DNA from: Alphaproteobacteria bacterium UBA3002
GTDB taxonomy: Bacteria; Pseudomonadota; Alphaproteobacteria; Rickettsiales; UBA3002
Assembly: GCA_002346425.1 (NCBI GenBank)
Contig: DDZS01000035.1
Location: 45,835-109,834, forward strand
Direction: 5' to 3'
Length of the DNA: 64,000 nt
Both the position numbers and the translations under genes were made by a program. This document shows, piece by piece, positions 1-64,000 of the stretch. Positions within the stretch are counted from its first letter, which is position 1. Each line of letters starts with the position of its first letter. The notes below the pieces were generated by a model, which was given only the letters and a program-made list of their open reading frames with translations, did no database searches and was not told where the DNA came from.

Positions 1-1895
1 AGTTCCAAACCCTGGCCGATGGCATTCCCCAGCTGGCATGGATGGCTGACAGCAATGTCTCGATTTTCTGGTACAATAAGCGCTGGTACGATTATACCGG
101 CACCACTTTCGAAGATATGAAAGGGTTAGGCTGGAAAAAGGTCCATCACCCCGATCACATCGCGCGCGTAACGCAAAAAGTGCTGGAAAGCTTTGCTAAA
201 GGCGAGGCATGGGAGGATACGTTCCCACTACGCGGTAAAGATGGCGAATTTCGCTGGTTCCTGTCGCGTGCGATGCCGATACGTGATTCGAATGGTGTGA
301 TACGCACTTGGTTCGGTACCAATACTGATATTACCGAACAACGCGAGCTCGATGCCTTATTGCGTGAGAGCGAAACGAAGTTCCGAGTGATGGCCGACAC
401 TATCGACCAAATGATCTGGGTGACCCGGCCCGATGGCTATCACGAATATTTCAATCAGCGCTGGTATGAATATACCGGGCTGCCCGAAGGTTCGACGGAT
501 GGAGAAGATTGGAACGGTGTCTTTCACCCAGACGATCAGGAGCGGGCGCGTCACCGCTGGCAGCATTCGCTAAAAACCGGCATTCCTTACGAGATTGAAT
601 ATCGATTGCGTTTCGCCGATGGCAACTACCGCTGGGTGCTGGGTCGCGCCATGCCGATGCGCGATGAGAAAGGGGTTATCGTCAAATGGTTCGGCACCTG
701 CACCGACGTGCATGCCCTAAAAGAAGCCGAAGCTAAGGCCGAAGCTGCCAGTCTGGCTAAATCCGAATTTCTGGCGAATATGAGCCACGAAATCCGAACG
801 CCGATGAATGCGGTGGTCGGTTTGTCTTCCATTTTATCGCATCGCAAGGATTTGCCGGCCGATGTGAAGGATTTAATCACCACGTTACAGCTTTCTTCGC
901 AGTCGCTGATGGATTTGATCAATGATTTGCTCGATGTGTCCAAAATCGAAACCAACCGGATTGAGCTGGAAAAGATTGATTTCGACGTCAATAAAATGCT
1001 GCATGAGGTGGCGAGTATCCACCGCGTGCGAGCGGAAGAAAAAGGCATTACGCTTCAAAAAGAAATCCAGCCCGATGTTCCGCCTTATGTCACGGGCGAC
1101 CCGGCGCGTATTCGTCAGGTGCTGATGAATTTGCTGAGTAATGCTGTGAAATTTACCGATGCTGGTACGGTTACCTTAAGCTGCCGTGCCGATGCCGCTC
1201 AGGGTGACAATGTCAGCATGCTGTTTTTCAGTGTGACCGATACGGGGATTGGTATTCCGGAAAATAAACTCGAAATGATCTTCGAGAAATTCACCCAAGC
1301 CGATAGTTCCCACACGCGTTTGTATGGCGGCACCGGTCTTGGCCTTGCCATCAGCAAAAACCTCGCATCGATTATGGGCGGCAATCTTATGGTAGAAAGC
1401 ACTCCATGCAAAGGAACATGCTTTACCTTATGTGTGCCATTACCCGTCGCCGAATTGCCAAGCCTGCCATCGCTAGAGTCTAGCATCATTAAAGAAGCCC
1501 CAAAATCAGTGGGTCATGTGTTACTGGTCGAAGATTATCCAGCAAATGTGCTTGTGGCGACGCATGTGCTGAAAGGGTTAGGCTATACCTATGACGTGCT
1601 CGACAACGGCCAAGCGGCGCTTGATCAGTTAAAGAAGCCGGAGCGCCAAAAATGGGACGCGGTGTTGATGGATGTGCAGATGCCCGAACTTGACGGGCTG
1701 GAAGCAACCCGCCGGCTGCGTGCTGCCGAAGAAGCGCAAGGACTAGCGCGCATTCCCGTCATCGCGATGACCGCCCATGCATTAGTGAAAGATCGCGAAC
1801 GCTGTCTGAATGCAGGGATGGATCATTACATTAGCAAGCCGTTTGATCCGGATGAGTTGCAATCCATTCTGGACCAGATCAAAACCGCCGCGTAA
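1..1895 (+). CDS. hybrid sensor histidine kinase / response regulator (PAS-PAS-HisKA-HATPase_c-REC); 5' end lies outside the window
   Basis: Frame 3 is open from base 3 (FQTLADGIPQLAWMADS...), so the listed ATG at 42 is internal. There are two PAS-like repeats (WF(G)T(N/C)TDI/V). H-box SHEIRTPMN, HATPase motifs DTGIGI and GGTGLGLAI, and a C-terminal receiver (LLVEDYPANV...DVQMPELDG...KP) are present. Confidence 0.9.
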   Translation, partial: FQTLADGIPQLAWMADSNVSIFWYNKRWYDYTGTTFEDMKGLGWKKVHHPDHIARVTQKVLESFAKGEAWEDTFPLRGKDGEFRWFLSRAMPIRDSNGVIRTWFGTNTDITEQRELDALLRESETKFRVMADTIDQMIWVTRPDGYHEYFNQRWYEYTGLPEGSTDGEDWNGVFHPDDQERARHRWQHSLKTGIPYEIEYRLRFADGNYRWVLGRAMPMRDEKGVIVKWFGTCTDVHALKEAEAKAEAASLAKSEFLANMSHEIRTPMNAVVGLSSILSHRKDLPADVKDLITTLQLSSQSLMDLINDLLDVSKIETNRIELEKIDFDVNKMLHEVASIHRVRAEEKGITLQKEIQPDVPPYVTGDPARIRQVLMNLLSNAVKFTDAGTVTLSCRADAAQGDNVSMLFFSVTDTGIGIPENKLEMIFEKFTQADSSHTRLYGGTGLGLAISKNLASIMGGNLMVESTPCKGTCFTLCVPLPVAELPSLPSLESSIIKEAPKSVGHVLLVEDYPANVLVATHVLKGLGYTYDVLDNGQAALDQLKKPERQKWDAVLMDVQMPELDGLEATRRLRAAEEAQGLARIPVIAMTAHALVKDRERCLNAGMDHYISKPFDPDELQSILDQIKTAA

Positions 1896-1905
1896 TACTA
1901 TCCGT

Positions 1906-2910
1906 ATGGACATTCTTGACATTGCAGGCACGCATATTGCGCGGGGGGAGCGCCGCCGCATTACCATTAACGTTGCACCGCTGTATGATTTTACGCCTTC
2001 CGGCATTCCCGTCGAAGTCGTGCGCGGCAAAGAAGATGGCCCGACCCTGTTTATCTCCTCCACCCTGCATGGCGATGAGATCAATGGCGTCGATATTATC
2101 CGCCGCTTACTGAACCATAAGCGCCTGAAGGGCATCAATGGGACGCTGATCGCCGTGCCGATTGTCAATGTCTTCGGGTTTAATACGAAAATCCGCTATT
2201 TGCCTGACCGGCGTGATTTGAACCGCTGCTTCCCCGGGAGCAAAGATGGTTCACTGGCTGATCAACTGGCGCATGTGTTCATGGAAGAAGTCGTCTCGCG
2301 CTGCACGCATGGGATCGACCTGCATACCGGTGCGATACATCGCAGTAATCTCCCGCAAATCCGCGCCTGTATGGATGATGCGGAAACCCGGCGACTCGCC
2401 GAAGCCTTTGGCGTACCGGTGATTATGAACTCAGACATCCGCGATGGTTCATTGCGCGAAGCGGCGCGCGCTTATGGCATTCCCACCTTGCTTTATGAAG
2501 CGGGCGAAGCCTTACGCTTTGACGAAAAAGCCAGCCGCATTGGTGTGCGCGGCATCTTGAATGTGATGGAAGCCATCGGCATGCTGGCTCCCGATCCGAA
2601 AGCGCCGGAAAAAACCACCGCATTCTACGCGCGTAGCAGCTATTGGGTCCGCGCACCCTATAGCGGGATTATGCATGCCAAAAAACATTTGGGCGACCAT
2701 GTCAGCAAAGGTCAATTACTCGCCGTTATCACCGATCCCTTCGGTCAGCATCGTTACGACATCACGGCTAAATCCGATGGGATTGTCATTGGCATGAGCA
2801 TGCTTCCGTTGTTCAATCAAGGCGATGCCGTCTTCCATATCGCAACATTTAAAGACGCTAAACTCGTCGAAACCCATATCGACGGGCATGCGGAAACCTT
2901 TGTGCTGTAG
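1906..2910 (+). CDS. succinylglutamate desuccinylase/aspartoacylase (M14 AstE/AspA) family metallopeptidase
   Basis: The ORF is 1810..2910. The in-frame ATG at 1906 (MDILDIAGTH...) avoids overlap with the upstream kinase. The family-typical zinc motif region STLHGDEINGV is present, and length is about 334 aa. Confidence 0.8.
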   Translation: MDILDIAGTHIARGERRRITINVAPLYDFTPSGIPVEVVRGKEDGPTLFISSTLHGDEINGVDIIRRLLNHKRLKGINGTLIAVPIVNVFGFNTKIRYLPDRRDLNRCFPGSKDGSLADQLAHVFMEEVVSRCTHGIDLHTGAIHRSNLPQIRACMDDAETRRLAEAFGVPVIMNSDIRDGSLREAARAYGIPTLLYEAGEALRFDEKASRIGVRGILNVMEAIGMLAPDPKAPEKTTAFYARSSYWVRAPYSGIMHAKKHLGDHVSKGQLLAVITDPFGQHRYDITAKSDGIVIGMSMLPLFNQGDAVFHIATFKDAKLVETHIDGHAETFVL

Positions 2911-2918
2911 ATTACTGC

Positions 2919-3009
2919 GTCATCCTGAGCGTTAGCGAAGGATCTACTGCCGCATGCCGTGAAGGCGCAGTTTGCCGAAACAGGTTCTTCACCTTCGATT
3001 CAGGATAAC
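2919..3009. repeat. palindromic MITE/REP-like intergenic element with imperfect terminal inverted repeats
   Basis: The left end gtcatcctgagcgttagcgaagg and right end ccttcgattcaggataac are imperfect inverted repeats (gtcatcctga / tcaggataac; cgaagg / ccttcg). The element fills the gap between two convergent genes. Confidence 0.6.
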
Positions 3010-3011
3010 GA

Positions 3012-3851
3012 TTAGGTCAGATGCTTCGCATGATGGCGCAGGTGATCGCCGATGAAACTCTGGATGAAATAATAGCTATGGTCATAGTCTGGTTGCATGC
3101 GCAGTTCCAGCGGCTGGCCGACTTTGGCGCAGGCTTCGGCAAAGCGTTCCGGTTTTAGCTGCTCTTCCAAGAATTGATCGCCGGTGCCCTGATCGATCAG
3201 GATCGTCGGGGCACTCGCCTTGCCTTTGTCGCTAATTAACATCGTCGCATCATAGGCCGCCCAGTCATCGCGGTTATCGCCCAGATAGCGCGAAAAGGCT
3301 TTCTCGCCCCACGGCACTTGCGTAGGTGCCACAATCGGCGAAAAGGCCGATACGCTGTGCCATTTATCGGGATTTTTCAGATATTGCACAAGCGCGCCAT
3401 GCCCGCCCATCGAATGGCCGCACAGGCTTTGCTTATCGGCTAGCACCGGGAATTCCTGCGGAATCAGTGTATATAATTCTTCGGCGATATAGTCTTCCAT
3501 CCGGTAATGCTTCGCCCAGGGCTGCTGCATCGCGTTCAGGTAAAAACCCGCGCCTTTGCCGAAATCGTAACTATCGGCATCGTCCGGCACATCATCCCCG
3601 CGCGGCGACGTATCCGGTGCCAGAATCGCCAATCCGAGTTCGGCAGCAATGCCATAGGCCCCGGCCTTGGTCGTAAAATTTTCATGGCTACAGGTCAGGC
3701 CGGAGAGAAACGTCACCAGCGGCACCTTCCCCTCTTTCGCCTGCGGTGGCAGGTAAAGCGAAAAGGTCATCCGGCAATTCAGTGCGGCGCTGTCATGCTC
3801 ATACACACTGATCGTCCCGCCGAAACACGCTTGTTGGGATTTCTGTTCCAT
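3012..3851 (-). CDS. fghA: S-formylglutathione hydrolase (esterase D family)
   Basis: Start taken at MEQKSQQACFGGT (ATG at 3851), preceded by GAGGAGG 5 nt upstream. Serine hydrolase motif GHSMGGHGAL is present. Length is 279 aa and the gene is adjacent to frmA. Confidence 0.9.
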   Translation of the reverse strand: MEQKSQQACFGGTISVYEHDSAALNCRMTFSLYLPPQAKEGKVPLVTFLSGLTCSHENFTTKAGAYGIAAELGLAILAPDTSPRGDDVPDDADSYDFGKGAGFYLNAMQQPWAKHYRMEDYIAEELYTLIPQEFPVLADKQSLCGHSMGGHGALVQYLKNPDKWHSVSAFSPIVAPTQVPWGEKAFSRYLGDNRDDWAAYDATMLISDKGKASAPTILIDQGTGDQFLEEQLKPERFAEACAKVGQPLELRMQPDYDHSYYFIQSFIGDHLRHHAKHLT

Positions 3852-3865
3852 TGCATCCTCCTCAC

Positions 3866-3935
3866 CTGTCATACCGGTGAAGGCCGGTATCCAGAGCAAC
3901 TATCCGCTAGACCTCGGCCTGCGCCGGGGTGACAG
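3866..3935. repeat. long imperfect palindromic element made of two inverted half-copies (ctgtcaYMccggYgMaggccg)
   Basis: Left arm is ctgtcataccggtgaaggccggtatccag. The right arm, reverse-complemented, is ctgtcaccccggcgcaggccgaggtctag. An internal perfect hairpin ataccgg-tgaagg-ccggtat is present. Its translation produces the spurious IPAFTGMTG peptide on the long fghA ORF. Confidence 0.6.
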
Positions 3936-3939
3936 ATTA

Positions 3940-5046
3940 TTAGTATAAAATCACGCTGCGAATCGACTCGCCTTTGTGCATCAGGTCGAACGCCGTGTTG
4001 ATCTCATCCAGCGGCATGGTGTGCGTCACCAGTGAATCAATATTGATTTTGCCGTCCATATACCAATCGACGATTTTCGGCACATCGGTGCGGCCACGTG
4101 CGCCGCCAAAGGCCGAACCGCGCCAGACACGGCCCGTCACCAGTTGGAAAGGTCGCGTGGCAATTTCCTTGCCCGCGCCCGCAACGCCGATAATCACCGA
4201 TTCGCCCCAGCCTTTGTGACAGCATTCCAGCGCCTGGCGCATCACATCGACATTGCCGATACATTCGAAACTGTAATCCACCCCGCCTTTGGTCAGATCG
4301 ACAATCGCTTCGACGACATTGTCGACGTCTTTCGGGTTGATGAAATCGGTCATGCCGAATTGCTCGGCCATTTTACGTTTCGAGGGATCGAGATCCACGC
4401 CTATGATGCGGTCGCAGCCCACCATGCGCGCGCCCTGAATCACGTTCAGGCCAATATTGCCTAACCCAAAGACCGCCACCGTGCTTCCGGGCTCGACTTT
4501 CGCATCCCATACCACCGCACCAATGCCGGTGGTCACACCGCAACCAATGGTACAGATTTTATCAAATGGCGCATCCTCGCGCACTTTAGCGACGGCGATT
4601 TCCGGCAATACGGTAAAGTTGGAGAAGGTCGAGGTGCCCATATAATGCAGCACCTTGTCGCCGTTCCAAGAGAAGCGGCTGGAGCCGTCGGGCATCACGC
4701 CTTTGCCTTGCGTTTCGCGGATCGCCTGACAGAGATTGGTTTTCGGATGCAGGCAAAAATCGCATTCGCGGCATTCCGGCGTATAAAGCGGAATCACATG
4801 ATCGCCCGGTTTTACCGAGGTCACGCCTGCGCCAACTTCGCGCACGATGCCCGCGCCTTCATGCCCAAGAATCGCCGGAAACGCGCCTTCGGGATCTTCG
4901 CCCGAGAGCGTGAAGGCGTCGGTATGGCAAACGCCGGTGGCCATATTCTCCACCAACACTTCGCCCGCTTTCGGACCTTCCAGATCGACCTCGTCAATGA
5001 TCAGCGGTTCGCCCGCTTTCGTTGCAATCGCGGCACGTGTTTTCAT
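3940..5046 (-). CDS. frmA: S-(hydroxymethyl)glutathione dehydrogenase / class III alcohol dehydrogenase
   Basis: 368 aa. The zinc-ADH signature [12 protein letters not shown] and the structural-zinc cysteines [15 protein letters not shown] are present. It ends VILY as in class III ADH and sits next to fghA. Confidence 0.93.
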
Positions 5047-5062
5047 AAGACTCTCCTATGGG

Positions 5063-6061
5063 TTATGCTGCGGCGCTTTTGCTCGCGAACAGGCCTTCTA
5101 CTGCGGCGCGTTCTTCACGCAGCTCTTTCTCGGTCGCGTCCATCCGCTCACGCGAGAAGTCGTTGATCTCGAGCCCTTGCACGATTTCATACTTCCCGTT
5201 TTTGCATGTTACCGGGTAACCGTAAATCACACCCGGCGCGATGCCATAAGACCCGTCAGACGGAATCGCCATAGAGACATATTCGCCGTCTTTTGTGCCC
5301 TGTGCCCAGTCACGCATATGGTCGATCGCTGCCGAAGCCGCGCTTGCCGCCGAAGATGCGCCGCGTGCTTTGATGATCGCTGCGCCACGTTGTTGCACAT
5401 CGGGAATAAAGGTCGATTCGTACCAACCCTGATCGACTTTGCTTAAGGCTTTTTCGCCCTTCACCGTCGCCTGATGCAGGTCGGGATATTGCGTGGAGCT
5501 ATGATTGCCCCAGATAATCAGGTTTTTGACATCCGACGAATGCGCGCCGGTTTTTTCCGCCAACTGGCTCATCGCGCGGTTATGATCAAGCCGCACCATC
5601 GCGGTAAAGCATTTCGGATCGAGATCGGGCGCGTTCTGCTGCGCGATAAGCGCGTTGGTATTCGCCGGGTTACCAACGACCAACACTTTCACGTCGCGTT
5701 TGGCATGCGCGTTCAGCGCCTTGCCCTGCGGCCCGAAAATGGCGCCATTGGCTTCCAGCAAGTCCTTACGTTCCATGCCCGCGCCGCGTGGACGCGCACC
5801 AACCAGAAATGCGAAATCGGCATCTTTGAAAGCGACATTCGCATCATCCGTCGCGATGACGTCTTGCAAAAGCGGGAAGGCACAATCATTCAGCTCCATC
5901 ACCACACCCTTCAACGCATCCAGCGCCGGGGTAATTTCCAGCAATTGCAGAATCACCGGCTGATCTTTGCCGAGCATATCGCCCGAGGCTAAACGGAATA
6001 ATAAGGCGTAACCGATATGGCCAGCCGCGCCGGTAATGGCAATACGAACAGGTGCTTTCAT
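5063..6061 (-). CDS. mdh: malate dehydrogenase (LDH-like type 2 MDH)
   Basis: Start at [18 protein letters not shown], with a GGGAGA RBS upstream. The NAD fold ITGAAG.IG and the motif [12 protein letters not shown] are present. Confidence 0.92.
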
Positions 6062-6166
6062 GAAATTTTCTCCCTTGGTTGCGTGATAGATAAGTCCTGT
6101 CATAGCAGAAACAAGGCAAAGCTGTCATTGAATTTGCGCCGGACACGTGGCATAAGCGCTTCCAAT

Positions 6167-6243
6167 GGTCCCGTAGCTCAGCTGGATAGAGTGTCAGATT
6201 CCGAATCTGAAGGTCGTGGGTTCGAATCCCGCCGGGACCACCA
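6167..6243 (+). tRNA. tRNA-Arg (anticodon CCG), 77 nt with encoded CCA
   Basis: Hand-folded cloverleaf. Acceptor GGTCCCG/CGGGACC; D stem GCTC/GAGT; anticodon stem TCAGA/TCTGA with loop TTCCGAA (CCG at positions 34-36). T arm GTGGG-TTCGAAT-CCCGC, discriminator A, then CCA. Confidence 0.93.
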
Positions 6244-6258
6244 TTCTAGTAAGAATAA

Positions 6259-6933
6259 TTAATTCTTATATCGGGCAGGCGTTACGCAAACATTGCGCCA
6301 ATAGGTCACAAAAGTGACAATATCTTGCACATACATGTCTGATTGCGCGTTTTTTTGGATATAGCCGCTGGCGTGTGCGTCATACGCCGCTAATAGATCC
6401 TGCACGCGAATACTATTACTCAGCATCACCACGGGCAGTTGTTTAAAGCTAGATTTTTTCAACTCTTTCAAGGCATCGATGCCATTGGTGCGCGGCATAT
6501 TAATGTCCATTAAAATCACATCCGGTAACGCACTCATAGATTTTAACGTCTGCAGTAGTTTATCCGCTTCATAGACATGAATGATTTCAACGGGCGTATC
6601 CGTTTCCTGAATCGCTTCCATCAATAAAATAACATCTGCTGAGTCATCTTCCACAATCATTAACCGGAGTTTACGCGGTTCTTCTCGTGTTAGCAGTGTT
6701 GGCGCTGTCACGGGCTCTTCATTCAATCCCTCCAATAAGTCAGAAGCTTCAAGGTTCAGGCATCGCGCTAATGGGATGAGTTTGCTAACGCTGATTGTGT
6801 TTTCGCCCGATTCGTAGCGCTGGATCTGTTGCGCAGAAAGCTGCAGAAGCTCACCAAGTTCAGCCTGACTCAACCCCAATTGCGTGCGCCGCTGCTTTAT
6901 CTTTTTTCCTAAAACAACATCGATCTGTTTCAT
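6259..6933 (-). CDS. atypical response regulator: N-terminal XRE-type HTH followed by C-terminal CheY-like receiver
   Basis: Start at MKQIDVVLGKKIKQRRTQLGLSQAELG (ATG at 6933). The HTH_3 pattern is LSQAELGELLQLSAQQIQRYESGEN. The receiver shows LMIVEDDSADV ... DVILMDINMPRTNG ... K. The gene is visibly more AT-rich than the flanking core genes. Confidence 0.8.
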   Translation of the reverse strand: MKQIDVVLGKKIKQRRTQLGLSQAELGELLQLSAQQIQRYESGENTISVSKLIPLARCLNLEASDLLEGLNEEPVTAPTLLTREEPRKLRLMIVEDDSADVILLMEAIQETDTPVEIIHVYEADKLLQTLKSMSALPDVILMDINMPRTNGIDALKELKKSSFKQLPVVMLSNSIRVQDLLAAYDAHASGYIQKNAQSDMYVQDIVTFVTYWRNVCVTPARYKN

Positions 6934-7075
6934 ATGCCCCCCTTTTAAGGGATTTATCGTACAGCAAATAATCAAAGCTTTAAAGTCTTAGAAAATCATC
7001 TGACAATGAGACTACTCACAAAAAACCAATTGGCAGTAAAATAACCTACTAATCTTTCTTGTTATTTTTGGAATT

Positions 7076-7090
7076 ACCCGTCTGACGGGT
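7076..7090. promoter_or_regulatory. perfect 15 bp palindrome ACCCGTC-T-GACGGGT, candidate operator in the divergent promoter region
   Basis: Read directly from the sequence. It lies 5 nt upstream of a candidate -35 for the MCP gene, between the divergent HTH-REC and MCP genes. Confidence 0.35.
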
Positions 7091-7094
7091 TTTA

Positions 7095-7122
7095 TTGCCT
7101 CAATTATCACGTCCAATATAAC
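7095..7122 (+). promoter_or_regulatory. candidate sigma70-type promoter of the MCP gene
   Basis: TTGCCT, a 16 nt spacer, then TATAAC. The pair lies 65 nt upstream of the ATG, and AAGGAG RBS is at 7175-7180. This is a by-eye call only. Confidence 0.3.
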
Positions 7123-7186
7123 CACATTTTTCTCTATGATTATTAATAGATAAACACACATAAAAAATTAATTTTAAGGAGCCCAA

Positions 7187-8890
7187 ATGAAACTTTTCTC
7201 CGGTACTCGCACACAAAAAAGCGCTCAGGAGTTAACCGCTTTACAGCGGTCGATGGCGGTTATTCGTTTTACTCCTGAGGGTATAATTTTAGATGCTAAT
7301 GATAATTTTCTAACCGCCACTGGCTATGACGTAGAAGAAGTGGTGGGTCATCACCACCGTATGTTTATGGATCCTACCGAAGCGGCTACGTCTGATTATG
7401 AGACATTTTGGAAGCAGTTGGCGCAGGGAGAGTTTCTGTCCGGTCAATTCCGACGCATTGCAAAATCCGGTGCCGATCTCTGGATTGAGGCCACCTATAA
7501 TCCTATCCTGGATAACGACGGGAAGGTGATCGAGGTGGTGAAATATGCCAGTGATGTGACACAAGAAAAATTGCTGAGCGCCGATTATAATGGGCAATTA
7601 CAGGCCATTTCAAAAGCGATGGCGGTCATTGAGTTTGATCCAGATGGGAATATCCTCCGGGCGAATGATAATTTTTTAGCCGCAATGGGCTATACGTCTG
7701 AAGAAGTAATCGGCCAGCATCATCGCATCTTTGTCGATGCCGCTTATGCTAATAGCGACGACTATGCTCAGTTATGGACACGTCTTCGTGACGGTCATCA
7801 TGTAAGCGACGAATTTCAACGCTTTGGCAAAGATGGTAAAGAAGTCTGGATTCAGGCCAGCTACAATCCTATCCTCGACATGAATGGCAAGCCCTTCAAA
7901 GTCGTCAAATATGCGACGGATATCACGGCGTCTAAGTTACAAAATGCCTATTTTGCCGGGCAGATAGAAGCGATCGGCAAATCGCAAGCCGTGATTGAAT
8001 TTGATATCAATGGCATTATCCAAACCGCCAACTCGGTTTTCTTAACCGCAGTGGGATATCGGTTGGATGAAATCCAAGGTCAGCACCATCGTATTTTTGT
8101 GGCACCCGAAGAACGCGACAGCAAAGAATATACGGATTTTTGGGCACGCTTAAAATCTGGCCAGTATGATGCACGGGTGTATAAACGCCTGCGTAAAGAC
8201 GGCAGCGAAATATGGATTCAGGCCTCCTATAATCCGATTAAAGATGCGAATGGCATCCCCTATAAAGTCGTTAAATATGCGACCGATGTGACGCGGGTGA
8301 TCCAAACTTCCGGCATGGCGCAGGAAAGCGTCTATAACCTGCAAAGTGTCGCTACCGCGGTTGAGGAGTTATCGGCTTCTGTAAAAGAAATTAGCTCCAA
8401 CATGGTCGATTCGAATAATTCGACCTCTGGCATTCTGCAAAGCTCGATTCAGACGTATGGCGAGACGGAGCGTTTGGTAAGTAGTGTGGAAAAAATGAGC
8501 GACGTGGTCAATTTGATCAATGATATCGCTGGCAAAATCAATCTTCTTGCTCTGAACGCGACCATTGAATCGGCGCGCGCAGGGGAAGCGGGCAAAGGCT
8601 TTGCCGTCGTGGCCTCGGAAGTGAAAACGCTGGCGACCCAGACCGCGAAAGCGACTGACGAGATCGCCGAAGAAATCTCGGCCCTGCAAACCATCGCGCG
8701 CACCGTTGCGGAAAGCGTGAATCATATCCGTAACGACGCGCAAACCGTCAGCGAGAAGGTAGCCAGCACCGCTTCTGCCATTGAAGAACAAAGCGCAGTA
8801 ACCAGCGAAATATCCGGCAATACGCAACGCGTCGCCGGTTCAATTGAAGAGATCGCGTATCGTATCAACGAATTATCGGCGGTGAATTAA
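7187..8890 (+). CDS. soluble methyl-accepting chemotaxis-type transducer with three tandem PAS domains
   Basis: No hydrophobic TM segment is seen. Three repeats of about 120 aa share AVI(R/E)F..(E/D/N)G.I..AN..FL.A.GY...E..G(H/Q)HHR(M/I)F and W(I)(E/Q)A(T/S)YNPI...G....VVKYA(S/T)D(V/I)T. The C-terminal MCP hairpin core is [31 protein letters not shown]. Confidence 0.88.
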
Positions 8891-9035
8891 GGACCGCGGT
8901 AAAAGCGTTATGGCAAGGTGCCCGCAGCCGACACCTTTGTGACTAAACTAAGCTCCGAGTCACCTGTGTTCCGGCATAAAGCGGAACCTTGCCAGCTTCT
9001 ATCCTTATTTAAGCAGCTCACATTCTATAAAAAAA

Positions 9036-9971
9036 TCAGGCGGCTTTATCGCTCGTTAGCTCGCGGAAAATGTCTTCGAGGTCGACTTCGCGGGTGGTGA
9101 GATCGTGAATGTGATAGCCCGCATCGCGGACTTTGGTGATAAGTTCGTCGAAGGAAATCTTGCTCGGCTGATATTTGACGCAAAGCTGCGTGTCGTTGGA
9201 CTGATATTGCAGACCGCAGAGATTTTCATTTTCGGTAAAAGGTTTGTCCAGCGTCAGAATGAGTTCCTTGCTGTCGACGCCCTTCATCAGCGCATCCTTG
9301 CGGTCGCGGCGGATGATTTCGCCGTGATTAATGATGGCGATTTCATCGCAGAGTTCTTCGGCCTCTTCCAAGTAATGCGTGGTCAGGAGAATCGTCGTGC
9401 CCTGCGCGTTCAGCTCGCGCACATATTTCCACAAAGATTGCCGCAGTTCAACATCGACCCCGGCAGTCGGTTCATCAAGAATCAGCACGTCGGGCTGATG
9501 CACCAGTGCTTTTCCGATCAGCAGGCGACGGCGCATCCCGCCCGAGAGGCGGCGGGCATTGACATCCGCCTTGTCGGCAAGGCCCATGGCATTGATAATT
9601 TCCTGCGTGCGCCGCTTGGATTTGGGCACGCCATAGTAACCCGCGTTAATTTCCAGCGCCTGCCGCACCGTGAAAAAGGTGTCGATGATCAATTCCTGCG
9701 GCACCACGCCGATCGACAGGTTGGCGGCGCGGGTATCGCTATCCAAATCATGGCCGCAAATCTCAACTGTGCCGCCGCTTTTGATCACCAGACCGGCGAG
9801 AATATTGATCAGCGTGGATTTTCCGGCCCCATTCGGCCCGAGCAGCCCGAAAAACGACCCGCGCGGGATTTCAAGGTCAATGCCCTTCAGCGCTACTTTC
9901 TCTTCGGCCTTTTTGCCGTCGCGATAGGTTTTACGTAAGGAAGATACACGGATGGCGGGGGCGAGACTCAT
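9036..9971 (-). CDS. ABC transporter ATP-binding protein (ABC-2/DrrA-like exporter type with C-terminal extension)
   Basis: Walker A GPNGAGKST, signature LSGGMRRR and Walker B ILILDEPT are present. The start is uncertain (ATG at 9971 or TTG at 9989; neither has a clear SD). No permease gene is adjacent. Confidence 0.85.
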   Translation of the reverse strand: MSLAPAIRVSSLRKTYRDGKKAEEKVALKGIDLEIPRGSFFGLLGPNGAGKSTLINILAGLVIKSGGTVEICGHDLDSDTRAANLSIGVVPQELIIDTFFTVRQALEINAGYYGVPKSKRRTQEIINAMGLADKADVNARRLSGGMRRRLLIGKALVHQPDVLILDEPTAGVDVELRQSLWKYVRELNAQGTTILLTTHYLEEAEELCDEIAIINHGEIIRRDRKDALMKGVDSKELILTLDKPFTENENLCGLQYQSNDTQLCVKYQPSKISFDELITKVRDAGYHIHDLTTREVDLEDIFRELTSDKAA

Positions 9972-10013
9972 GGCAGGAATATGGGCCAACGGAAGGTAAT
10001 AATCAAGCGCACC

Positions 10014-10436
10014 CTAGCGCCCGTGCGCGGCACCCGCCCCCGTGTCGGGCTGATCATAACTGGAAATAGCCGGATTAATCGGCTCAAGCGCGTGCATCAG
10101 GCTGCCACTGGCGGCTTGACTGTTACCATAGCGGCGGCTGCTTTCATGCAGCAGTACATCATAGTAGCGTACCAGCGTAGCGTAAGTAATGCCTTTAGAG
10201 CGCGGTAATTTGGCGATTACTATTCCCTCCACCTCTGCGGTCCAGGCTTTCAAGACGTAATGCTGACCATCCCTGTCCAGACGCCCGGTAATGCAGACCT
10301 GCGTGCCCCCTCCCCGTCTCCGGCTGGCAATTAAACACGTGTCGCCGGATCGATTCACATGAGTTAGCGGAAAAGGTAACCCAGGGGGTTTTTGGCGAAT
10401 ATCGCAGGCGAGGGTGCTGGTTGCTGACATGCCCAA
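10014..10436 (-). CDS. hypothetical protein (140 aa), no family recognised
   Basis: The ORF sits in the gap between der and the ABC ATPase on the same strand. A TTG start at 10436 has GGGAG 7 nt upstream; an alternative ATG is at 10430. Composition resembles the neighbours. I recognise no motif. Confidence 0.45.
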   Translation of the reverse strand: MGMSATSTLACDIRQKPPGLPFPLTHVNRSGDTCLIASRRRGGGTQVCITGRLDRDGQHYVLKAWTAEVEGIVIAKLPRSKGITYATLVRYYDVLLHESSRRYGNSQAASGSLMHALEPINPAISSYDQPDTGAGAAHGR

Positions 10437-10478
10437 TCTGTAGCTCCCAACTATGACAATTTCATGACGGTTTTGCGT

Positions 10479-11831
10479 TTATCTTCCGTCATCGTCATAC
10501 GGGTTTTTCCCCTTGCGCAACACCACGCGGATTGGCACTCCGGGCAGGTTGAAATCCTTGCGCAACCCGTTGATGAGGTAGCGGCGATAGGATTCGGCCA
10601 GATGCGCCATATTCAAATGCAACGCAAAGGTAGGGGGGCGCGTTTTCATTTGCGTCATATATTTCAGTTTGACGCGGCGATTGTTCTTTCCCAAAGGTGG
10701 GGTGTGCGTGGCGGTCATATCCGCCAGCCAGTCATTCAGCTTGGCTGTCGGAATCCGCTGATTCCAGACTTCATACATCTGGAACGCCGCGTCTAACACC
10801 GTCGTTATGCCCTTTTTATGTTCCGCGGAAATCGTCACAATCGGCAAATCGCGGAATTGCGGCATGACTTCGTCGACCCGGAAAGCAACCTCGCGCAGGA
10901 GGGGCTCACGATCCTCTTGCGCCACCTGGTCCCACTTATTCAATACCAACACGCAGGCCCTGCCCTCTTCGCCAATCATATCGGCGATTTGCAAATCCTG
11001 CTTTTCCATAGGCATGGTCGCGTCCATCATCAACACCACCACATGCGCAAATTGAATCGCGCGGCGCGTGTCGGCAACCGCTAGCTTTTCGACTTTTTCA
11101 TGAATATTCGCCTTGCGGCGCATGCCTGCGGTATCGACGAGTTTTAGCGGTTGGTCTTTATACAAATAATCCACCGCAATCGCATCACGCGTAATTCCCG
11201 CCTCTGGGCCGGTCAGCAGGCGATCTTCGTTGAGAAGGGCGTTGATATAGGTGGATTTACCGACATTAGGGCGACCGCAAATTGCCAATTGCATGATCGG
11301 TGGCGTGCTATCTTCGTCTTCCGATTCCTCCGGCGGCTCTCCGACATGTTCGACGATGGCGTCATACAACTCGCCTAAGCCCATGCCATGTTCAGCAGAA
11401 AACAGGATCGGTGCGCCCAGACCCAATTCATAGGCTTCGCGTGCCCCTTCCTGCGCTTTTTTCACATCGGCTTTGTTGGCGAGCAAGACGACAGGCTTGC
11501 CGCTGCGCCGTACGATTTCGGCAAAATGCGCATCTGGCGGCGTAATCCCTGCCGTCGCGTCGAAGACAAGCAGCACCAGATCGGCATCGGTAATGGCTGC
11601 CAGAGTTTGCTTGGTCATACGATCGGCCAAACTATCTTTTTCCGCCTGCTCCAGCCCGGCAGTATCTAAAATCGTAAACTCCAGCGGGCCAATTGACCCG
11701 TCGCCCGGACGGCGGTCACGCGTCACCCCCGGCTGATTGTCGACCAGCGCATGGCGCGTGCCCGTCAGGCGGTTAAACAGGGTCGATTTGCCGACATTCG
11801 GTCGGCCCAGTATCGCAATTGTCGGCTTCAT
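10479..11831 (-). CDS. der: ribosome-associated GTPase Der (EngA), double GTPase domain
   Basis: Two G domains ([12 protein letters not shown] and GRPNVGKSTYIN; DTAG motif twice; NK.D twice) plus a KH-like C terminus. Confidence 0.95.
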   Translation of the reverse strand: MKPTIAILGRPNVGKSTLFNRLTGTRHALVDNQPGVTRDRRPGDGSIGPLEFTILDTAGLEQAEKDSLADRMTKQTLAAITDADLVLLVFDATAGITPPDAHFAEIVRRSGKPVVLLANKADVKKAQEGAREAYELGLGAPILFSAEHGMGLGELYDAIVEHVGEPPEESEDEDSTPPIMQLAICGRPNVGKSTYINALLNEDRLLTGPEAGITRDAIAVDYLYKDQPLKLVDTAGMRRKANIHEKVEKLAVADTRRAIQFAHVVVLMMDATMPMEKQDLQIADMIGEEGRACVLVLNKWDQVAQEDREPLLREVAFRVDEVMPQFRDLPIVTISAEHKKGITTVLDAAFQMYEVWNQRIPTAKLNDWLADMTATHTPPLGKNNRRVKLKYMTQMKTRPPTFALHLNMAHLAESYRRYLINGLRKDFNLPGVPIRVVLRKGKNPYDDDGR

Positions 11832-13138
11832 TATTCGTACCGCGTTAAAGTTGCGTCGGCATTTAGCAGATAAAGTGCGCCTTGGGCGATAACTGGCGTG
11901 GTGCGTACCCCGTCATCGACGTCGATTGCCTGCACCTGCACGCCGGTATTGAGGTCAAACACACGGATTTCACCAATATCATTGGCTAGCAGCACCGCCC
12001 CGTTGACCACCAGTGGCGCGGTATAATAAGGACGCGTTTCCTCTTCCGCACGCGCCAGATCGGTCACCCATTTGATGGCTTTGTCGCGGCGATTCACGGC
12101 CACTAGCTTGGCGTCCGATGTCAGTACTATAAGATAATCTTCCGCAATCCACGGGGTTTGATATCCGGCAATTTCCATATCCCATATTCCTCGGCCCGTT
12201 GTCAGTCGGTTGGCGACCATCAGGCCGTTATTGCTCAATGCATAGACAATCCCATCGCGTATCAGCGGCGTCGCGTCAATCCCGCTTAAATTCGAGCTGG
12301 CGCTGGTATGCCGTGACACGCTTAGTGTATCCGACCAAAGCACATAGCCATCTTCCGCGCGCAACGCGACCAATTCGCCCGACGTATAGCCCGCTATCAC
12401 GAAGCCATTCTGATACGCAGGCGTCATACTGCCGAGATAGAGCGCATTTTCGCGAATCCCGCGATGCGTCCAGATCAGCTTTCCGCTCTCCTGATCATAG
12501 GCCAGAAGCTTGTTTTCAATCGTTATCGCAAAAACCAGCGTATCCCCCGGTGTCGCCGGTGCGCGGAAAGGCACGTCGGGATGCTTATGCCATAACACCT
12601 CGCCAGTCAGGGCATTGAGCGCCGCAATATCGCCATAACCTGAAGTGACAAATAATTTGCCATTCTGCAGTGATAATCCTCCGCCCGCGGTTTCCGGCTC
12701 GTCTTCGCGCACCAGCTCGCTGGAACGCCAGACCACTTCGTCGATTTCTTTTAGGCGATGCGCGCTGATATAGCCGCGCGAATCCATCGCATAGAGCAGC
12801 TCGCCTTCGATCACCGGTTGCGGCACTACCGGGGTTTCCCAGTCATTGCCCTCGCCGACGCTTGCGCTTTCACGCTCCTGCAAACTACGTACCGCCAGTT
12901 GATCGGCGCCGATGGTTTGCAATGCGGTTTCATACAAAAAATCGCGGTTTAACTGCGGTGCGGGAAGCTTTAGCGTTTCTTCTTCTAAAAGCGGGTCAGG
13001 CTGCAATTGATTGGTGTAATCCAACACCGCAATCCGCTCGCCGGGTAACTTTACTTCCTGCGCATCTTCATTGCCCAGCCAATCGGGCACGTCGCAGGCA
13101 GCGAGCGCCAAAAGCAGGCCAAGTGCCAAAAAACGCAC
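11831..13138 (-). CDS. bamB: outer membrane protein assembly factor BamB (PQQ-like beta-propeller lipoprotein)
   Basis: Lipoprotein signal MRFLALGLLLALAAC, repeated beta-propeller blades, and the conserved yfgM-bamB-der order. Its stop overlaps the der start by 1 nt. Confidence 0.85.
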   Translation of the reverse strand: MRFLALGLLLALAACDVPDWLGNEDAQEVKLPGERIAVLDYTNQLQPDPLLEEETLKLPAPQLNRDFLYETALQTIGADQLAVRSLQERESASVGEGNDWETPVVPQPVIEGELLYAMDSRGYISAHRLKEIDEVVWRSSELVREDEPETAGGGLSLQNGKLFVTSGYGDIAALNALTGEVLWHKHPDVPFRAPATPGDTLVFAITIENKLLAYDQESGKLIWTHRGIRENALYLGSMTPAYQNGFVIAGYTSGELVALRAEDGYVLWSDTLSVSRHTSASSNLSGIDATPLIRDGIVYALSNNGLMVANRLTTGRGIWDMEIAGYQTPWIAEDYLIVLTSDAKLVAVNRRDKAIKWVTDLARAEEETRPYYTAPLVVNGAVLLANDIGEIRVFDLNTGVQVQAIDVDDGVRTTPVIAQGALYLLNADATLTRYE

Positions 13139-13143
13139 GGCGC

Positions 13144-13758
13144 TTATTCATCCCCCCGCTGCGATGCCAGATAATCCTGCAGCGGTTCAAGACGGTTTTG
13201 CTGAATCACGCTGGAAGCTTCGGGCAATGTGACGTCTTTTTCGCCCGCTTGCAGCGCTTCGGCAGCGACCATTTCATCGATATACGGTTTCATCGCCCCG
13301 TCATTACTGGCACAATCCGGCACTTCCTGAGGACGCTGGGCAACCAGCTGACTACAGGCCAGTTGCGCCAGGACACTATCGCGTGATGCGACATGCTCCA
13401 ATGCGGGCAGCGCAACCTCTGGATCTTGAAGAACCGCTGCAACTTCAACCAATTTTAGCGCGGCAAGGGTTGCCAATGGGTGCGTGCTATCGGCCACCGG
13501 GGCCAGCAATTCCTGCGCTTCTTTGGCACTCGCCTCATCGCGCGCATCTAACAGGCGATTGGCTTTCCATAAGGCATCGCTATAGGCGCTGGATTGGGCA
13601 TTCTGCTCATTTTTCCAATATAAAAACGCCGCCGCCAGCACGACTACCAAACCAATCAGCACCGCAATCGTTTTGCCGTAACTCGTCCAAAAATCCTGCA
13701 TGCGTTGATCGCGCAATGCCTGATCGACTTCGCGCATCAATCCATCATCTTGTGCCAT
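13144..13758 (-). CDS. YfgM-like membrane-anchored TPR-like protein
   Basis: A single N-terminal TM (IAVLIGLVVVLAAAFLYW) is followed by a helical Ala-rich domain. The position immediately upstream of bamB-der matches other Proteobacteria. Confidence 0.6.
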   Translation of the reverse strand: MAQDDGLMREVDQALRDQRMQDFWTSYGKTIAVLIGLVVVLAAAFLYWKNEQNAQSSAYSDALWKANRLLDARDEASAKEAQELLAPVADSTHPLATLAALKLVEVAAVLQDPEVALPALEHVASRDSVLAQLACSQLVAQRPQEVPDCASNDGAMKPYIDEMVAAEALQAGEKDVTLPEASSVIQQNRLEPLQDYLASQRGDE

Positions 13759-13761
13759 TGT

Positions 13762-15312
13762 TTACTCCCATTCAATCGTGCCCGGAGGCTTGCTCGTAAT
13801 GTCGTATACCACGCGGTTAATGCCATTAACACGGTTAATAATCCGCGTGGCCACCTCGCCCAAAAAGTCGTGTTCGAACGGATAATAATCCGCCGTCATC
13901 CCATCCGTTGAGGTCACGGCGCGCAATGCGCAGGTAAAATCATAGGTGCGGCCATCGCCCATTACGCCGACCGTACGTACCGGTAGCAAGACCGCAAAAG
14001 CCTGCCAAATCTGGTCGTATAACCCCGCCTCGCGGATGGCTTCGATGAAAATCGCATCGGCTTTACGCAATAACTCCAGCTTTTCCCGCGAAATTTCGCC
14101 GGGCACGCGTATGCCCAAGCCCGGACCCGGGAAAGGATGACGGCTGATCATGCTTTCTTCCATGCCAAGCTCCAGCCCTAAGGCGCGTACTTCGTCCTTA
14201 AATAATGCGCGCACCGGCTCAATCAGCTTGAGATTCATGCGTTCCGGCAGACCGCCAACATTATGATGCGACTTGATGGTAACGCTCGGACCGCCATGGA
14301 AGGAGATCGATTCAATCACATCCGGATATAAGGTGCCTTGCGCCAGAAAATCCGCGCCACCAATTTTTTCCGCTTCTTCTTCAAAGACTTCAATAAAAGT
14401 TTCGCCAATAATTTTTCGTTTACGCTCTGGGTCGCTCACGCCTACCAGTTTGGTCAAAAACCGTTCGGAAGCATTAACCTGCGTGACAGGGACGCCCAGC
14501 TTACCGGTCAGATCAGCATAGACACGCTCGGCTTCATTCAGGCGCAGCAACCCATTATCCACGAAAATACAATATAACTGGTCACCAATCGCCTGATGCA
14601 ACAACGTGGCGACGACGGAGGAATCGACCCCACCACTGACTGCACAGAGCACTTTGCCATCGCCGACTTCGGCCCGGATATGCGCCATTTCTTCTTTACG
14701 AAACGCTGCCATGTTCCAATCTGCCGCACATTCGCAAATCGTGATCGCAAAATTCTTAAGAAAAGCCGCGCCCAGCACGGTATGCATGACTTCCGGGTGG
14801 AATTGCACGCCATATAATTGACGCGTGTCGTCGCAAATCGCGGCAAAACTTGAGGTATCCGTGGTCGCGGTCACCCGAAAACCCTCTGGCACCGCGGTGA
14901 CTTTGTCGCCATGGCTCATCCAGACCTGACTGACCTCTCCCGGCGCAACCGCCCCCGAGAACAAGGGGTTGTCGGCTTCGATTTTTAATTGCGCGCGCCC
15001 AAATTCCCGATGATCGGAGGCTTCCACCCGCCCGCCTAGCTTGCTGCACATCAATTGTTGGCCATAACATATTCCAAGCACAGGAATTCCCAGCTCAAAA
15101 ATAGCCGGGTCGACATCCGGAGAATCTTGCGTGCCAACCGAGGCGGGTCCACCGGATAAGATGATGCCTTTCGGCTGAAATGCCATGATCGTCTCCAGTG
15201 GGGTAATGCAAGGCTTAACCTCGCAGAATACCTGCGCTTCGCGCACGCGCCGTGCGATCAATTGCGTGAATTGGGAACCAAAATCGAGTATCAATATTTT
15301 GTCGTGCGACAT
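13762..15312 (-). CDS. guaA: GMP synthase (glutamine-hydrolysing)
   Basis: 516 aa. GATase domain (ICYGQQL, HPE), ATP-PPase P-loop SGGVDSSV, and the C-terminal ending PPGTIEWE. Confidence 0.96.
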
Positions 15313-15454
15313 GCTGCCTTATGCCCGCTTTGTGGTAATTATGTCAAAGAGATTCCATAACCTTGTCATAAAACTGTAACCTCTTTATTAAGAAATTTAA
15401 CTTGCTCCGGCAATTCAGGCATATTAGGAAGCAGTCAAAGTTAGGCAAGGTAAT

Positions 15455-16372
15455 ATGAAATACATTACGATCATTTTAGCGTTGGTTCTCGCTTTGGGCG
15501 CCGCGTTTCTCGTAAGTCAGTTTATGGGAGGTGATGATGCGCCTCCTCCTGTAGCGACTCAGCAACCCGCACAACCTGTAGCGATGCAGCAAGCGCCGGA
15601 AACCCAAGTGGTGGACGTCTATGTGGCCGCTCGCCAGATTCCGATCGGTACGCAAATCACCGAAGAAATGCTGACTACGCAACCTTGGCCTGAGCATTTA
15701 CAAGTTCCCGGCTTCGTTACCGGACCGGAAGAAGGACGTAAATTGGTAGGGATGATCACCCGCGCCCAGTTTGAGCGCGATGAACCGATCGTTCAAAGTA
15801 AGCTGGTTAATCCGGAAGACCCTAACTTCTTAGCCAATGCGCTGCCTGCGGGCAAACGTATGGTTACCATCGAAACCGATGTGGTTTCTGCCGTAGGCGG
15901 CTTTGTGTTCCCGGGCGACCGCGTGGACCTGCTGTTTACGTATGATGTCGATCTGGAAGAATTAAGCGAAGATGATGATTATGAGGGCATGACCAGCATC
16001 AACGCCACAGAAACATTGATTTATAATATCCGCGTGCTTGCGACCGATCAGCAAGCAACCGCTGGCATCAATCCCGATACAGGGATTGTGGTGCCGCAGT
16101 CGGTTTCGCTGGAAGTATCGCCGGAGGATGCGCAGAAAATTCGCTTGGCCGAAGAATTGGGCACGATTTCCCTGAGCTTGCGCTCTATCAAGGATAAGGA
16201 CTCCACAGACACGATTCCGGTAGTTGATGAAACCATCATTTCGGTGGAAGATTGGGCGGCGCGTGCAGGCCAAAAAGCTGGAGATAAGGCTGACGGCGGT
16301 CAAAGCGATGATGAAATGGGTGTACGCGTGATCCGCGGCACCGAAGTAGAAGTAATAGGTGGTGAAGAATGA
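15455..16372 (+). CDS. cpaB: Flp pilus assembly protein CpaB/RcpC
   Basis: N-terminal TM anchor, a SAF-like region (VYVAARQIPIGTQITEEML), and first position in the cpaBCDEF-tadBC operon. Confidence 0.85.
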   Translation: MKYITIILALVLALGAAFLVSQFMGGDDAPPPVATQQPAQPVAMQQAPETQVVDVYVAARQIPIGTQITEEMLTTQPWPEHLQVPGFVTGPEEGRKLVGMITRAQFERDEPIVQSKLVNPEDPNFLANALPAGKRMVTIETDVVSAVGGFVFPGDRVDLLFTYDVDLEELSEDDDYEGMTSINATETLIYNIRVLATDQQATAGINPDTGIVVPQSVSLEVSPEDAQKIRLAEELGTISLSLRSIKDKDSTDTIPVVDETIISVEDWAARAGQKAGDKADGGQSDDEMGVRVIRGTEVEVIGGEE

Positions 16373-17787
16373 GCGTAACCCAAGCCGTTTCTCAATGTGT
16401 CTCGCGTTTAATGGCTGTGGTGGCCATTGCTGTGGTGGTCACGCTAAGTGCCCCGCAAGCGCAAGCCGGAGATGAAAAATTTTATGTGCCTGTCGATCGG
16501 TCGGAAGTCATTAACTCCCCGGTCGCGTTAGGTGAAGTCATCGTCGCGAATCCGGAAGTGGCGGATATTTACGTGCATGGTGAAGACCGGGTCTCAATCA
16601 TCGGACGCACACTCGGTCAAACGTCCATCCGCTTATTCGACCGTAATAACAAGCTGGTACGTGAACTCGATGTCTTCGTAACTTACGATCTGCCTGCGAT
16701 TCGTAAAGCCATCAGCCAGTTCCTGCCTTATGAGCGGATCGGCGTGGAAATGGTCAATACACGTGTTGCTTTAACCGGCGAAGTATCAAGCGCACAAAAC
16801 GCCAATTCGGCCATTGAAATTGCTAGCCAGTTTATTATCCCCTCAACCGCTCCTAGCGATTCAGTATCGGATAATCAAACCCAACGCACTCAGCAGGATT
16901 CAGTGATGAATCTGATGCGTATCAGCTCGGCCCAACAGGTGATGCTGCGTATCCGTATCGGTGAAATCAAACGTGGGGCGCTGAAACAATTAGGCTCAAC
17001 GCTTGATGTTGTAAAAAACAGTGGCGACCTGCCGTTCCAGCTATTCTCTGGCAGTGCTACGCGTAACGTCGCCTCGAAGTTTATTTCGGGCACATATAAT
17101 AATGGATCGCAAAATAGCGTTTCTGCAGCCTTAGATGCATTGCAGGAAGATAGCCTGTTCAAAGTCTTAGCTGAGCCGAATCTGGTCGCATTATCCGGCG
17201 AAGAAGCAGAGTTCCTGGCGGGTGGCGAAGTGCCGATTCCGGTCGCTGGTGAAGAAGGCGAAATCACCGTTGATTACCGCGCATTCGGTGTGTCGCTGCG
17301 CTTTACGCCTTATGTACTGTCTAAAAACCGCATTCGTATTCTCGTACAGCCGGAAGTTTCGCAACGTAACGATTCCGAAAGCCTGAATATCGGTAATGGT
17401 ATTACAGTGCCGTCATTCGACGTCCGTCGTGCCAGCACTACCGTTGAGCTTGCGCCGGGTGAAAGCTTTATGATTGCTGGTTTGCTGCAGGATACCATTG
17501 ATTCGACTATCTCTGGTGTGCCGGGTGTCAGCGAAGTGCCGATCCTTGGTGCTTTGTTCCGCAGCACGAATTTTGAACGTGAAGAAACCGAACTGGTCTT
17601 GGCTGTAACGCCTTACCTCGTCGATCCGTTAAAATCGGCGGATGTGCGCTTGCCGACGGATGATTTCCGCCCGGCCAGCTACATGGAATCTTTCTTATAC
17701 GGTGCATTAGGTACCATTCGTAACGGCGAACGTCGTATCTCTCAAACTCCGACCTTAGAGGGCCCGATCGGGTTTATGGTAGACTAG
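16369..17787 (+). CDS. cpaC: Flp pilus secretin CpaC/RcpA
   Basis: Signal peptide and a secretin C-domain (LAEPNLVALSGEEAEFLAGGEVPIP ... VPGVSEVPILGALFRS). It overlaps cpaB by 4 nt. Confidence 0.9.
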   Translation: MSVTQAVSQCVSRLMAVVAIAVVVTLSAPQAQAGDEKFYVPVDRSEVINSPVALGEVIVANPEVADIYVHGEDRVSIIGRTLGQTSIRLFDRNNKLVRELDVFVTYDLPAIRKAISQFLPYERIGVEMVNTRVALTGEVSSAQNANSAIEIASQFIIPSTAPSDSVSDNQTQRTQQDSVMNLMRISSAQQVMLRIRIGEIKRGALKQLGSTLDVVKNSGDLPFQLFSGSATRNVASKFISGTYNNGSQNSVSAALDALQEDSLFKVLAEPNLVALSGEEAEFLAGGEVPIPVAGEEGEITVDYRAFGVSLRFTPYVLSKNRIRILVQPEVSQRNDSESLNIGNGITVPSFDVRRASTTVELAPGESFMIAGLLQDTIDSTISGVPGVSEVPILGALFRSTNFEREETELVLAVTPYLVDPLKSADVRLPTDDFRPASYMESFLYGALGTIRNGERRISQTPTLEGPIGFMVD

Positions 17788-18384
17788 ATGACTTTTGTAA
17801 AACATGTAGTGTTGGTGGCCGCTCTGGCCGCATTGCAAGCGTGCTCGATTCTGCCGCCGCAGACCTTTACCGGTCATGGCGATCCGGAAAGCCTGCTCGA
17901 TGTCTCGACGGAAGTCGTCAATCTGAGCGTGCATGACCAAACTGCCGTAGACAGCCTTTCGCAATTTGTCGAGAAAGACCAACCAAGCCGCGCAGAACTC
18001 TATTGCCCAGCGCAAGCGGAGGTCTGCGAGCAAACCATGTCGATGCTCGACGTGTATGGCGTTCCGTATGAAAGCTTCCAGTCGAGCGAATATATGGTCG
18101 CCTTGGTCTATGAACGTGTCCTGACCCGCGATTGTGAAAACCGTTTTATCGATAACACGATTAACCCGTACAACATGCATTCGCCTACATTTGGCTGTAG
18201 TATGGCCGTCAACATGGCGCAAATGGTGACCGACAAGAAGCAATTCGTTCGTCCTGACCTGTTAGGCCCGATGGATGCCGTCAAAGGCGTGCAAATCTAT
18301 CGTAATTACCTAGAGCCGCCAGCGTTGCCAGAACCCGAAGGTCTAGATGGCGAATCGTTAGTACAAGATATTGAGCTGCAGTAA
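17788..18384 (+). CDS. cpaD: pilus assembly lipoprotein CpaD
   Basis: Lipobox LAALQAC and the CpaD-like C-terminal motif FGCSMAVNMAQMVTD...RPDLLGP. Operon position also fits. Confidence 0.7.
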   Translation: MTFVKHVVLVAALAALQACSILPPQTFTGHGDPESLLDVSTEVVNLSVHDQTAVDSLSQFVEKDQPSRAELYCPAQAEVCEQTMSMLDVYGVPYESFQSSEYMVALVYERVLTRDCENRFIDNTINPYNMHSPTFGCSMAVNMAQMVTDKKQFVRPDLLGPMDAVKGVQIYRNYLEPPALPEPEGLDGESLVQDIELQ

Positions 18385-19581
18385 TTGACCGTGAATGCAA
18401 AGGAAACGCCAGTATTTGTCATTGCTACGGATGAGTCGGAACGGGAATATGCCGACCGCCTAGCCAACCTGCTCGGCTACGATTACGGCCATTTCTTTAT
18501 CGGTGACGGTCTACAGGCTGCCGATCATATTCGCGCCAACCAATTACCCGTCAGCTATATCTTCATGCTGATCGGCGATCGCAAAGACAGCATTATTCAA
18601 GAGCTGGCGCGTTTAGCGGAAGAATGTGTGCAGGGCACGCAGATTGTGCTGGCTGGCGAAATTAATGATATCGGTTTCTATCGCAAGATCATCGATTTGG
18701 GCGTCAATGAATATTTTGCGATGCCAATTGACATCCGCGAAGTCAGCATCGCTTTGGCCGGAAGTGGCAATGCCCCATCTAACAACGTAAACAGCACCGT
18801 AATCGCATGCATGAGCGCTGCCGCGGGAGATGGTTCTTCCACTGTCGCGTTAAATACTGCCTATTGCCTAGCTAAATCTCATAACGCGCGCACGGTGGTG
18901 GTCGATATGGATTACCAATTCGGCATGGTGGCGAAAAATCTTGATCTAAGTTCACCCTACGGCATCAAAGAACTCTTCGATCATCCCGATCGCGATATCG
19001 ATAGCGTGCTGGTCGACCGGATGGTGATTGGCTACAGCAATAACCTCGACATTATTGCCGCACCGAATGATTTGAAATTCTACCCCAATATTAAATCCGA
19101 GCTGATTCGCGATCTCATCACGACGTTACAAAAATCCTATCAGTTCGTGATACTTGATCTACCGCATATCTGGTCGCCTTGGGTGGCTGGGGCGCTGAAT
19201 CAATCCGATGCTATTGTGCTTGTAGCGCAGCTCTGGCTAAAATCGGTCGCGCATGCCGCGCGCTTACTGAATATCTGGCGCGAAACCGGCATCAATCCGG
19301 ATCAGGTCATGGTGACCATCAACCGCAGTGGTGCGAAATATAAAGAAGGCGTTACGGTAAAAGACTTCGAACGCGTATGCCATAAACGGGTGAACTTCTA
19401 TCTCCCTAACGATATCCGAAGTGTGGTGAATGCAGAAAACCAAGGCAAAACCATCCCTGAACTCGGGAAATCGCGTCTGGCAGAAGACATTATGGCCATT
19501 GCCAATGAGCTGCGCGACTTCAAAGAAGACATGGCCCAGCGAAAAAATAATCTAAAATTAACATTTTCTTCAGATTTATAG
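18385..19581 (+). CDS. cpaE: CpaE/TadZ pilus localisation protein (pseudo-receiver + MinD/ParA-like domain with degenerate Walker A)
   Basis: TTG start abutting the cpaD stop. N-terminal receiver-like fold, then the ParA-like region ACMSAAAGDGSSTVALN in place of the usual KGGxGxST. VVVDMD and ILDLP motifs are present. Confidence 0.85.
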   Translation: MTVNAKETPVFVIATDESEREYADRLANLLGYDYGHFFIGDGLQAADHIRANQLPVSYIFMLIGDRKDSIIQELARLAEECVQGTQIVLAGEINDIGFYRKIIDLGVNEYFAMPIDIREVSIALAGSGNAPSNNVNSTVIACMSAAAGDGSSTVALNTAYCLAKSHNARTVVVDMDYQFGMVAKNLDLSSPYGIKELFDHPDRDIDSVLVDRMVIGYSNNLDIIAAPNDLKFYPNIKSELIRDLITTLQKSYQFVILDLPHIWSPWVAGALNQSDAIVLVAQLWLKSVAHAARLLNIWRETGINPDQVMVTINRSGAKYKEGVTVKDFERVCHKRVNFYLPNDIRSVVNAENQGKTIPELGKSRLAEDIMAIANELRDFKEDMAQRKNNLKLTFSSDL

Positions 19582-19596
19582 GCGAAGATCGGCATT

Positions 19597-21075
19597 ATGT
19601 TTGGATCAAAAAAATCGTCAGATACTCCCCAGGGCGAAGGCCAGAGCTCACAGCTGCCTGCGACCATCGATCAACCGAATCAGTTAGAAGCGCAGCGCGA
19701 GAAAGAGGTCATCACCTCTGAAAGCGCCATTCCGTTTTTAAAAACGACTAATAAAACCGGCCCCGCAAATGTCGCGACTTACACAGACAAGTCTTTAGAG
19801 ACGCAGGATTTCATTACGGCGAAAGCCGAACTTCTGGCAAAACTGGTCGAACAAATTGATTTCGTCACGCTCAATCAGCTGAAGCGCGATAAGCAGCGTC
19901 AAAAAGTTAGCGAACTCGTCGACAAATATCTTGGCGACCTAATCACCCCGCTGAACGCGAAGCAAATCAGCGTGATTAAAGACCAGCTACTTGATGATAT
20001 TTTCGGCTTCGGACCTATGGAGCCGCTGTTAAATGATCCGGATATTTCGGACATCATGATTAACGGGCCAGAAGATGTCTTTATCGAGCGCGCCGGTAAA
20101 ATCCTACCCACTGATGTCAAATTCGCCGATGAACGGCAATTGCTCACCATTATTCAGCGCATTGTCGCCCGAGTGGGTCGCCGTATCGACGAATCCTCTC
20201 CCATGGTCGACGCGCGCATGCCGGATGGTTCCCGCTTTAATGCCATCATCCCACCGCTATCCTTAAATGGTAGCTTGGTGTCGATTCGTAAATTTAAAAA
20301 GAACAAGATGCCGCTGAGTCAATATGTCGAATATGGCTCGATGACAGATGCGATGTATCGCTTTTTGTTCCTGTGCAGTAATATCCGCCTGAACATGATC
20401 GTCTCTGGCGGTACCGGTAGTGGTAAAACTACCCTGCTCAATGCCCTTTCCGGCGGGATTGATGACGATGAGCGGATTATTACCATTGAAGATGCCGCCG
20501 AATTGCAATTGCAACAGCCGCACGTGCTGCGTTTAGAAACGCGCCCCGCTTCTACGGAAGGCAAAGGCGAAGTTAACCAGCGCCAACTCGTGAAAAATGC
20601 CCTGCGGATGCGCCCAGACCGGATTATTCTCGGCGAAATTCGTGGTGACGAGGTCATCGACGTATTGTCGGCAATGAATACCGGCCACGATGGATCGATG
20701 GCAACTATCCACGCCAATAATCCGAAAGATTGTCTGGCGCGTTTGGAGAATCTGGTCGGGATGTCCGGCGTGCAAATCACATCGAAGTCGCTGCGTCAGC
20801 AGATTGCCAGCGCCGTTCAGCTCATTGTACAAGTCGAGCGGATGAAAGACGGTGGCCGCCGTATTGTGGCGATTGAAGAGATTGTCGGCATGGAAGGCGA
20901 TGTGATCACAACACAAACATTGTTTAGCTACAAAGCCTCCGGCTTAGACGCAAATGGCAAAATTAAAGGCGAATTTGTGTGTCACGGCATACGCCCAAAA
21001 ATGATGGCGCGCGCCGAATATTACGGCAAAGAAAAAGAAGTGCTGGCCTGTTTTCAGGTTGGCATGAACGGATAA
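19597..21075 (+). CDS. cpaF: CpaF/TadA secretion ATPase
   Basis: Walker A GGTGSGKTT, Asp/His boxes (ITIEDAAEL, RPDRIILGEIRG, GHDGSMATIHAN), 492 aa. Confidence 0.95.
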   Translation: MFGSKKSSDTPQGEGQSSQLPATIDQPNQLEAQREKEVITSESAIPFLKTTNKTGPANVATYTDKSLETQDFITAKAELLAKLVEQIDFVTLNQLKRDKQRQKVSELVDKYLGDLITPLNAKQISVIKDQLLDDIFGFGPMEPLLNDPDISDIMINGPEDVFIERAGKILPTDVKFADERQLLTIIQRIVARVGRRIDESSPMVDARMPDGSRFNAIIPPLSLNGSLVSIRKFKKNKMPLSQYVEYGSMTDAMYRFLFLCSNIRLNMIVSGGTGSGKTTLLNALSGGIDDDERIITIEDAAELQLQQPHVLRLETRPASTEGKGEVNQRQLVKNALRMRPDRIILGEIRGDEVIDVLSAMNTGHDGSMATIHANNPKDCLARLENLVGMSGVQITSKSLRQQIASAVQLIVQVERMKDGGRRIVAIEEIVGMEGDVITTQTLFSYKASGLDANGKIKGEFVCHGIRPKMMARAEYYGKEKEVLACFQVGMNG

Positions 21076-21089
21076 GGATGGCTGCGTAA

Positions 21090-22061
21090 ATGGAACTGCT
21101 TTTTGTTACGATTGGTGTCTTCATCCTCGCCTATTTTGGCTTTGTGGCCTTTTTCCCGAAGCTGGATGATTCGAATAAAAAAGAACGTACGCAACAGGCC
21201 TTAAAAGATATTTTCGATCAAACCCACGCGGGCGATGCCGAAAACGATGTGGCAATTCAACGCGGTGAATATATCGAACAGTCCGGCTTGATCGGTTCAG
21301 TTTACTCTATTCCGCCTTTTAAAGGGCTATATACGCATATTTTGCAAGCCGGTTACATGCATCAAGCCGGAACGATCTTTTTCCTGCTTATTGGTGCGAT
21401 GATTCTGGTTCCTGCTTTCATGATCATGCAAGGAATGAACGCTTTACTGGCAATTATCGCGGGGCCAGTGCTCGCTTACTTCGTTTTTTACAAATATTTC
21501 AAAGGTAAAATTCGCAAACGCAACATGAAGTTTATTAATCTATTCCCTGACGTACTTGATATGTGCGTGCGCAGTCTTCGTTCGGGTTTTCCGATTTCGG
21601 CCGCCATGCGCATGGTGGCAGAGAATATGGATCCCCCAGTCAAAGGCGAATTCCAGCAAGTGGTGCAGGAAATGGAAGCTGGGCGTAGCGTAGTAGAAGC
21701 GCTGGAGCGTATGTCACGCCGCGTGAATGAGCCAGATGTGAACTTCTTCATCGTCGTTTTAAAAGTCCAACAGGAAACCGGCGGCAATTTAGCGGAAGTC
21801 ATCTCAAACCTGTCGAAAATTATTCGTCAGCGCAAGCAATTGCGGCTGAAAGTAATCGCGTTGACCTCTGAAGGGCGCACGACATCTTACATTCTAGGCT
21901 CACTGCCAGTAGTTATTTTTGGCGCGCTTTATTTCATTCAGCGCGATTATCTGGCTCCTTTATGGGAAACGTGGACCGGTAATATTATTTTGGGCATCTC
22001 GATCGGTCTGGTCGTTTCGTGTCTGTATATTGTAAACAAAATGGTGCAGATCGAGGTGTAG
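21090..22061 (+). CDS. tadB: Flp pilus assembly inner-membrane protein TadB
   Basis: T2SS-F type domain (FPDVLDMCVRSLRSGFPISAAM...ETGGNL) with flanking TM segments. Confidence 0.9.
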   Translation: MELLFVTIGVFILAYFGFVAFFPKLDDSNKKERTQQALKDIFDQTHAGDAENDVAIQRGEYIEQSGLIGSVYSIPPFKGLYTHILQAGYMHQAGTIFFLLIGAMILVPAFMIMQGMNALLAIIAGPVLAYFVFYKYFKGKIRKRNMKFINLFPDVLDMCVRSLRSGFPISAAMRMVAENMDPPVKGEFQQVVQEMEAGRSVVEALERMSRRVNEPDVNFFIVVLKVQQETGGNLAEVISNLSKIIRQRKQLRLKVIALTSEGRTTSYILGSLPVVIFGALYFIQRDYLAPLWETWTGNIILGISIGLVVSCLYIVNKMVQIEV

Positions 22062-22065
22062 CCCA

Positions 22066-23013
22066 ATGACGCAATTCGCTCTTACCGCCCTGATCGCTGT
22101 CATCGTCTTTACGGTGGTGATTTACATTATGCATAGTTCACGCCGCAAGCAGCAGTCGGAAGATTTGGCCGATCGCATCAGTTCCGGCAGCAGTTTTGCC
22201 ATGGACGATAGCGAGGCGCTGCACAGTTTAGAGCGTCAGCCGACCGACACAATGATGGGGCTAGCACGCATTTTGCCGCTGACTGGCGTCAATGTCAGCC
22301 GCGCCACAAAGGATTTAAAACCGCAGTTTGAGCGTGCCGGACTCGACCCCGTCAATGGGCCGATCATTTATCTTTTCTGTCAGCGTATCTTGTCGATTGT
22401 GTTTATCCTCATTGCCATTGCTATGTTCTCGACCGATGCAGAGGGCACCGACAAATTATTACATTACCTGATTGGCGGCCTGGTCATTATCATCGGGCTA
22501 TTCGGTCCAAAACTCTACCTCACCAACTGCACGCAAAAACGGCAAAAAGAGTTGAAGAAATCCTTTCCCGATGCGCTCGATCTATTGCTGATTTGCGTGG
22601 AATCCGGTTTGGCGATGGACGCTGCCCTAAACCGCGTATGTGCAGAACTTGGCGCCACGCACCCCACGATTACCGAAGAGTTAAACCGCACGCGCCTTGA
22701 GCTGGCATTGCTAGGCGACCGTACGCAAGCGCTGATGAATATGGGCGACCGCACCGATATGGTAGCCTTCCGCTCTTTAGCCACTGCTTTGATTCAAACC
22801 GAGAAATTCGGCACCTCGCTCGCCGATACGCTGCGCGTGATGTCGGATGATTTCCGCCAAACGCGGATTTTAGAAGCCGAAAACCGTGCCGCACGGATTC
22901 CGGCTTTAATGACCATCCCGCTCATTTGTTTCCTGCTCCCGTCATTTATTCTCATCATTATCGGTCCGGTGATTGTGGGTGTGGTCGAGCGCGGAAGCTT
23001 CTTCCAAGGTTAA
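22066..23013 (+). CDS. tadC: Flp pilus assembly inner-membrane protein TadC
   Basis: Second T2SS-F type domain (FPDALDLLLICVESGLAMDAAL...EKFGTSL) with TM segments. Confidence 0.9.
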   Translation: MTQFALTALIAVIVFTVVIYIMHSSRRKQQSEDLADRISSGSSFAMDDSEALHSLERQPTDTMMGLARILPLTGVNVSRATKDLKPQFERAGLDPVNGPIIYLFCQRILSIVFILIAIAMFSTDAEGTDKLLHYLIGGLVIIIGLFGPKLYLTNCTQKRQKELKKSFPDALDLLLICVESGLAMDAALNRVCAELGATHPTITEELNRTRLELALLGDRTQALMNMGDRTDMVAFRSLATALIQTEKFGTSLADTLRVMSDDFRQTRILEAENRAARIPALMTIPLICFLLPSFILIIIGPVIVGVVERGSFFQG

Positions 23014-23056
23014 CGTCAGCTTGTAACCGCCATTTTCTGCGCCATATAGCAGTAAT

Positions 23057-25036
<1,980 letters not shown>

Positions 25037-25117
25037 AGGTGCATTGCAAAATCGATTCTTATCGCAGTAAGTTTTAAAAAGATTGCAAGTTCTTGATGTT
25101 CGGCTAGCCTGCCAGGC

Positions 25118-26092
25118 ATGAGATGGATTGCACTGCTCGCATTGCTATGGTCGTCTGCCTATGCGGCGGAGACGATGTCGATTGCGACGGGATCGCCCGC
25201 GGGGTTATATTATCCGTTTGGCGGCGGGCTCGCGTCGATCTGGTCGAAGGCGCGGCCGGACATCAATATCAAAGCGGAAGTCACCGGCGCGTCGGTCGTG
25301 AATATTATTCAAGTGGCCAAAGGCGAATCGGAGCTCGGCATCTCTCAAGGTGATGCATTGCGCGAAGCCATTAATGGCGAGGGCAAATATCCTTACCCCA
25401 TGCCGGTGCGTGCCCTGTTTGCGCTTTATCCCAATATTGTGCACGCCATCGCATTGGAAGATGCGGGCATTGCGTCGATTGATGATTTTAAGGGCAAGCG
25501 CGTGTCCGTCGGGGCACCGGGATCGGGCACCGCGATTACCTCTCTGCGCCTGTTAGAAACGCTGGGCCTCACCACGGATATGTATGACGTACAATATCTC
25601 AGCTATACCGAAACCACCGATGGCTTAAAAAACGGCACGTTGGATGCTGGGTTTTTGGTGGGCGGACTTGGACTGGCTGCCGTGGTTGAACTGGCCCTAA
25701 CCCGCGATATGATGTTAATCCCTTTCAGCGATGAAGAAATGCAGAAAATCAGCGCGCAATGGCCGGCCTATACGCCATTCGATGTGCCGACGAATAGCTA
25801 TCAGGGCGTTAAAGAGCCGGTGCAGACGGTTTCGCTTTGGAACTTCCTCATCGTCCATAAAGACATGCCGGACGATGAAGCCGTATGGCTCACCACCAAA
25901 GCGTTGCTAAATCAGAAATTTCTGATGGGGGTGACTAAATCTGCGCGGTTTATGACCCCGGATAACAGCCTGAAATATGGTCAGGGCATCCTACATCCAG
26001 CGGCCGAGCGCCTGTTCAATGCCCCCTTCCCTCGCCCTAAAAGCACGGGAGCGGACGCCACCCCCGCAAAGGGAATGGGTGAGGGTTTATGA
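25118..26092 (+). CDS. TAXI-family TRAP transporter solute-binding protein
   Basis: Signal peptide and the TAXI pattern IATGSPAGLYYPFGGGLA...VTGASVVNI...GESELG. A fused TRAP permease follows. Confidence 0.85.
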   Translation: MRWIALLALLWSSAYAAETMSIATGSPAGLYYPFGGGLASIWSKARPDINIKAEVTGASVVNIIQVAKGESELGISQGDALREAINGEGKYPYPMPVRALFALYPNIVHAIALEDAGIASIDDFKGKRVSVGAPGSGTAITSLRLLETLGLTTDMYDVQYLSYTETTDGLKNGTLDAGFLVGGLGLAAVVELALTRDMMLIPFSDEEMQKISAQWPAYTPFDVPTNSYQGVKEPVQTVSLWNFLIVHKDMPDDEAVWLTTKALLNQKFLMGVTKSARFMTPDNSLKYGQGILHPAAERLFNAPFPRPKSTGADATPAKGMGEGL

Positions 26093-26164
26093 ACGCTGAA
26101 ACCAACGTGATGAGTGGGCAAGGCATAGCGCACTCTGCCGAGCGCTTGTTTAGGGAGACCTCGC

Positions 26165-28069
26165 ATGGCGACGCATAATGCAGACATAGTGGCGCAACAT
26201 CCGCTGGAACGCCCGGTGATGTGGCTGCTCTTCACCATCGCCACCGCCTTATCCATCTTCCAGCTCTGGCAAGGTGTCAGCGCGGATATGAGCGCGACCT
26301 ATTTCCGCCCCATTCATCTAAGTTGGATTTTGGTGCTGGTGTTTTTAAAATATCCGAGCATCAAAAGCATCGATTCGCCGCTCTATATTCCCGGTCGTAT
26401 TGTTGACTTTGGGTTATCGGTTTTTTGCATCTGGGCCGGGTGGTTGGTCGTCGATTTCGATTATACTGGCATTGATCATCTATTGAACGGCTTACATCAG
26501 TTTGATTATTGGGCGGGTGTTGGACTGCTTTTCCTCACTATCGAAGCCACACGCCGTAGCGTCGGCTGGGAAATGGCAATCATCGGCCTGATCTTCATGC
26601 TCTATGTCTTATTCGGCAATCTGCTCCCTGACGCTATTGCCAATCGCGGTTTCTCGATGGAGCGCATCGTCCGGTTTCAGGTCTTTACCAGCGAAGGTCT
26701 GTATGGCGCGCCTCTGGGCATTGCGGCGACTGCCGTGTTTATGTTTGTCTTGTTCGGCGCCTTTCTGGAAGCGACCGGGGTCGGCAAATTCCTGATCGAT
26801 ATTTCCTATGCCGCGGCGGGCAAATATCGCGGCGGCCCTGCTAAGGCATGCGTACTGGCATCGGCGGGCATGGGTTCCATTTCCGGCTCGGCGATTGCCA
26901 ATGCGGTGGCTGTCGGCGCGCTGACCATCCCGATGATGAAAAAATTAGGCTATAAGCCCGAACAGGCAGCGGGGATCGAAGCCTCCGCCTCAACGGGCGG
27001 GCAGATCATGCCGCCGATTATGGGGGCGGGCGCGTTCATCATGGCGGATCTGACCAATACGCCTTACCGCGACATTGTGCTGATTTCGATCGTTCCAGCG
27101 ATCCTCTATTTCGTGTCGGTCATGCTCTACGTGCATTTGATGGCGTGCAAACTCGGGCTAAAAGGCATCGACGAAAAACCTAACCTAAAACAGATTTTTG
27201 CCGATGGCTTTCACTTCCTGCTACCGCTGGGGCTGGTCATTGGTCTGTTGATGCTTAATTATTCGCCGACGCTCGTTGGCGCTATCGGCTCCGGGGCAAT
27301 GATTCTCGCCTGCATGCTGCGCCCACACAGCCGCATCGGCGTGCGCGATATTCTCAATGGTTTGAAGTGCGGTGCCTTGATGATGCTGCCGATTTCCGCC
27401 GCCTGTGCGACGGCGGGTATTATTGTCGGTGTCATCGGCCAGACCGGGCTAGGGCTGCAATTTACTGAATTCGTGCTGTCGCTTGCGGACGGGCAATTGT
27501 GGCTCGCGCTAGCACTCGTGGCATGCGCCGCGTTGATTCTCGGTATGGGCCTGCCCGTTACAGCGGCCTATATCATTCTGGCGGTGATGGCTGCGCCCGC
27601 TTTGGAAGAATTGGGCATTGCCCTGCTCGCCGGGCATATGGCAATTTTCTGGCTCTCGCAGACGTCGAATGTGACCCCGCCCGTAGCGCTCGCTGCCTTT
27701 GCCGCTGCGGGTGTCGCCAACGCGCATCCGCAAAAGTCTGCGGTCGAAGCGCTAAAGCTTTCCAATGCGTTCTTCCTTGTGCCGCTGTTGATGGTCTATT
27801 CCGACCTGCTCTTTATCGGCGATGTGACGATGACTGGCTTCATTATCGCCAGCCTGACCAGCCTTGCCATGGTGTGCAGTCTGGCTTTTGCGATCGAGAA
27901 TTATGCCTTCACCTATCTCACCGTCGCGCAGCGGCTGTTATTCGCCGCCGTGGTGCCGTTGGTGTTATATGAAGACACAACCACCAGCGTCATCGCCTTC
28001 GCACTCTGGCTGGTCGGCATGGCCTGGAACCGGCAAACCGAAAAGCGTGAAATGGTGCGGACCGCCTGA
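26165..28069 (+). CDS. TRAP transporter fused 4TM/12TM permease
   Basis: 634 aa and highly hydrophobic, with many predicted TM helices. It sits downstream of the TAXI receptor, as is typical for TAXI-TRAP systems. Confidence 0.85.
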   Translation: MATHNADIVAQHPLERPVMWLLFTIATALSIFQLWQGVSADMSATYFRPIHLSWILVLVFLKYPSIKSIDSPLYIPGRIVDFGLSVFCIWAGWLVVDFDYTGIDHLLNGLHQFDYWAGVGLLFLTIEATRRSVGWEMAIIGLIFMLYVLFGNLLPDAIANRGFSMERIVRFQVFTSEGLYGAPLGIAATAVFMFVLFGAFLEATGVGKFLIDISYAAAGKYRGGPAKACVLASAGMGSISGSAIANAVAVGALTIPMMKKLGYKPEQAAGIEASASTGGQIMPPIMGAGAFIMADLTNTPYRDIVLISIVPAILYFVSVMLYVHLMACKLGLKGIDEKPNLKQIFADGFHFLLPLGLVIGLLMLNYSPTLVGAIGSGAMILACMLRPHSRIGVRDILNGLKCGALMMLPISAACATAGIIVGVIGQTGLGLQFTEFVLSLADGQLWLALALVACAALILGMGLPVTAAYIILAVMAAPALEELGIALLAGHMAIFWLSQTSNVTPPVALAAFAAAGVANAHPQKSAVEALKLSNAFFLVPLLMVYSDLLFIGDVTMTGFIIASLTSLAMVCSLAFAIENYAFTYLTVAQRLLFAAVVPLVLYEDTTTSVIAFALWLVGMAWNRQTEKREMVRTA

Positions 28070-28167
28070 TTTCTCGCGCCTGCGGCATATGTGCCACGCT
28101 TTAAATTCTGGGTTTTAGTCCTACCCTATGCTATAACTAGCCTGCGTTTGCGCGAAGGAGAAGGACG

Positions 28168-29535
28168 ATGCCCAATCAACAAACCGATATCTTTGGATTC
28201 AATCCTAATAATCGGCCCATGCCTGCCGGCACTACCATCCCGATGACCTGTTACGACCCGTACGGTATCGACGAAGTGATGATGAGCTATTTCGAAAATT
28301 CGCAGCTTTATACGCTTCATGAAATGCAGGCCGCGAGCCTGACCCCGATTCGTATGATGGCCAATGCGACCAAGCATTGGTTTACCAATCCGCTTAGTCC
28401 TATTTCGTATACCGACTATGGCCGTCATATGGCCGCAGCGGGCGAGCTGGTCGAGCGGATGACGATGCGCTATCCCAAGCCCGATTTCGGCATTAATTCG
28501 GTGCTGATGAATGGTAAGCCGACCAATGTGTTTCTCGAAAATGTGATCGAAAAACCCTTCTGTAACCTGCTGCATTTTGTGCGCGATGGCGACCAGATTG
28601 TCGAAGGCCTTAATGACACGAAAGTGTTAGTCGTCGCCCCCATGTCCGGCCACCATGCAACACTGTTACGTGGTACGGTCGAAGCGCTGATTCCGCATCA
28701 CGATGTGTTCATCACCGACTGGACCGATGCGCGGGAAGTGCCCTTAGGCGCCGGCGCGTTCGACCTGAATGACTATATCGATTATTTGATCGAGTTTTTG
28801 GAAAAACTAGGGCCCGAAACCAACACGGTCGCCGTCTGCCAACCGTCCGTGCCTTTGATGGCTGCGGTCGCGGTCATGTCGAAACGGAAGAACAATACCG
28901 CCCCCCGGACGATGACGTTAATGGGTGGCCCGGTCGATACGCGTAAAGCGCCTACCGAAGTGAATCGCCTGGCGAAAGAGCGCGCGATTCATTGGTTCGA
29001 AAGCAATGTGATCTCGCGCGTGCCGTTTAACTATCCGGGTTTCATGCGCCGCGTGTATCCCGGCTTTTTGCAACTGACCGGCTTTATGTCGATGAATATG
29101 GATCGCCATATCGATGCGCATGTCGGCTTGTTCAAACACCTCGTGCAAGGCGATGGCGAGGGTGCTACTGCGACGCGTAAGTTTTATAATGAATATTTAT
29201 CGGTGGCCGATTTACCGGCGGAATTTTATTTGCAAACCGTTGTCGAAGTCTTCCAGAAGCATAGCCTGCCGAAAGGCGAACTCATTCACCGGGGCGAGCT
29301 AGTTGACCCAACTGCGATCACCAAAACGGCGATATTATGTATTGAAGGCGAAAAAGACGACATCTCCGGCTTAGGTCAAACCAAAGCCGCGCTCGATATT
29401 ACGACCAAGCTTCCCGACAAGTTAAAAAAATACCACATGCAGATGAATGTCGGGCATTACGGTATCTTCAACGGTCGCCGCTGGCGCGAGCAAATCCGAC
29501 CGGTCATCACCGATTGGATTCGCGAACATCAGTAA
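28168..29535 (+). CDS. phaZ: intracellular polyhydroxyalkanoate (PHB) depolymerase PhaZ
   Basis: Family-typical N-terminal region (LYTLHEMQAASLTPIRMMA ... YPKPDFGI ... EKPFCNLLHF) and a strong AAGGAG RBS. Length is 455 aa. Confidence 0.85.
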   Translation: MPNQQTDIFGFNPNNRPMPAGTTIPMTCYDPYGIDEVMMSYFENSQLYTLHEMQAASLTPIRMMANATKHWFTNPLSPISYTDYGRHMAAAGELVERMTMRYPKPDFGINSVLMNGKPTNVFLENVIEKPFCNLLHFVRDGDQIVEGLNDTKVLVVAPMSGHHATLLRGTVEALIPHHDVFITDWTDAREVPLGAGAFDLNDYIDYLIEFLEKLGPETNTVAVCQPSVPLMAAVAVMSKRKNNTAPRTMTLMGGPVDTRKAPTEVNRLAKERAIHWFESNVISRVPFNYPGFMRRVYPGFLQLTGFMSMNMDRHIDAHVGLFKHLVQGDGEGATATRKFYNEYLSVADLPAEFYLQTVVEVFQKHSLPKGELIHRGELVDPTAITKTAILCIEGEKDDISGLGQTKAALDITTKLPDKLKKYHMQMNVGHYGIFNGRRWREQIRPVITDWIREHQ

Positions 29536-29598
29536 GCCTTGACGTGGGCGCCGGCTTTCTATACATGTCTCGGCAATTTGCCAATTAGGAAGTGAGTT

Positions 29599-30750
29599 TT
29601 GACGAAAGCGGATACCATCCCCGAACCCTACACGGCTGCCTTGATTCTAGCCGACGGCACACGTTTTTACGGCCATGGCCTCGGCGCGAAAGGCACCACA
29701 TTTGGAGAAATTTGTTTTAACACGGCAATGACCGGTTATCAGGAAATCCTGACCGACCCGTCTTACGCCGGGCAAGTGGTCACCTTCACCTCGCCGCATA
29801 TCGGCAATGTCGGCTGCAACGACGAGGACATGGAATCACGTGAATCCTTCGTGGCTGGCCTCATCATTCGTGAATTACCAACCGAACCGTCGAATTTCCG
29901 CAGCGCAGGATCGCTAGACGACTGGTTGGATTCGCGCGGGATTACCGGTATCGCCGGAATCGATACGCGCGCCCTCACCCGTCATATCCGCCTGCATGGC
30001 GCCAGCAATATCGCCATCGCCTATCCGGAAACCACGCAGAATCTGGATGCATTGGAAGCGGAGTTGAAGGCGCATCCCTCCATGGCCGGGCTGGATCTCG
30101 CCAAGAATGTCTCCACGAAAGAAGCCTATAGCTGGAAACAAACCACGTGGGAATTAGGCACCGGTTACCGCGATTTGGGCCAGGCCAAACACAAAGTCGC
30201 CGTGATCGATTACGGCGAGAAATACAATATTCTGCGCCTGCTTGCTGCCGAAGGCTGCGAATTGATGGTCTATCCGGCGGATGTCGACGCGAAAACCGTG
30301 CTAGACGCCAATCCGGACGGCATTTTCCTCTCCAATGGCCCGGGCGACCCCGCCGCCACCGGTCAATATGCGATTCCGGCCATCAAAGAATGGATGGCAT
30401 CCGGCATTCCGATCTTCGGTATTTGTTTAGGGCATCAGTTACTGTCGATCGCCATGGGCGGCCAGACGGAAAAGATGTTCCAAGGCCATCGCGGTGCGAA
30501 TCATCCGGTGCAGTGCCTAGATGATAAAACCATTGCGATCACCAGCCAGAATCATGGTTTCGCGACCAAGCATAACAGCCTGCCAGAATCGGCCGAAGTC
30601 ACGCATCTCTCGCTCTTCGATGGCACGATTCAGGGCGTGCGTTTAAAAGACAAACCGGTCTTTGGCGTGCAGTTCCACCCGGAAGGCTCTCCCGGCCCGC
30701 ATGATTCGCATAACATGTTCGCACAATTTGTGGAGGCGATGAATGCCTAA
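29599..30750 (+). CDS. carA: carbamoyl-phosphate synthase small (glutaminase) subunit
   Basis: TTG start. [26 protein letters not shown] and HPE motifs are present. It overlaps carB by 8 nt. Confidence 0.95.
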
Positions 30751-33700
30751 ACGTACCGATATTGAATCCATTCTTATCATCGGCGCTGGCCCTATTGTCA
30801 TTGGTCAAGCCTGCGAATTCGACTATTCCGGCACGCAGGCTGTGAAAACCCTGCGCGCGGAAGGCTATCGCGTGGTGCTTGTGAATTCCAACCCGGCCAC
30901 CATCATGACCGACCCAGAACTGGCCGATGCGACCTATATCGAGCCGATAACTGCGGATGTCGTGGCAAATATCATCGCCAAAGAAAAGCCCGATGCGCTA
31001 CTGCCGACGATGGGCGGCCAAACAGCACTCAACTGCGCGCGTGAATTGGCGGAAAGCGGCGTACTCGACAAACACGGCGTCGAATTAATCGGCGCCAATC
31101 TGGATGCGATCAACAAAGCCGAAAACCGCGACTTGTTCAACAAAGCCATGCTGCGCATTGGTCTGGATGTACCTCGCAACGCCATCGCGCATAGTATGGA
31201 TGAGGCGCGCAAAGCGCTGGAACATATTGGTCTTCCCGCGATTATTCGCCCTTCCTTCACCCTTGGCGGCGCTGGCGGCGGGATTGCCTATAACAAAGAC
31301 GAGTTTGAGCAGATCGTCGCTTCCGGTCTCGATGCCTCACCAACCACCGAAGTCTTGATCGATGAATCGGTGCTGGGCTGGAAAGAATATGAAATGGAAG
31401 TCGTCCGCGACCATGCGGATAACTGTATTATTGTTTGTTCGATTGAGAATATCGACCCGATGGGCGTGCATACCGGCGACTCGATTACCGTCGCGCCTGC
31501 ACTGACGCTGACCGATAAAGAATACCAGTTGATGCGTAACGCGTCGATCAAAGTGCTACGCGAAATTGGCGTAGACACCGGCGGCTCAAATGTGCAGTTC
31601 GCAGTGAACCCTGAAGACGGGCGCATGGTGGTGATTGAGATGAATCCGCGCGTGTCGCGTTCATCGGCACTGGCCTCAAAAGCAACCGGCTTCCCGATTG
31701 CCAAGGTCGCAGCAAAACTGTCAGTCGGCTACACGCTCGATGAAATCCTCAACGATGTGACGCAAGCCACGCCTGCGTCTTTCGAGCCGAGTATCGATTA
31801 CATCGTGACCAAAATTCCACGCTTCACGTTTGAAAAATTCCCTTCGACCGAAGCCATCTTATCGACCTCAATGAAATCGGTCGGCGAATCGATGGCGATG
31901 GGCCGTTGTTTCGCAGAAAGCCTGCAGAAAGCGCTGCGTTCGCTGGAAACGGGCCTTAATGGTCTGGATGAGATTGAGATTCCGAAATACGATCCCGAAA
32001 AACCGGATCGTGAAATGCTTCTCGCCGGCATCAGCAAACCGACGCCGGACCGCTTGCTGCGGATTGCGCAAACCCTGCGCTACGGGCTGGATGTAAAAAC
32101 GATTTGCGCAATCACCAAATATGATCCGTGGTTTATCCGCCAGCTGGAACAGATCGTGAACGAAGAAAAGCAGATCCGTGAAAAAGGACTGCCGAGCACG
32201 AAAATCGGCCTGCTGCGCGTTAAGAAATTAGGGTTCTCCGATGCACGGCTAGCGCAATTGACAGGTTTAAAAGTCGATGCGGTGACGGCATGGCGCACGA
32301 ATCTCGATGTGCATCCAGTGTTCAAACGCGTCGACACCTGCGCGGGCGAATTCGAAGCGCTGACTCCCTATATGTATTCCTGCTACGAAGGCGATGGCAT
32401 TAATCCGGCGGAATGTGAATCCAAACCTTCATCGAAGCAGAAAATTGTTATTCTGGGCGGCGGGCCCAACCGGATCGGTCAGGGCATTGAATTCGATTAT
32501 TGCTGCGTACACGCGGCCTATGCGCTTAAAGAAGCCGGGTATGAAACCATCATGATCAACTGCAATCCGGAAACCGTGTCGACCGATTACGACACCTCGG
32601 ATCGCTTGTATTTTGAGCCGCTCACAGCAGAAGATGTGATCGAAATCATCCGCAGAGAACAGCAGAATGGCTATGTTCGCGGCGTGATCGTGCAGTTCGG
32701 CGGGCAAACACCGTTGAAACTCGCGAAGTCACTGGAAGCGGCGGGTATCCCGATTATCGGGACGCGGGTTGACGCCATCGATCTGGCCGAAGACCGCGAG
32801 CGTTTCCAGCGTCTGTTATTCGATCTGGAGTTGAAGCAGCCGGAAAATTACATTTGCCACACCCCGGAAGAAGTCCTCGAATATGCGGAGCAGATTGGCT
32901 ACCCGGTGGTAGTGCGTCCGTCTTATGTGCTTGGTGGCCGGGCGATGCAGATCGTGCACGACTCCGAAACACTGCGCTCGTATGTCAACGAAGTCGCCTC
33001 CATGTTCGGCGATGGACCGATTCTGATCGACAGCTATCTCAGCGGGGCGATTGAGGTCGATGTCGATGCGCTGAGCGATGGCGAAAAAGTCTTCGTCGCG
33101 GGCATCATGGAGCATATCGAAGAAGCGGGCATCCACTCCGGCGATTCGGCCTGTACTTTGCCACCCTATTCCCTGTCAACCGATGTGTTACGGCGGATTG
33201 AAGAACAAACCGTGGCGCTGGCCAAAGCGTTGCAGGTACGCGGGCTAATGAATGTACAATTCGCAGTGAAAGATAACGATATCTATATCCTTGAAGTCAA
33301 CCCACGGGCGAGCCGCACAGTACCCTTCGTGGCCAAAGCGACGGGCATGCCGGTGGCTAAATATGCCGCGCGGGTGATGGCGGGTGAAACCCTCGCCGAT
33401 CTCGGGCTAAAAGGCAAAACACAAGAGCCGCTAAACCATATGGCGGTAAAAGAAGCCGTCTTCCCGTTTGCGCGCTTCCCCGGTGTTGATGTATTGTTGG
33501 GCCCGGAAATGAAATCAACGGGCGAGAGCATGGGATTGGATGCGGAATTCCCGCTCGCCTATGCCAAAGCGCAACTCGCCGCGGGCACGCGTTTGCCGCT
33601 TAAAGGCAACGTCTTCATCTCCGTGCGCGACGGCGACAAAGCCACCGCGATTGAACTGGCGCGCAAATTAAGCGACTTAGGGTTTAACCTTATCGCCACT

Positions 33701-34000
33701 GCGGGGACGGCTGCTTCACTGCAGGCAAAAAACATCAAAACCCAGCGCATCAATAAAGTGCACGAGGGTCGCCCGCATATTGTCGACAAAATCAAAGACG
33801 GCGAAATCGCCTTGATCATCAATACGACCGAAGGCGCCGCCGCGATTGCCGATAGCTATTCGATCCGCCGTAACGCGCTGATGAATAAGGTGGTCTATTC
33901 AACTACCATGCCCGGTGCACGGGCGGTCATCCGCGCCATCGCTGCCATGCAGCAGGCAAAAGAAGGGCTTGCAGTCAAGGCGTTGCAGGACTACTTCTAA
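30743..34000 (+). CDS. carB: carbamoyl-phosphate synthase large subunit
   Basis: 1085 aa with duplicated ATP-grasp halves ([19 protein letters not shown] / [19 protein letters not shown]) and an MGS-like C terminus. Confidence 0.97.
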
Positions 34001-34006
34001 GATGAA

Positions 34007-34036
34007 AGGGACGCAATTCGTTGTGTCCTTCTTGTT
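34007..34036 (+). terminator. possible intrinsic terminator after carB
   Basis: Stem aagggacgca / tgtgtcctt (9 bp including 2 G-U pairs), a 6 nt loop, and a U-rich tail cttgttatct. Confidence 0.4.
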
Positions 34037-34051
34037 ATCTAGGAGTAAAGA

Positions 34052-34525
34052 ATGGACCGTATCCCTCTAACCAAAACCGGCTATCAACGGTTAGAAACCG
34101 AGCTGAAGAAACTGAAAAATAAGGAACGCCCCGAAGTGGTGCAGGCGATTGCCGAAGCACGCGAGCATGGCGACCTGTCGGAAAATGCGGAATATCATGC
34201 CGCACGCGAGAAGCAGAGCTTTATCGAAGGGCGCATTCTGGAACTGGAAGCCGTCATCGGGCAGGCCGAAGTCTATGATCCATCCGAAATGTCGGGGACG
34301 ACTGTCAAATTCGGCGCAACCGTTAAACTGGTCGATGAAGACACGGAAGAAGAAGTCACTTATCAGGTCGTCGGCGAATATGAAGCCGATCTGGAAGCCG
34401 GACGCATTTCTGTGACGGCGCCGATTGCCCGTGCCTTAATCGGCAAGCAGGCCGGTGACAATGCCGAGGTGCATACGCCCAAAGGCGAACGGTATTATGA
34501 AATCTTAGAGGTTAGCTATCAGTAA
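34052..34525 (+). CDS. greA: transcription elongation factor GreA
   Basis: 157 aa with EAREHGDLSENAEYHAAREKQ and the C-terminal domain. Confidence 0.95.
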   Translation: MDRIPLTKTGYQRLETELKKLKNKERPEVVQAIAEAREHGDLSENAEYHAAREKQSFIEGRILELEAVIGQAEVYDPSEMSGTTVKFGATVKLVDEDTEEEVTYQVVGEYEADLEAGRISVTAPIARALIGKQAGDNAEVHTPKGERYYEILEVSYQ

Positions 34526-35475
34526 TGCATATTCTGGCGCTGACGGATAATCGCGCCGGGCATACCTCGCATACGCTGGGCCTGGCCGAAGCCTTGCGCC
34601 TGAAAACACGGGGGGTGGTTCAGCAAGTGCCGCTGGCCTATGGGCCTCTCGCCAAATTGCCCGCCCCGTGGGTGGGTGCCTATGCCTATGACAGCATCAG
34701 TCGCGCGCGATTGCGGGAAGGAACGCCGGATCTGGTGGTCGCAACCGGCCGTCGTTTACGCAATGCGCTACTGGCCATTAAGCGCCGCCATCCGTCCTGT
34801 CAGACCGTCCACTGCTTCGGCAACCCTGCGCCGGGTATTACGGTGAGCTTGCGCCCCGATCATGACGACACCCTGATCGGCGACATTTCTCCTTTACGCT
34901 TCCGCGGCGCATTGCATCGGCTGAGCACTGCTTCTCTGGAAGCGGCCTTGCCCCATTTCGAACAGACCTATGACACCCTGCCCGCCCCGCGCATTGGCGT
35001 GCTTCTTGGCGGCCATAGCAGACGCCGCCAGTGTCAGCCTTCAGATATTCACCATATTCTCGATCTTGCGGAGCTGCTGCATGGCGGTAAAGGATCGCTG
35101 ATCATCGCACCCAGTCGCCGCACGCCCAAACATGCCGACCGCTGGGCAGCGGAGCGCATTACCTGCCCATACGCCTTTTGGGATGGCGAAGGGGAAAACC
35201 CTTACCTCGCGATGCTAGCCGGGTGCGACGCGCTGGTAGTCTCTGGCGATTCCATTTCCATGATGAGCGAAGCCTGCTTCACCGGCAAACCGGTCTTCAT
35301 TGACACGCGATTTTCTACGTCTACCCCGAAACATCGCCGTGTTGCCGCCCAACTCATTGCGGATGGCTATGCCGCGCCTTTAACGGGGGATAGCCTGCTC
35401 GACTTTCATCCCACCGGCCGGTTAGACGAAATGCAACGCCTGATGCCCGAACTCTGCCTTGCACTCGGGCTATGA
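34525..35475 (+). CDS. ELM1/DUF1022 family protein (mitochondrial-fission ELM1-like, glycosyltransferase-like fold)
   Basis: The N terminus ILALTDNRAGHTSHTLGLAEAL matches my recollection of the DUF1022 family start. Its ATG overlaps the greA stop (TAATG). Confidence 0.6.
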   Translation: MHILALTDNRAGHTSHTLGLAEALRLKTRGVVQQVPLAYGPLAKLPAPWVGAYAYDSISRARLREGTPDLVVATGRRLRNALLAIKRRHPSCQTVHCFGNPAPGITVSLRPDHDDTLIGDISPLRFRGALHRLSTASLEAALPHFEQTYDTLPAPRIGVLLGGHSRRRQCQPSDIHHILDLAELLHGGKGSLIIAPSRRTPKHADRWAAERITCPYAFWDGEGENPYLAMLAGCDALVVSGDSISMMSEACFTGKPVFIDTRFSTSTPKHRRVAAQLIADGYAAPLTGDSLLDFHPTGRLDEMQRLMPELCLALGL

Positions 35476-35504
35476 TGCGTTACATTGTGAGGAAGGAGGC
35501 CGCC

Positions 35505-36140
35505 ATGCGCTACATTTTATCCCTTTTCACCTTTTTATTACTGCCATCACTAGCGTTCGCAGGTTCGACGGCCTCGTATAAAGCCGATATGGGCAAAATG
35601 CACGATGCGATGCACATGCAGTATTCCGCGCAACCGGATACGGATTTTGCGCGCGGCATGATTCCTCACCATCAAGGCGCAGTCGATATGGCGCGGACGG
35701 TATTGCAATATGGGGAAGACGACACTATTGCGTATCTGGCCAATGCGATTATCGTTAGTCAGGTCGAAGAAATTGGTATTATGAACCGTTGGTTAAACCG
35801 CCGTGGCTATCCAGAACCTACGAGCGATGTTCCTGCGGAGAGTACCCGTCAATTCCATGCCGATATGCGTAAAATGCATCACGCGATGAATATTGAGTAT
35901 ACCGGCAATGCCGATCTGGATTTTGTGTGCGGCATGATTCCGCATCACCAAGGGGCCATCGACATGGCCGCTGTCGAAGTGTCAGAAGGGCGCAAGCCTG
36001 AAATGCTGGCGCTTGCCCCTCGGATTATTCTGCAACAGCAAGCGGATATTGCGCTGATGCGCCGCTGGCTGAACCGTACCAATCAGCATTGTGCCCTGCA
36101 ATCCGACATGATGCATCATTCAGGAGAACACCATGGCTGA
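35505..36140 (+). CDS. secreted DUF305 family protein with two DUF305 repeats
   Basis: Start at MRYILSLFTFLLLPSLAFA (signal peptide), with GGAAGGAGG RBS upstream. The motif GMIPHHQGA(V/I)DMA occurs twice. Confidence 0.8.
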   Translation: MRYILSLFTFLLLPSLAFAGSTASYKADMGKMHDAMHMQYSAQPDTDFARGMIPHHQGAVDMARTVLQYGEDDTIAYLANAIIVSQVEEIGIMNRWLNRRGYPEPTSDVPAESTRQFHADMRKMHHAMNIEYTGNADLDFVCGMIPHHQGAIDMAAVEVSEGRKPEMLALAPRIILQQQADIALMRRWLNRTNQHCALQSDMMHHSGEHHG

Positions 36141-37095
36141 AACCCATCACACTAAAACTCTCATCATTGGCTCCGGTTCTGCCGGATGTAGCGCGGCAAT
36201 CTATACTGCGCGCGCCGGGCTGGACCCGATCATGGTGCATGGTATGCAACCCGGCGGGCAGTTGACCATCACTACCGATGTTGAAAATTATCCCGGTTTT
36301 GCCGAATCGATCCAAGGCCCCTGGCTGATGGAGCAAATGGAAAAACAAGCCGAGCATGTCGGCACCCGCATCCATCACGATGTCATCATGGAAGTGGATT
36401 TATCCAAACGGCCGTTTGTTGCCAAAGGCGATTCCGGCGATACCTATATCGGCGAAACGCTGATTATCGCGACGGGGGCCTCGGCACGCTGGTTAGGGCT
36501 AGAGAGCGAATATAAATACCAGAATTTCGGCATTTCCGCCTGCGCCACCTGTGACGGGTTTTTCTTTAAAAATAAAGAAGTGGTCGTCATCGGCGGCGGC
36601 AATAGCGCGGTCGAAGAAGCGCTGTTTTTGGCGAACCTCGCATCGAAAGTAACCTTGATTCACCGTCGCGACGAGTTACGCGCTGAAAAGGTAATGCAAA
36701 ACCGCCTCTTCAAGCATGAAAAGATTGAGGTCATTTGGGATCATGTGGTTGAAGAATTTTTGGGTGAAGACAATCCGCCAAACTTAACCGGCGTCCGTAT
36801 CAAACACGTCAAAACCGGGGAAACGCGCGAATTGAAAACCGATGGCGCTTTCGTCGCGATCGGGCATGTGCCGAATACCGATCTGTTTAAACCGCTCGAG
36901 AGGGATAGCGATGGCTATCTTATCACGGCTGGCGATAGCACGCGCACCAACATCGCAGGCGTGTTTGCCGCAGGCGATGTGCAGGACAAAATCTACCGTC
37001 AGGCAATCACCGCGGCAGGAACCGGTTGTATGGCCGCATTAGAAGCGGAAAAATTCCTCGCTGAGCAAGAAGATGAAGCGAGCGCTGCCGCTTAG
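36133..37095 (+). CDS. trxB: thioredoxin-disulfide reductase
   Basis: FAD motif IGSGSAGCSAA, redox-active CATCDG, NADPH motif VIGGGNSAVEEA. Confidence 0.95.
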   Translation: MAETHHTKTLIIGSGSAGCSAAIYTARAGLDPIMVHGMQPGGQLTITTDVENYPGFAESIQGPWLMEQMEKQAEHVGTRIHHDVIMEVDLSKRPFVAKGDSGDTYIGETLIIATGASARWLGLESEYKYQNFGISACATCDGFFFKNKEVVVIGGGNSAVEEALFLANLASKVTLIHRRDELRAEKVMQNRLFKHEKIEVIWDHVVEEFLGEDNPPNLTGVRIKHVKTGETRELKTDGAFVAIGHVPNTDLFKPLERDSDGYLITAGDSTRTNIAGVFAAGDVQDKIYRQAITAAGTGCMAALEAEKFLAEQEDEASAAA

Positions 37096-37147
37096 TATCT
37101 AGCGCTTAGCTATTGCACCTAATGCATAACTCCGCTAAGGGGCATGT

Positions 37148-38083
37148 ATGGATTGGGACAAACTTCGTATTTTTTATGCCGTCGCGCAGGCGAAAAGCCT
37201 GACCCGCGCCGGCGAAGCGTTAGCGCTGAGTCAATCCGCCGTCAGCCGCCAGATAAGCGCGTTGGAAGAGCGGATGAAGGTGACCCTGTTCCATCGCCAT
37301 GCGCGCGGGTTATTGCTGACTGAACAAGGCGAGATGCTCTATAAAACCGTCAGCGAAATGGTCGCCAAGCTGAACCAGACGGAAACGCAGATCGTCGAAA
37401 GCAGCGAAAAACCCAAAGGCCCATTTAAAATCACCGCGCCGGTCGCGATCGGAACCATTTGGCTCGCGCCGATTCTAAAAGAATTCATGGAGCTGTATCC
37501 CGATATTGAGGTCACCCTGATTGTCGAAGACAAAGAACTCGATCTCGCGATGCGTGAAGCGGATGTGGCGCTGCGCATGTATCCGTCGAAACACCCGGAT
37601 CTGGTGCAACGGAAACTCTTGAATCTCAGTAATTCAATTTACGCCTCGAACGATTACCTGCGCGATTTTGGCGTGCCAGGCAGTTTGGCTGATCTGAAAA
37701 AACACCGGCTAATTACCTATCCGTCTTATCTGCCGCCGCCCTTCCCGGGCGTGAATTGGCTCTTTGATATCCCGGAAATCAAGCGGATGAAGCTCGAGCC
37801 GTATGTGCAGATGAATAGTCTGAACGCGATCCGCCGCGCGGTAAAAGTCGGTATGGGAATTGCCGCACTGCCGGATTATATGTTGCATCGTTCGCGCCAT
37901 ATCTCACGCGTGCTTCCCGACCTTCCCGCGCAAAAAACGGAAGCCTATTATGTGTACCCGGTTGAGCTAAAACATTCGCGCCGCGTTGCGGTATTCCGGC
38001 AATTTATTGAACGTAAAATTCAGGAATTCGACTTCGGCTATGCCTATAACCAATTGGAAAACGAAGATCCAGACGCGGTGTAA
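37148..38083 (+). CDS. LysR family transcriptional regulator
   Basis: N-terminal HTH (LRIFYAVAQAKSLTRAGEALALSQSAVSRQISALE) and a LysR substrate-binding domain. Confidence 0.9.
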   Translation: MDWDKLRIFYAVAQAKSLTRAGEALALSQSAVSRQISALEERMKVTLFHRHARGLLLTEQGEMLYKTVSEMVAKLNQTETQIVESSEKPKGPFKITAPVAIGTIWLAPILKEFMELYPDIEVTLIVEDKELDLAMREADVALRMYPSKHPDLVQRKLLNLSNSIYASNDYLRDFGVPGSLADLKKHRLITYPSYLPPPFPGVNWLFDIPEIKRMKLEPYVQMNSLNAIRRAVKVGMGIAALPDYMLHRSRHISRVLPDLPAQKTEAYYVYPVELKHSRRVAVFRQFIERKIQEFDFGYAYNQLENEDPDAV

Positions 38084-38126
38084 GCGATGTGTAGATAAAA
38101 AACCACATCTGTTGCAAAAAAACCCT

Positions 38127-38154
38127 TTACTTTATTTTAACCCTTCCCTATATA
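38127..38154 (+). promoter_or_regulatory. candidate sigma70-type promoter for the putative sRNA
   Basis: TTACTT, a 16 nt spacer, then TATATA. By-eye call only. Confidence 0.3.
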
Positions 38155-38159
38155 CACGG

Positions 38160-38288
38160 CAACCGACATCGTGTCGGTTACTGAGCTAGTTGAGCTCAGC
38201 CGTTTTCAGATTCTTTTAGAGTCGAGAGCGGGTAGCCTCCCTGTTATGCTTTGCCGTCCGTCACTTCGGTGACGGCGGCTCTTTTTTA
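38160..38288 (+). ncRNA. candidate small RNA of about 130 nt (family not recognised)
   Basis: The element lies in a 322 nt gap between convergent genes. Two 5' hairpins are present (aaccgaca-tcg-tgtcggtt at 38161-38179; ctgagct-agttg-agctcag at 38181-38199). A single-stranded stretch containing CCUCCC follows, and then a strong intrinsic terminator. Confidence 0.35.
38253..38287 (+). terminator. rho-independent terminator
   Basis: GC-rich stem gccgtccgtcac / gtgacggcggc (one bulged T), tetraloop ttcg, tail tctttttt. Confidence 0.75.
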
Positions 38289-38405
38289 GGTGTTGCTCCT
38301 GTATAGCGCAGGAATTCCGTCCCCTTTGCGCGCCTACTGGCGCTCGCATGGGACCTGAGCTATCGCAGCTCATGGCTGGGTCGGCGTACTGGCCTACCTT
38401 CGTCT

Positions 38406-40470
<2,065 letters not shown>

Positions 40471-40511
40471 GGCTCCACTATAGCGTATATTACGGGTTTT
40501 GGTCTCGTTAT

Positions 40512-41606
40512 TTATACATTGAAGCGGAAATGGAAGATATCGCCGTCTTTCACATCGTATTCTTTGCCTTCAAGCCGCAATTTCCCCGCTTCTTTAGCCC
40601 CTTGCTCACCTTTATGCGCGACATAATCCGCAAAAGCGATGGTTTCGGCACGAATAAAGCCTTTTTCGAAGTCGGTATGGATTACACCTGCCGCTTGTGG
40701 CGCTTTGGCATTGGCATGCACGGTCCAGGCACGCGCTTCTTTCGGCCCGGCAGTAAAGAATGTAATGAGATTGAGCAAGCCATAGCCTTCGCTAATGATC
40801 CGCGCGAGGCCGGTTTCTTCCAGCCCGAGATCTTTCAGGAACTCTGCTTTTTCTTCCGGCTCCAGCCCCGCCAGTTCCGATTCGATTTTAGCAGAGACCA
40901 CCACCACCGGGTGGTTGGGAAATGCCTCCGCGACTTGTTGGGAAAATGCGTTGCCTGTCGCCGCTTCGTCTTCAGCGACATTGCAGACATACATCAGCGG
41001 TTTTGACGTAATCAACTGCAGCATCGTGACGCGCTTAGCCTCTTCTTCATCGGTCGGCGTATAAACGCGTGCAGATTGGCCTTCTTCCAGCAAGGGCAAA
41101 ATCTTGTCGATCAGCGCCAATATGGCCACCGCCTCTTTATCCTGACCCCGTGCTCTGCGTTGCAAGCCATCCTTGCGCTTGGTCAGCGACTCCATATCGG
41201 CGAGCACCAGTTCGGTTTCGATGATTTCTGCATCGCGCAGCGGGTCTACGCCGCCTTCGACATGGGTGATATCGTCATCTTCGAAACACCGCAGCACATG
41301 TGCAATTGCATCCACTTCGCGGATGTGACTGAGGAATTGATTGCCTAAGCCCTCGCCTTTGCTCGCGCCGCGCACCAGACCTGCAATGTCGACAAATTCC
41401 AGCGATGTCGGCAGGATTTCCTTGGATTGCGCCAGTTCCGCAATCGCGGTCAACCGATAATCTGGCACCGCCACGCGGCCCGTATTCGGTTCAATGGTGC
41501 AAAAGGGATAATTTGCCGCTTCTGCTGCCACCTGACTGAGTAGCGCATTAAACAATGTCGATTTGCCCACATTCGGTAAGCCGACAATCCCGCAATTAAA
41601 TCCCAT
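40512..41606 (-). CDS. ychF: redox-regulated ribosome-binding ATPase YchF
   Basis: [33 protein letters not shown], and a TGS-like C terminus ending FHFRFNV. Confidence 0.96.
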
Positions 41607-41609
41607 TTC

Positions 41610-42176
41610 TTATTCCTTTCGTAATGCCAGCTTGGTCATAAAGGCCTCATGGCCGTCTTGCAACCAAATCGGTAGATCGCGCACAATATCGTCCACGCGG
41701 TATGCGACCTCCTGCTGCTCGCTTTTCGCGAAATCGGAAAGAACGTAGGGGCTGACCTGATCTTTATGGCCGGGATGATCAATACCAAAGCGCAAGCGCC
41801 AATAGTCTTTACCCAGATGCCGATCGATATCGCGCAGGCCGTTATGGCCTCCATGGCCGCCGCCTAGTTTCACGCGGATTTTGGCGAGTGGCAGATCCAA
41901 CTCGTCATGCAGCACCCACACCTGATCGGGCGCAATTTGGAAAAAACGCGCGGTCTCACCGACAGCCTGACCGGATTTATTCATGAAGGTTTGCGGCTTG
42001 CACAATAACACTGGCTTTCCTGCGATCAATCCCTTGCTAAGAAGCGCATTGAATTTGCTGGTCCATGCCGGAAAGCCGTAGGCCGCATGAAGCGCGTCGC
42101 AAAGAATGAAACCGATATTGTGACGATGGCCCGCATAAGACGGGCCCGGATTGCCTAGTCCGGCAATCAGATGCAT
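41610..42176 (-). CDS. pth: peptidyl-tRNA hydrolase
   Basis: LIAGLGNPG..Y...RHNIGF and GGHGGHNGLRDI motifs; 188 aa. Confidence 0.95.
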   Translation of the reverse strand: MHLIAGLGNPGPSYAGHRHNIGFILCDALHAAYGFPAWTSKFNALLSKGLIAGKPVLLCKPQTFMNKSGQAVGETARFFQIAPDQVWVLHDELDLPLAKIRVKLGGGHGGHNGLRDIDRHLGKDYWRLRFGIDHPGHKDQVSPYVLSDFAKSEQQEVAYRVDDIVRDLPIWLQDGHEAFMTKLALRKE

Positions 42177-42181
42177 CGGGC

Positions 42182-42820
42182 TTATTCAGCCTTTTTAGCT
42201 TCGCCTTCGCCTGCAGCCGTAGCATCGCCTGCTGCATCATCCGCATCCTGCTTCTTACCGCGGCCAGTGATGGTCGCAATGGTGAAGTCGCGGTCGCTAA
42301 TGGCCGGGCGGACACCCTCAGGCAGCTCGATATGGCTGATATGGATTGAATCGCCGATATCGACGTTCGAAATATCCAATTGGATGGCTTTGGGAATATT
42401 GTTTGGCTTACACACCAGTTCCAGCTCGTGACGTACGACGTTTAGCGCACCACCACGACGCAGGCCCTTACTGCGCTCGCGACCTGAAATCTTCACCGGA
42501 ATCAACACATGAATTTCCGATTTATCCGTTACATGCACAAAATCGACATGCAATACTTTATCGCTGACCGGGTGCAGCTGGATGTCTTTCGGCAAGGCCA
42601 TAAAGCTTTCGCTACCAGCATCAATTTTAATCAGACTAGAGAAAAAACCGCCGCGGGTATAATGGGTGGTCACTGCGTTGGCATCGATAGCCACGCTGAC
42701 TGCATCTTTATCTTCACCGTAAATGACGGCCGGAACCTTGCCTTCACGGCGCAGCGCGCGGGCGCTACCGGTACCAGAATTATCGCGTTTGCTTGCTTCG
42801 AACGTAATCGCTGCTTCCAT
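42182..42820 (-). CDS. rplY: 50S ribosomal protein L25 / general stress protein Ctc
   Basis: Start at MEAAITFEASKRD...ARALRREGKVPAVIYG (ATG at 42820; a GTG at 42832 is also possible), with an acidic/Ala-rich C-terminal tail. Confidence 0.9.
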   Translation of the reverse strand: MEAAITFEASKRDNSGTGSARALRREGKVPAVIYGEDKDAVSVAIDANAVTTHYTRGGFFSSLIKIDAGSESFMALPKDIQLHPVSDKVLHVDFVHVTDKSEIHVLIPVKISGRERSKGLRRGGALNVVRHELELVCKPNNIPKAIQLDISNVDIGDSIHISHIELPEGVRPAISDRDFTIATITGRGKKQDADDAAGDATAAGEGEAKKAE

Positions 42821-42890
42821 GGCTTTTCTCACTTTTTTGCTTTAAGAGCGCGTTACTTAGCGGGAGCACGCGACTTAGTCAAGCAGGAAC

Positions 42891-43826
42891 CTAATCAAAA
42901 AGCGATGAAACGGAGGTTTCCTGGCTAATCCTTAGGATCGCTTCGCCCAGTAACGGAGCCACCGACATCACGCGGATGCGTTTGGCGGCTTTCACCGCAT
43001 CGGTCACCGCAATAGTGTCGGTAATTACTAGCGAATCGAGCACGGAATTCTCAACGCGCTCAATCGCTTTGCCGGATAACACGCCATGCGTAATATAGGC
43101 CGAAACCGAAACCGCACCCTTATCTTTCAGCGCTGCGGCGGCATTGCATAATGTTCCCGCGGAATCCGCGATATCGTCGAATAAGATACATTCACGGCCA
43201 GAGACATCCCCAATGACATGCATGACTTCGGATTCGCCCGGCTGATCGCGGCGTTTGTCGACGATGGCCAGTTGCGAGCCAATTTTGGTCGCCAGCGACC
43301 GCGCACGTACCACGCCGCCGACGTCCGGCGAGACAATCATAATATTCGATGGGTCGCTATAATGTTCTTTAATGTCATTGACGATCACCGGTCGCGCGAA
43401 CAAATGATCGAGCGGGATATCGAAAAAGCCCTGAATCTGTCCGGCATGTAAGTCGATGGTCAAAATACGATCTACCCCAGCAGAGGTCAGGATATTCGCC
43501 ACCAGCTTCGCTGAAATCGGCGTACGCGGACCAGGCTTGCGGTCTTGCCGTGCGTATCCGAAATAAGGCATCACGGCAGTAATCCGCCGCGCCGAGGCGC
43601 GTTTCAGCGCGTCAATACAGATCAACAATTCCATGATATGGTCATTGGCCGGATAGGACGTCGACTGCAGAATAAACACGTCTTCGCCGCGTACATTCTC
43701 ATGAATTTCGACAAAAATTTCATTATCCGCGAAGCGGCGAACGCTGGCTTCCGTCAGCGGACATTCCAGATAATCCGAGACGGCCTGCGCCAGTTCGGGA
43801 TTACTATTACAGGCAAGGATTTTCAT
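42891..43826 (-). CDS. prs: ribose-phosphate pyrophosphokinase
   Basis: Start at [13 protein letters not shown] (ATG at 43826). [21 protein letters not shown] and the PRPP-binding loop DDIADSAGT are present. The longer ORF to 43934 would overlap uvrC. Confidence 0.94.
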
Positions 43827-43916
43827 GGGGCCGATCCATAACTCTCCAATAGCATTTCGACAAGTAAATTCCGGCAAGCGCTGGTCTTTTATCGCGTGAG
43901 CGCTTACATTTCGCTT

Positions 43917-45764
43917 ATGACCAGTCCCCTGCAAGGCACCGCGGCAATCAAAGCGGCGTTAAAGGATATTCCCAATAAGCCGGGGGTGTATCGCATGATG
44001 AATGCAGAGGGCGATATTCTCTATGTCGGCAAAGCGAAGCATTTAAAAAACCGCGTCAGTTCCTATGCGCAGGCACGGCAGGCGACGTATCGCATCATGA
44101 AGATGATCGAACAGGTCAGCCGGGTCGAGGTTACCGAAGCCGCCAACGAAGCCGAAGCGCTACTGATGGAAGCGAGCCTGATTAAGCGCCACAGTCCGCG
44201 CTATAATATTCTGCTCAAAGACGACAAAAGCTTTCCCTATATTTTTATCGATGGCGAGCATGACTTCCCGCGCATTCGCAAACATCGCGGCGCGCAAACT
44301 GCAAAGGGGCAATATTTCGGTCCTTTTGCCAGTGTCGGTGCGGTGAATGAATCCTTGGCGATCCTGCAAAAGGCTTTTTTGCTGCGCCCGTGTAGTGATT
44401 CGGTGCTCGCCAATCGCTCCCGTCCCTGCCTGCAATATCAAATCAAACGCTGCTCTGCTCCCTGCGTCGGCTATATCAGCAAACAAGCCTATGCCGACAG
44501 TTTGGAAGAGGCGGTACAATTTCTAAAAGGCAAAAGCCGCGACGTACAAGAGCGCTTTGCGCAATTGATGCAGCAACACAGCGACGCGATGGAATTTGAA
44601 CAGGCCGCCGCTTATCGTGACCGCATTCACGCGCTGACACGTGTACAGCAGGAACAAGGGCTGTACGCCGCGGGCATGCAGGATGCCGATGTGATTGCGC
44701 TGCAATTCACGCCTGCCGGGTCGGGCATCCAGGTGTTATTTTTCCGCGGCGGCAACCATTTTGGCAGCCAGATGTTTTACCCTAAACATGGGGATGACGA
44801 AACCGCGGAAGCCGTTATGGCCGGATTTCTAGGGCAATTTTACCAAACGCATACCCCGCCCGGGGAAATTCTGGTCAATCAGATGCCGGAAGAGGCGAGC
44901 TTGCTGACCGAGGCATTGGGAATGCGTGCCGAGCGCAGAGTCTCGCTGCATTTGCCCATCCGCGGCGACAAAAAGCAACTGGTCGAGCAAGCCTCAGCCA
45001 ATGCCAACGCCGCGCTTGAGCGTCATTTGAACGCAAGAATGAGCGAGAAACGTCAGCTGGAAACACTAGGCAAGGTCTTTGGCCTCGACGACGTGCCGCA
45101 GCGCATCGAAGTCTATGATAATAGCCACATCATGGGCACCAACGCGCTCGGCGCGATGATTGTTGCGACGCCTGAAGGCTTTGACAAAAAATCCTATCGC
45201 AAATTCAACATCAAGGACGTGACTACCGAACCCGGCGACGATTATGCGATGATGCGCGAAGTGTTTCGCCGCCGCTTCGCGCGCCTGCAAAAAGAAGATC
45301 CCGACCGCACCCAAGGCCAATGGCCAGATATCGTACTGATCGATGGTGGGTTGGGACAGCTTTCCGCCGTTACGCAAGTTTTCGAAGATTTAGGCGTCAC
45401 GGATTTGTGTTACGTTGCCATCGCCAAAGGCCCGCAGCGCAATGCGGGGCGGGAACAGTTTTTTATGCCAAACATGCAGCCGTTTACTCTGCCCCCAGGC
45501 GATCCGGCGCTGCATTACCTGCAACGCTTGCGAGACGAGGCGCATCGCTTTGCCATCGGCTCGCATCGGCAGAAACGCAGCAAATCGCTGACCCATTCGG
45601 CACTCGATGACATTCCGGGCATCGGCTCTACACGCAAACGTGCGCTTTTACATCATTTCGGGTCAAAAAAAGGTGTTGAACGCGCTTCTTTAGCCGAATT
45701 GAAAAAGGTTCCCGGCATCAGCCAGGCGGTTGCCGAGCAAATTTATGGCTGGTTTCATGGATAG
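43917..45764 (+). CDS. uvrC: excinuclease ABC subunit C
   Basis: GIY-YIG ([26 protein letters not shown]), UVR domain (FEQAAAYRD), endonuclease and HhH C terminus. An alternative GTG start is at 43896. Confidence 0.95.
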
Positions 45765-45804
45765 TGATTGCCAGAAGCCGAAATTCCGGGTTGAGTAGCA
45801 TCCT

Positions 45805-46344
45805 ATGAAGCCCGTCATCCCTAATCTACTTACCTTTAGCCGCTTTGCCTGCGTGCCATTGCTGCTGATCGTCTGGTATGCGGTGCCTGACATCACATGG
45901 TTACCCCTGGTATTAATGGTCTATGCCTGTGTGACCGACTTTTTCGATGGCTATCTGGCACGCAGATGGAAGGCGCAGTCAGAGCTTGGGCGTATGCTTG
46001 ACCCGAATGCCGATAAGCTGTTGATCGCCACCGCGCTGGCGTTACTGACCGCCAACGGTCTCGCCCATCCGGCAGCGGTGGCATTGATCTTATGCCGTGA
46101 ATTATTCATCTCCGCTTTGCGCGAATTTATGGCAGATCGCAATGTGACCGTTCATGTCACGCAACTGGCTAAATGGAAAACGACCGTGCAGATGACCGCT
46201 ATTCTGATCTTGCTCGCGGTTCCGGTCTTGCCTGAATGGCCATTGGCGGTCATTGGCGACCGCATGTTATGGCTGGCCACTGCGCTGACCTTAATCACCG
46301 GATGGAATTACTGGACCGGCGCAAAACGCCATTTTCAGTCTTAA
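45805..46344 (+). CDS. pgsA: CDP-diacylglycerol--glycerol-3-phosphate 3-phosphatidyltransferase
   Basis: CDP-alcohol phosphatidyltransferase motif DFFDGYLARRW...G..LDP.ADK and several TM helices. Confidence 0.9.
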   Translation: MKPVIPNLLTFSRFACVPLLLIVWYAVPDITWLPLVLMVYACVTDFFDGYLARRWKAQSELGRMLDPNADKLLIATALALLTANGLAHPAAVALILCRELFISALREFMADRNVTVHVTQLAKWKTTVQMTAILILLAVPVLPEWPLAVIGDRMLWLATALTLITGWNYWTGAKRHFQS

Positions 46345-47216
46345 CGATTGACCAACGCGCTATAATCCGCCTGCACCTGTTTCGTTACTTGTCCTATCTC
46401 GAACTCTTTCGCATCGATAGACGCGATCGGAGTAATTTCCGCCGCCGTTCCCGTCAAGAAGGCTTCAGTAGCCTGCGCGATTTCTTCCGGTTTAATATGA
46501 CGTTCGATCACCTCAATCCCGCGGTCTTTTAACAGGCCAATCACCGTGCGGCGGGTAATGCCGTCCAAGAAACAATCCGGCGTTGGGGTGTGAATCTTGC
46601 CGTCGATCAGAAAGAAAATATTGGCACCCGTCGCTTCGGCCACGAAGCCGCGCCAATCGAGCATCAGTGCATCGTGATAGCCCTCACGCTCAACGGCGTG
46701 CTTGCTCATGGTGCAAATCATATAGAGCCCGGCAGCCTTACTCGCGCAAGGAGCTGTCTCGGGTGACGGGCGACGCCAGGGCGAGGTTTTCATTTTGATG
46801 CCCTCAGATTTTACGCCTGAGGCTTTATACATATTCGGCCAATCCCAACAGGCGATAGCGGCATGGATGGTGTTATGCTGCGCTGAGATCGCCATCATTT
46901 CCGATCCGCGCCAGGCTATGCGGCGCACATACCCATTCACCACGCCTTGTTTGGCAATCAATTCGTTGACCGCCGCATTCATGACTTCGGCGCTATAAGG
47001 AATTTCAAAACCGACCAATTCGGCGGAGCGGTGTAGACGCTCGCCATGCTCTTCCAGCTTAAACACTTTACCGTTATAGACGCGCTCACCTTCAAAAACC
47101 GAACTGCCATAATGCAAACCGTGGCTTAACACATGCAGTTTCGCCTCGCGCCACGGCACAAACTCGCCGTTTTTCCAGATATAGCCGTCGCGATCGTCGA
47201 AGGGAATGATTTCCAT
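46341..47216 (-). CDS. ilvE: branched-chain amino acid aminotransferase (class IV)
   Basis: 291 aa with GLHYGSSVFEGERVY and the class IV fold pattern. Its stop codon overlaps the pgsA stop. Confidence 0.9.
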   Translation of the reverse strand: MEIIPFDDRDGYIWKNGEFVPWREAKLHVLSHGLHYGSSVFEGERVYNGKVFKLEEHGERLHRSAELVGFEIPYSAEVMNAAVNELIAKQGVVNGYVRRIAWRGSEMMAISAQHNTIHAAIACWDWPNMYKASGVKSEGIKMKTSPWRRPSPETAPCASKAAGLYMICTMSKHAVEREGYHDALMLDWRGFVAEATGANIFFLIDGKIHTPTPDCFLDGITRRTVIGLLKDRGIEVIERHIKPEEIAQATEAFLTGTAAEITPIASIDAKEFEIGQVTKQVQADYSALVNR

Positions 47217-47289
47217 ATTTGCATCCTGAACTTAGTTAGGAGTTTAGTTATACCGTGAATTGAAGCCGAGACAAGTTCGGCATGACAGA

Positions 47290-48039
47290 TTATTTTTTCA
47301 GCATGATCGCCGAAACCTGCCGACCATAATCGCTCTCTCGCCGGTGCGTGGCGCGGCGAAAACTATAAAACTGATCTTCGTTGCTATAGGTATCCATCCC
47401 GATTTCATCGAGTTTTTTCAGCCCGGCCTTAGCCAGACGCGCGGCGATATATCCCGGTAAATCGAACCGGAAATGGCTAAGCTGCGTGGGGCTGGAGACG
47501 AAGAAACGTTCGCGGTCCTCTTTCGGGAAACGGCTATGAAATACGGCATCGACCTCGTAGCTGCGCTGGCGAATGGTAGGCCCCACCGCCGCGATGATCT
47601 GGCTACGTTTAGCGCCAAGGGCGACCATTACGTCGATCGTCGCTTCCAGCACCCCCCCGACAGCGCCTTTCCAGCCAGCATGTGCCGCTCCAATAATGCC
47701 TGCATTCGGATCAGCGAAAAGCACCGGCCCACAATCGGCCGTTAAAATGCCGAGCGCGATTCCTGGCCGTGTCGTGACCATGGCATCCGCTTCAAAACGT
47801 TCGGTCCCGGTTTCCACCTGCACCACGGTTTTGCCATGCACCTGATGCTGGGTTACCAGTTTGCCCCCCATATGCTCGGCGACGCGGTTGCGGTTTTCCG
47901 CAACCGATTCCGAATCGTCATCGGATCCGTTCCCGCAATTCAGCGACGCGTATACCCCCTCGCTCACCCCACCTTCACGAGTGTAGAAACCATGCGCGAT
48001 GCCCGCGCATTCACTCAGCGCGTTCGAGAGGATCCGCAT
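47290..48039 (-). CDS. pgeF: peptidoglycan editing factor PgeF / YfiH (DUF152, laccase-like)
   Basis: HGFYTREGG, TADCGPVLF and GAAHAGWKG motifs. Confidence 0.88.
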   Translation of the reverse strand: MRILSNALSECAGIAHGFYTREGGVSEGVYASLNCGNGSDDDSESVAENRNRVAEHMGGKLVTQHQVHGKTVVQVETGTERFEADAMVTTRPGIALGILTADCGPVLFADPNAGIIGAAHAGWKGAVGGVLEATIDVMVALGAKRSQIIAAVGPTIRQRSYEVDAVFHSRFPKEDRERFFVSSPTQLSHFRFDLPGYIAARLAKAGLKKLDEIGMDTYSNEDQFYSFRRATHRRESDYGRQVSAIMLKK

Positions 48040-49105
48040 GAAAACCTGCCGGGGTGAGAGAATGATCGGCGGTGATGCCGAGCACTTTAAAGAGGCTGCC
48101 CATCTGGTTCGGGTCGATCAGACGTTTGGCGCCTTCGATCAATTCAGCGCCCTCCTCTTCGCTGGCATCTTGCAGCAATGCACCAATGCGCGCTTCGGCG
48201 CCGAGGCGCACGAGAAACGCCCCCTGATCCACCGGACCATGCACGGCACAGCCATGGCTTTCTGCCACTTCGCGCAAGGTCGCAAAATCGACATGGGCGG
48301 TCAAATCCGCGTTACCCGGGTCTTTAAGCACATGGTGAAATGCGTGATTTTTCACTGCTTGCAACGTGTCCTGATGTGCCTGCCCCAGATAACCGTAATC
48401 AATGGTCAAAATCGCGCCGCCAAATTCGGCAATATGGTCGCAAAGCCGACCCAATATCTCTTTGCTCGCCTGCGAGCTTTCGATGATTGTGCCGACGGGA
48501 ATATCGCTATCGCTACGGGCCAGGCTTAAGCCCTGTTGCTTTAGCTCAAAACACAGCTGGTTGCTTTCACGGTCGATGCCAATGCAACGCTCTTTCATGC
48601 CTTCGGCGGTTTGCACATATTGCCGGATCGGTAGCGCATCGAAGAATTCATTAGCGATAATCAGGCACGGCTCTTCCGGCAGATGGTCGATGGTTTCTTC
48701 CCATTCGATGCGGTCATGGGCGTTTTGCAGGGTATAAAATTGCGCCGTCTGTAGCACCGGGCTGGTTTCGATCATTTGCACAGTCAGGTGATTGTGAAAT
48801 TCGGGAATGTTCCGCGTTGCGCGCAGCGCATCCTGCATTAACGTGCCGCGTCCCGGTCCCAGTTCCACCAGCGAAGCGGGTCCACCGCCGGATTGTATCC
48901 AAAGATCGGCGCACCAGATGCCGATCAGCTCGCCAAAGATCTGACAGATTTCCGGGGCGGTAATAAAATCACCCCGAGTGCCGAAAGGATCCTGCTTGAT
49001 GTAATAGCCGAATTGCGGGTGACTAAGGCATAATTGCATATAGTCCGATACGCTGATCGGTCCCTGCTCGCGAATGCGGTCTTTGATAATGGTTTCGAGT
49101 GTCAT
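48011..49105 (-). CDS. class I SAM-dependent methyltransferase, DUF185 / NDUFAF7 (MidA) homologue
   Basis: GDFITAPEI...FGE, LVELGPGRGTLM, and 364 aa length. It overlaps the pgeF start by 29 nt and the lgt stop by 4 nt. Confidence 0.85.
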   Translation of the reverse strand: MTLETIIKDRIREQGPISVSDYMQLCLSHPQFGYYIKQDPFGTRGDFITAPEICQIFGELIGIWCADLWIQSGGGPASLVELGPGRGTLMQDALRATRNIPEFHNHLTVQMIETSPVLQTAQFYTLQNAHDRIEWEETIDHLPEEPCLIIANEFFDALPIRQYVQTAEGMKERCIGIDRESNQLCFELKQQGLSLARSDSDIPVGTIIESSQASKEILGRLCDHIAEFGGAILTIDYGYLGQAHQDTLQAVKNHAFHHVLKDPGNADLTAHVDFATLREVAESHGCAVHGPVDQGAFLVRLGAEARIGALLQDASEEEGAELIEGAKRLIDPNQMGSLFKVLGITADHSLTPAGFHADPLERAE

Positions 49106-49923
49106 GCGGCAGATGTAGGTCGTTTACGCGTGGCATGCCAGACCAAAAATAGTCCGATGGCGATCATCGGCAGGCACAGTATCTGGCCCATGGTGATGCC
49201 TGGAATAATAAAACCGAGATGCGCGTCCGGCTCACGGAACAACTCGACAAAGGCGCGCGAGAGGCCATAGCCAATCAGGAATAAACCTGAAAGCATGCCC
49301 AATTGGTAACGGATGCCGGTATGCAGCCGCAGCAGGTTCAATACTGCGAAAAGCAGCAATCCTTCCAGTGCCGCTTCGTAGAGCTGGCTTGGATGGCGCG
49401 GCAAGGGGCCGCCATCGGGGAACACCATCGCCCAAGGCACGTCTGGCGCAATGCGTCCGAATAATTCGCCATTGATGAAATTGGCCAGCCGCCCGAAAAA
49501 CAACCCGATCGGCGCGATACAGGCGATTTGGTCCATCAGCTCAAGATACGAAATCTTTTGTCGCCGCGCGAAAATGTAAAAGGCGAGAATCAACCCCAGC
49601 AACCCACCGTGAAACGACATGCCGCCCTCCCAGATGGCAAGAATCTCACCGGGATTGGCCAGAAAATAGGCTGGCTTATAAAACAGCACATAGCCCAAAC
49701 GCCCACCTAGCAAAATCCCGCCGATGGCCCACGCCATCAAATCGTCGCTATGCTTATCGCTGATCAAGGCTGGCGTGCGCGCTCGGTTGATGCGTTTCAG
49801 CATCCACGCACCCAGCACTACCCCTGCCAAATAAGCCAGCGAATACCAGCGAATGGCGATCGGGCCAAGCTGCACTGCCACCGGATCGATTTGGGGGTAG
49901 GTTAACGCAAGCAGGCTAAACAT
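49102..49923 (-). CDS. lgt: prolipoprotein diacylglyceryl transferase
   Basis: IRWYSLAYLAG, GGMSFHGGLLG, GR.ANFINGEL.GR and HPSQLYEA motifs. Confidence 0.95.
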   Translation of the reverse strand: MFSLLALTYPQIDPVAVQLGPIAIRWYSLAYLAGVVLGAWMLKRINRARTPALISDKHSDDLMAWAIGGILLGGRLGYVLFYKPAYFLANPGEILAIWEGGMSFHGGLLGLILAFYIFARRQKISYLELMDQIACIAPIGLFFGRLANFINGELFGRIAPDVPWAMVFPDGGPLPRHPSQLYEAALEGLLLFAVLNLLRLHTGIRYQLGMLSGLFLIGYGLSRAFVELFREPDAHLGFIIPGITMGQILCLPMIAIGLFLVWHATRKRPTSAA

Positions 49924-50915
49924 TAAAAATACGGATCAGCCTGATTCAGATGCTGCTGCACATAATCGGTGATGCCTTCTTCGAGCGAATGGAAGGGATG
50001 CTTATATCCCGCTTCCCGTAGCCGGTTCATTTTGGCTTCGGTGAGATATTGGTATTTTTCTTTAATCTCTTCCGGCATGTCGACGAAGCTGATTTTCGGC
50101 TCGCGCTTCAGCGCGGTAAAGACGGCCTTGGCCAAATCTTCAAATGTCCGCGCCTCGCCAGTGCCTAAATTAAATAGGCCGCTTTTTTCGGGATGCTCAA
50201 GAAACCAGCGCATCACTTTCGTGCAGTCTTTCACATAAACGAAGTCGCGCTTTTGCCCGCCATCTGGATAGTTTTTATTGTAGGATTTGAACAATTTCAC
50301 CGGACGCCCCGCGGCAGCATGCGGGAAAATCTGCGCGGCGACGCTTTTTTGCCCGCCTTTGTGATATTCATTCGGCCCATAGACATTAAAAAATTTCAGC
50401 CCCACCCATTGCGGCGGAACTTTATCGCCGCGACGCACGGAGTTGCTGACATATTGGTCGAATAATAATTTGCTCCACCCATAGGCATTCATCGGGCGCA
50501 GGCTGGTTAGATAATTGGCATCGACTTCATCGTTAAATCCCTGCTCGCCATTACCATAAGTCGCCGCCGAAGACGCATAAATGAAAGGTTTTTCATTTTG
50601 CGCGCACCAGTTCCATAATTGTTTAGAGAAGTTGAAGTTATTTTCTAAGATCAGATCAACATCGGTTTCCGTGGTCGACGAAATCGCCCCGAGATGCACG
50701 ACTGCTTTGATATTTTCCACCTGACTTTCCAGCCAGAAAAACGAGTCTTCCGGGGAGATAATCTCAAAAATCTGGTGTTTGCTTAAGTTACGCCACTTCT
50801 CTGTCGACCCAAACCGATCGCATACCACGGCGCGATAATCTTCTTTATCTGCGATTTCATTGGCCAATACCGAACCGATAAAGCCAGCACCGCCTGTGAC
50901 GAGAACCCGTTGCAT
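49923..50915 (-). CDS. hldD: ADP-L-glycero-D-manno-heptose 6-epimerase
   Basis: VTGGAGFIGS, ASSAATYG, Y..SK and FFNVYGPNEYHKG. It is collinear with E. coli HldD by eye. Confidence 0.88.
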   Translation of the reverse strand: MQRVLVTGGAGFIGSVLANEIADKEDYRAVVCDRFGSTEKWRNLSKHQIFEIISPEDSFFWLESQVENIKAVVHLGAISSTTETDVDLILENNFNFSKQLWNWCAQNEKPFIYASSAATYGNGEQGFNDEVDANYLTSLRPMNAYGWSKLLFDQYVSNSVRRGDKVPPQWVGLKFFNVYGPNEYHKGGQKSVAAQIFPHAAAGRPVKLFKSYNKNYPDGGQKRDFVYVKDCTKVMRWFLEHPEKSGLFNLGTGEARTFEDLAKAVFTALKREPKISFVDMPEEIKEKYQYLTEAKMNRLREAGYKHPFHSLEEGITDYVQQHLNQADPYF

Positions 50916-50987
50916 TTCATACCTCCGCTTCCTACATTAGGTGTAAGGCATAATGCGCCGAACAACAAGCGGCAATGGAGCAGAGCT

Positions 50988-51233
50988 ATGGACAAGGGAT
51001 CGACCTTTTTTGACGACTTAAGCAAACTGGCAACGGGTGCGGCGGGCTCGTTTCGGGAAATGGGCCGAGAAATGGAAAAAACTGTACGTCATCAGGTAGA
51101 TGCGTTTTTAGAACGCAGCAATCTTGTTACTCGGGAAGAATTTGAAGTTGTGCGCGCCATGGCCGAGAAAGCCCGCGCGGAAAACGAACAGTTGCGCATC
51201 GAACTGGAAGCGCTGAAAAACAAGGCGTCTTAA
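50988..51233 (+). CDS. ubiK: accessory factor UbiK / BMFP family coiled-coil protein
   Basis: Start at MDKGSTFFDDLSKLATGAAG. The region LVTREEFEVVRAMAEKARAENEQL is typical of the family. Length is 81 aa. Confidence 0.75.
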   Translation: MDKGSTFFDDLSKLATGAAGSFREMGREMEKTVRHQVDAFLERSNLVTREEFEVVRAMAEKARAENEQLRIELEALKNKAS

Positions 51234-51308
51234 GCCATATTTAGCGATTTTTACTAAGCGAATAATCTATATCTTGTGGTTTTTTCCCCCGACCCCATAG
51301 AAATCCTT

Positions 51309-51337
51309 TTGAGCAGATGCACAAAATATGGTGTAAT
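51309..51337 (+). promoter_or_regulatory. candidate sigma70-type promoter for ybjN-like/proC
   Basis: TTGAGC, a 17 nt spacer, then TGTAAT. It is followed by a leader hairpin gccgga-gct-tccggc (51344-51358). By-eye call only. Confidence 0.3.
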
Positions 51338-51382
51338 GCGTTTGCCGGAGCTTCCGGCTAACCGTCATATCAGGGAGGCCTT

Positions 51383-51883
51383 ATGACCACTCTTCATTCC
51401 CACGAAAACCAAGAATATAATCCGTTAGATGTCGCTGAAGCATTGTTCGAATCCCGTGATTGGCTATTCGATCGTCCGTTTGAAGAAGAATTAATTGCCG
51501 ATATCGCCGGCGCCTGGTGCCATTATCGCGTATGGTGTGCCTGGCAACCGGATCTGGAAGTGATGAGCTTCTCCTGTTCGTTCGATAGCAAAGTGCCGGA
51601 TCATTCGATCGCGAAACTCTATCCGCTCCTAGGATCAATCAATGAGAAGATGTGGCTGGGCCATTTCGATATCTGTAGCGAAGAAAAGCTGATCACCTTC
51701 CGCCACGCATTATTGCTACGCGGCGGCAAAGGCGCCACACCGGAGCAGATTGAAGACCTGATCGATATCGCTATCCATGAATGTGACCGTTTTTACCCAG
51801 CGTTCCAATCGGTGATCTGGGGCAATGAACAATTTAATCAGGCGCTAGAAATTGCGTTGATGGACACTGTAGGAGAAGCTTAG
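51383..51883 (+). CDS. YbjN domain-containing protein (putative sensory transduction/chaperone-like)
   Basis: 166 aa, acidic. The pattern and the position immediately upstream of proC match what I recall for alphaproteobacterial YbjN-family genes. Confidence 0.65.
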   Translation: MTTLHSHENQEYNPLDVAEALFESRDWLFDRPFEEELIADIAGAWCHYRVWCAWQPDLEVMSFSCSFDSKVPDHSIAKLYPLLGSINEKMWLGHFDICSEEKLITFRHALLLRGGKGATPEQIEDLIDIAIHECDRFYPAFQSVIWGNEQFNQALEIALMDTVGEA

Positions 51884-51887
51884 ACCT

Positions 51888-52709
51888 GTGTTAGACACCC
51901 AACACCCCCTTCTCGTGATCGGCGGCGGCAACATGGCGCAGGCGATGATTTCCGGCTGGCTAAATTCCGGCTTTATCACTGCTGAAGCGCTCTGCGTTGT
52001 CGACCGCCATCCCGAATGCATCGAAGCAATGCAAAAGCAATGGGGGTTTGCGGTAGCCGATGCAATGGATGCGTTCAAAGATCGCGCCTTTGCGATGGTG
52101 ATGCTTGCCGTGAAACCGCAGATCGTGTCGCAGGTATTACCAGAATTGACGGAGCATTTTGCATCCGCCAATCCGCTTATCACCAGCGTTGCTGCCGGGG
52201 TGCCTATAGCGGTTTATGAAAAGGGCAGCTGGCCCGATGCGGCTGTCTGCCGGATCATGCCAAACACACCCGCCGCGGTTGGTGAAGGCATGAGCATGGC
52301 AGCATATAATGCGCACTGCACGGAAGCACACAAATCACTCGTGCAATCGGCATGCGAATCCTTTGGCGCTTACACGCAAGTTGACGAAGACGATCTTCAC
52401 ACCGGCACCGCCGTTGCGGGTAGCGGTCCTGCTTATATTTTCTACCTGATGGAGCAGCTGATTTCCTGTGCCATGAGCGAAGGGTTAGATGAAGCGCAAG
52501 CCCGATTACTCGTCACCCAAACGGTGAAAGGCGCTGCCAGTTTTGCCCAAGCGTCTGACCTGCCTATTTCGCAGTTGCGAAAGAATGTAACAAGCCCAAA
52601 TGGCACCACGCAAGCCGGGCTTGAACAACTTATGTGTGCCGATCTGGAACAGATATTACAGCGCACCATTCGTGCCGCAAAGACACGGTCGGAAGAACTC
52701 GCCGCCTGA
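51888..52709 (+). CDS. proC: pyrroline-5-carboxylate reductase
   Basis: GTG start. IGGGNMAQAMISG, RIMPNTPA and SPNGTT motifs are present. Confidence 0.93.
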   Translation: MLDTQHPLLVIGGGNMAQAMISGWLNSGFITAEALCVVDRHPECIEAMQKQWGFAVADAMDAFKDRAFAMVMLAVKPQIVSQVLPELTEHFASANPLITSVAAGVPIAVYEKGSWPDAAVCRIMPNTPAAVGEGMSMAAYNAHCTEAHKSLVQSACESFGAYTQVDEDDLHTGTAVAGSGPAYIFYLMEQLISCAMSEGLDEAQARLLVTQTVKGAASFAQASDLPISQLRKNVTSPNGTTQAGLEQLMCADLEQILQRTIRAAKTRSEELAA

Positions 52710-52730
52710 TTTTTGTGCGGCGCACAAAAA
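52710..52730. promoter_or_regulatory. perfect 21 bp palindrome TTTTTGTGCG-G-CGCACAAAAA (core TGC-N3-GCA)
   Basis: Read directly from the sequence. It begins 1 nt after the proC stop and lies 83 nt upstream of the phasin ATG. There is no U-tail, so it is not a classical terminator. Confidence 0.35.
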
Positions 52731-52760
52731 CGCTTGACCCACCCTTCTTTTTTTGACATA

Positions 52761-52771
52761 TTGCAATGCAA
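52761..52771. promoter_or_regulatory. second palindrome TTGCA-A-TGCAA (core TGC-N3-GCA) next to a consensus TTGACA hexamer (52753-52758)
   Basis: Read directly from the sequence, in the phasin upstream region. Confidence 0.3.
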
Positions 52772-52812
52772 CACGAAAGTGTCTTTTTAAAATTTTGGAA
52801 GGAGTCCTGATC

Positions 52813-53283
52813 ATGCAAAACCAAAACCCATTTGCGCAATTCACGCAAAACAATCCGTTCGCGCAATTTGTGCAGAACAATCCTTTCGCTGAGCAGATGA
52901 AAAGCTATAGCGAATTTAAATCACCGAATTTCGATGTGAACCAAATGTTCTCATTTAGCCGTCGCAATGCGGAAGCTTTTTCTGCCGCTTCAAGCGTCAT
53001 GGTGGAAAGCATGCAAAATGTGTCGCGCAACCAAGCTGAAAACTTCCGCACCAATGTGGAAGAAATGCTGAAAACTGCCAAAGAAATGATGGGCAGCGGT
53101 TCACCGGAAATCAACACGACGCGCCAAGCCGAGTTGGCAAAATCACTGTTTGAAGCGTCTTTCAAAAACATGCGCGAAGCATCGGAAGCGATGACCAAGT
53201 CCGTGTTCGAAGCATCAGACGTGTTGAACAAACGCGCTGCTGAAAGCCTGGATGAGATCAGCACGATGTCTAAAGCCGCGTAA
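52813..53283 (+). CDS. phasin family protein (PHA granule-associated)
   Basis: Start at MQNQNPFAQF, with GGAAGGAG RBS upstream. The body is helical and Ala/Glu/Ser/Lys-rich, as in phasin_2 proteins. The longer ORF from 52753 lacks an RBS. Confidence 0.75.
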   Translation: MQNQNPFAQFTQNNPFAQFVQNNPFAEQMKSYSEFKSPNFDVNQMFSFSRRNAEAFSAASSVMVESMQNVSRNQAENFRTNVEEMLKTAKEMMGSGSPEINTTRQAELAKSLFEASFKNMREASEAMTKSVFEASDVLNKRAAESLDEISTMSKAA

Positions 53284-53304
53284 CGCGATTTCTACCTGGA
53301 TTCT

Positions 53305-53332
53305 AAGGGGAGCTTTTTAGCTCCCCTTTTTT
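53305..53332. terminator. bidirectional intrinsic terminator between the convergent phasin and kinase genes
   Basis: Stem aaggggagct / agctcccctt with loop tttt. T-run downstream on the + strand, A-run upstream (a T-run on the - strand). Confidence 0.75.
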
Positions 53333-54632
53333 ATTCTACCTGCTGTAATTCGATGGGCAGGTTGATGCTCACTTGCAGCCCACCTTTTTTCAGGTTACGC
53401 AGCTCAATCGTTCCCCCATGCGCTTGCACCGCATCGCGCGCGATACTCAGGCCCAAACCTGCGCCTCCGGTATCCTGATTACGCGACACATCTAGCCGGG
53501 TAAAAGGCTGGAAAATTTCTTCCATTTTTTCTTCCGGCACGCCTGGGCCTTCATCACTCACGCTGATAACGATATATTTCCCGTCACGCCGCGTGGTTAT
53601 ATCGGCTTTGCCGCCATAACGTAGCGCATTATCGATCAGATTATGCAGGGCCCGGGCCATCTGGTTACGGCGTATCGGCAGTTGCGCCTCGCTTTTTCCT
53701 TCAAAGGTCACCGGCTCTTCTTGCCGCTGATAGCGCTCAACCATCCGCGCGATAAACGCATCGATGTCTTCGACCTCAGCTGTTTCGCCAGACGCTCCGC
53801 GCGCGAAATCAAGATATTCATTGATCATGCGCTCCATCACGCCAATATCGTATGCCAGCGCCTCGGCCGCTTCCCCTTCCGGCATCATGGCAAGTTGCAG
53901 CTTCATGCGTGTCAGCGGCGTGCGCAAATCATGGCTAATGCCCGCCAGCATTTGCGTACGGGTGGTGACCTGCCGCTGTATCCGATTGCGCATCACCATA
54001 AAGGCGCGCCCGGCCTGCCGCACTTCCGCCGCCCCGCGCGGACGAAAGTCGGGAATATCATGGCCTAATCCAAACTTTTCTGCCGCTTCTGCCAGATTGC
54101 GAATCGGGCGAATCTGATTGCGAAGAAACAGTACCGCGATGGTCAGCAGAATCAGAGCCGATCCCACCATCCATAGCAGGAAGATATAGGTCGTAGAACT
54201 AACCAAACGTTTCTTATCGACCTCTACCACCAGCACGGTGTCAGGGGTCAGCACTGCAATTTCGATATCCTCGCGCGCGTCCAGCTGACGGATGGAAAAT
54301 GGCACGTCTAATTTGCGTGCCAGCAATGCGTAGAGTTCCGGATATTGCGCCTGCCCAATGCCGTCACTAAAGACCCGACTTCTATCCTGATGGATGCCAA
54401 AACCCATCCACTCCCCGGCTTCTTCAATCTCGCGATACGGTTTGCCCGCCTGCGCCATTTCACTGAGCAAGCGCACCTGCCCTGCGAGCGTGTTGGACAT
54501 ATTGCGGACAATGCTGTCCCAATGCCGTTCGTAAAACATGTAGATCGCGACCAGTTGTACCAGGATCGTGGGTAACACCAGAATCAGCAAAGCGCGCCCG
54601 AATAACGTATAGGGAAGCCAGCGTTTGCGCAT
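53331..54632 (-). CDS. EnvZ-like sensor histidine kinase (2 TM, HAMP, HisKA, HATPase_c)
   Basis: Two TM segments, a HAMP region, H-box ISHDLRTPLTR, and the N, G1 and G2 boxes (NLIDNALRYG, DEGPGV, GGAGLGLSI). Confidence 0.88.
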   Translation of the reverse strand: MRKRWLPYTLFGRALLILVLPTILVQLVAIYMFYERHWDSIVRNMSNTLAGQVRLLSEMAQAGKPYREIEEAGEWMGFGIHQDRSRVFSDGIGQAQYPELYALLARKLDVPFSIRQLDAREDIEIAVLTPDTVLVVEVDKKRLVSSTTYIFLLWMVGSALILLTIAVLFLRNQIRPIRNLAEAAEKFGLGHDIPDFRPRGAAEVRQAGRAFMVMRNRIQRQVTTRTQMLAGISHDLRTPLTRMKLQLAMMPEGEAAEALAYDIGVMERMINEYLDFARGASGETAEVEDIDAFIARMVERYQRQEEPVTFEGKSEAQLPIRRNQMARALHNLIDNALRYGGKADITTRRDGKYIVISVSDEGPGVPEEKMEEIFQPFTRLDVSRNQDTGGAGLGLSIARDAVQAHGGTIELRNLKKGGLQVSINLPIELQQVE

Positions 54633-55288
54633 CAGTTGACCCGTAATACATAGCCCGCGCCGCGCACGGTTTGTATGAAGCGTGGTTTCGGGCTATCCGG
54701 TTCCAGTTTTTTGCGCAAGCGATTGATTTGCACATCAATGCTGCGGTCCTGATCGTCGCCACCCGACAAGGCCGCGCGCGAGACGGGTTCCCCCGGCTGC
54801 TTCGCCAATAAATTAAGGAAATGGCGCTCGCTGTCGGTCAGATGCACGGGCTGATCTTCCTGCCATAACTCGCCCTGATTGACATCATACCGATAAGGCC
54901 CAAACATAATTTCCGACCGGCGCGGTGCAGCGCTGCGCAACAAATTATTTAACCGCAACACCAGCTCTTTTGGCTCAAAGGGCTTACTGAGATAATCGCG
55001 CGCCCCCGCTTCCAATCCTTCGATGCGCGCATCGGATTCTCCCATGGCTGTCAGCAATAGGATCGGCGCCTGTTTATCCGCGATCGCTTGCGTTAAGCTT
55101 AAACCATCTTCTCCGGGCATCATACGATCGACCACCAGTGCATCGAATTGCAGTAAAGAGAGTTTAGTGCGCGCCACCTGGGCATCTTCAGCGGTAACCA
55201 CAAAAAACCCCTGTTTCGACAAATAATCCTGTAACAATTTACGCAAGCGCGCATCGTCATCGACCACCAGAATATGCTTTTCATTCAT
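54632..55288 (-). CDS. OmpR-family response regulator
   Basis: Start at MNEKHILVVDDDARLRKLL (ATG at 55288, overlapping the smr stop as ATGA). Receiver D at VVDRMMPGEDG and a winged-helix C terminus (FIQTVRGAGYVL). Its stop overlaps the kinase start by 1 nt. Confidence 0.92.
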   Translation of the reverse strand: MNEKHILVVDDDARLRKLLQDYLSKQGFFVVTAEDAQVARTKLSLLQFDALVVDRMMPGEDGLSLTQAIADKQAPILLLTAMGESDARIEGLEAGARDYLSKPFEPKELVLRLNNLLRSAAPRRSEIMFGPYRYDVNQGELWQEDQPVHLTDSERHFLNLLAKQPGEPVSRAALSGGDDQDRSIDVQINRLRKKLEPDSPKPRFIQTVRGAGYVLRVN

Positions 55289-55794
55289 CGGCGTAATTTC
55301 CCTGCCTGTTTCAGTAGCAGATAAAATGCACCGCCGCCACCATGCTGCGGCCTGGCCTGATCGATGGATAACACCCATGGCCGCAAATCCGGCTCATTAA
55401 CCCAACGCGGCAGCAGGTTGCGTAACCGCCCTTCCTGATATTTGCCCTTGCCTGTAATCACCAACACCATGCGCGCGCCTTGCTTGCTTTGCGCGTGAAT
55501 GAATTCTTTAAAGAACACGTAAGCCTCCTCGGCATTCAGGCCATGCAGATCGATTCCGGCATCAATTGGGTGATGCCCGCGACGGACCCGGCGTTTGCGC
55601 GCAGTGTCGATATTGGCATATTCACCCGGTATCAAAGGGTCTAGCGCAGGTACAGCGCGCGGTTGCTGGCGCAGTGTTTTGTCGCGTGCGACTTCCGCCG
55701 TAAACGCATCCAAATCGAGTTTCGGGCGTTTCTGGCCAACGGCTTCTTGCCAGTGTTGCAACTCTTCAGCCGTTAGCTCACGTTCCCCCTTCAT
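55285..55794 (-). CDS. Smr (MutS2-like small) domain protein
   Basis: Smr motifs IDLHGL..EEA...L and VITGKG. ATG at 55794 overlaps the mltA stop (ATGA). Confidence 0.85.
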   Translation of the reverse strand: MKGERELTAEELQHWQEAVGQKRPKLDLDAFTAEVARDKTLRQQPRAVPALDPLIPGEYANIDTARKRRVRRGHHPIDAGIDLHGLNAEEAYVFFKEFIHAQSKQGARMVLVITGKGKYQEGRLRNLLPRWVNEPDLRPWVLSIDQARPQHGGGGAFYLLLKQAGKLRR

Positions 55795-56825
55795 GGCAAT
55801 AACAGCGTCCACACTCCCGGAGATTGTTGGTGGCCAGCCAGTCGCGCCGCCACCTCGCCCGTGCCAAAAAAGATGTCTCCGCGCAACGGGCCTTTGATCG
55901 CTGTGCCGGTATCCTGCGCGACCATTAATTGCGCGAAGCGGCGACCATCATGTAGCTGCGTTTCTATAAACACCGGCAATCCGAGTGGAAAAAAGGCCGG
56001 ATCGACGGCTAGCGACTGTCCCGGTGTCAGCGGTACATTTTGCGCCCCTTTCGGCATTTCGTCTGCCGCTTCCCGCGTGAAGAACACGTAAGACGCATTT
56101 TCCTGCATCAATGCCTGCGATTGATCGGGATGCCGTTCCAGCCAATCCCGAATCGCCTGCATAGACATGTCTTCCTTGGCTACCTCGCCCCGCGCGATTA
56201 AGATTCGCCCGATGGGGGTATAGGGCTGCTCGCTCTTCGCTGCAAATTGCAATTTCCGTCGCGTCCCATCTGGCAAACGGATAAAACCGGACCCCTGAAT
56301 CTGTAAAAAGAAACGGTCAATCGGGCTTTGCAACCACGCTAAAATCGGTGCTTTTCCTGCGAGCGCGCCTGCGTCAATCGCCTTACGCGAAAGGTGTTTA
56401 TAGGGAACTGTCGGCACCCCATAGACGGGAACCGTATGCTGCGCGTCTTTCTGTAAAGCCGCCGAAAAATCCGGAATGAAATAGCCCGTCAGCAAGCCCG
56501 GCTCCTCCGCTGTCATCTGATAAAACCGGAATTCATTTTCAAAAAACCGCTTCGCATCCGTGGTTGTTTTCGCCTTGGTACACGCGGATTGCCAGCGGGC
56601 TTGCGGTACATAGGGTTGCAAATGGGGGGGTATGGTTTTACTGGCAATACAAGAGCGCTTAAAGGCGTTAAGGGCTGCCGCATGATTTGTTGACGCCCAA
56701 TCCGCAGGCAACTTCGCTGGCGTTAGGGTTACCGCTTGTGCGGGTAAGGCACACAAAAACAATAGCCCAAAGACGACCCCGCGCAGCCCCAGCCGCGCCG
56801 GGTTTACATGTCGACGATGGTCCAA
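55791..56825 (-). CDS. mltA: murein transglycosylase A
   Basis: Signal peptide, MltA domain (GYF.P...A, LQIQGSG.I.L.DG) and 3D domain (VAQDTGTAIKGPLRGDIFFGTG). Confidence 0.9.
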   Translation of the reverse strand: MDHRRHVNPARLGLRGVVFGLLFLCALPAQAVTLTPAKLPADWASTNHAAALNAFKRSCIASKTIPPHLQPYVPQARWQSACTKAKTTTDAKRFFENEFRFYQMTAEEPGLLTGYFIPDFSAALQKDAQHTVPVYGVPTVPYKHLSRKAIDAGALAGKAPILAWLQSPIDRFFLQIQGSGFIRLPDGTRRKLQFAAKSEQPYTPIGRILIARGEVAKEDMSMQAIRDWLERHPDQSQALMQENASYVFFTREAADEMPKGAQNVPLTPGQSLAVDPAFFPLGLPVFIETQLHDGRRFAQLMVAQDTGTAIKGPLRGDIFFGTGEVAARLAGHQQSPGVWTLLLP

Positions 56826-57484
56826 TTCGGATTGCGCGACTTTAAGTTGCGCTCAAACTGCCATTCGTCTGAGACATCCTCAACGAGTGAGGCATCCCCT
56901 TCAATGATTTTCCCTTGTTTGTCTTTTACCACATGAATCTGCTCGGTCAGAAACGCAACGGTAATACGCATTGTGCTGCCTTGGGTCGTCACATCGCGCA
57001 AATCAGCTTCTTTAATGGCGACCAACGTGGTTAGCGTTTTGGTATCGCTCGCCTCGGCCTTTTTCAGATCATCATCAAACGATGCATAGAGGTCTTTGTT
57101 CAACAGCATTTTAAGCGTATCGCGGTCGCCTTCGTTATAGGCTTGCAATACCATCTCCAGCGCCTGCTTCGCGCCTTGCAGGAAACTATCGAGCGTGAAA
57201 GATGGGTCGACGGCTTTTGCCTCTTCCAGCTCTGTACGCAATTTCGTATCTTCGACTTTTTTCAGGCTCTCGTCTTCTGGTAGAATAATTTCTACCTCAT
57301 CCGCCTGTGGCATATCATACAGCTGCACCACTTTCTCGCGTGAGGACGGATGCCGCGTGCCATTGGCTTTCGGCGTAACGTCATGCCCGCGCTTTTCCCC
57401 GAGCATGCTGCGATAACGCAGAATGATAAAAGCGGCTATCGCCGCGATGACGATGATATCGCCATATGCAAATCCGTCTGACAT
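56804..57484 (-). CDS. Tim44-like domain protein (membrane anchored)
   Basis: N-terminal TM (IIVIAAIAAFIIL) and a C-terminal Tim44-like domain ending WQFERNLKSRNPNWTIVD. It occupies the conserved position between mltA and secB. Confidence 0.8.
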   Translation of the reverse strand: MSDGFAYGDIIVIAAIAAFIILRYRSMLGEKRGHDVTPKANGTRHPSSREKVVQLYDMPQADEVEIILPEDESLKKVEDTKLRTELEEAKAVDPSFTLDSFLQGAKQALEMVLQAYNEGDRDTLKMLLNKDLYASFDDDLKKAEASDTKTLTTLVAIKEADLRDVTTQGSTMRITVAFLTEQIHVVKDKQGKIIEGDASLVEDVSDEWQFERNLKSRNPNWTIVDM

Positions 57485-57604
57485 AAGGTCCTACTTTAGT
57501 TTTTACCGGCTTCGACGGATTGCGAATTGATTTCACAGCCCGAATCTATTACATCGCAGCATATAAGAGAATTAGCCGTTGAATCAAGGCAAAGGAGCAT
57601 GAGT

Positions 57605-58072
57605 ATGAATGATCAGGCCACGCAACCGCAGATGCTTTCACTGCGCGGACAATATATTAAGGACATTTCTTTTGAGAATCCGCGGGCGCCGCAAAGCCTG
57701 CTGAACCTGAAAGAGCCGCCGGCGATTGAGATTAATGTCGATCTGAGCGCGCAGCGCCTGCAGGATAATATGTTCGAATTGACCATGCATATCGGGGCGC
57801 GGGCTAGTCAGGATAAAACGACTGTGTTCCTAACCGATCTCGCTTATGGCGGCATTTTTGACGTTCCCGGCGATGAGAATACCGATTTTGAGCGACTGGT
57901 ATTAGTGGATTGCGCCTATATGCTGTTCCCTTTCGCGCGCCGTATTGTGGCAGAAATCACGCGCGATGGTGGGTTCCCCCCGTTACAGATTGAACCGGTC
58001 AATTTCGCCGGACTTTATGAACAAAATAAAGGCAATATTCAGCGCGCTGCCCCACAAGCTGCGGCGGAGTAA
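57605..58072 (+). CDS. secB: protein-export chaperone SecB
   Basis: YIKDISFENP, LFPFARRIVAEITRDGGFPPL. The ATG at 57605 has GGAG 7 nt upstream; the ATG at 57599 is also possible. Confidence 0.92.
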   Translation: MNDQATQPQMLSLRGQYIKDISFENPRAPQSLLNLKEPPAIEINVDLSAQRLQDNMFELTMHIGARASQDKTTVFLTDLAYGGIFDVPGDENTDFERLVLVDCAYMLFPFARRIVAEITRDGGFPPLQIEPVNFAGLYEQNKGNIQRAAPQAAAE

Positions 58073-58075
58073 TCC

Positions 58076-58756
58076 TCAGCCAAGCTTCGCCCAAATTGGG
58101 TCGTTCAACTGTTCTAAAAATTGCAGATGGGCTTTAATCTCTTCCGGGCTAACCTCGAAATGCCGTTCGGGCAAATCATAGGCATGCGGCATGGCGGTCG
58201 TTTCTTTTTCCGCTCGGACCTCGGCCTGTAGCGCCAATCCCGATTGCCGCCCACCGCGCAATTCCAGATAAACGTCCGCTAGTAACTCCGCATCTAGCAG
58301 TGCGCCGTGCTTGGTCCGTGCGCTCAAATCAATCCCGAAACGTCGGCATAAGGCATCCAAATTGGCTGGCTGCCCGGGGAATGCCGCGCGCGCCATCTGC
58401 ACCGTATCCACCGCTTGCGCCATCGACAATTTGCGTTTGCCAAGCCACTCCAGCTCAGCATTCAGAAATTTCATATCAAACGCTGCATTGTGAATGACCA
58501 GCGGATCTGAACCGATGAATTCCAGAAAACTATCGGCGATATCTTTGAATAAAGGCTTGTCGGATAGGAAGGCAGAAGACAATCCATGAATCCGCTCCGC
58601 TTCTTCCGGCATGTCCCGCTCGGGATTCAGATAAATATGAAAATGGTTGCCGGTGCGGATATGGTTCTGCATCTCCACCGCGCCGATTTCGACCACCCGA
58701 TGCCCGCTATAGGGGTCTAGCCCAGTGGTTTCCGTATCTAACGCTATCTCACGCAT
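58076..58756 (-). CDS. dnaQ: DNA polymerase III subunit epsilon (3'-5' proofreading exonuclease)
   Basis: Exo I DTETTG, Exo II HNAAFD and Exo [11 protein letters not shown] motifs. Confidence 0.95.
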
Positions 58757-58783
58757 TCGTTTTCTTTCGGCTGTCTTGTTACC

Positions 58784-59362
58784 CTAACCGATGCTTGTAA
58801 GCACCCGTTTCACTTCGCGTATGGTAACGCCTTTTCCCTGATGGGTGGGTATGACAAAATCGCTTCTGTGGATGCGCAGCGCATGGCCCATTTGTTTAGA
58901 TAGGATACCGGAGAGTTTTTTCTCACTCATGCCCGGTCTCCGCATGGCGCGTTGCCATTGAATAAAGGTGGGGCAATAGGTGGTGATGGTATAATCGCAT
59001 AACGCATCGGCGCCGGTTTCAAATAAAAGCGGGATATCGAGCAGAATTAACCGGCGGTGATTGCGACGTTGTTGGCGAATGAACGCATGCTCCTTCGCCC
59101 GCACTGCCGGATGTAACATATTTTCCAACTGACGAAGCGCTGCCGCATCCTGAAAGACCCGCGCGCCTAATAGTTTTCGGTCGATGTGATTATTCTTCAC
59201 CGCCTCTGGAAACGCGTCGGATACTTCGTAAAAACATTCGTGCTGCAGCAAATGATGCACGGTTAGATCGGCATCGAATATCGGCACGTTGTGGCGGGCA
59301 AACATCCGGCTAACGGTGGTTTTTCCTGTGGCGATGCCACCGGTCAATCCTAAGATGATCAC
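58784..59362 (-). CDS. coaE: dephospho-CoA kinase
   Basis: GLTGGIATGKTT P-loop; 192 aa; overlaps the aroE stop by 4 nt. Confidence 0.93.
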   Translation of the reverse strand: MIILGLTGGIATGKTTVSRMFARHNVPIFDADLTVHHLLQHECFYEVSDAFPEAVKNNHIDRKLLGARVFQDAAALRQLENMLHPAVRAKEHAFIRQQRRNHRRLILLDIPLLFETGADALCDYTITTYCPTFIQWQRAMRRPGMSEKKLSGILSKQMGHALRIHRSDFVIPTHQGKGVTIREVKRVLTSIG

Positions 59363-60192
59363 AGCGATGCTTCCAGCAAAGAAAGCACGTCCTCATCCAC
59401 GTGCGGCCGCGCACCGAACCATAGCTCAAACCCGGGCACCCCTTGATGAGCCAGCATGCCAACACCGGTGACAATCGGATTGCCGCGTGCGTCTGCTGCT
59501 TTTAGTAGACCGGTCATCAGCGGTTTATAAACAATGTCGGTGACGAGCGCGTCTTTCGGCAAAGCATCCAGCGCAAAGGGCCATGGCGCATCGTCCCCCA
59601 TGCCCAAACTGGACGTGTTCACTAACAAAGTCGTTTCTGCCATTGCCGCTTCGGTTTCCGCCCAGTCCAGTGTTTCACATGGAACACCAAAATGTTCGGC
59701 GAGTGCATCGGCACGGGAACGGGTACGATTGGCAATCAGGATTTTTTGGAATCCCTCCTGTTGCAACGCATAAATAATTGCGCGCGAAGCGCCACCTGCC
59801 CCAATAACCAGCGCCTGCTGTTTAAACCGTGATAAATCGTGGTGATGGTATTTCAGATTCTGTAAAAATCCTTCGGCATCGGTATTGGTCGCGTAGATCG
59901 TCTCGTCCGAGTTAAACTGCAACGTGTTGACTGCACCGATGGCTTTCGCGGTTTCACTGATATCCTGCACCAATGCCATTGCTGCTTCTTTATGTGGAAT
60001 CGTCAAATTACATCCCACAAATCCTAGCTTCGGCATGGCAAGCAACACATCTTTCAAATCGTCCGGTTTGATTTCCATGGGAAGATACATGCCAGGTATA
60101 CCCATGGTCTGTAGCCAGTAATTATGCATGGGCGGAGAAAGTGATTGTTTGATCGGATAGCCGAGTACTGCGGCTGTGGGTAGTTGCATCAT
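59359..60192 (-). CDS. aroE: shikimate dehydrogenase
   Basis: GYPIKQSLSP.MHN, NLTIPHKE, GAGGASRA and NRT motifs. Confidence 0.93.
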   Translation of the reverse strand: MMQLPTAAVLGYPIKQSLSPPMHNYWLQTMGIPGMYLPMEIKPDDLKDVLLAMPKLGFVGCNLTIPHKEAAMALVQDISETAKAIGAVNTLQFNSDETIYATNTDAEGFLQNLKYHHHDLSRFKQQALVIGAGGASRAIIYALQQEGFQKILIANRTRSRADALAEHFGVPCETLDWAETEAAMAETTLLVNTSSLGMGDDAPWPFALDALPKDALVTDIVYKPLMTGLLKAADARGNPIVTGVGMLAHQGVPGFELWFGARPHVDEDVLSLLEASL

Positions 60193-61019
60193 TGGCTTAA
60201 GCGCTCCAACTGTTTACGCCGGTAGTTGATAATCAGTGCCGCGGTTTCTTCCACCGAGCGGCGCGTCACATCGATCATCGGCCACCCCTGTTTGCGATAT
60301 ACTTTTTTCGACGCGTCGATTTCCGCCTGCACTTCTTCGCTGTCGACATAATTCGAATCCTGCTGGTCTAACGAAAGCAATCGGCTTTTGCGAATTTGCA
60401 GTAAGCGATCCAGACTGATGGTAAGACCCACGATCAAAGGTGGGCGCCGAAGGTCATGAAGTTGAAAGAGTTTTTCCGGTAATTCGATGCCGCCGACGAA
60501 TGGAATATTAGCGGCCTTATAACCGCGGTTCGCCAGATAAATACAGGTCGGCGATTTTGATGTGCGCGACACACCGACCACGATAATATCGGCCGATTCC
60601 AATTCCCAATGGCCCTGCCCATCATCATGCGCCAGCGTGTAATCGATCGCGGCCACGCGTTCATAATAATCATCGCCCAGCTCATGTTGCTGTCCGGGTT
60701 TTTGTGAGGCTTCCATATTCAGATAGGCGGATATCTCACGGATCACTGGCCCTAAAATGGGGATGCAGGGCAAGCGGCGTTCATTACAGCCGCGGCGCAA
60801 TGCTTCGCGCAGGTCCGGGTTGACTAACGTATACATCACGACGCCCGGATTGGCATCGAGCGATTGCAGCACTTTTTCCAACTGGCCTTTGGTGCGCACC
60901 AGCGTCCAGATATGTTCCTGCACTTCGACCTGATCAAATTGCGCCATCGCCGCGCGCGATACGCTGGAAACCGTTTCTCCGGTAGAATCCGAAACGAGGT
61001 GCAAATGAAAATCTTCCAT
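60189..61019 (-). CDS. pyruvate, phosphate dikinase / PEP synthase regulatory protein (PDRP, DUF299)
   Basis: HLVSDSTGET and P-loop-like GVSRTSKSPT; 276 aa. It is the first gene of the aroE-coaE-dnaQ operon. Confidence 0.9.
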   Translation of the reverse strand: MEDFHLHLVSDSTGETVSSVSRAAMAQFDQVEVQEHIWTLVRTKGQLEKVLQSLDANPGVVMYTLVNPDLREALRRGCNERRLPCIPILGPVIREISAYLNMEASQKPGQQHELGDDYYERVAAIDYTLAHDDGQGHWELESADIIVVGVSRTSKSPTCIYLANRGYKAANIPFVGGIELPEKLFQLHDLRRPPLIVGLTISLDRLLQIRKSRLLSLDQQDSNYVDSEEVQAEIDASKKVYRKQGWPMIDVTRRSVEETAALIINYRRKQLERLSQ

Positions 61020-61417
61020 GCCCTCAACTTAACCGGGCTTGTGTATAAAGGCGAGTATAGATCAACGCATAAACCTGTGCTTGGAACTGTGTGCAGATTA
61101 TTTGTCGCTTTTATGTGTATATCCTACGGTCTTTCCCCGGGCGTTATCCCCATTAGCGCATGCGTTTTTCTCACACAGGCATAACTTCCATCCACCCCTT
61201 TATGGAATTTTTATATTTTTCTCTTTTCGCTTTATATTCCAGTTTGCTTGGTCCCAGCTCCTCATATTTTGGATAGCAGTTATACGTAATGTTTTCCACG
61301 CGGATAGTTTCGTGGATAACCTGATAGCAAACGCTCATCCCCATAATTCCTCCCCCCAATAAACAACAAAATCTTTTCTATTATCTTTATTATTATTTTG
61401 GGTTAAGCCTTCGAACC
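61020..61417. other. candidate chromosomal replication origin (oriC)
   Basis: This is the largest non-coding gap in the window and is markedly AT-rich. It lies between the divergent DUF299/PDRP and hemE genes, the arrangement known for Caulobacter Cori. DnaA-box-like 9-mers: TTATACACA (61040-61048, -), ATATACACA (61114-61122, -), TTATCCCCA (61144-61152, +), CTATCCAAA (61268-61276, -), TTTTCCACG (61292-61300, +), TTATCCACG (61311-61319, -). AT tracts lie at 61201-61240 and 61358-61400. Confidence 0.6.
61171..61344 (-). CDS. possible small ORF (57 aa) inside the AT-rich gap; may be spurious
   Basis: GGAGG at 61349-61353 lies 4 nt before the ATG at 61344 and 10 nt before the ATG at 61338. The reading frame is open for 57 codons despite AT-rich sequence. 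No family is recognised, and it overlaps the DnaA-box-like cluster. Confidence 0.25.
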   Translation of the reverse strand: MGMSVCYQVIHETIRVENITYNCYPKYEELGPSKLEYKAKREKYKNSIKGWMEVMPV

Positions 61418-62440
61418 ATGTCAGACATTCTGCTTTCCAACCTTCGAGGTAACCCTACCGATCGCATCCCTTTCTGGTTCATGCGCCAAGCCGGGAGATA
61501 CCTGCCGGAATACCAGAAAGTGCGTCAGAATTTTACGAATTTCCTGGAATTTTGCTACACTCCGGAAGCGGCGTGTGAAGTAACCCTCCAGCCATTGCGG
61601 CGCTACGATATGGATGCTGCGATTCTGTTTTGCGATATTCTGGTGATTCCCGATGCCTTGGGTCAGCCGGTCACTTTTGTCAAAGGCGAAGGACCGAAGT
61701 TGGAAGCACTCACGGACGAGAAAGCCATCAGCGAATTGACGCCAGAACGCATACGAGAACATCTGGCACCGGTTCAGGAAAGCATTCGATTGATCCGTCA
61801 GGCGTTACCGGAAAATAAAACACTGATCGGCTTTTCCGGCGCGCCATGGACGCTGGCCTGTTACATGTTGGAAGGCGGCGGCAGCAAAGAATTCGGAGCA
61901 GCGCGTAGTTTGTTGCATCGTGAGCCCGAAACCTATCAGCGGTTAAGCCGCATTTTGGAAACTGCAATTACCGATTATCTGTGCATGCAGGCTGAAGCCG
62001 GTGCGCAGGTTGTCAAACTCTTTGACAGCTGGGCTGGGGTGCTCGATTGTGAAGGATTCGATCAAGCGGTGGTTGCGCCAACCCAGCGCATCACCTCCGC
62101 CTTTAAAGCCAAACATCCCAATGTGCCTGTGATTGCATTTGCGCGTGGGGCGGGTGCCAAACTCGCTCAATATGCAAAGCAAATCGGTGCCGATTGCGTG
62201 GCTTTTGATCAAACGCACCCTCTGAGCATGGCATTGGAAACCGGAATCTGTATTCAGGGAAATCTGGATAATTATGTATTGCAAAGCAGCGCAGAGGCAG
62301 CCGTCGCCCAAACCAAGCATATTTTGAGCGGCGCAGGTAAGGCACCGTTTATTTTTAATCTCGGGCATGGTGTGCTACAACATACTCCGCCGGAACATGT
62401 CGCCGCCGTGGCGGAAACCATTCGCGGATACAGGAGATAA
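61418..62440 (+). CDS. hemE: uroporphyrinogen decarboxylase
   Basis: PFWFMRQAGRYLPEY, ILFCDILVIP, and 340 aa length. Confidence 0.95.
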   Translation: MSDILLSNLRGNPTDRIPFWFMRQAGRYLPEYQKVRQNFTNFLEFCYTPEAACEVTLQPLRRYDMDAAILFCDILVIPDALGQPVTFVKGEGPKLEALTDEKAISELTPERIREHLAPVQESIRLIRQALPENKTLIGFSGAPWTLACYMLEGGGSKEFGAARSLLHREPETYQRLSRILETAITDYLCMQAEAGAQVVKLFDSWAGVLDCEGFDQAVVAPTQRITSAFKAKHPNVPVIAFARGAGAKLAQYAKQIGADCVAFDQTHPLSMALETGICIQGNLDNYVLQSSAEAAVAQTKHILSGAGKAPFIFNLGHGVLQHTPPEHVAAVAETIRGYRR

Positions 62441-62441
62441 T

Positions 62442-62879
62442 ATGGAACCCTACCTCATTGCCAAATCCCTTCACCTCATTGCTGTGATCAGCTGGATGGC
62501 GGGCATGCTGTATCTACCGCGTCTGTATGTCTATCACGCAAATGTGCCCGTTGGCAGCGAGCGTGATCAGATGTTGCAGGTGATGGAATATAAATTACTG
62601 CGCTTCATCATGACCCCGGCGATGATTGTGACCTGGGGATTGGGCATCTGGCTCATCAGTATTTTAGGTATGGATACGCTAAAGAGCGCCGGCTGGCTGC
62701 ATGCGAAAATCACGTTGGTTCTTTTACTGACAGCATCGCATGGCATGATGGCAGGGATGCGTAAAAAATTTGCTGCTGGGGCAAATACCCGCAGCAGCAA
62801 ATTCTATCGTTGGTTCAATGAGCTTCCGACCTTACTGATGATCGGAATTGTCATTCTGGTAGTGCTAAAACCGTTCTGA
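62442..62879 (+). CDS. hemJ: protoporphyrinogen IX oxidase HemJ (UPF0093/CopD-like membrane protein)
   Basis: Start at MEPYLIAKSLHLIAVISWMAGMLYLPRLYVYH, 1 nt after the hemE stop. Four TM helices; 145 aa. Confidence 0.85.
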   Translation: MEPYLIAKSLHLIAVISWMAGMLYLPRLYVYHANVPVGSERDQMLQVMEYKLLRFIMTPAMIVTWGLGIWLISILGMDTLKSAGWLHAKITLVLLLTASHGMMAGMRKKFAAGANTRSSKFYRWFNELPTLLMIGIVILVVLKPF

Positions 62880-62882
62880 CCG

Positions 62883-64000
62883 TTAAATGGTCGACAGGTC
62901 TAGCGCCAGATCTTCGTAAGTGGTGCTAAAGTTACCCAGTTTATTTGCATGCTCATGAATGAAGAAATTGGATTCACTCAGCGAGGTTACATTTGTCAAA
63001 GTAACGCTACCATGATCGCCAAAGTCCAAGACGGCATTGCCGGATTCAATGCGGTAAATTTGCGTATAATCCAAGGATGACAAAATTGCAGGATCGATAA
63101 AGAGGATATCCCCACCATCTCCCGCCGTGAAATCTTCGATCACGTCATCGCCGTTTAATTGTGTAAAGACAAAGGTATCGCGGCCACTTCCGCCATACAT
63201 CACATCATCGCCAAGCGTACCATATAGATAATCAGCGCCGCCAGAGCCATAGAGCGTATCATTGCCCAGCCCGCCGACCAGATGATCATCGCCGTCGGTG
63301 AGATCGGTGGCATCGCTGCCGCCATAAATAACATCGTCACCGCCATTGCCGACGATCACATCGTTTCCGGCATCGCCGTAAATCGTGTCGGCCTCGTCAT
63401 CAGCATGGGCGATGCCGCCCCCGCCCGCTAACAGATCATTACCTTCGCCGCCGTGAATCACGTCTTCGCCGCGACCGCCGTAAATGTCATCATTGTTGCC
63501 GGTACTGGCAGTTTGCTCATCCCCGTAAATCACATCATTGCCTGCGTTACCTAAAATGACATCCTTACCTAATCCGCCAACTAACGTATCATTACCATCC
63601 GAAAAATCAGCGATGCCGGTACCGCCAAATAAGACATCATGGCCTTCTCCTCCGGTAAGAGCCTGATCGCCGCTACCCCCTTGAAGGGTAACACCTGCCG
63701 CCAGCGATCCGGAAGAAAGCACGTAAAAGCTTTTGGTGCCTGCCACGTAATAGATGGAAGTCGGACCCGACAATTCTCCGGCATTATTCAGACTATCGAT
63801 AGAATTATTAATGGTCGTGTTATGATTTGCCTGGAACATCTCGTTAGGTTCAAAGCGTAGAATGTCTTCACCATAGGTAAAGTCGTCGATGACAATATCT
63901 TCAAAGCCGATGATGAAGGTATCGGCACCCGCGCCGCCATGTACGACATCGGCGACGTTCCCTTCGATCGTATCGTTCCCATCACCGCCATCCAGATAAT
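62883..64000 (-). CDS. RTX-type calcium-binding secreted protein (hemolysin-type nonapeptide repeats); N-terminal part lies beyond the window
   Basis: The frame stays open from 63839 to the window edge (YLDGGDGNDTIEGNVADVVHGGAGADTFIIGF...). There are more than 12 GGxGxDxxx-type repeats (GGEGHDVLFGGTG, GGLGKDVILGNAGNDVIYG, GGRGEDVIHGGEGNDLLAGG, GGLGNDTLYGSGGADYLYG, GGSGRDTFVF). The C-terminal 90 aa is non-repeat, consistent with a T1SS signal region. Confidence 0.85.
   Translation of the reverse strand, partial: YLDGGDGNDTIEGNVADVVHGGAGADTFIIGFEDIVIDDFTYGEDILRFEPNEMFQANHNTTINNSIDSLNNAGELSGPTSIYYVAGTKSFYVLSSGSLAAGVTLQGGSGDQALTGGEGHDVLFGGTGIADFSDGNDTLVGGLGKDVILGNAGNDVIYGDEQTASTGNNDDIYGGRGEDVIHGGEGNDLLAGGGGIAHADDEADTIYGDAGNDVIVGNGGDDVIYGGSDATDLTDGDDHLVGGLGNDTLYGSGGADYLYGTLGDDVMYGGSGRDTFVFTQLNGDDVIEDFTAGDGGDILFIDPAILSSLDYTQIYRIESGNAVLDFGDHGSVTLTNVTSLSESNFFIHEHANKLGNFSTTYEDLALDLSTI

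Follow-up and report, generated by a model that had tools for sequence, protein, structure and literature searches.

Where replication of the chromosome begins in this uncultured marine alphaproteobacterium is a question raised by one noncoding region of the window (the whole stretch of 64,000 nucleotides analyzed here). The genes of the window are closely packed, with a median intergenic spacing of 12.5 bp, and the region between the divergent PDRP and hemE genes is the largest true intergenic region of the 64 kb. Two longer nominal gaps (9990-10478 and 50916-51382) were discounted, as small called genes occupy both. A sequence-only reading had described a 398-bp AT-rich gap between PDRP-aroE-coaE-dnaQ and hemE-hemJ and had proposed it as the origin of replication. 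Both the coordinates and the content of that gap were right (GC of 0.41 compared to 0.528 in the window), and the proposal gained support from synteny, spacer length, a switch in GC skew and footprint conservation. From the sequence evidence set out below we consider it very probable that 61020-61417 is the chromosomal oriC, of the hemE-linked type, the functional limits of which may reach into either flanking gene. Such a location is already textbook knowledge for Alphaproteobacteria and leaves current understanding unchanged.

The flanking genes were identified by NCBIfam matches above curated cut-offs (Table 1), which held for both PDRP and hemE and places the gap at the hemE-COG1806 location; the DUF299/PDRP gene is the left boundary gene of alphaproteobacterial origins (PMC1914354). 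To the left of the gap, PDRP (minus strand) was followed by aroE, coaE, dnaQ, secB (plus strand), a Tim44-like gene and MltA, the neighbor cluster looked for beside such origins, and to the right hemE (plus strand) was followed by hemJ and onward by rho-sucCDAB. The earlier comparison of the DUF299-side order with known origins stood for aroE-coaE-dnaQ, secB and the Tim44-like gene, but not for maf, which was absent from this cluster. The aroE-coaE-dnaQ-secB-Tim44-like order was also observed in three relatives (L005, L017, L084) and partly in three more (L039, L050, L086), and the hemE/PDRP arrangement recurred in 8 alphaproteobacterial relatives, whose gaps measured 381-474 bp and were all AT-enriched. 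The secB-Tim44-MltA-Smr-RR-HK block of L086 is mirrored on the opposite side of the gap, as expected of an inversion spanning the origin. The nearest sequenced hemE was 76% identical (L084, hereafter the sister) and the next about 58%, while a hemE scan of genome contigs returned no close relative, with at most 51% identity among the matches listed. No dnaA was seen in the annotated parts of the window, and a dnaA gene away from the origin is normal in Alphaproteobacteria of the hemE-linked oriC class. We also saw no parAB within 20 kb to the right of the gap, and Rfam at the gathering threshold identified only a tRNA at 6167 in the whole window.

The spacers of hemE-linked (Cori-type) origins, by the criteria of Brassinga et al. 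(Brassinga, Siam and Marczynski, J Bacteriol 2001, as cited in PMC4741004 and restated in PMC1914354), are longer than 300 bp, typically 380-620 bp, and A+T-richer than the genome. Mapped or predicted hemE-COG1806 spacers measure 384-404 bp (PMC1914354 Table 1; PMC6393856). The gap has a length of 398 bp with 59% AT, compared to 47% for the window.

Table 1. Features of the candidate origin and its boundary genes, in window coordinates; identities are to the sister genome.
Feature	Position	Strand	Details
PDRP / DUF299 (COG1806, yqfL), left boundary gene	60189..61019	-	NF003742 331.9 bits, cut-off 225; PF03618
PDRP-hemE intergenic region, candidate oriC	61020..61417		398 bp; DnaA-box cluster; GC3-skew minimum and change-point
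DnaA-box-like TTATACACA	61040..61048	-	1 mismatch; 22-30 nt upstream of PDRP start codon
Conserved block TGTCGCTTTTATG	61102..61114		Not a DnaA box; 12/13 identical, P = 7e-5
DnaA-box-like ATATACACA	61114..61122	-	2 mismatches; unconserved
Conserved block CGGTCTTTCCC	61127..61137		11/11 identical, P = 2e-5
DnaA-box-like TTATCCCCA	61144..61152	+	1 mismatch; W-box core TCCCCA inside
First AT-rich tract	61201..61240		GC 22.5%; 16/40 identical, the neutral rate; sigma-70-like match at 61210-61238
DnaA-box-like CTATCCAAA	61268..61276	-	2 mismatches; unconserved
DnaA-box-like TTTTCCACG	61292..61300	+	2 mismatches; left arm of inverted pair
DnaA-box-like TTATCCACG	61311..61319	-	1 mismatch; best box; right arm of inverted pair
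W-box-type TCATCCCCA	61335..61343	+	2 mismatches; facing AT tract; 80 nt before hemE start
C6 run (G+C cluster)	61352..61357		Between W-type box and AT tract; CCCCC kept in L084 and L086
Candidate DNA unwinding element, hemE-proximal AT tract	61368..61402		Instability and conservation
hemE (uroporphyrinogen decarboxylase), right boundary gene	61418..62440	+	TIGR01464 377 bits, cut-off 303; aligned from residue 5

DnaA-box-like 9-mers were scored at up to one and up to two mismatches to the consensus. Seven were found in the gap at up to two mismatches (at least six had been counted before), three of them with one mismatch, and no perfect consensus box was present in the gap. The 64 kb contained no second cluster of this kind, the gap being the unique maximum among 398-bp sliding windows by both counts; the fractions of windows reaching its counts were 0.0019 and 0.0015, all of these overlapping the gap. 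The probability of at least three boxes at up to one mismatch was 0.0002, and that of at least seven at up to two mismatches 0.0004 (5000 dinucleotide-preserving shuffles of the gap). Other intergenic regions of at least 140 bp within 72 kb contained at most one box each, so that over 64-81 kb the box number looked for in an origin was found at the gap. Two of the boxes belong to the "W-box" type of Caulobacter (TCCCCA; consensus from PMC4285127), a core observed twice in the gap with 0.08 expected. The window as a whole contained 13 one-mismatch boxes compared to 10.7 expected, and this lack of a global excess is what a chance AT-rich spacer with no special function would predict. That explanation is nonetheless exceedingly improbable given the local clustering (P about 2-4e-4), the retention of gap length and position in 8 relatives and the footprints described next (P of 1e-6 to 1e-12), the conservation statistics effectively refuting it.

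Footprints were measured against the sister with the four-fold-site identity of 0.38 as the neutral rate. Conservation far exceeded this rate at the hemE-proximal AT tract, at the box pair and at two more boxes. The inverted pair at 61292 and 61311 was as previously described, each arm being identical in the sister at 9 of 9 positions within a block (61291-61319) identical at 24 of 29 (P = 9e-7), and L086 carries TTATCCCTA at the place of the 61292 arm with the same 10-nt spacer. The block containing box 61040 (61038-61062) was identical at 21 of 25 positions (P = 3e-6), and at box 61144 the sister has TTATCCTCA, with 9 of 10 positions identical when the flank is included; probabilities for blocks other than the pair and the AT tract ranged from 1e-3 to 1e-6. 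L084 and L086 share with the window a TCCCC[AG] motif at -80/-81 from hemE, and L005, L006 and L018 have it at a similar position. The box-like 9-mer at 61114 is probably due to chance. All three GGATA(G/A) cores noted earlier were present as described, but two of the three were unconserved and are probably not functional elements.

Conservation of this kind could also come from a small gene or an sRNA instead of origin elements. A 57-aa open reading frame (61171-61344, minus strand) was called by metagenome gene finders on three contigs (L001/L002/L003), and Caulobacter Cori encodes an sRNA (PMC6393856, PMC8959179). We rejected the reading frame as a false gene call, as it had no Pfam match and was unconserved in the sister, where tblastn returned only a 17-aa match over the conserved box pair and the remainder had changed at the neutral rate with indels. 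Rfam gave no match on the gap at E<=1, and an sRNA would leave the skew switch unexplained while being able to coexist with an origin, making this source of the conservation very improbable. A terminator-like hairpin (61141-61159) with a box in its loop was also rejected, since the hairpin count equaled the shuffle expectation and the stem was unconserved in the sister. A sigma-70 scan returned 2 matches with 1.7 expected, and on the hemE strand the conserved tract had none.

Two tracts had been described as nearly pure AT and put forward as unwinding elements. The description was fair for 61358-61400 (GC 14%) but overstated for 61201-61240, and the latter, being unconserved, is probably not a functional or unwinding element. 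The hemE-proximal tract is the more likely unwinding element of the two. It contains the tandem 12-mers ATCTTTTCTATT (61371-61382) and ATCTTTATTATT (61383-61394), no other 30-bp duplex in 72.4 kb is as unstable as its segment 61368-61397, and 31 of 32 positions (61371-61402) were identical in the sister (P = 2e-12). The last box lies 25 nt from this least stable 30-mer, which by sequence places an AT-rich element beside the boxes. The hemE promoter or leader is probably located in this tract as well. We further applied a published basal unwinding rule (PMC8287927), in which a box with at most two mismatches lies 0-16 nt from at least three central-A trinucleotides on the trio strand. Neither the box at 61335 nor the box pair followed this DnaA-trio rule, the trinucleotides by 61335 being CAA TAA ACA and not CTA. 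The only agreement was at 61144 (GTT TTT CTC, spacer 11), which a rule this loose allows by chance; the box-to-trio orientation used was that of the E. coli R1-DUE. A TCCCC[AG]-N12-19-CTAC arrangement was found in 5 of 9 relatives.

The same metagenomic scaffold was used to lengthen the sequence to 81.4 kb (61 kb leftward and 20 kb rightward of the gap), and third-codon (GC3) skew with a two-factor regression was used in place of plain skew. On the plus strand, GC3 skew to the left was -0.064 for plus-strand genes and -0.054 for minus-strand genes, and to the right +0.027 and +0.163, respectively, with a replication term in the regression of 0.071 +/- 0.014. The switch from negative to positive was therefore independent of gene strand and locally has the polarity of an origin. 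The sequence-only reading had staked its proposal beforehand on the position of this switch, and over 81 kb the cumulative GC3 minimum fell just after the PDRP gene, with the best change-point between 61019 and 61418. The GC3 minimum of the sister likewise follows PDRP, and in L086 both gene orientations change sign across the gap, with the cumulative minimum 2.2 kb leftward. Plain skew within +/-10 kb had its minimum in the gap or no more than about 190 bp away in L084, L086, L017 and L039. The right-minus-left difference was 0.000 +/- 0.041 in 40 beta/gamma hemE control loci compared to 0.07-0.17 here.

Plain all-position cumulative skew of the window with its extension was lowest at 65850, which is 4.4 kb rightward of the gap. 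Coding-strand bias and an RTX gene on the minus strand account for this offset, but it shows that the local signal is noisy. The positive GC3 skew on the right came largely from a few genes (RTX +101, sucA +55), and a minimum located over only 61 kb on one side and 20 kb on the other is local and need not be the global one. Genes on the left showed no co-orientation bias, and a block of 23 kb (15.4-38 kb) would run head-on to replication. Strand-skewed 5-7-mers carried no information when transferred from left to right, and were likewise not persistent in a within-left control.

These skew data bear on a further explanation, in which the gap is a relic or regulatory region whose divergent PDRP and hemE promoters keep DnaA-box-like sites (with DnaA as a transcription factor, or as ancestral remnants) and the active origin lies elsewhere. 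Every box is imperfect, and origins have left one boundary gene in some alphaproteobacteria, e.g. Wolbachia (PMC1914354). Only 15 nt separate the end of the conserved AT tract from the hemE start codon, and box 61040 is in the PDRP leader, so that some of the conservation could stem from promoter or leader constraint. We nevertheless regard this explanation as unlikely, since the GC3 switch occurs at the gap here and in the sister (within about 2 kb in L086), no second box cluster exists in the 64 kb, and a 31/32 tract together with an inverted pair of 9/9 boxes is more than a simple promoter would need.

Sites of Caulobacter-style cell-cycle control were absent from the gap, as the earlier reading had reported for TTAA-N7-TTAA and GANTC. 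We found no TTAA-N7-TTAA CtrA site in the gap even with one mismatch allowed, nor in L084 or L086, and no GANTC in any of the three, although about 1.2 GANTC were expected in the gap and zero is not significant alone. The IHF consensus WATCAANNNNTTR, even when relaxed, matched neither strand of the gap, the looseness of this consensus making its absence weak evidence. A Wolbachia strain lacking CtrA sites is on record, so the feature is not universal (PMC1914354). The earlier proposal that the cell cycle may be controlled otherwise than in Caulobacter is reasonable, and three related genomes in which CtrA and GANTC sites are missing add a small data point on the reach of Caulobacter-style origin control.

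Taking 61020-61417 as the origin, initiation would begin with DnaA on imperfect boxes, of which TTATACACA (61040), TTATCCCCA (61144), the pair TTTTCCACG/TTATCCACG (61292/61311) and the W-type TCATCCCCA (61335) are conserved. A DnaA oligomer on the hemE-proximal boxes would open the adjacent unstable AT tract (61368-61402), where the helicase would be loaded, and bidirectional forks would leave to the left via PDRP-aroE-coaE-dnaQ and to the right via hemE-hemJ-rho-sucCDAB. The same AT tract probably holds the hemE promoter, on the model of Caulobacter, in which transcription of hemE plays a part in initiation. A more speculative reading, which we hold to be possible but doubtful, is that this marine lineage (the window, the 76% sister and the 58% relative) combines a hemE-linked origin free of CtrA/CcrM input with a compact ancestral alphaproteobacterial unwinding module as yet undescribed there. 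The module would comprise a hemE-facing W-type box ATCCCC(A/G) and a spacer of 13-18 nt with a C run at its end, together with DnaA-trios of the CTA type and an AT tract of tandem 12/13-mers resembling those of E. coli. If this is true, Caulobacter's weak W-boxes would act as a conserved unwinding trigger and not as mere auxiliary sites.

An origin at this position would anchor replication in an uncultured marine alphaproteobacterial lineage, allowing replichore assignment, growth rates from metagenomic peak-to-trough coverage, and correct assembly rotation and annotation. Two annotation errors can be removed, the false 57-aa gene and an over-long hemE call in the sister, and the footprint map is a guide to which boxes and AT tract to mutate.

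Among known systems, Caulobacter crescentus Cori is the mapped origin between hemE and CCNA_00001 (duf299; Marczynski and Shapiro; Brassinga et al. 2001; Taylor et al. 2011). Its boundary genes are those observed here, with a spacer of 404 compared to 398 bp (PMC6393856, PMC1914354), enrichment in AT relative to the genome, imperfect or weak boxes including the TCCCCA W-box type (PMC4285127), an AT-rich element on the hemE side and a hemE promoter, which is expected within the origin here. Unlike Cori, the gap has no CtrA, GANTC (CcrM) or IHF-consensus sites, no G-boxes (TGATCCACA), its better boxes being TTATCCACG-like, no maf after the DUF299 gene and no Rfam sRNA match. The predicted origins of Rickettsia prowazekii, typhi and conorii share the hemE-RP001/COG1806 pair, a spacer of 383-396 bp, AT enrichment and a few DnaA boxes (PMC1914354 Table 1), but CtrA and IHF sites are reported there and AT content is about 82% compared to 59% here. 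By description, the gap also resembles the Azospirillum baldaniorum oriC in its yqfL (PDRP/DUF299)-hemE location, with six mixed-orientation boxes there (bioRxiv 10.64898/2026.09.14.751567), although parAB lies 12 kb from that origin and none was detected in the 20 kb rightward of the gap. The Sphingopyxis oriC, likened on the same basis, is near hemE, with conserved boxes and a DUE found by intergenic comparison (PMC4741004). The repeats of the unwinding candidate lack the GATC of the E. coli DUE, but the tandem AT-rich 12-mers ATCTTTTCTATT/ATCTTTATTATT match its M 13-mer at 11 of 13 positions. Finally, a box facing an AT tract, then a G+C cluster, recalls the Bacillus-type basal unwinding system. 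The window departs from that system in its box-proximal trios (CAA TAA ACA) and in the lack of agreement with the trio rule at 61335, while in relatives TCCCC[AG]-N12-19-CTAC(TAC) corresponds to its box, spacer and 3'-GAT-5'-type trios (PMC8287927).

Between the divergently oriented PDRP/DUF299 and hemE sides we found a non-coding gap of 398 bp (61020-61417) with a G+C content of 41%, compared with 52.8% for the window. This gap is very probably the active origin of replication (oriC), and its position, composition, DnaA boxes and GC skew at third codon positions (GC3 skew) support the sequence-only reading, which had proposed the same. The flanking genes were recognized by NCBIfam models with scores above the curated cut-offs. 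The gap was described earlier as AT-rich and unusually long for its surroundings, and both descriptions hold: the median intergene spacing in the window was 12.5 bp, and because two nominally longer gaps hold small genes according to metagenome gene callers, this is the largest true intergenic region. To the right, hemE and hemJ are followed by an RTX-repeat gene (minus strand), rho, sucCDAB, lpdA and more genes on both strands.

Features of the gap and its flanks, in window coordinates, with identity to the nearest relative (sister)
Feature	Position	Strand	Identical in sister	P	Remarks
PDRP/DUF299	60189-61019	-			Left flank; NCBIfam
aroE, coaE, dnaQ, secB, Tim44/TimA-like, MltA		- (all except secB)			Left of PDRP; NCBIfam
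Block including box TTATACACA	61038-61062		21/25	3e-6	
Block TGTCGCTTTTATG	61102-61114		12/13	7e-5	
Block CGGTCTTTCCC	61127-61137		11/11	2e-5	
Box TTATCC(C/T)CA with flank	61143-61152		9/10	1e-3	
Inverted box pair block	61291-61319		24/29 (each box 9/9)	9e-7	TTTTCCACG at 61292 and CGTGGATAA at 61311, facing
Part of hemE-proximal AT tract	61371-61402		31/32	2e-12	
hemE	61418-62440				Right flank, then hemJ; NCBIfam

Marine metagenome contigs, from Tara Oceans and elsewhere, carried identical copies of the hemE protein, the longest contig among those listed being 855 kb. The nearest relative among 5.8 billion proteins, on a 1.0-Mb JGI contig (L084, the sister), was 76% identical in hemE and the next ones, such as L086, about 58%, so the lineage is sparsely sampled. 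The divergent PDRP/hemE arrangement was kept in eight alphaproteobacterial loci, with gaps of 381-474 bp that were always richer in A+T than their surroundings and, in most cases, within the local top 2% for box density. In the window, a secB-Tim44-MltA-Smr-response regulator-histidine kinase block (53331-58072) lies 3-8 kb left of the gap; in L086 (16938-21026), which keeps PDRP-dnaQ, the gap and hemE-rho unchanged, this block is mirrored and lies 7-11 kb right of the gap. Origin-spanning inversions in which genes keep their direction with respect to the fork are a typical feature of bacterial genomes (PMC5850607), and the mirrored block is consistent with such an event, which would support an origin here without being specific to it. 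A der-ABC block also switched sides in L086, its orientation relative to the fork not being kept. Far to the left, a low-GC stretch at 6000-8900 (0.446 over 6001-8000) beside tRNA-Arg(CCG) (6167-6243) carries genes for an HTH(Xre)+receiver protein (6259-6975, minus strand) and a PAS-domain methyl-accepting chemotaxis protein (7187-8890, plus strand), and may be a small acquired island.

DnaA-box-like 9-mers were counted at up to one and up to two mismatches from TTATCCACA. The gap held no perfect match, and seven boxes within two mismatches, three of them within one; at least six had been claimed, and the facing inverted pair and three GGATA cores were likewise found where the sequence-only reading placed them. 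No box excess was observed for the window as a whole (13 vs 10.7 expected). Within its 64 kb, a sliding window reached three one-mismatch or seven two-mismatch boxes per 398 bp at the gap only, and dinucleotide-preserving shuffles of the gap reached these counts with P = 0.0002 and P = 0.0004, respectively. Two gap boxes included TCCCCA (2 copies vs 0.08 expected), which in the Caulobacter origin is the consensus of the weak W-boxes (PMC4285127). A terminator-like hairpin was noted at 61141-61159 (GCGTTATCCCCATTAGCGC followed by a T run, with an TTATCCCCA box in the loop); it was not retained as a real element, its stem being unconserved in the sister and the hairpin count equal to the shuffle expectation.

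The gap was searched for CtrA sites (TTAA-N7-TTAA, exact or with one mismatch), GANTC and an IHF consensus, and none was found, which agrees with the earlier remark that CtrA boxes and GANTC are missing. CtrA sites and GANTC were likewise missing from the gaps of the two nearest relatives. Zero GANTC in three gaps is no more than mildly unusual (about 1.1 expected each). Four GANTC occurred in the gap of a Methylocella MAG (L039), together with one CtrA box, and four in that of another relative (L050). The response regulator at 54632-55378 was OmpR-like rather than CtrA. Such sites are regulatory additions and do not define a DnaA-dependent origin, and a Wolbachia strain without CtrA sites is on record (PMC1914354).

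GC skew was followed over 81,433 bases by extending the window with TARA_SAMEA2622837 scaffold_65 (two mismatches in the first overlap, none in the second). Plain cumulative skew dropped from position 1 as far as 65,850 before climbing, with the turn 4.4 kb right of the gap. Plain skew mixes replication bias with coding-strand bias, and in a per-gene regression its transcription term (0.047) exceeded its replication term (0.026); with GC3 the coding-strand term vanished (-0.019 +/- 0.012) and the replication term was 0.071 +/- 0.014. Read on the plus strand, GC3 skew was negative left of the gap (plus-strand genes -0.064, minus-strand genes -0.054) and positive to its right (+0.027 and +0.163), where part of the signal was carried by two genes. 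Its cumulative minimum (-683) fell directly after PDRP, a local minimum for the 61 + 20 kb around the gap, and the best two-segment change-point over all gene boundaries fell between 61019 and 61418. The switch expected at the gap was thus present in GC3 and not in the plain minimum, which was moved to 65850 because of the extreme skew of the RTX gene. This RTX / HemolysinCabind repeat gene (629 aa, minus strand, GC3 skew on the plus strand +0.33) separates hemJ from rho and lies 1.5 kb from the putative origin, at 62883-64000 and on to 64772 in the extension (11466-13355 in L001, a metagenome contig with the same locus). L084 and L086 run directly from hemJ to rho, and the gene is therefore an insertion here.

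The switch goes from negative to positive, the polarity of an origin as opposed to a terminus. The sister also had its GC3 minimum directly after PDRP, with a steep rise rightward (+318 in 10.7 kb). Both gene orientations in L086 were negative left and positive right of the gap, and the cumulative GC3 minimum lay after dnaQ, 2.2 kb left of it. Within +/-10 kb, the plain minimum was in the gap or at most about 190 bp away in L084, L086, L017 and L039, and right-minus-left plain skew was 0.07-0.17 here vs 0.000 +/- 0.041 in 40 control hemE loci from beta- and gammaproteobacteria. Were the gap a regulatory region only, with the true origin elsewhere, the box at 61040 within the PDRP leader would fit, as would the AT tract adjoining the hemE start, but the skew switch would go unexplained, and we consider this highly unlikely. 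Gene orientation left of the gap showed no overall co-orientation bias (about 27 kb co-directional vs 32 kb head-on). A 23-kb run of plus-strand genes at 15455-38083 (Tad/Cpa pilus genes, uvrB, TRAP transporter, PHB depolymerase-like, carA/carB and others) would be head-on to a fork from 61.2 kb.

Four-fold degenerate sites of hemE, PDRP, aroE and hemJ were only 38% identical between window and sister. This is near saturation, so that identity over any long stretch implies constraint. The statistics of the resulting footprint (table) rule out a chance spacer. The TGTCGCTTTTATG and CGGTCTTTCCC blocks (61102-61137) are not DnaA boxes; they may belong to the PDRP promoter or be bound by some other protein of the origin. 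Conservation was at the neutral rate for the middle GGATAG core and for the boxes at 61114 and 61268. Two "nearly pure AT" tracts had been put forward as unwinding elements. That at 61201-61240 (22.5% G+C) was also neutral (16/40 identical), and only the hemE-proximal one held up: besides being conserved, it has the lowest stability of any 30-bp duplex in 72 kb and consists of two tandem 12-mers, ATCTTTTCTATT then ATCTTTATTATT, the first of which, with the base before it, agrees with the E. coli M 13-mer in 11/13 positions. On these grounds the unwinding element is likely to be 61368-61402 rather than 61201-61240. A 57-aa ORF called on three contigs (61171-61344, minus strand) was rejected as a small gene, as its conservation in the sister is confined to the overlap with the box pair, and a search of the gap for structured RNA matched no Rfam family, even at E<=1. 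This ORF is probably one of two errors in public gene calls, the other being the sister's hemE, whose 391-aa call is too long by about 51 residues and runs into the gap (L084 10001-10153).

On the hemE-directed strand of the window, L084 and L086, TCCCC(A/G) was observed 80-81 nt upstream of the hemE start, and it was similarly placed in L005, L006 and L018. A pattern defined post hoc on these data, TCCCC[AG]-N12-19-CTAC (often CTACTAC), occurred on this strand in the hemE-proximal 80-140 nt of five of the nine syntenic gaps (L084 about 10074, L086 about 9920, L005, L006, L018), nowhere else in the syntenic loci, and seven times in control loci totalling 1.08 Mb. The window lacks the pattern and has CAATAAAC there instead, and its hemE-proximal box does not follow the published box-plus-trio rule. 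The DnaA-trio consensus is 3'-GAT-5' (PMC8287927, PMC6669920); CTA on the hemE-directed strand is 3'-GAT-5' opposite, and the relatives therefore show box, spacer, trios and AT tract. A putative conserved module of W-type DnaA box, spacer and DnaA-trios in these relatives is offered as a lead.

The analysis makes three modest additions: a footprint map, a new place for the probable unwinding element, in the hemE-proximal tract, and a hint that a W-box-plus-trio module may be conserved; the oriC itself would be a further case of the hemE-linked origins already known, as a specialist would expect. Mapping placed the Caulobacter origin between hemE and duf299, and predicted Rickettsia origins have the same boundary genes, the spacers including that of Caulobacter being 383-404 bp (PMC6393856; PMC1914354). 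The same rule applies to Azospirillum, at yqfL-hemE (bioRxiv 10.64898/2026.09.14.751567), and to sphingomonads (PMC4741004). Compared with hemE-linked origins, the gap lacks the CtrA, IHF and GANTC sites and agrees in position, composition, box cluster and skew. It shares the hemE-DUF299 boundary pair and, at 398 bp, nearly the spacer length of Caulobacter and Rickettsia, and with Caulobacter also the W-box TCCCCA, present in two of its boxes.
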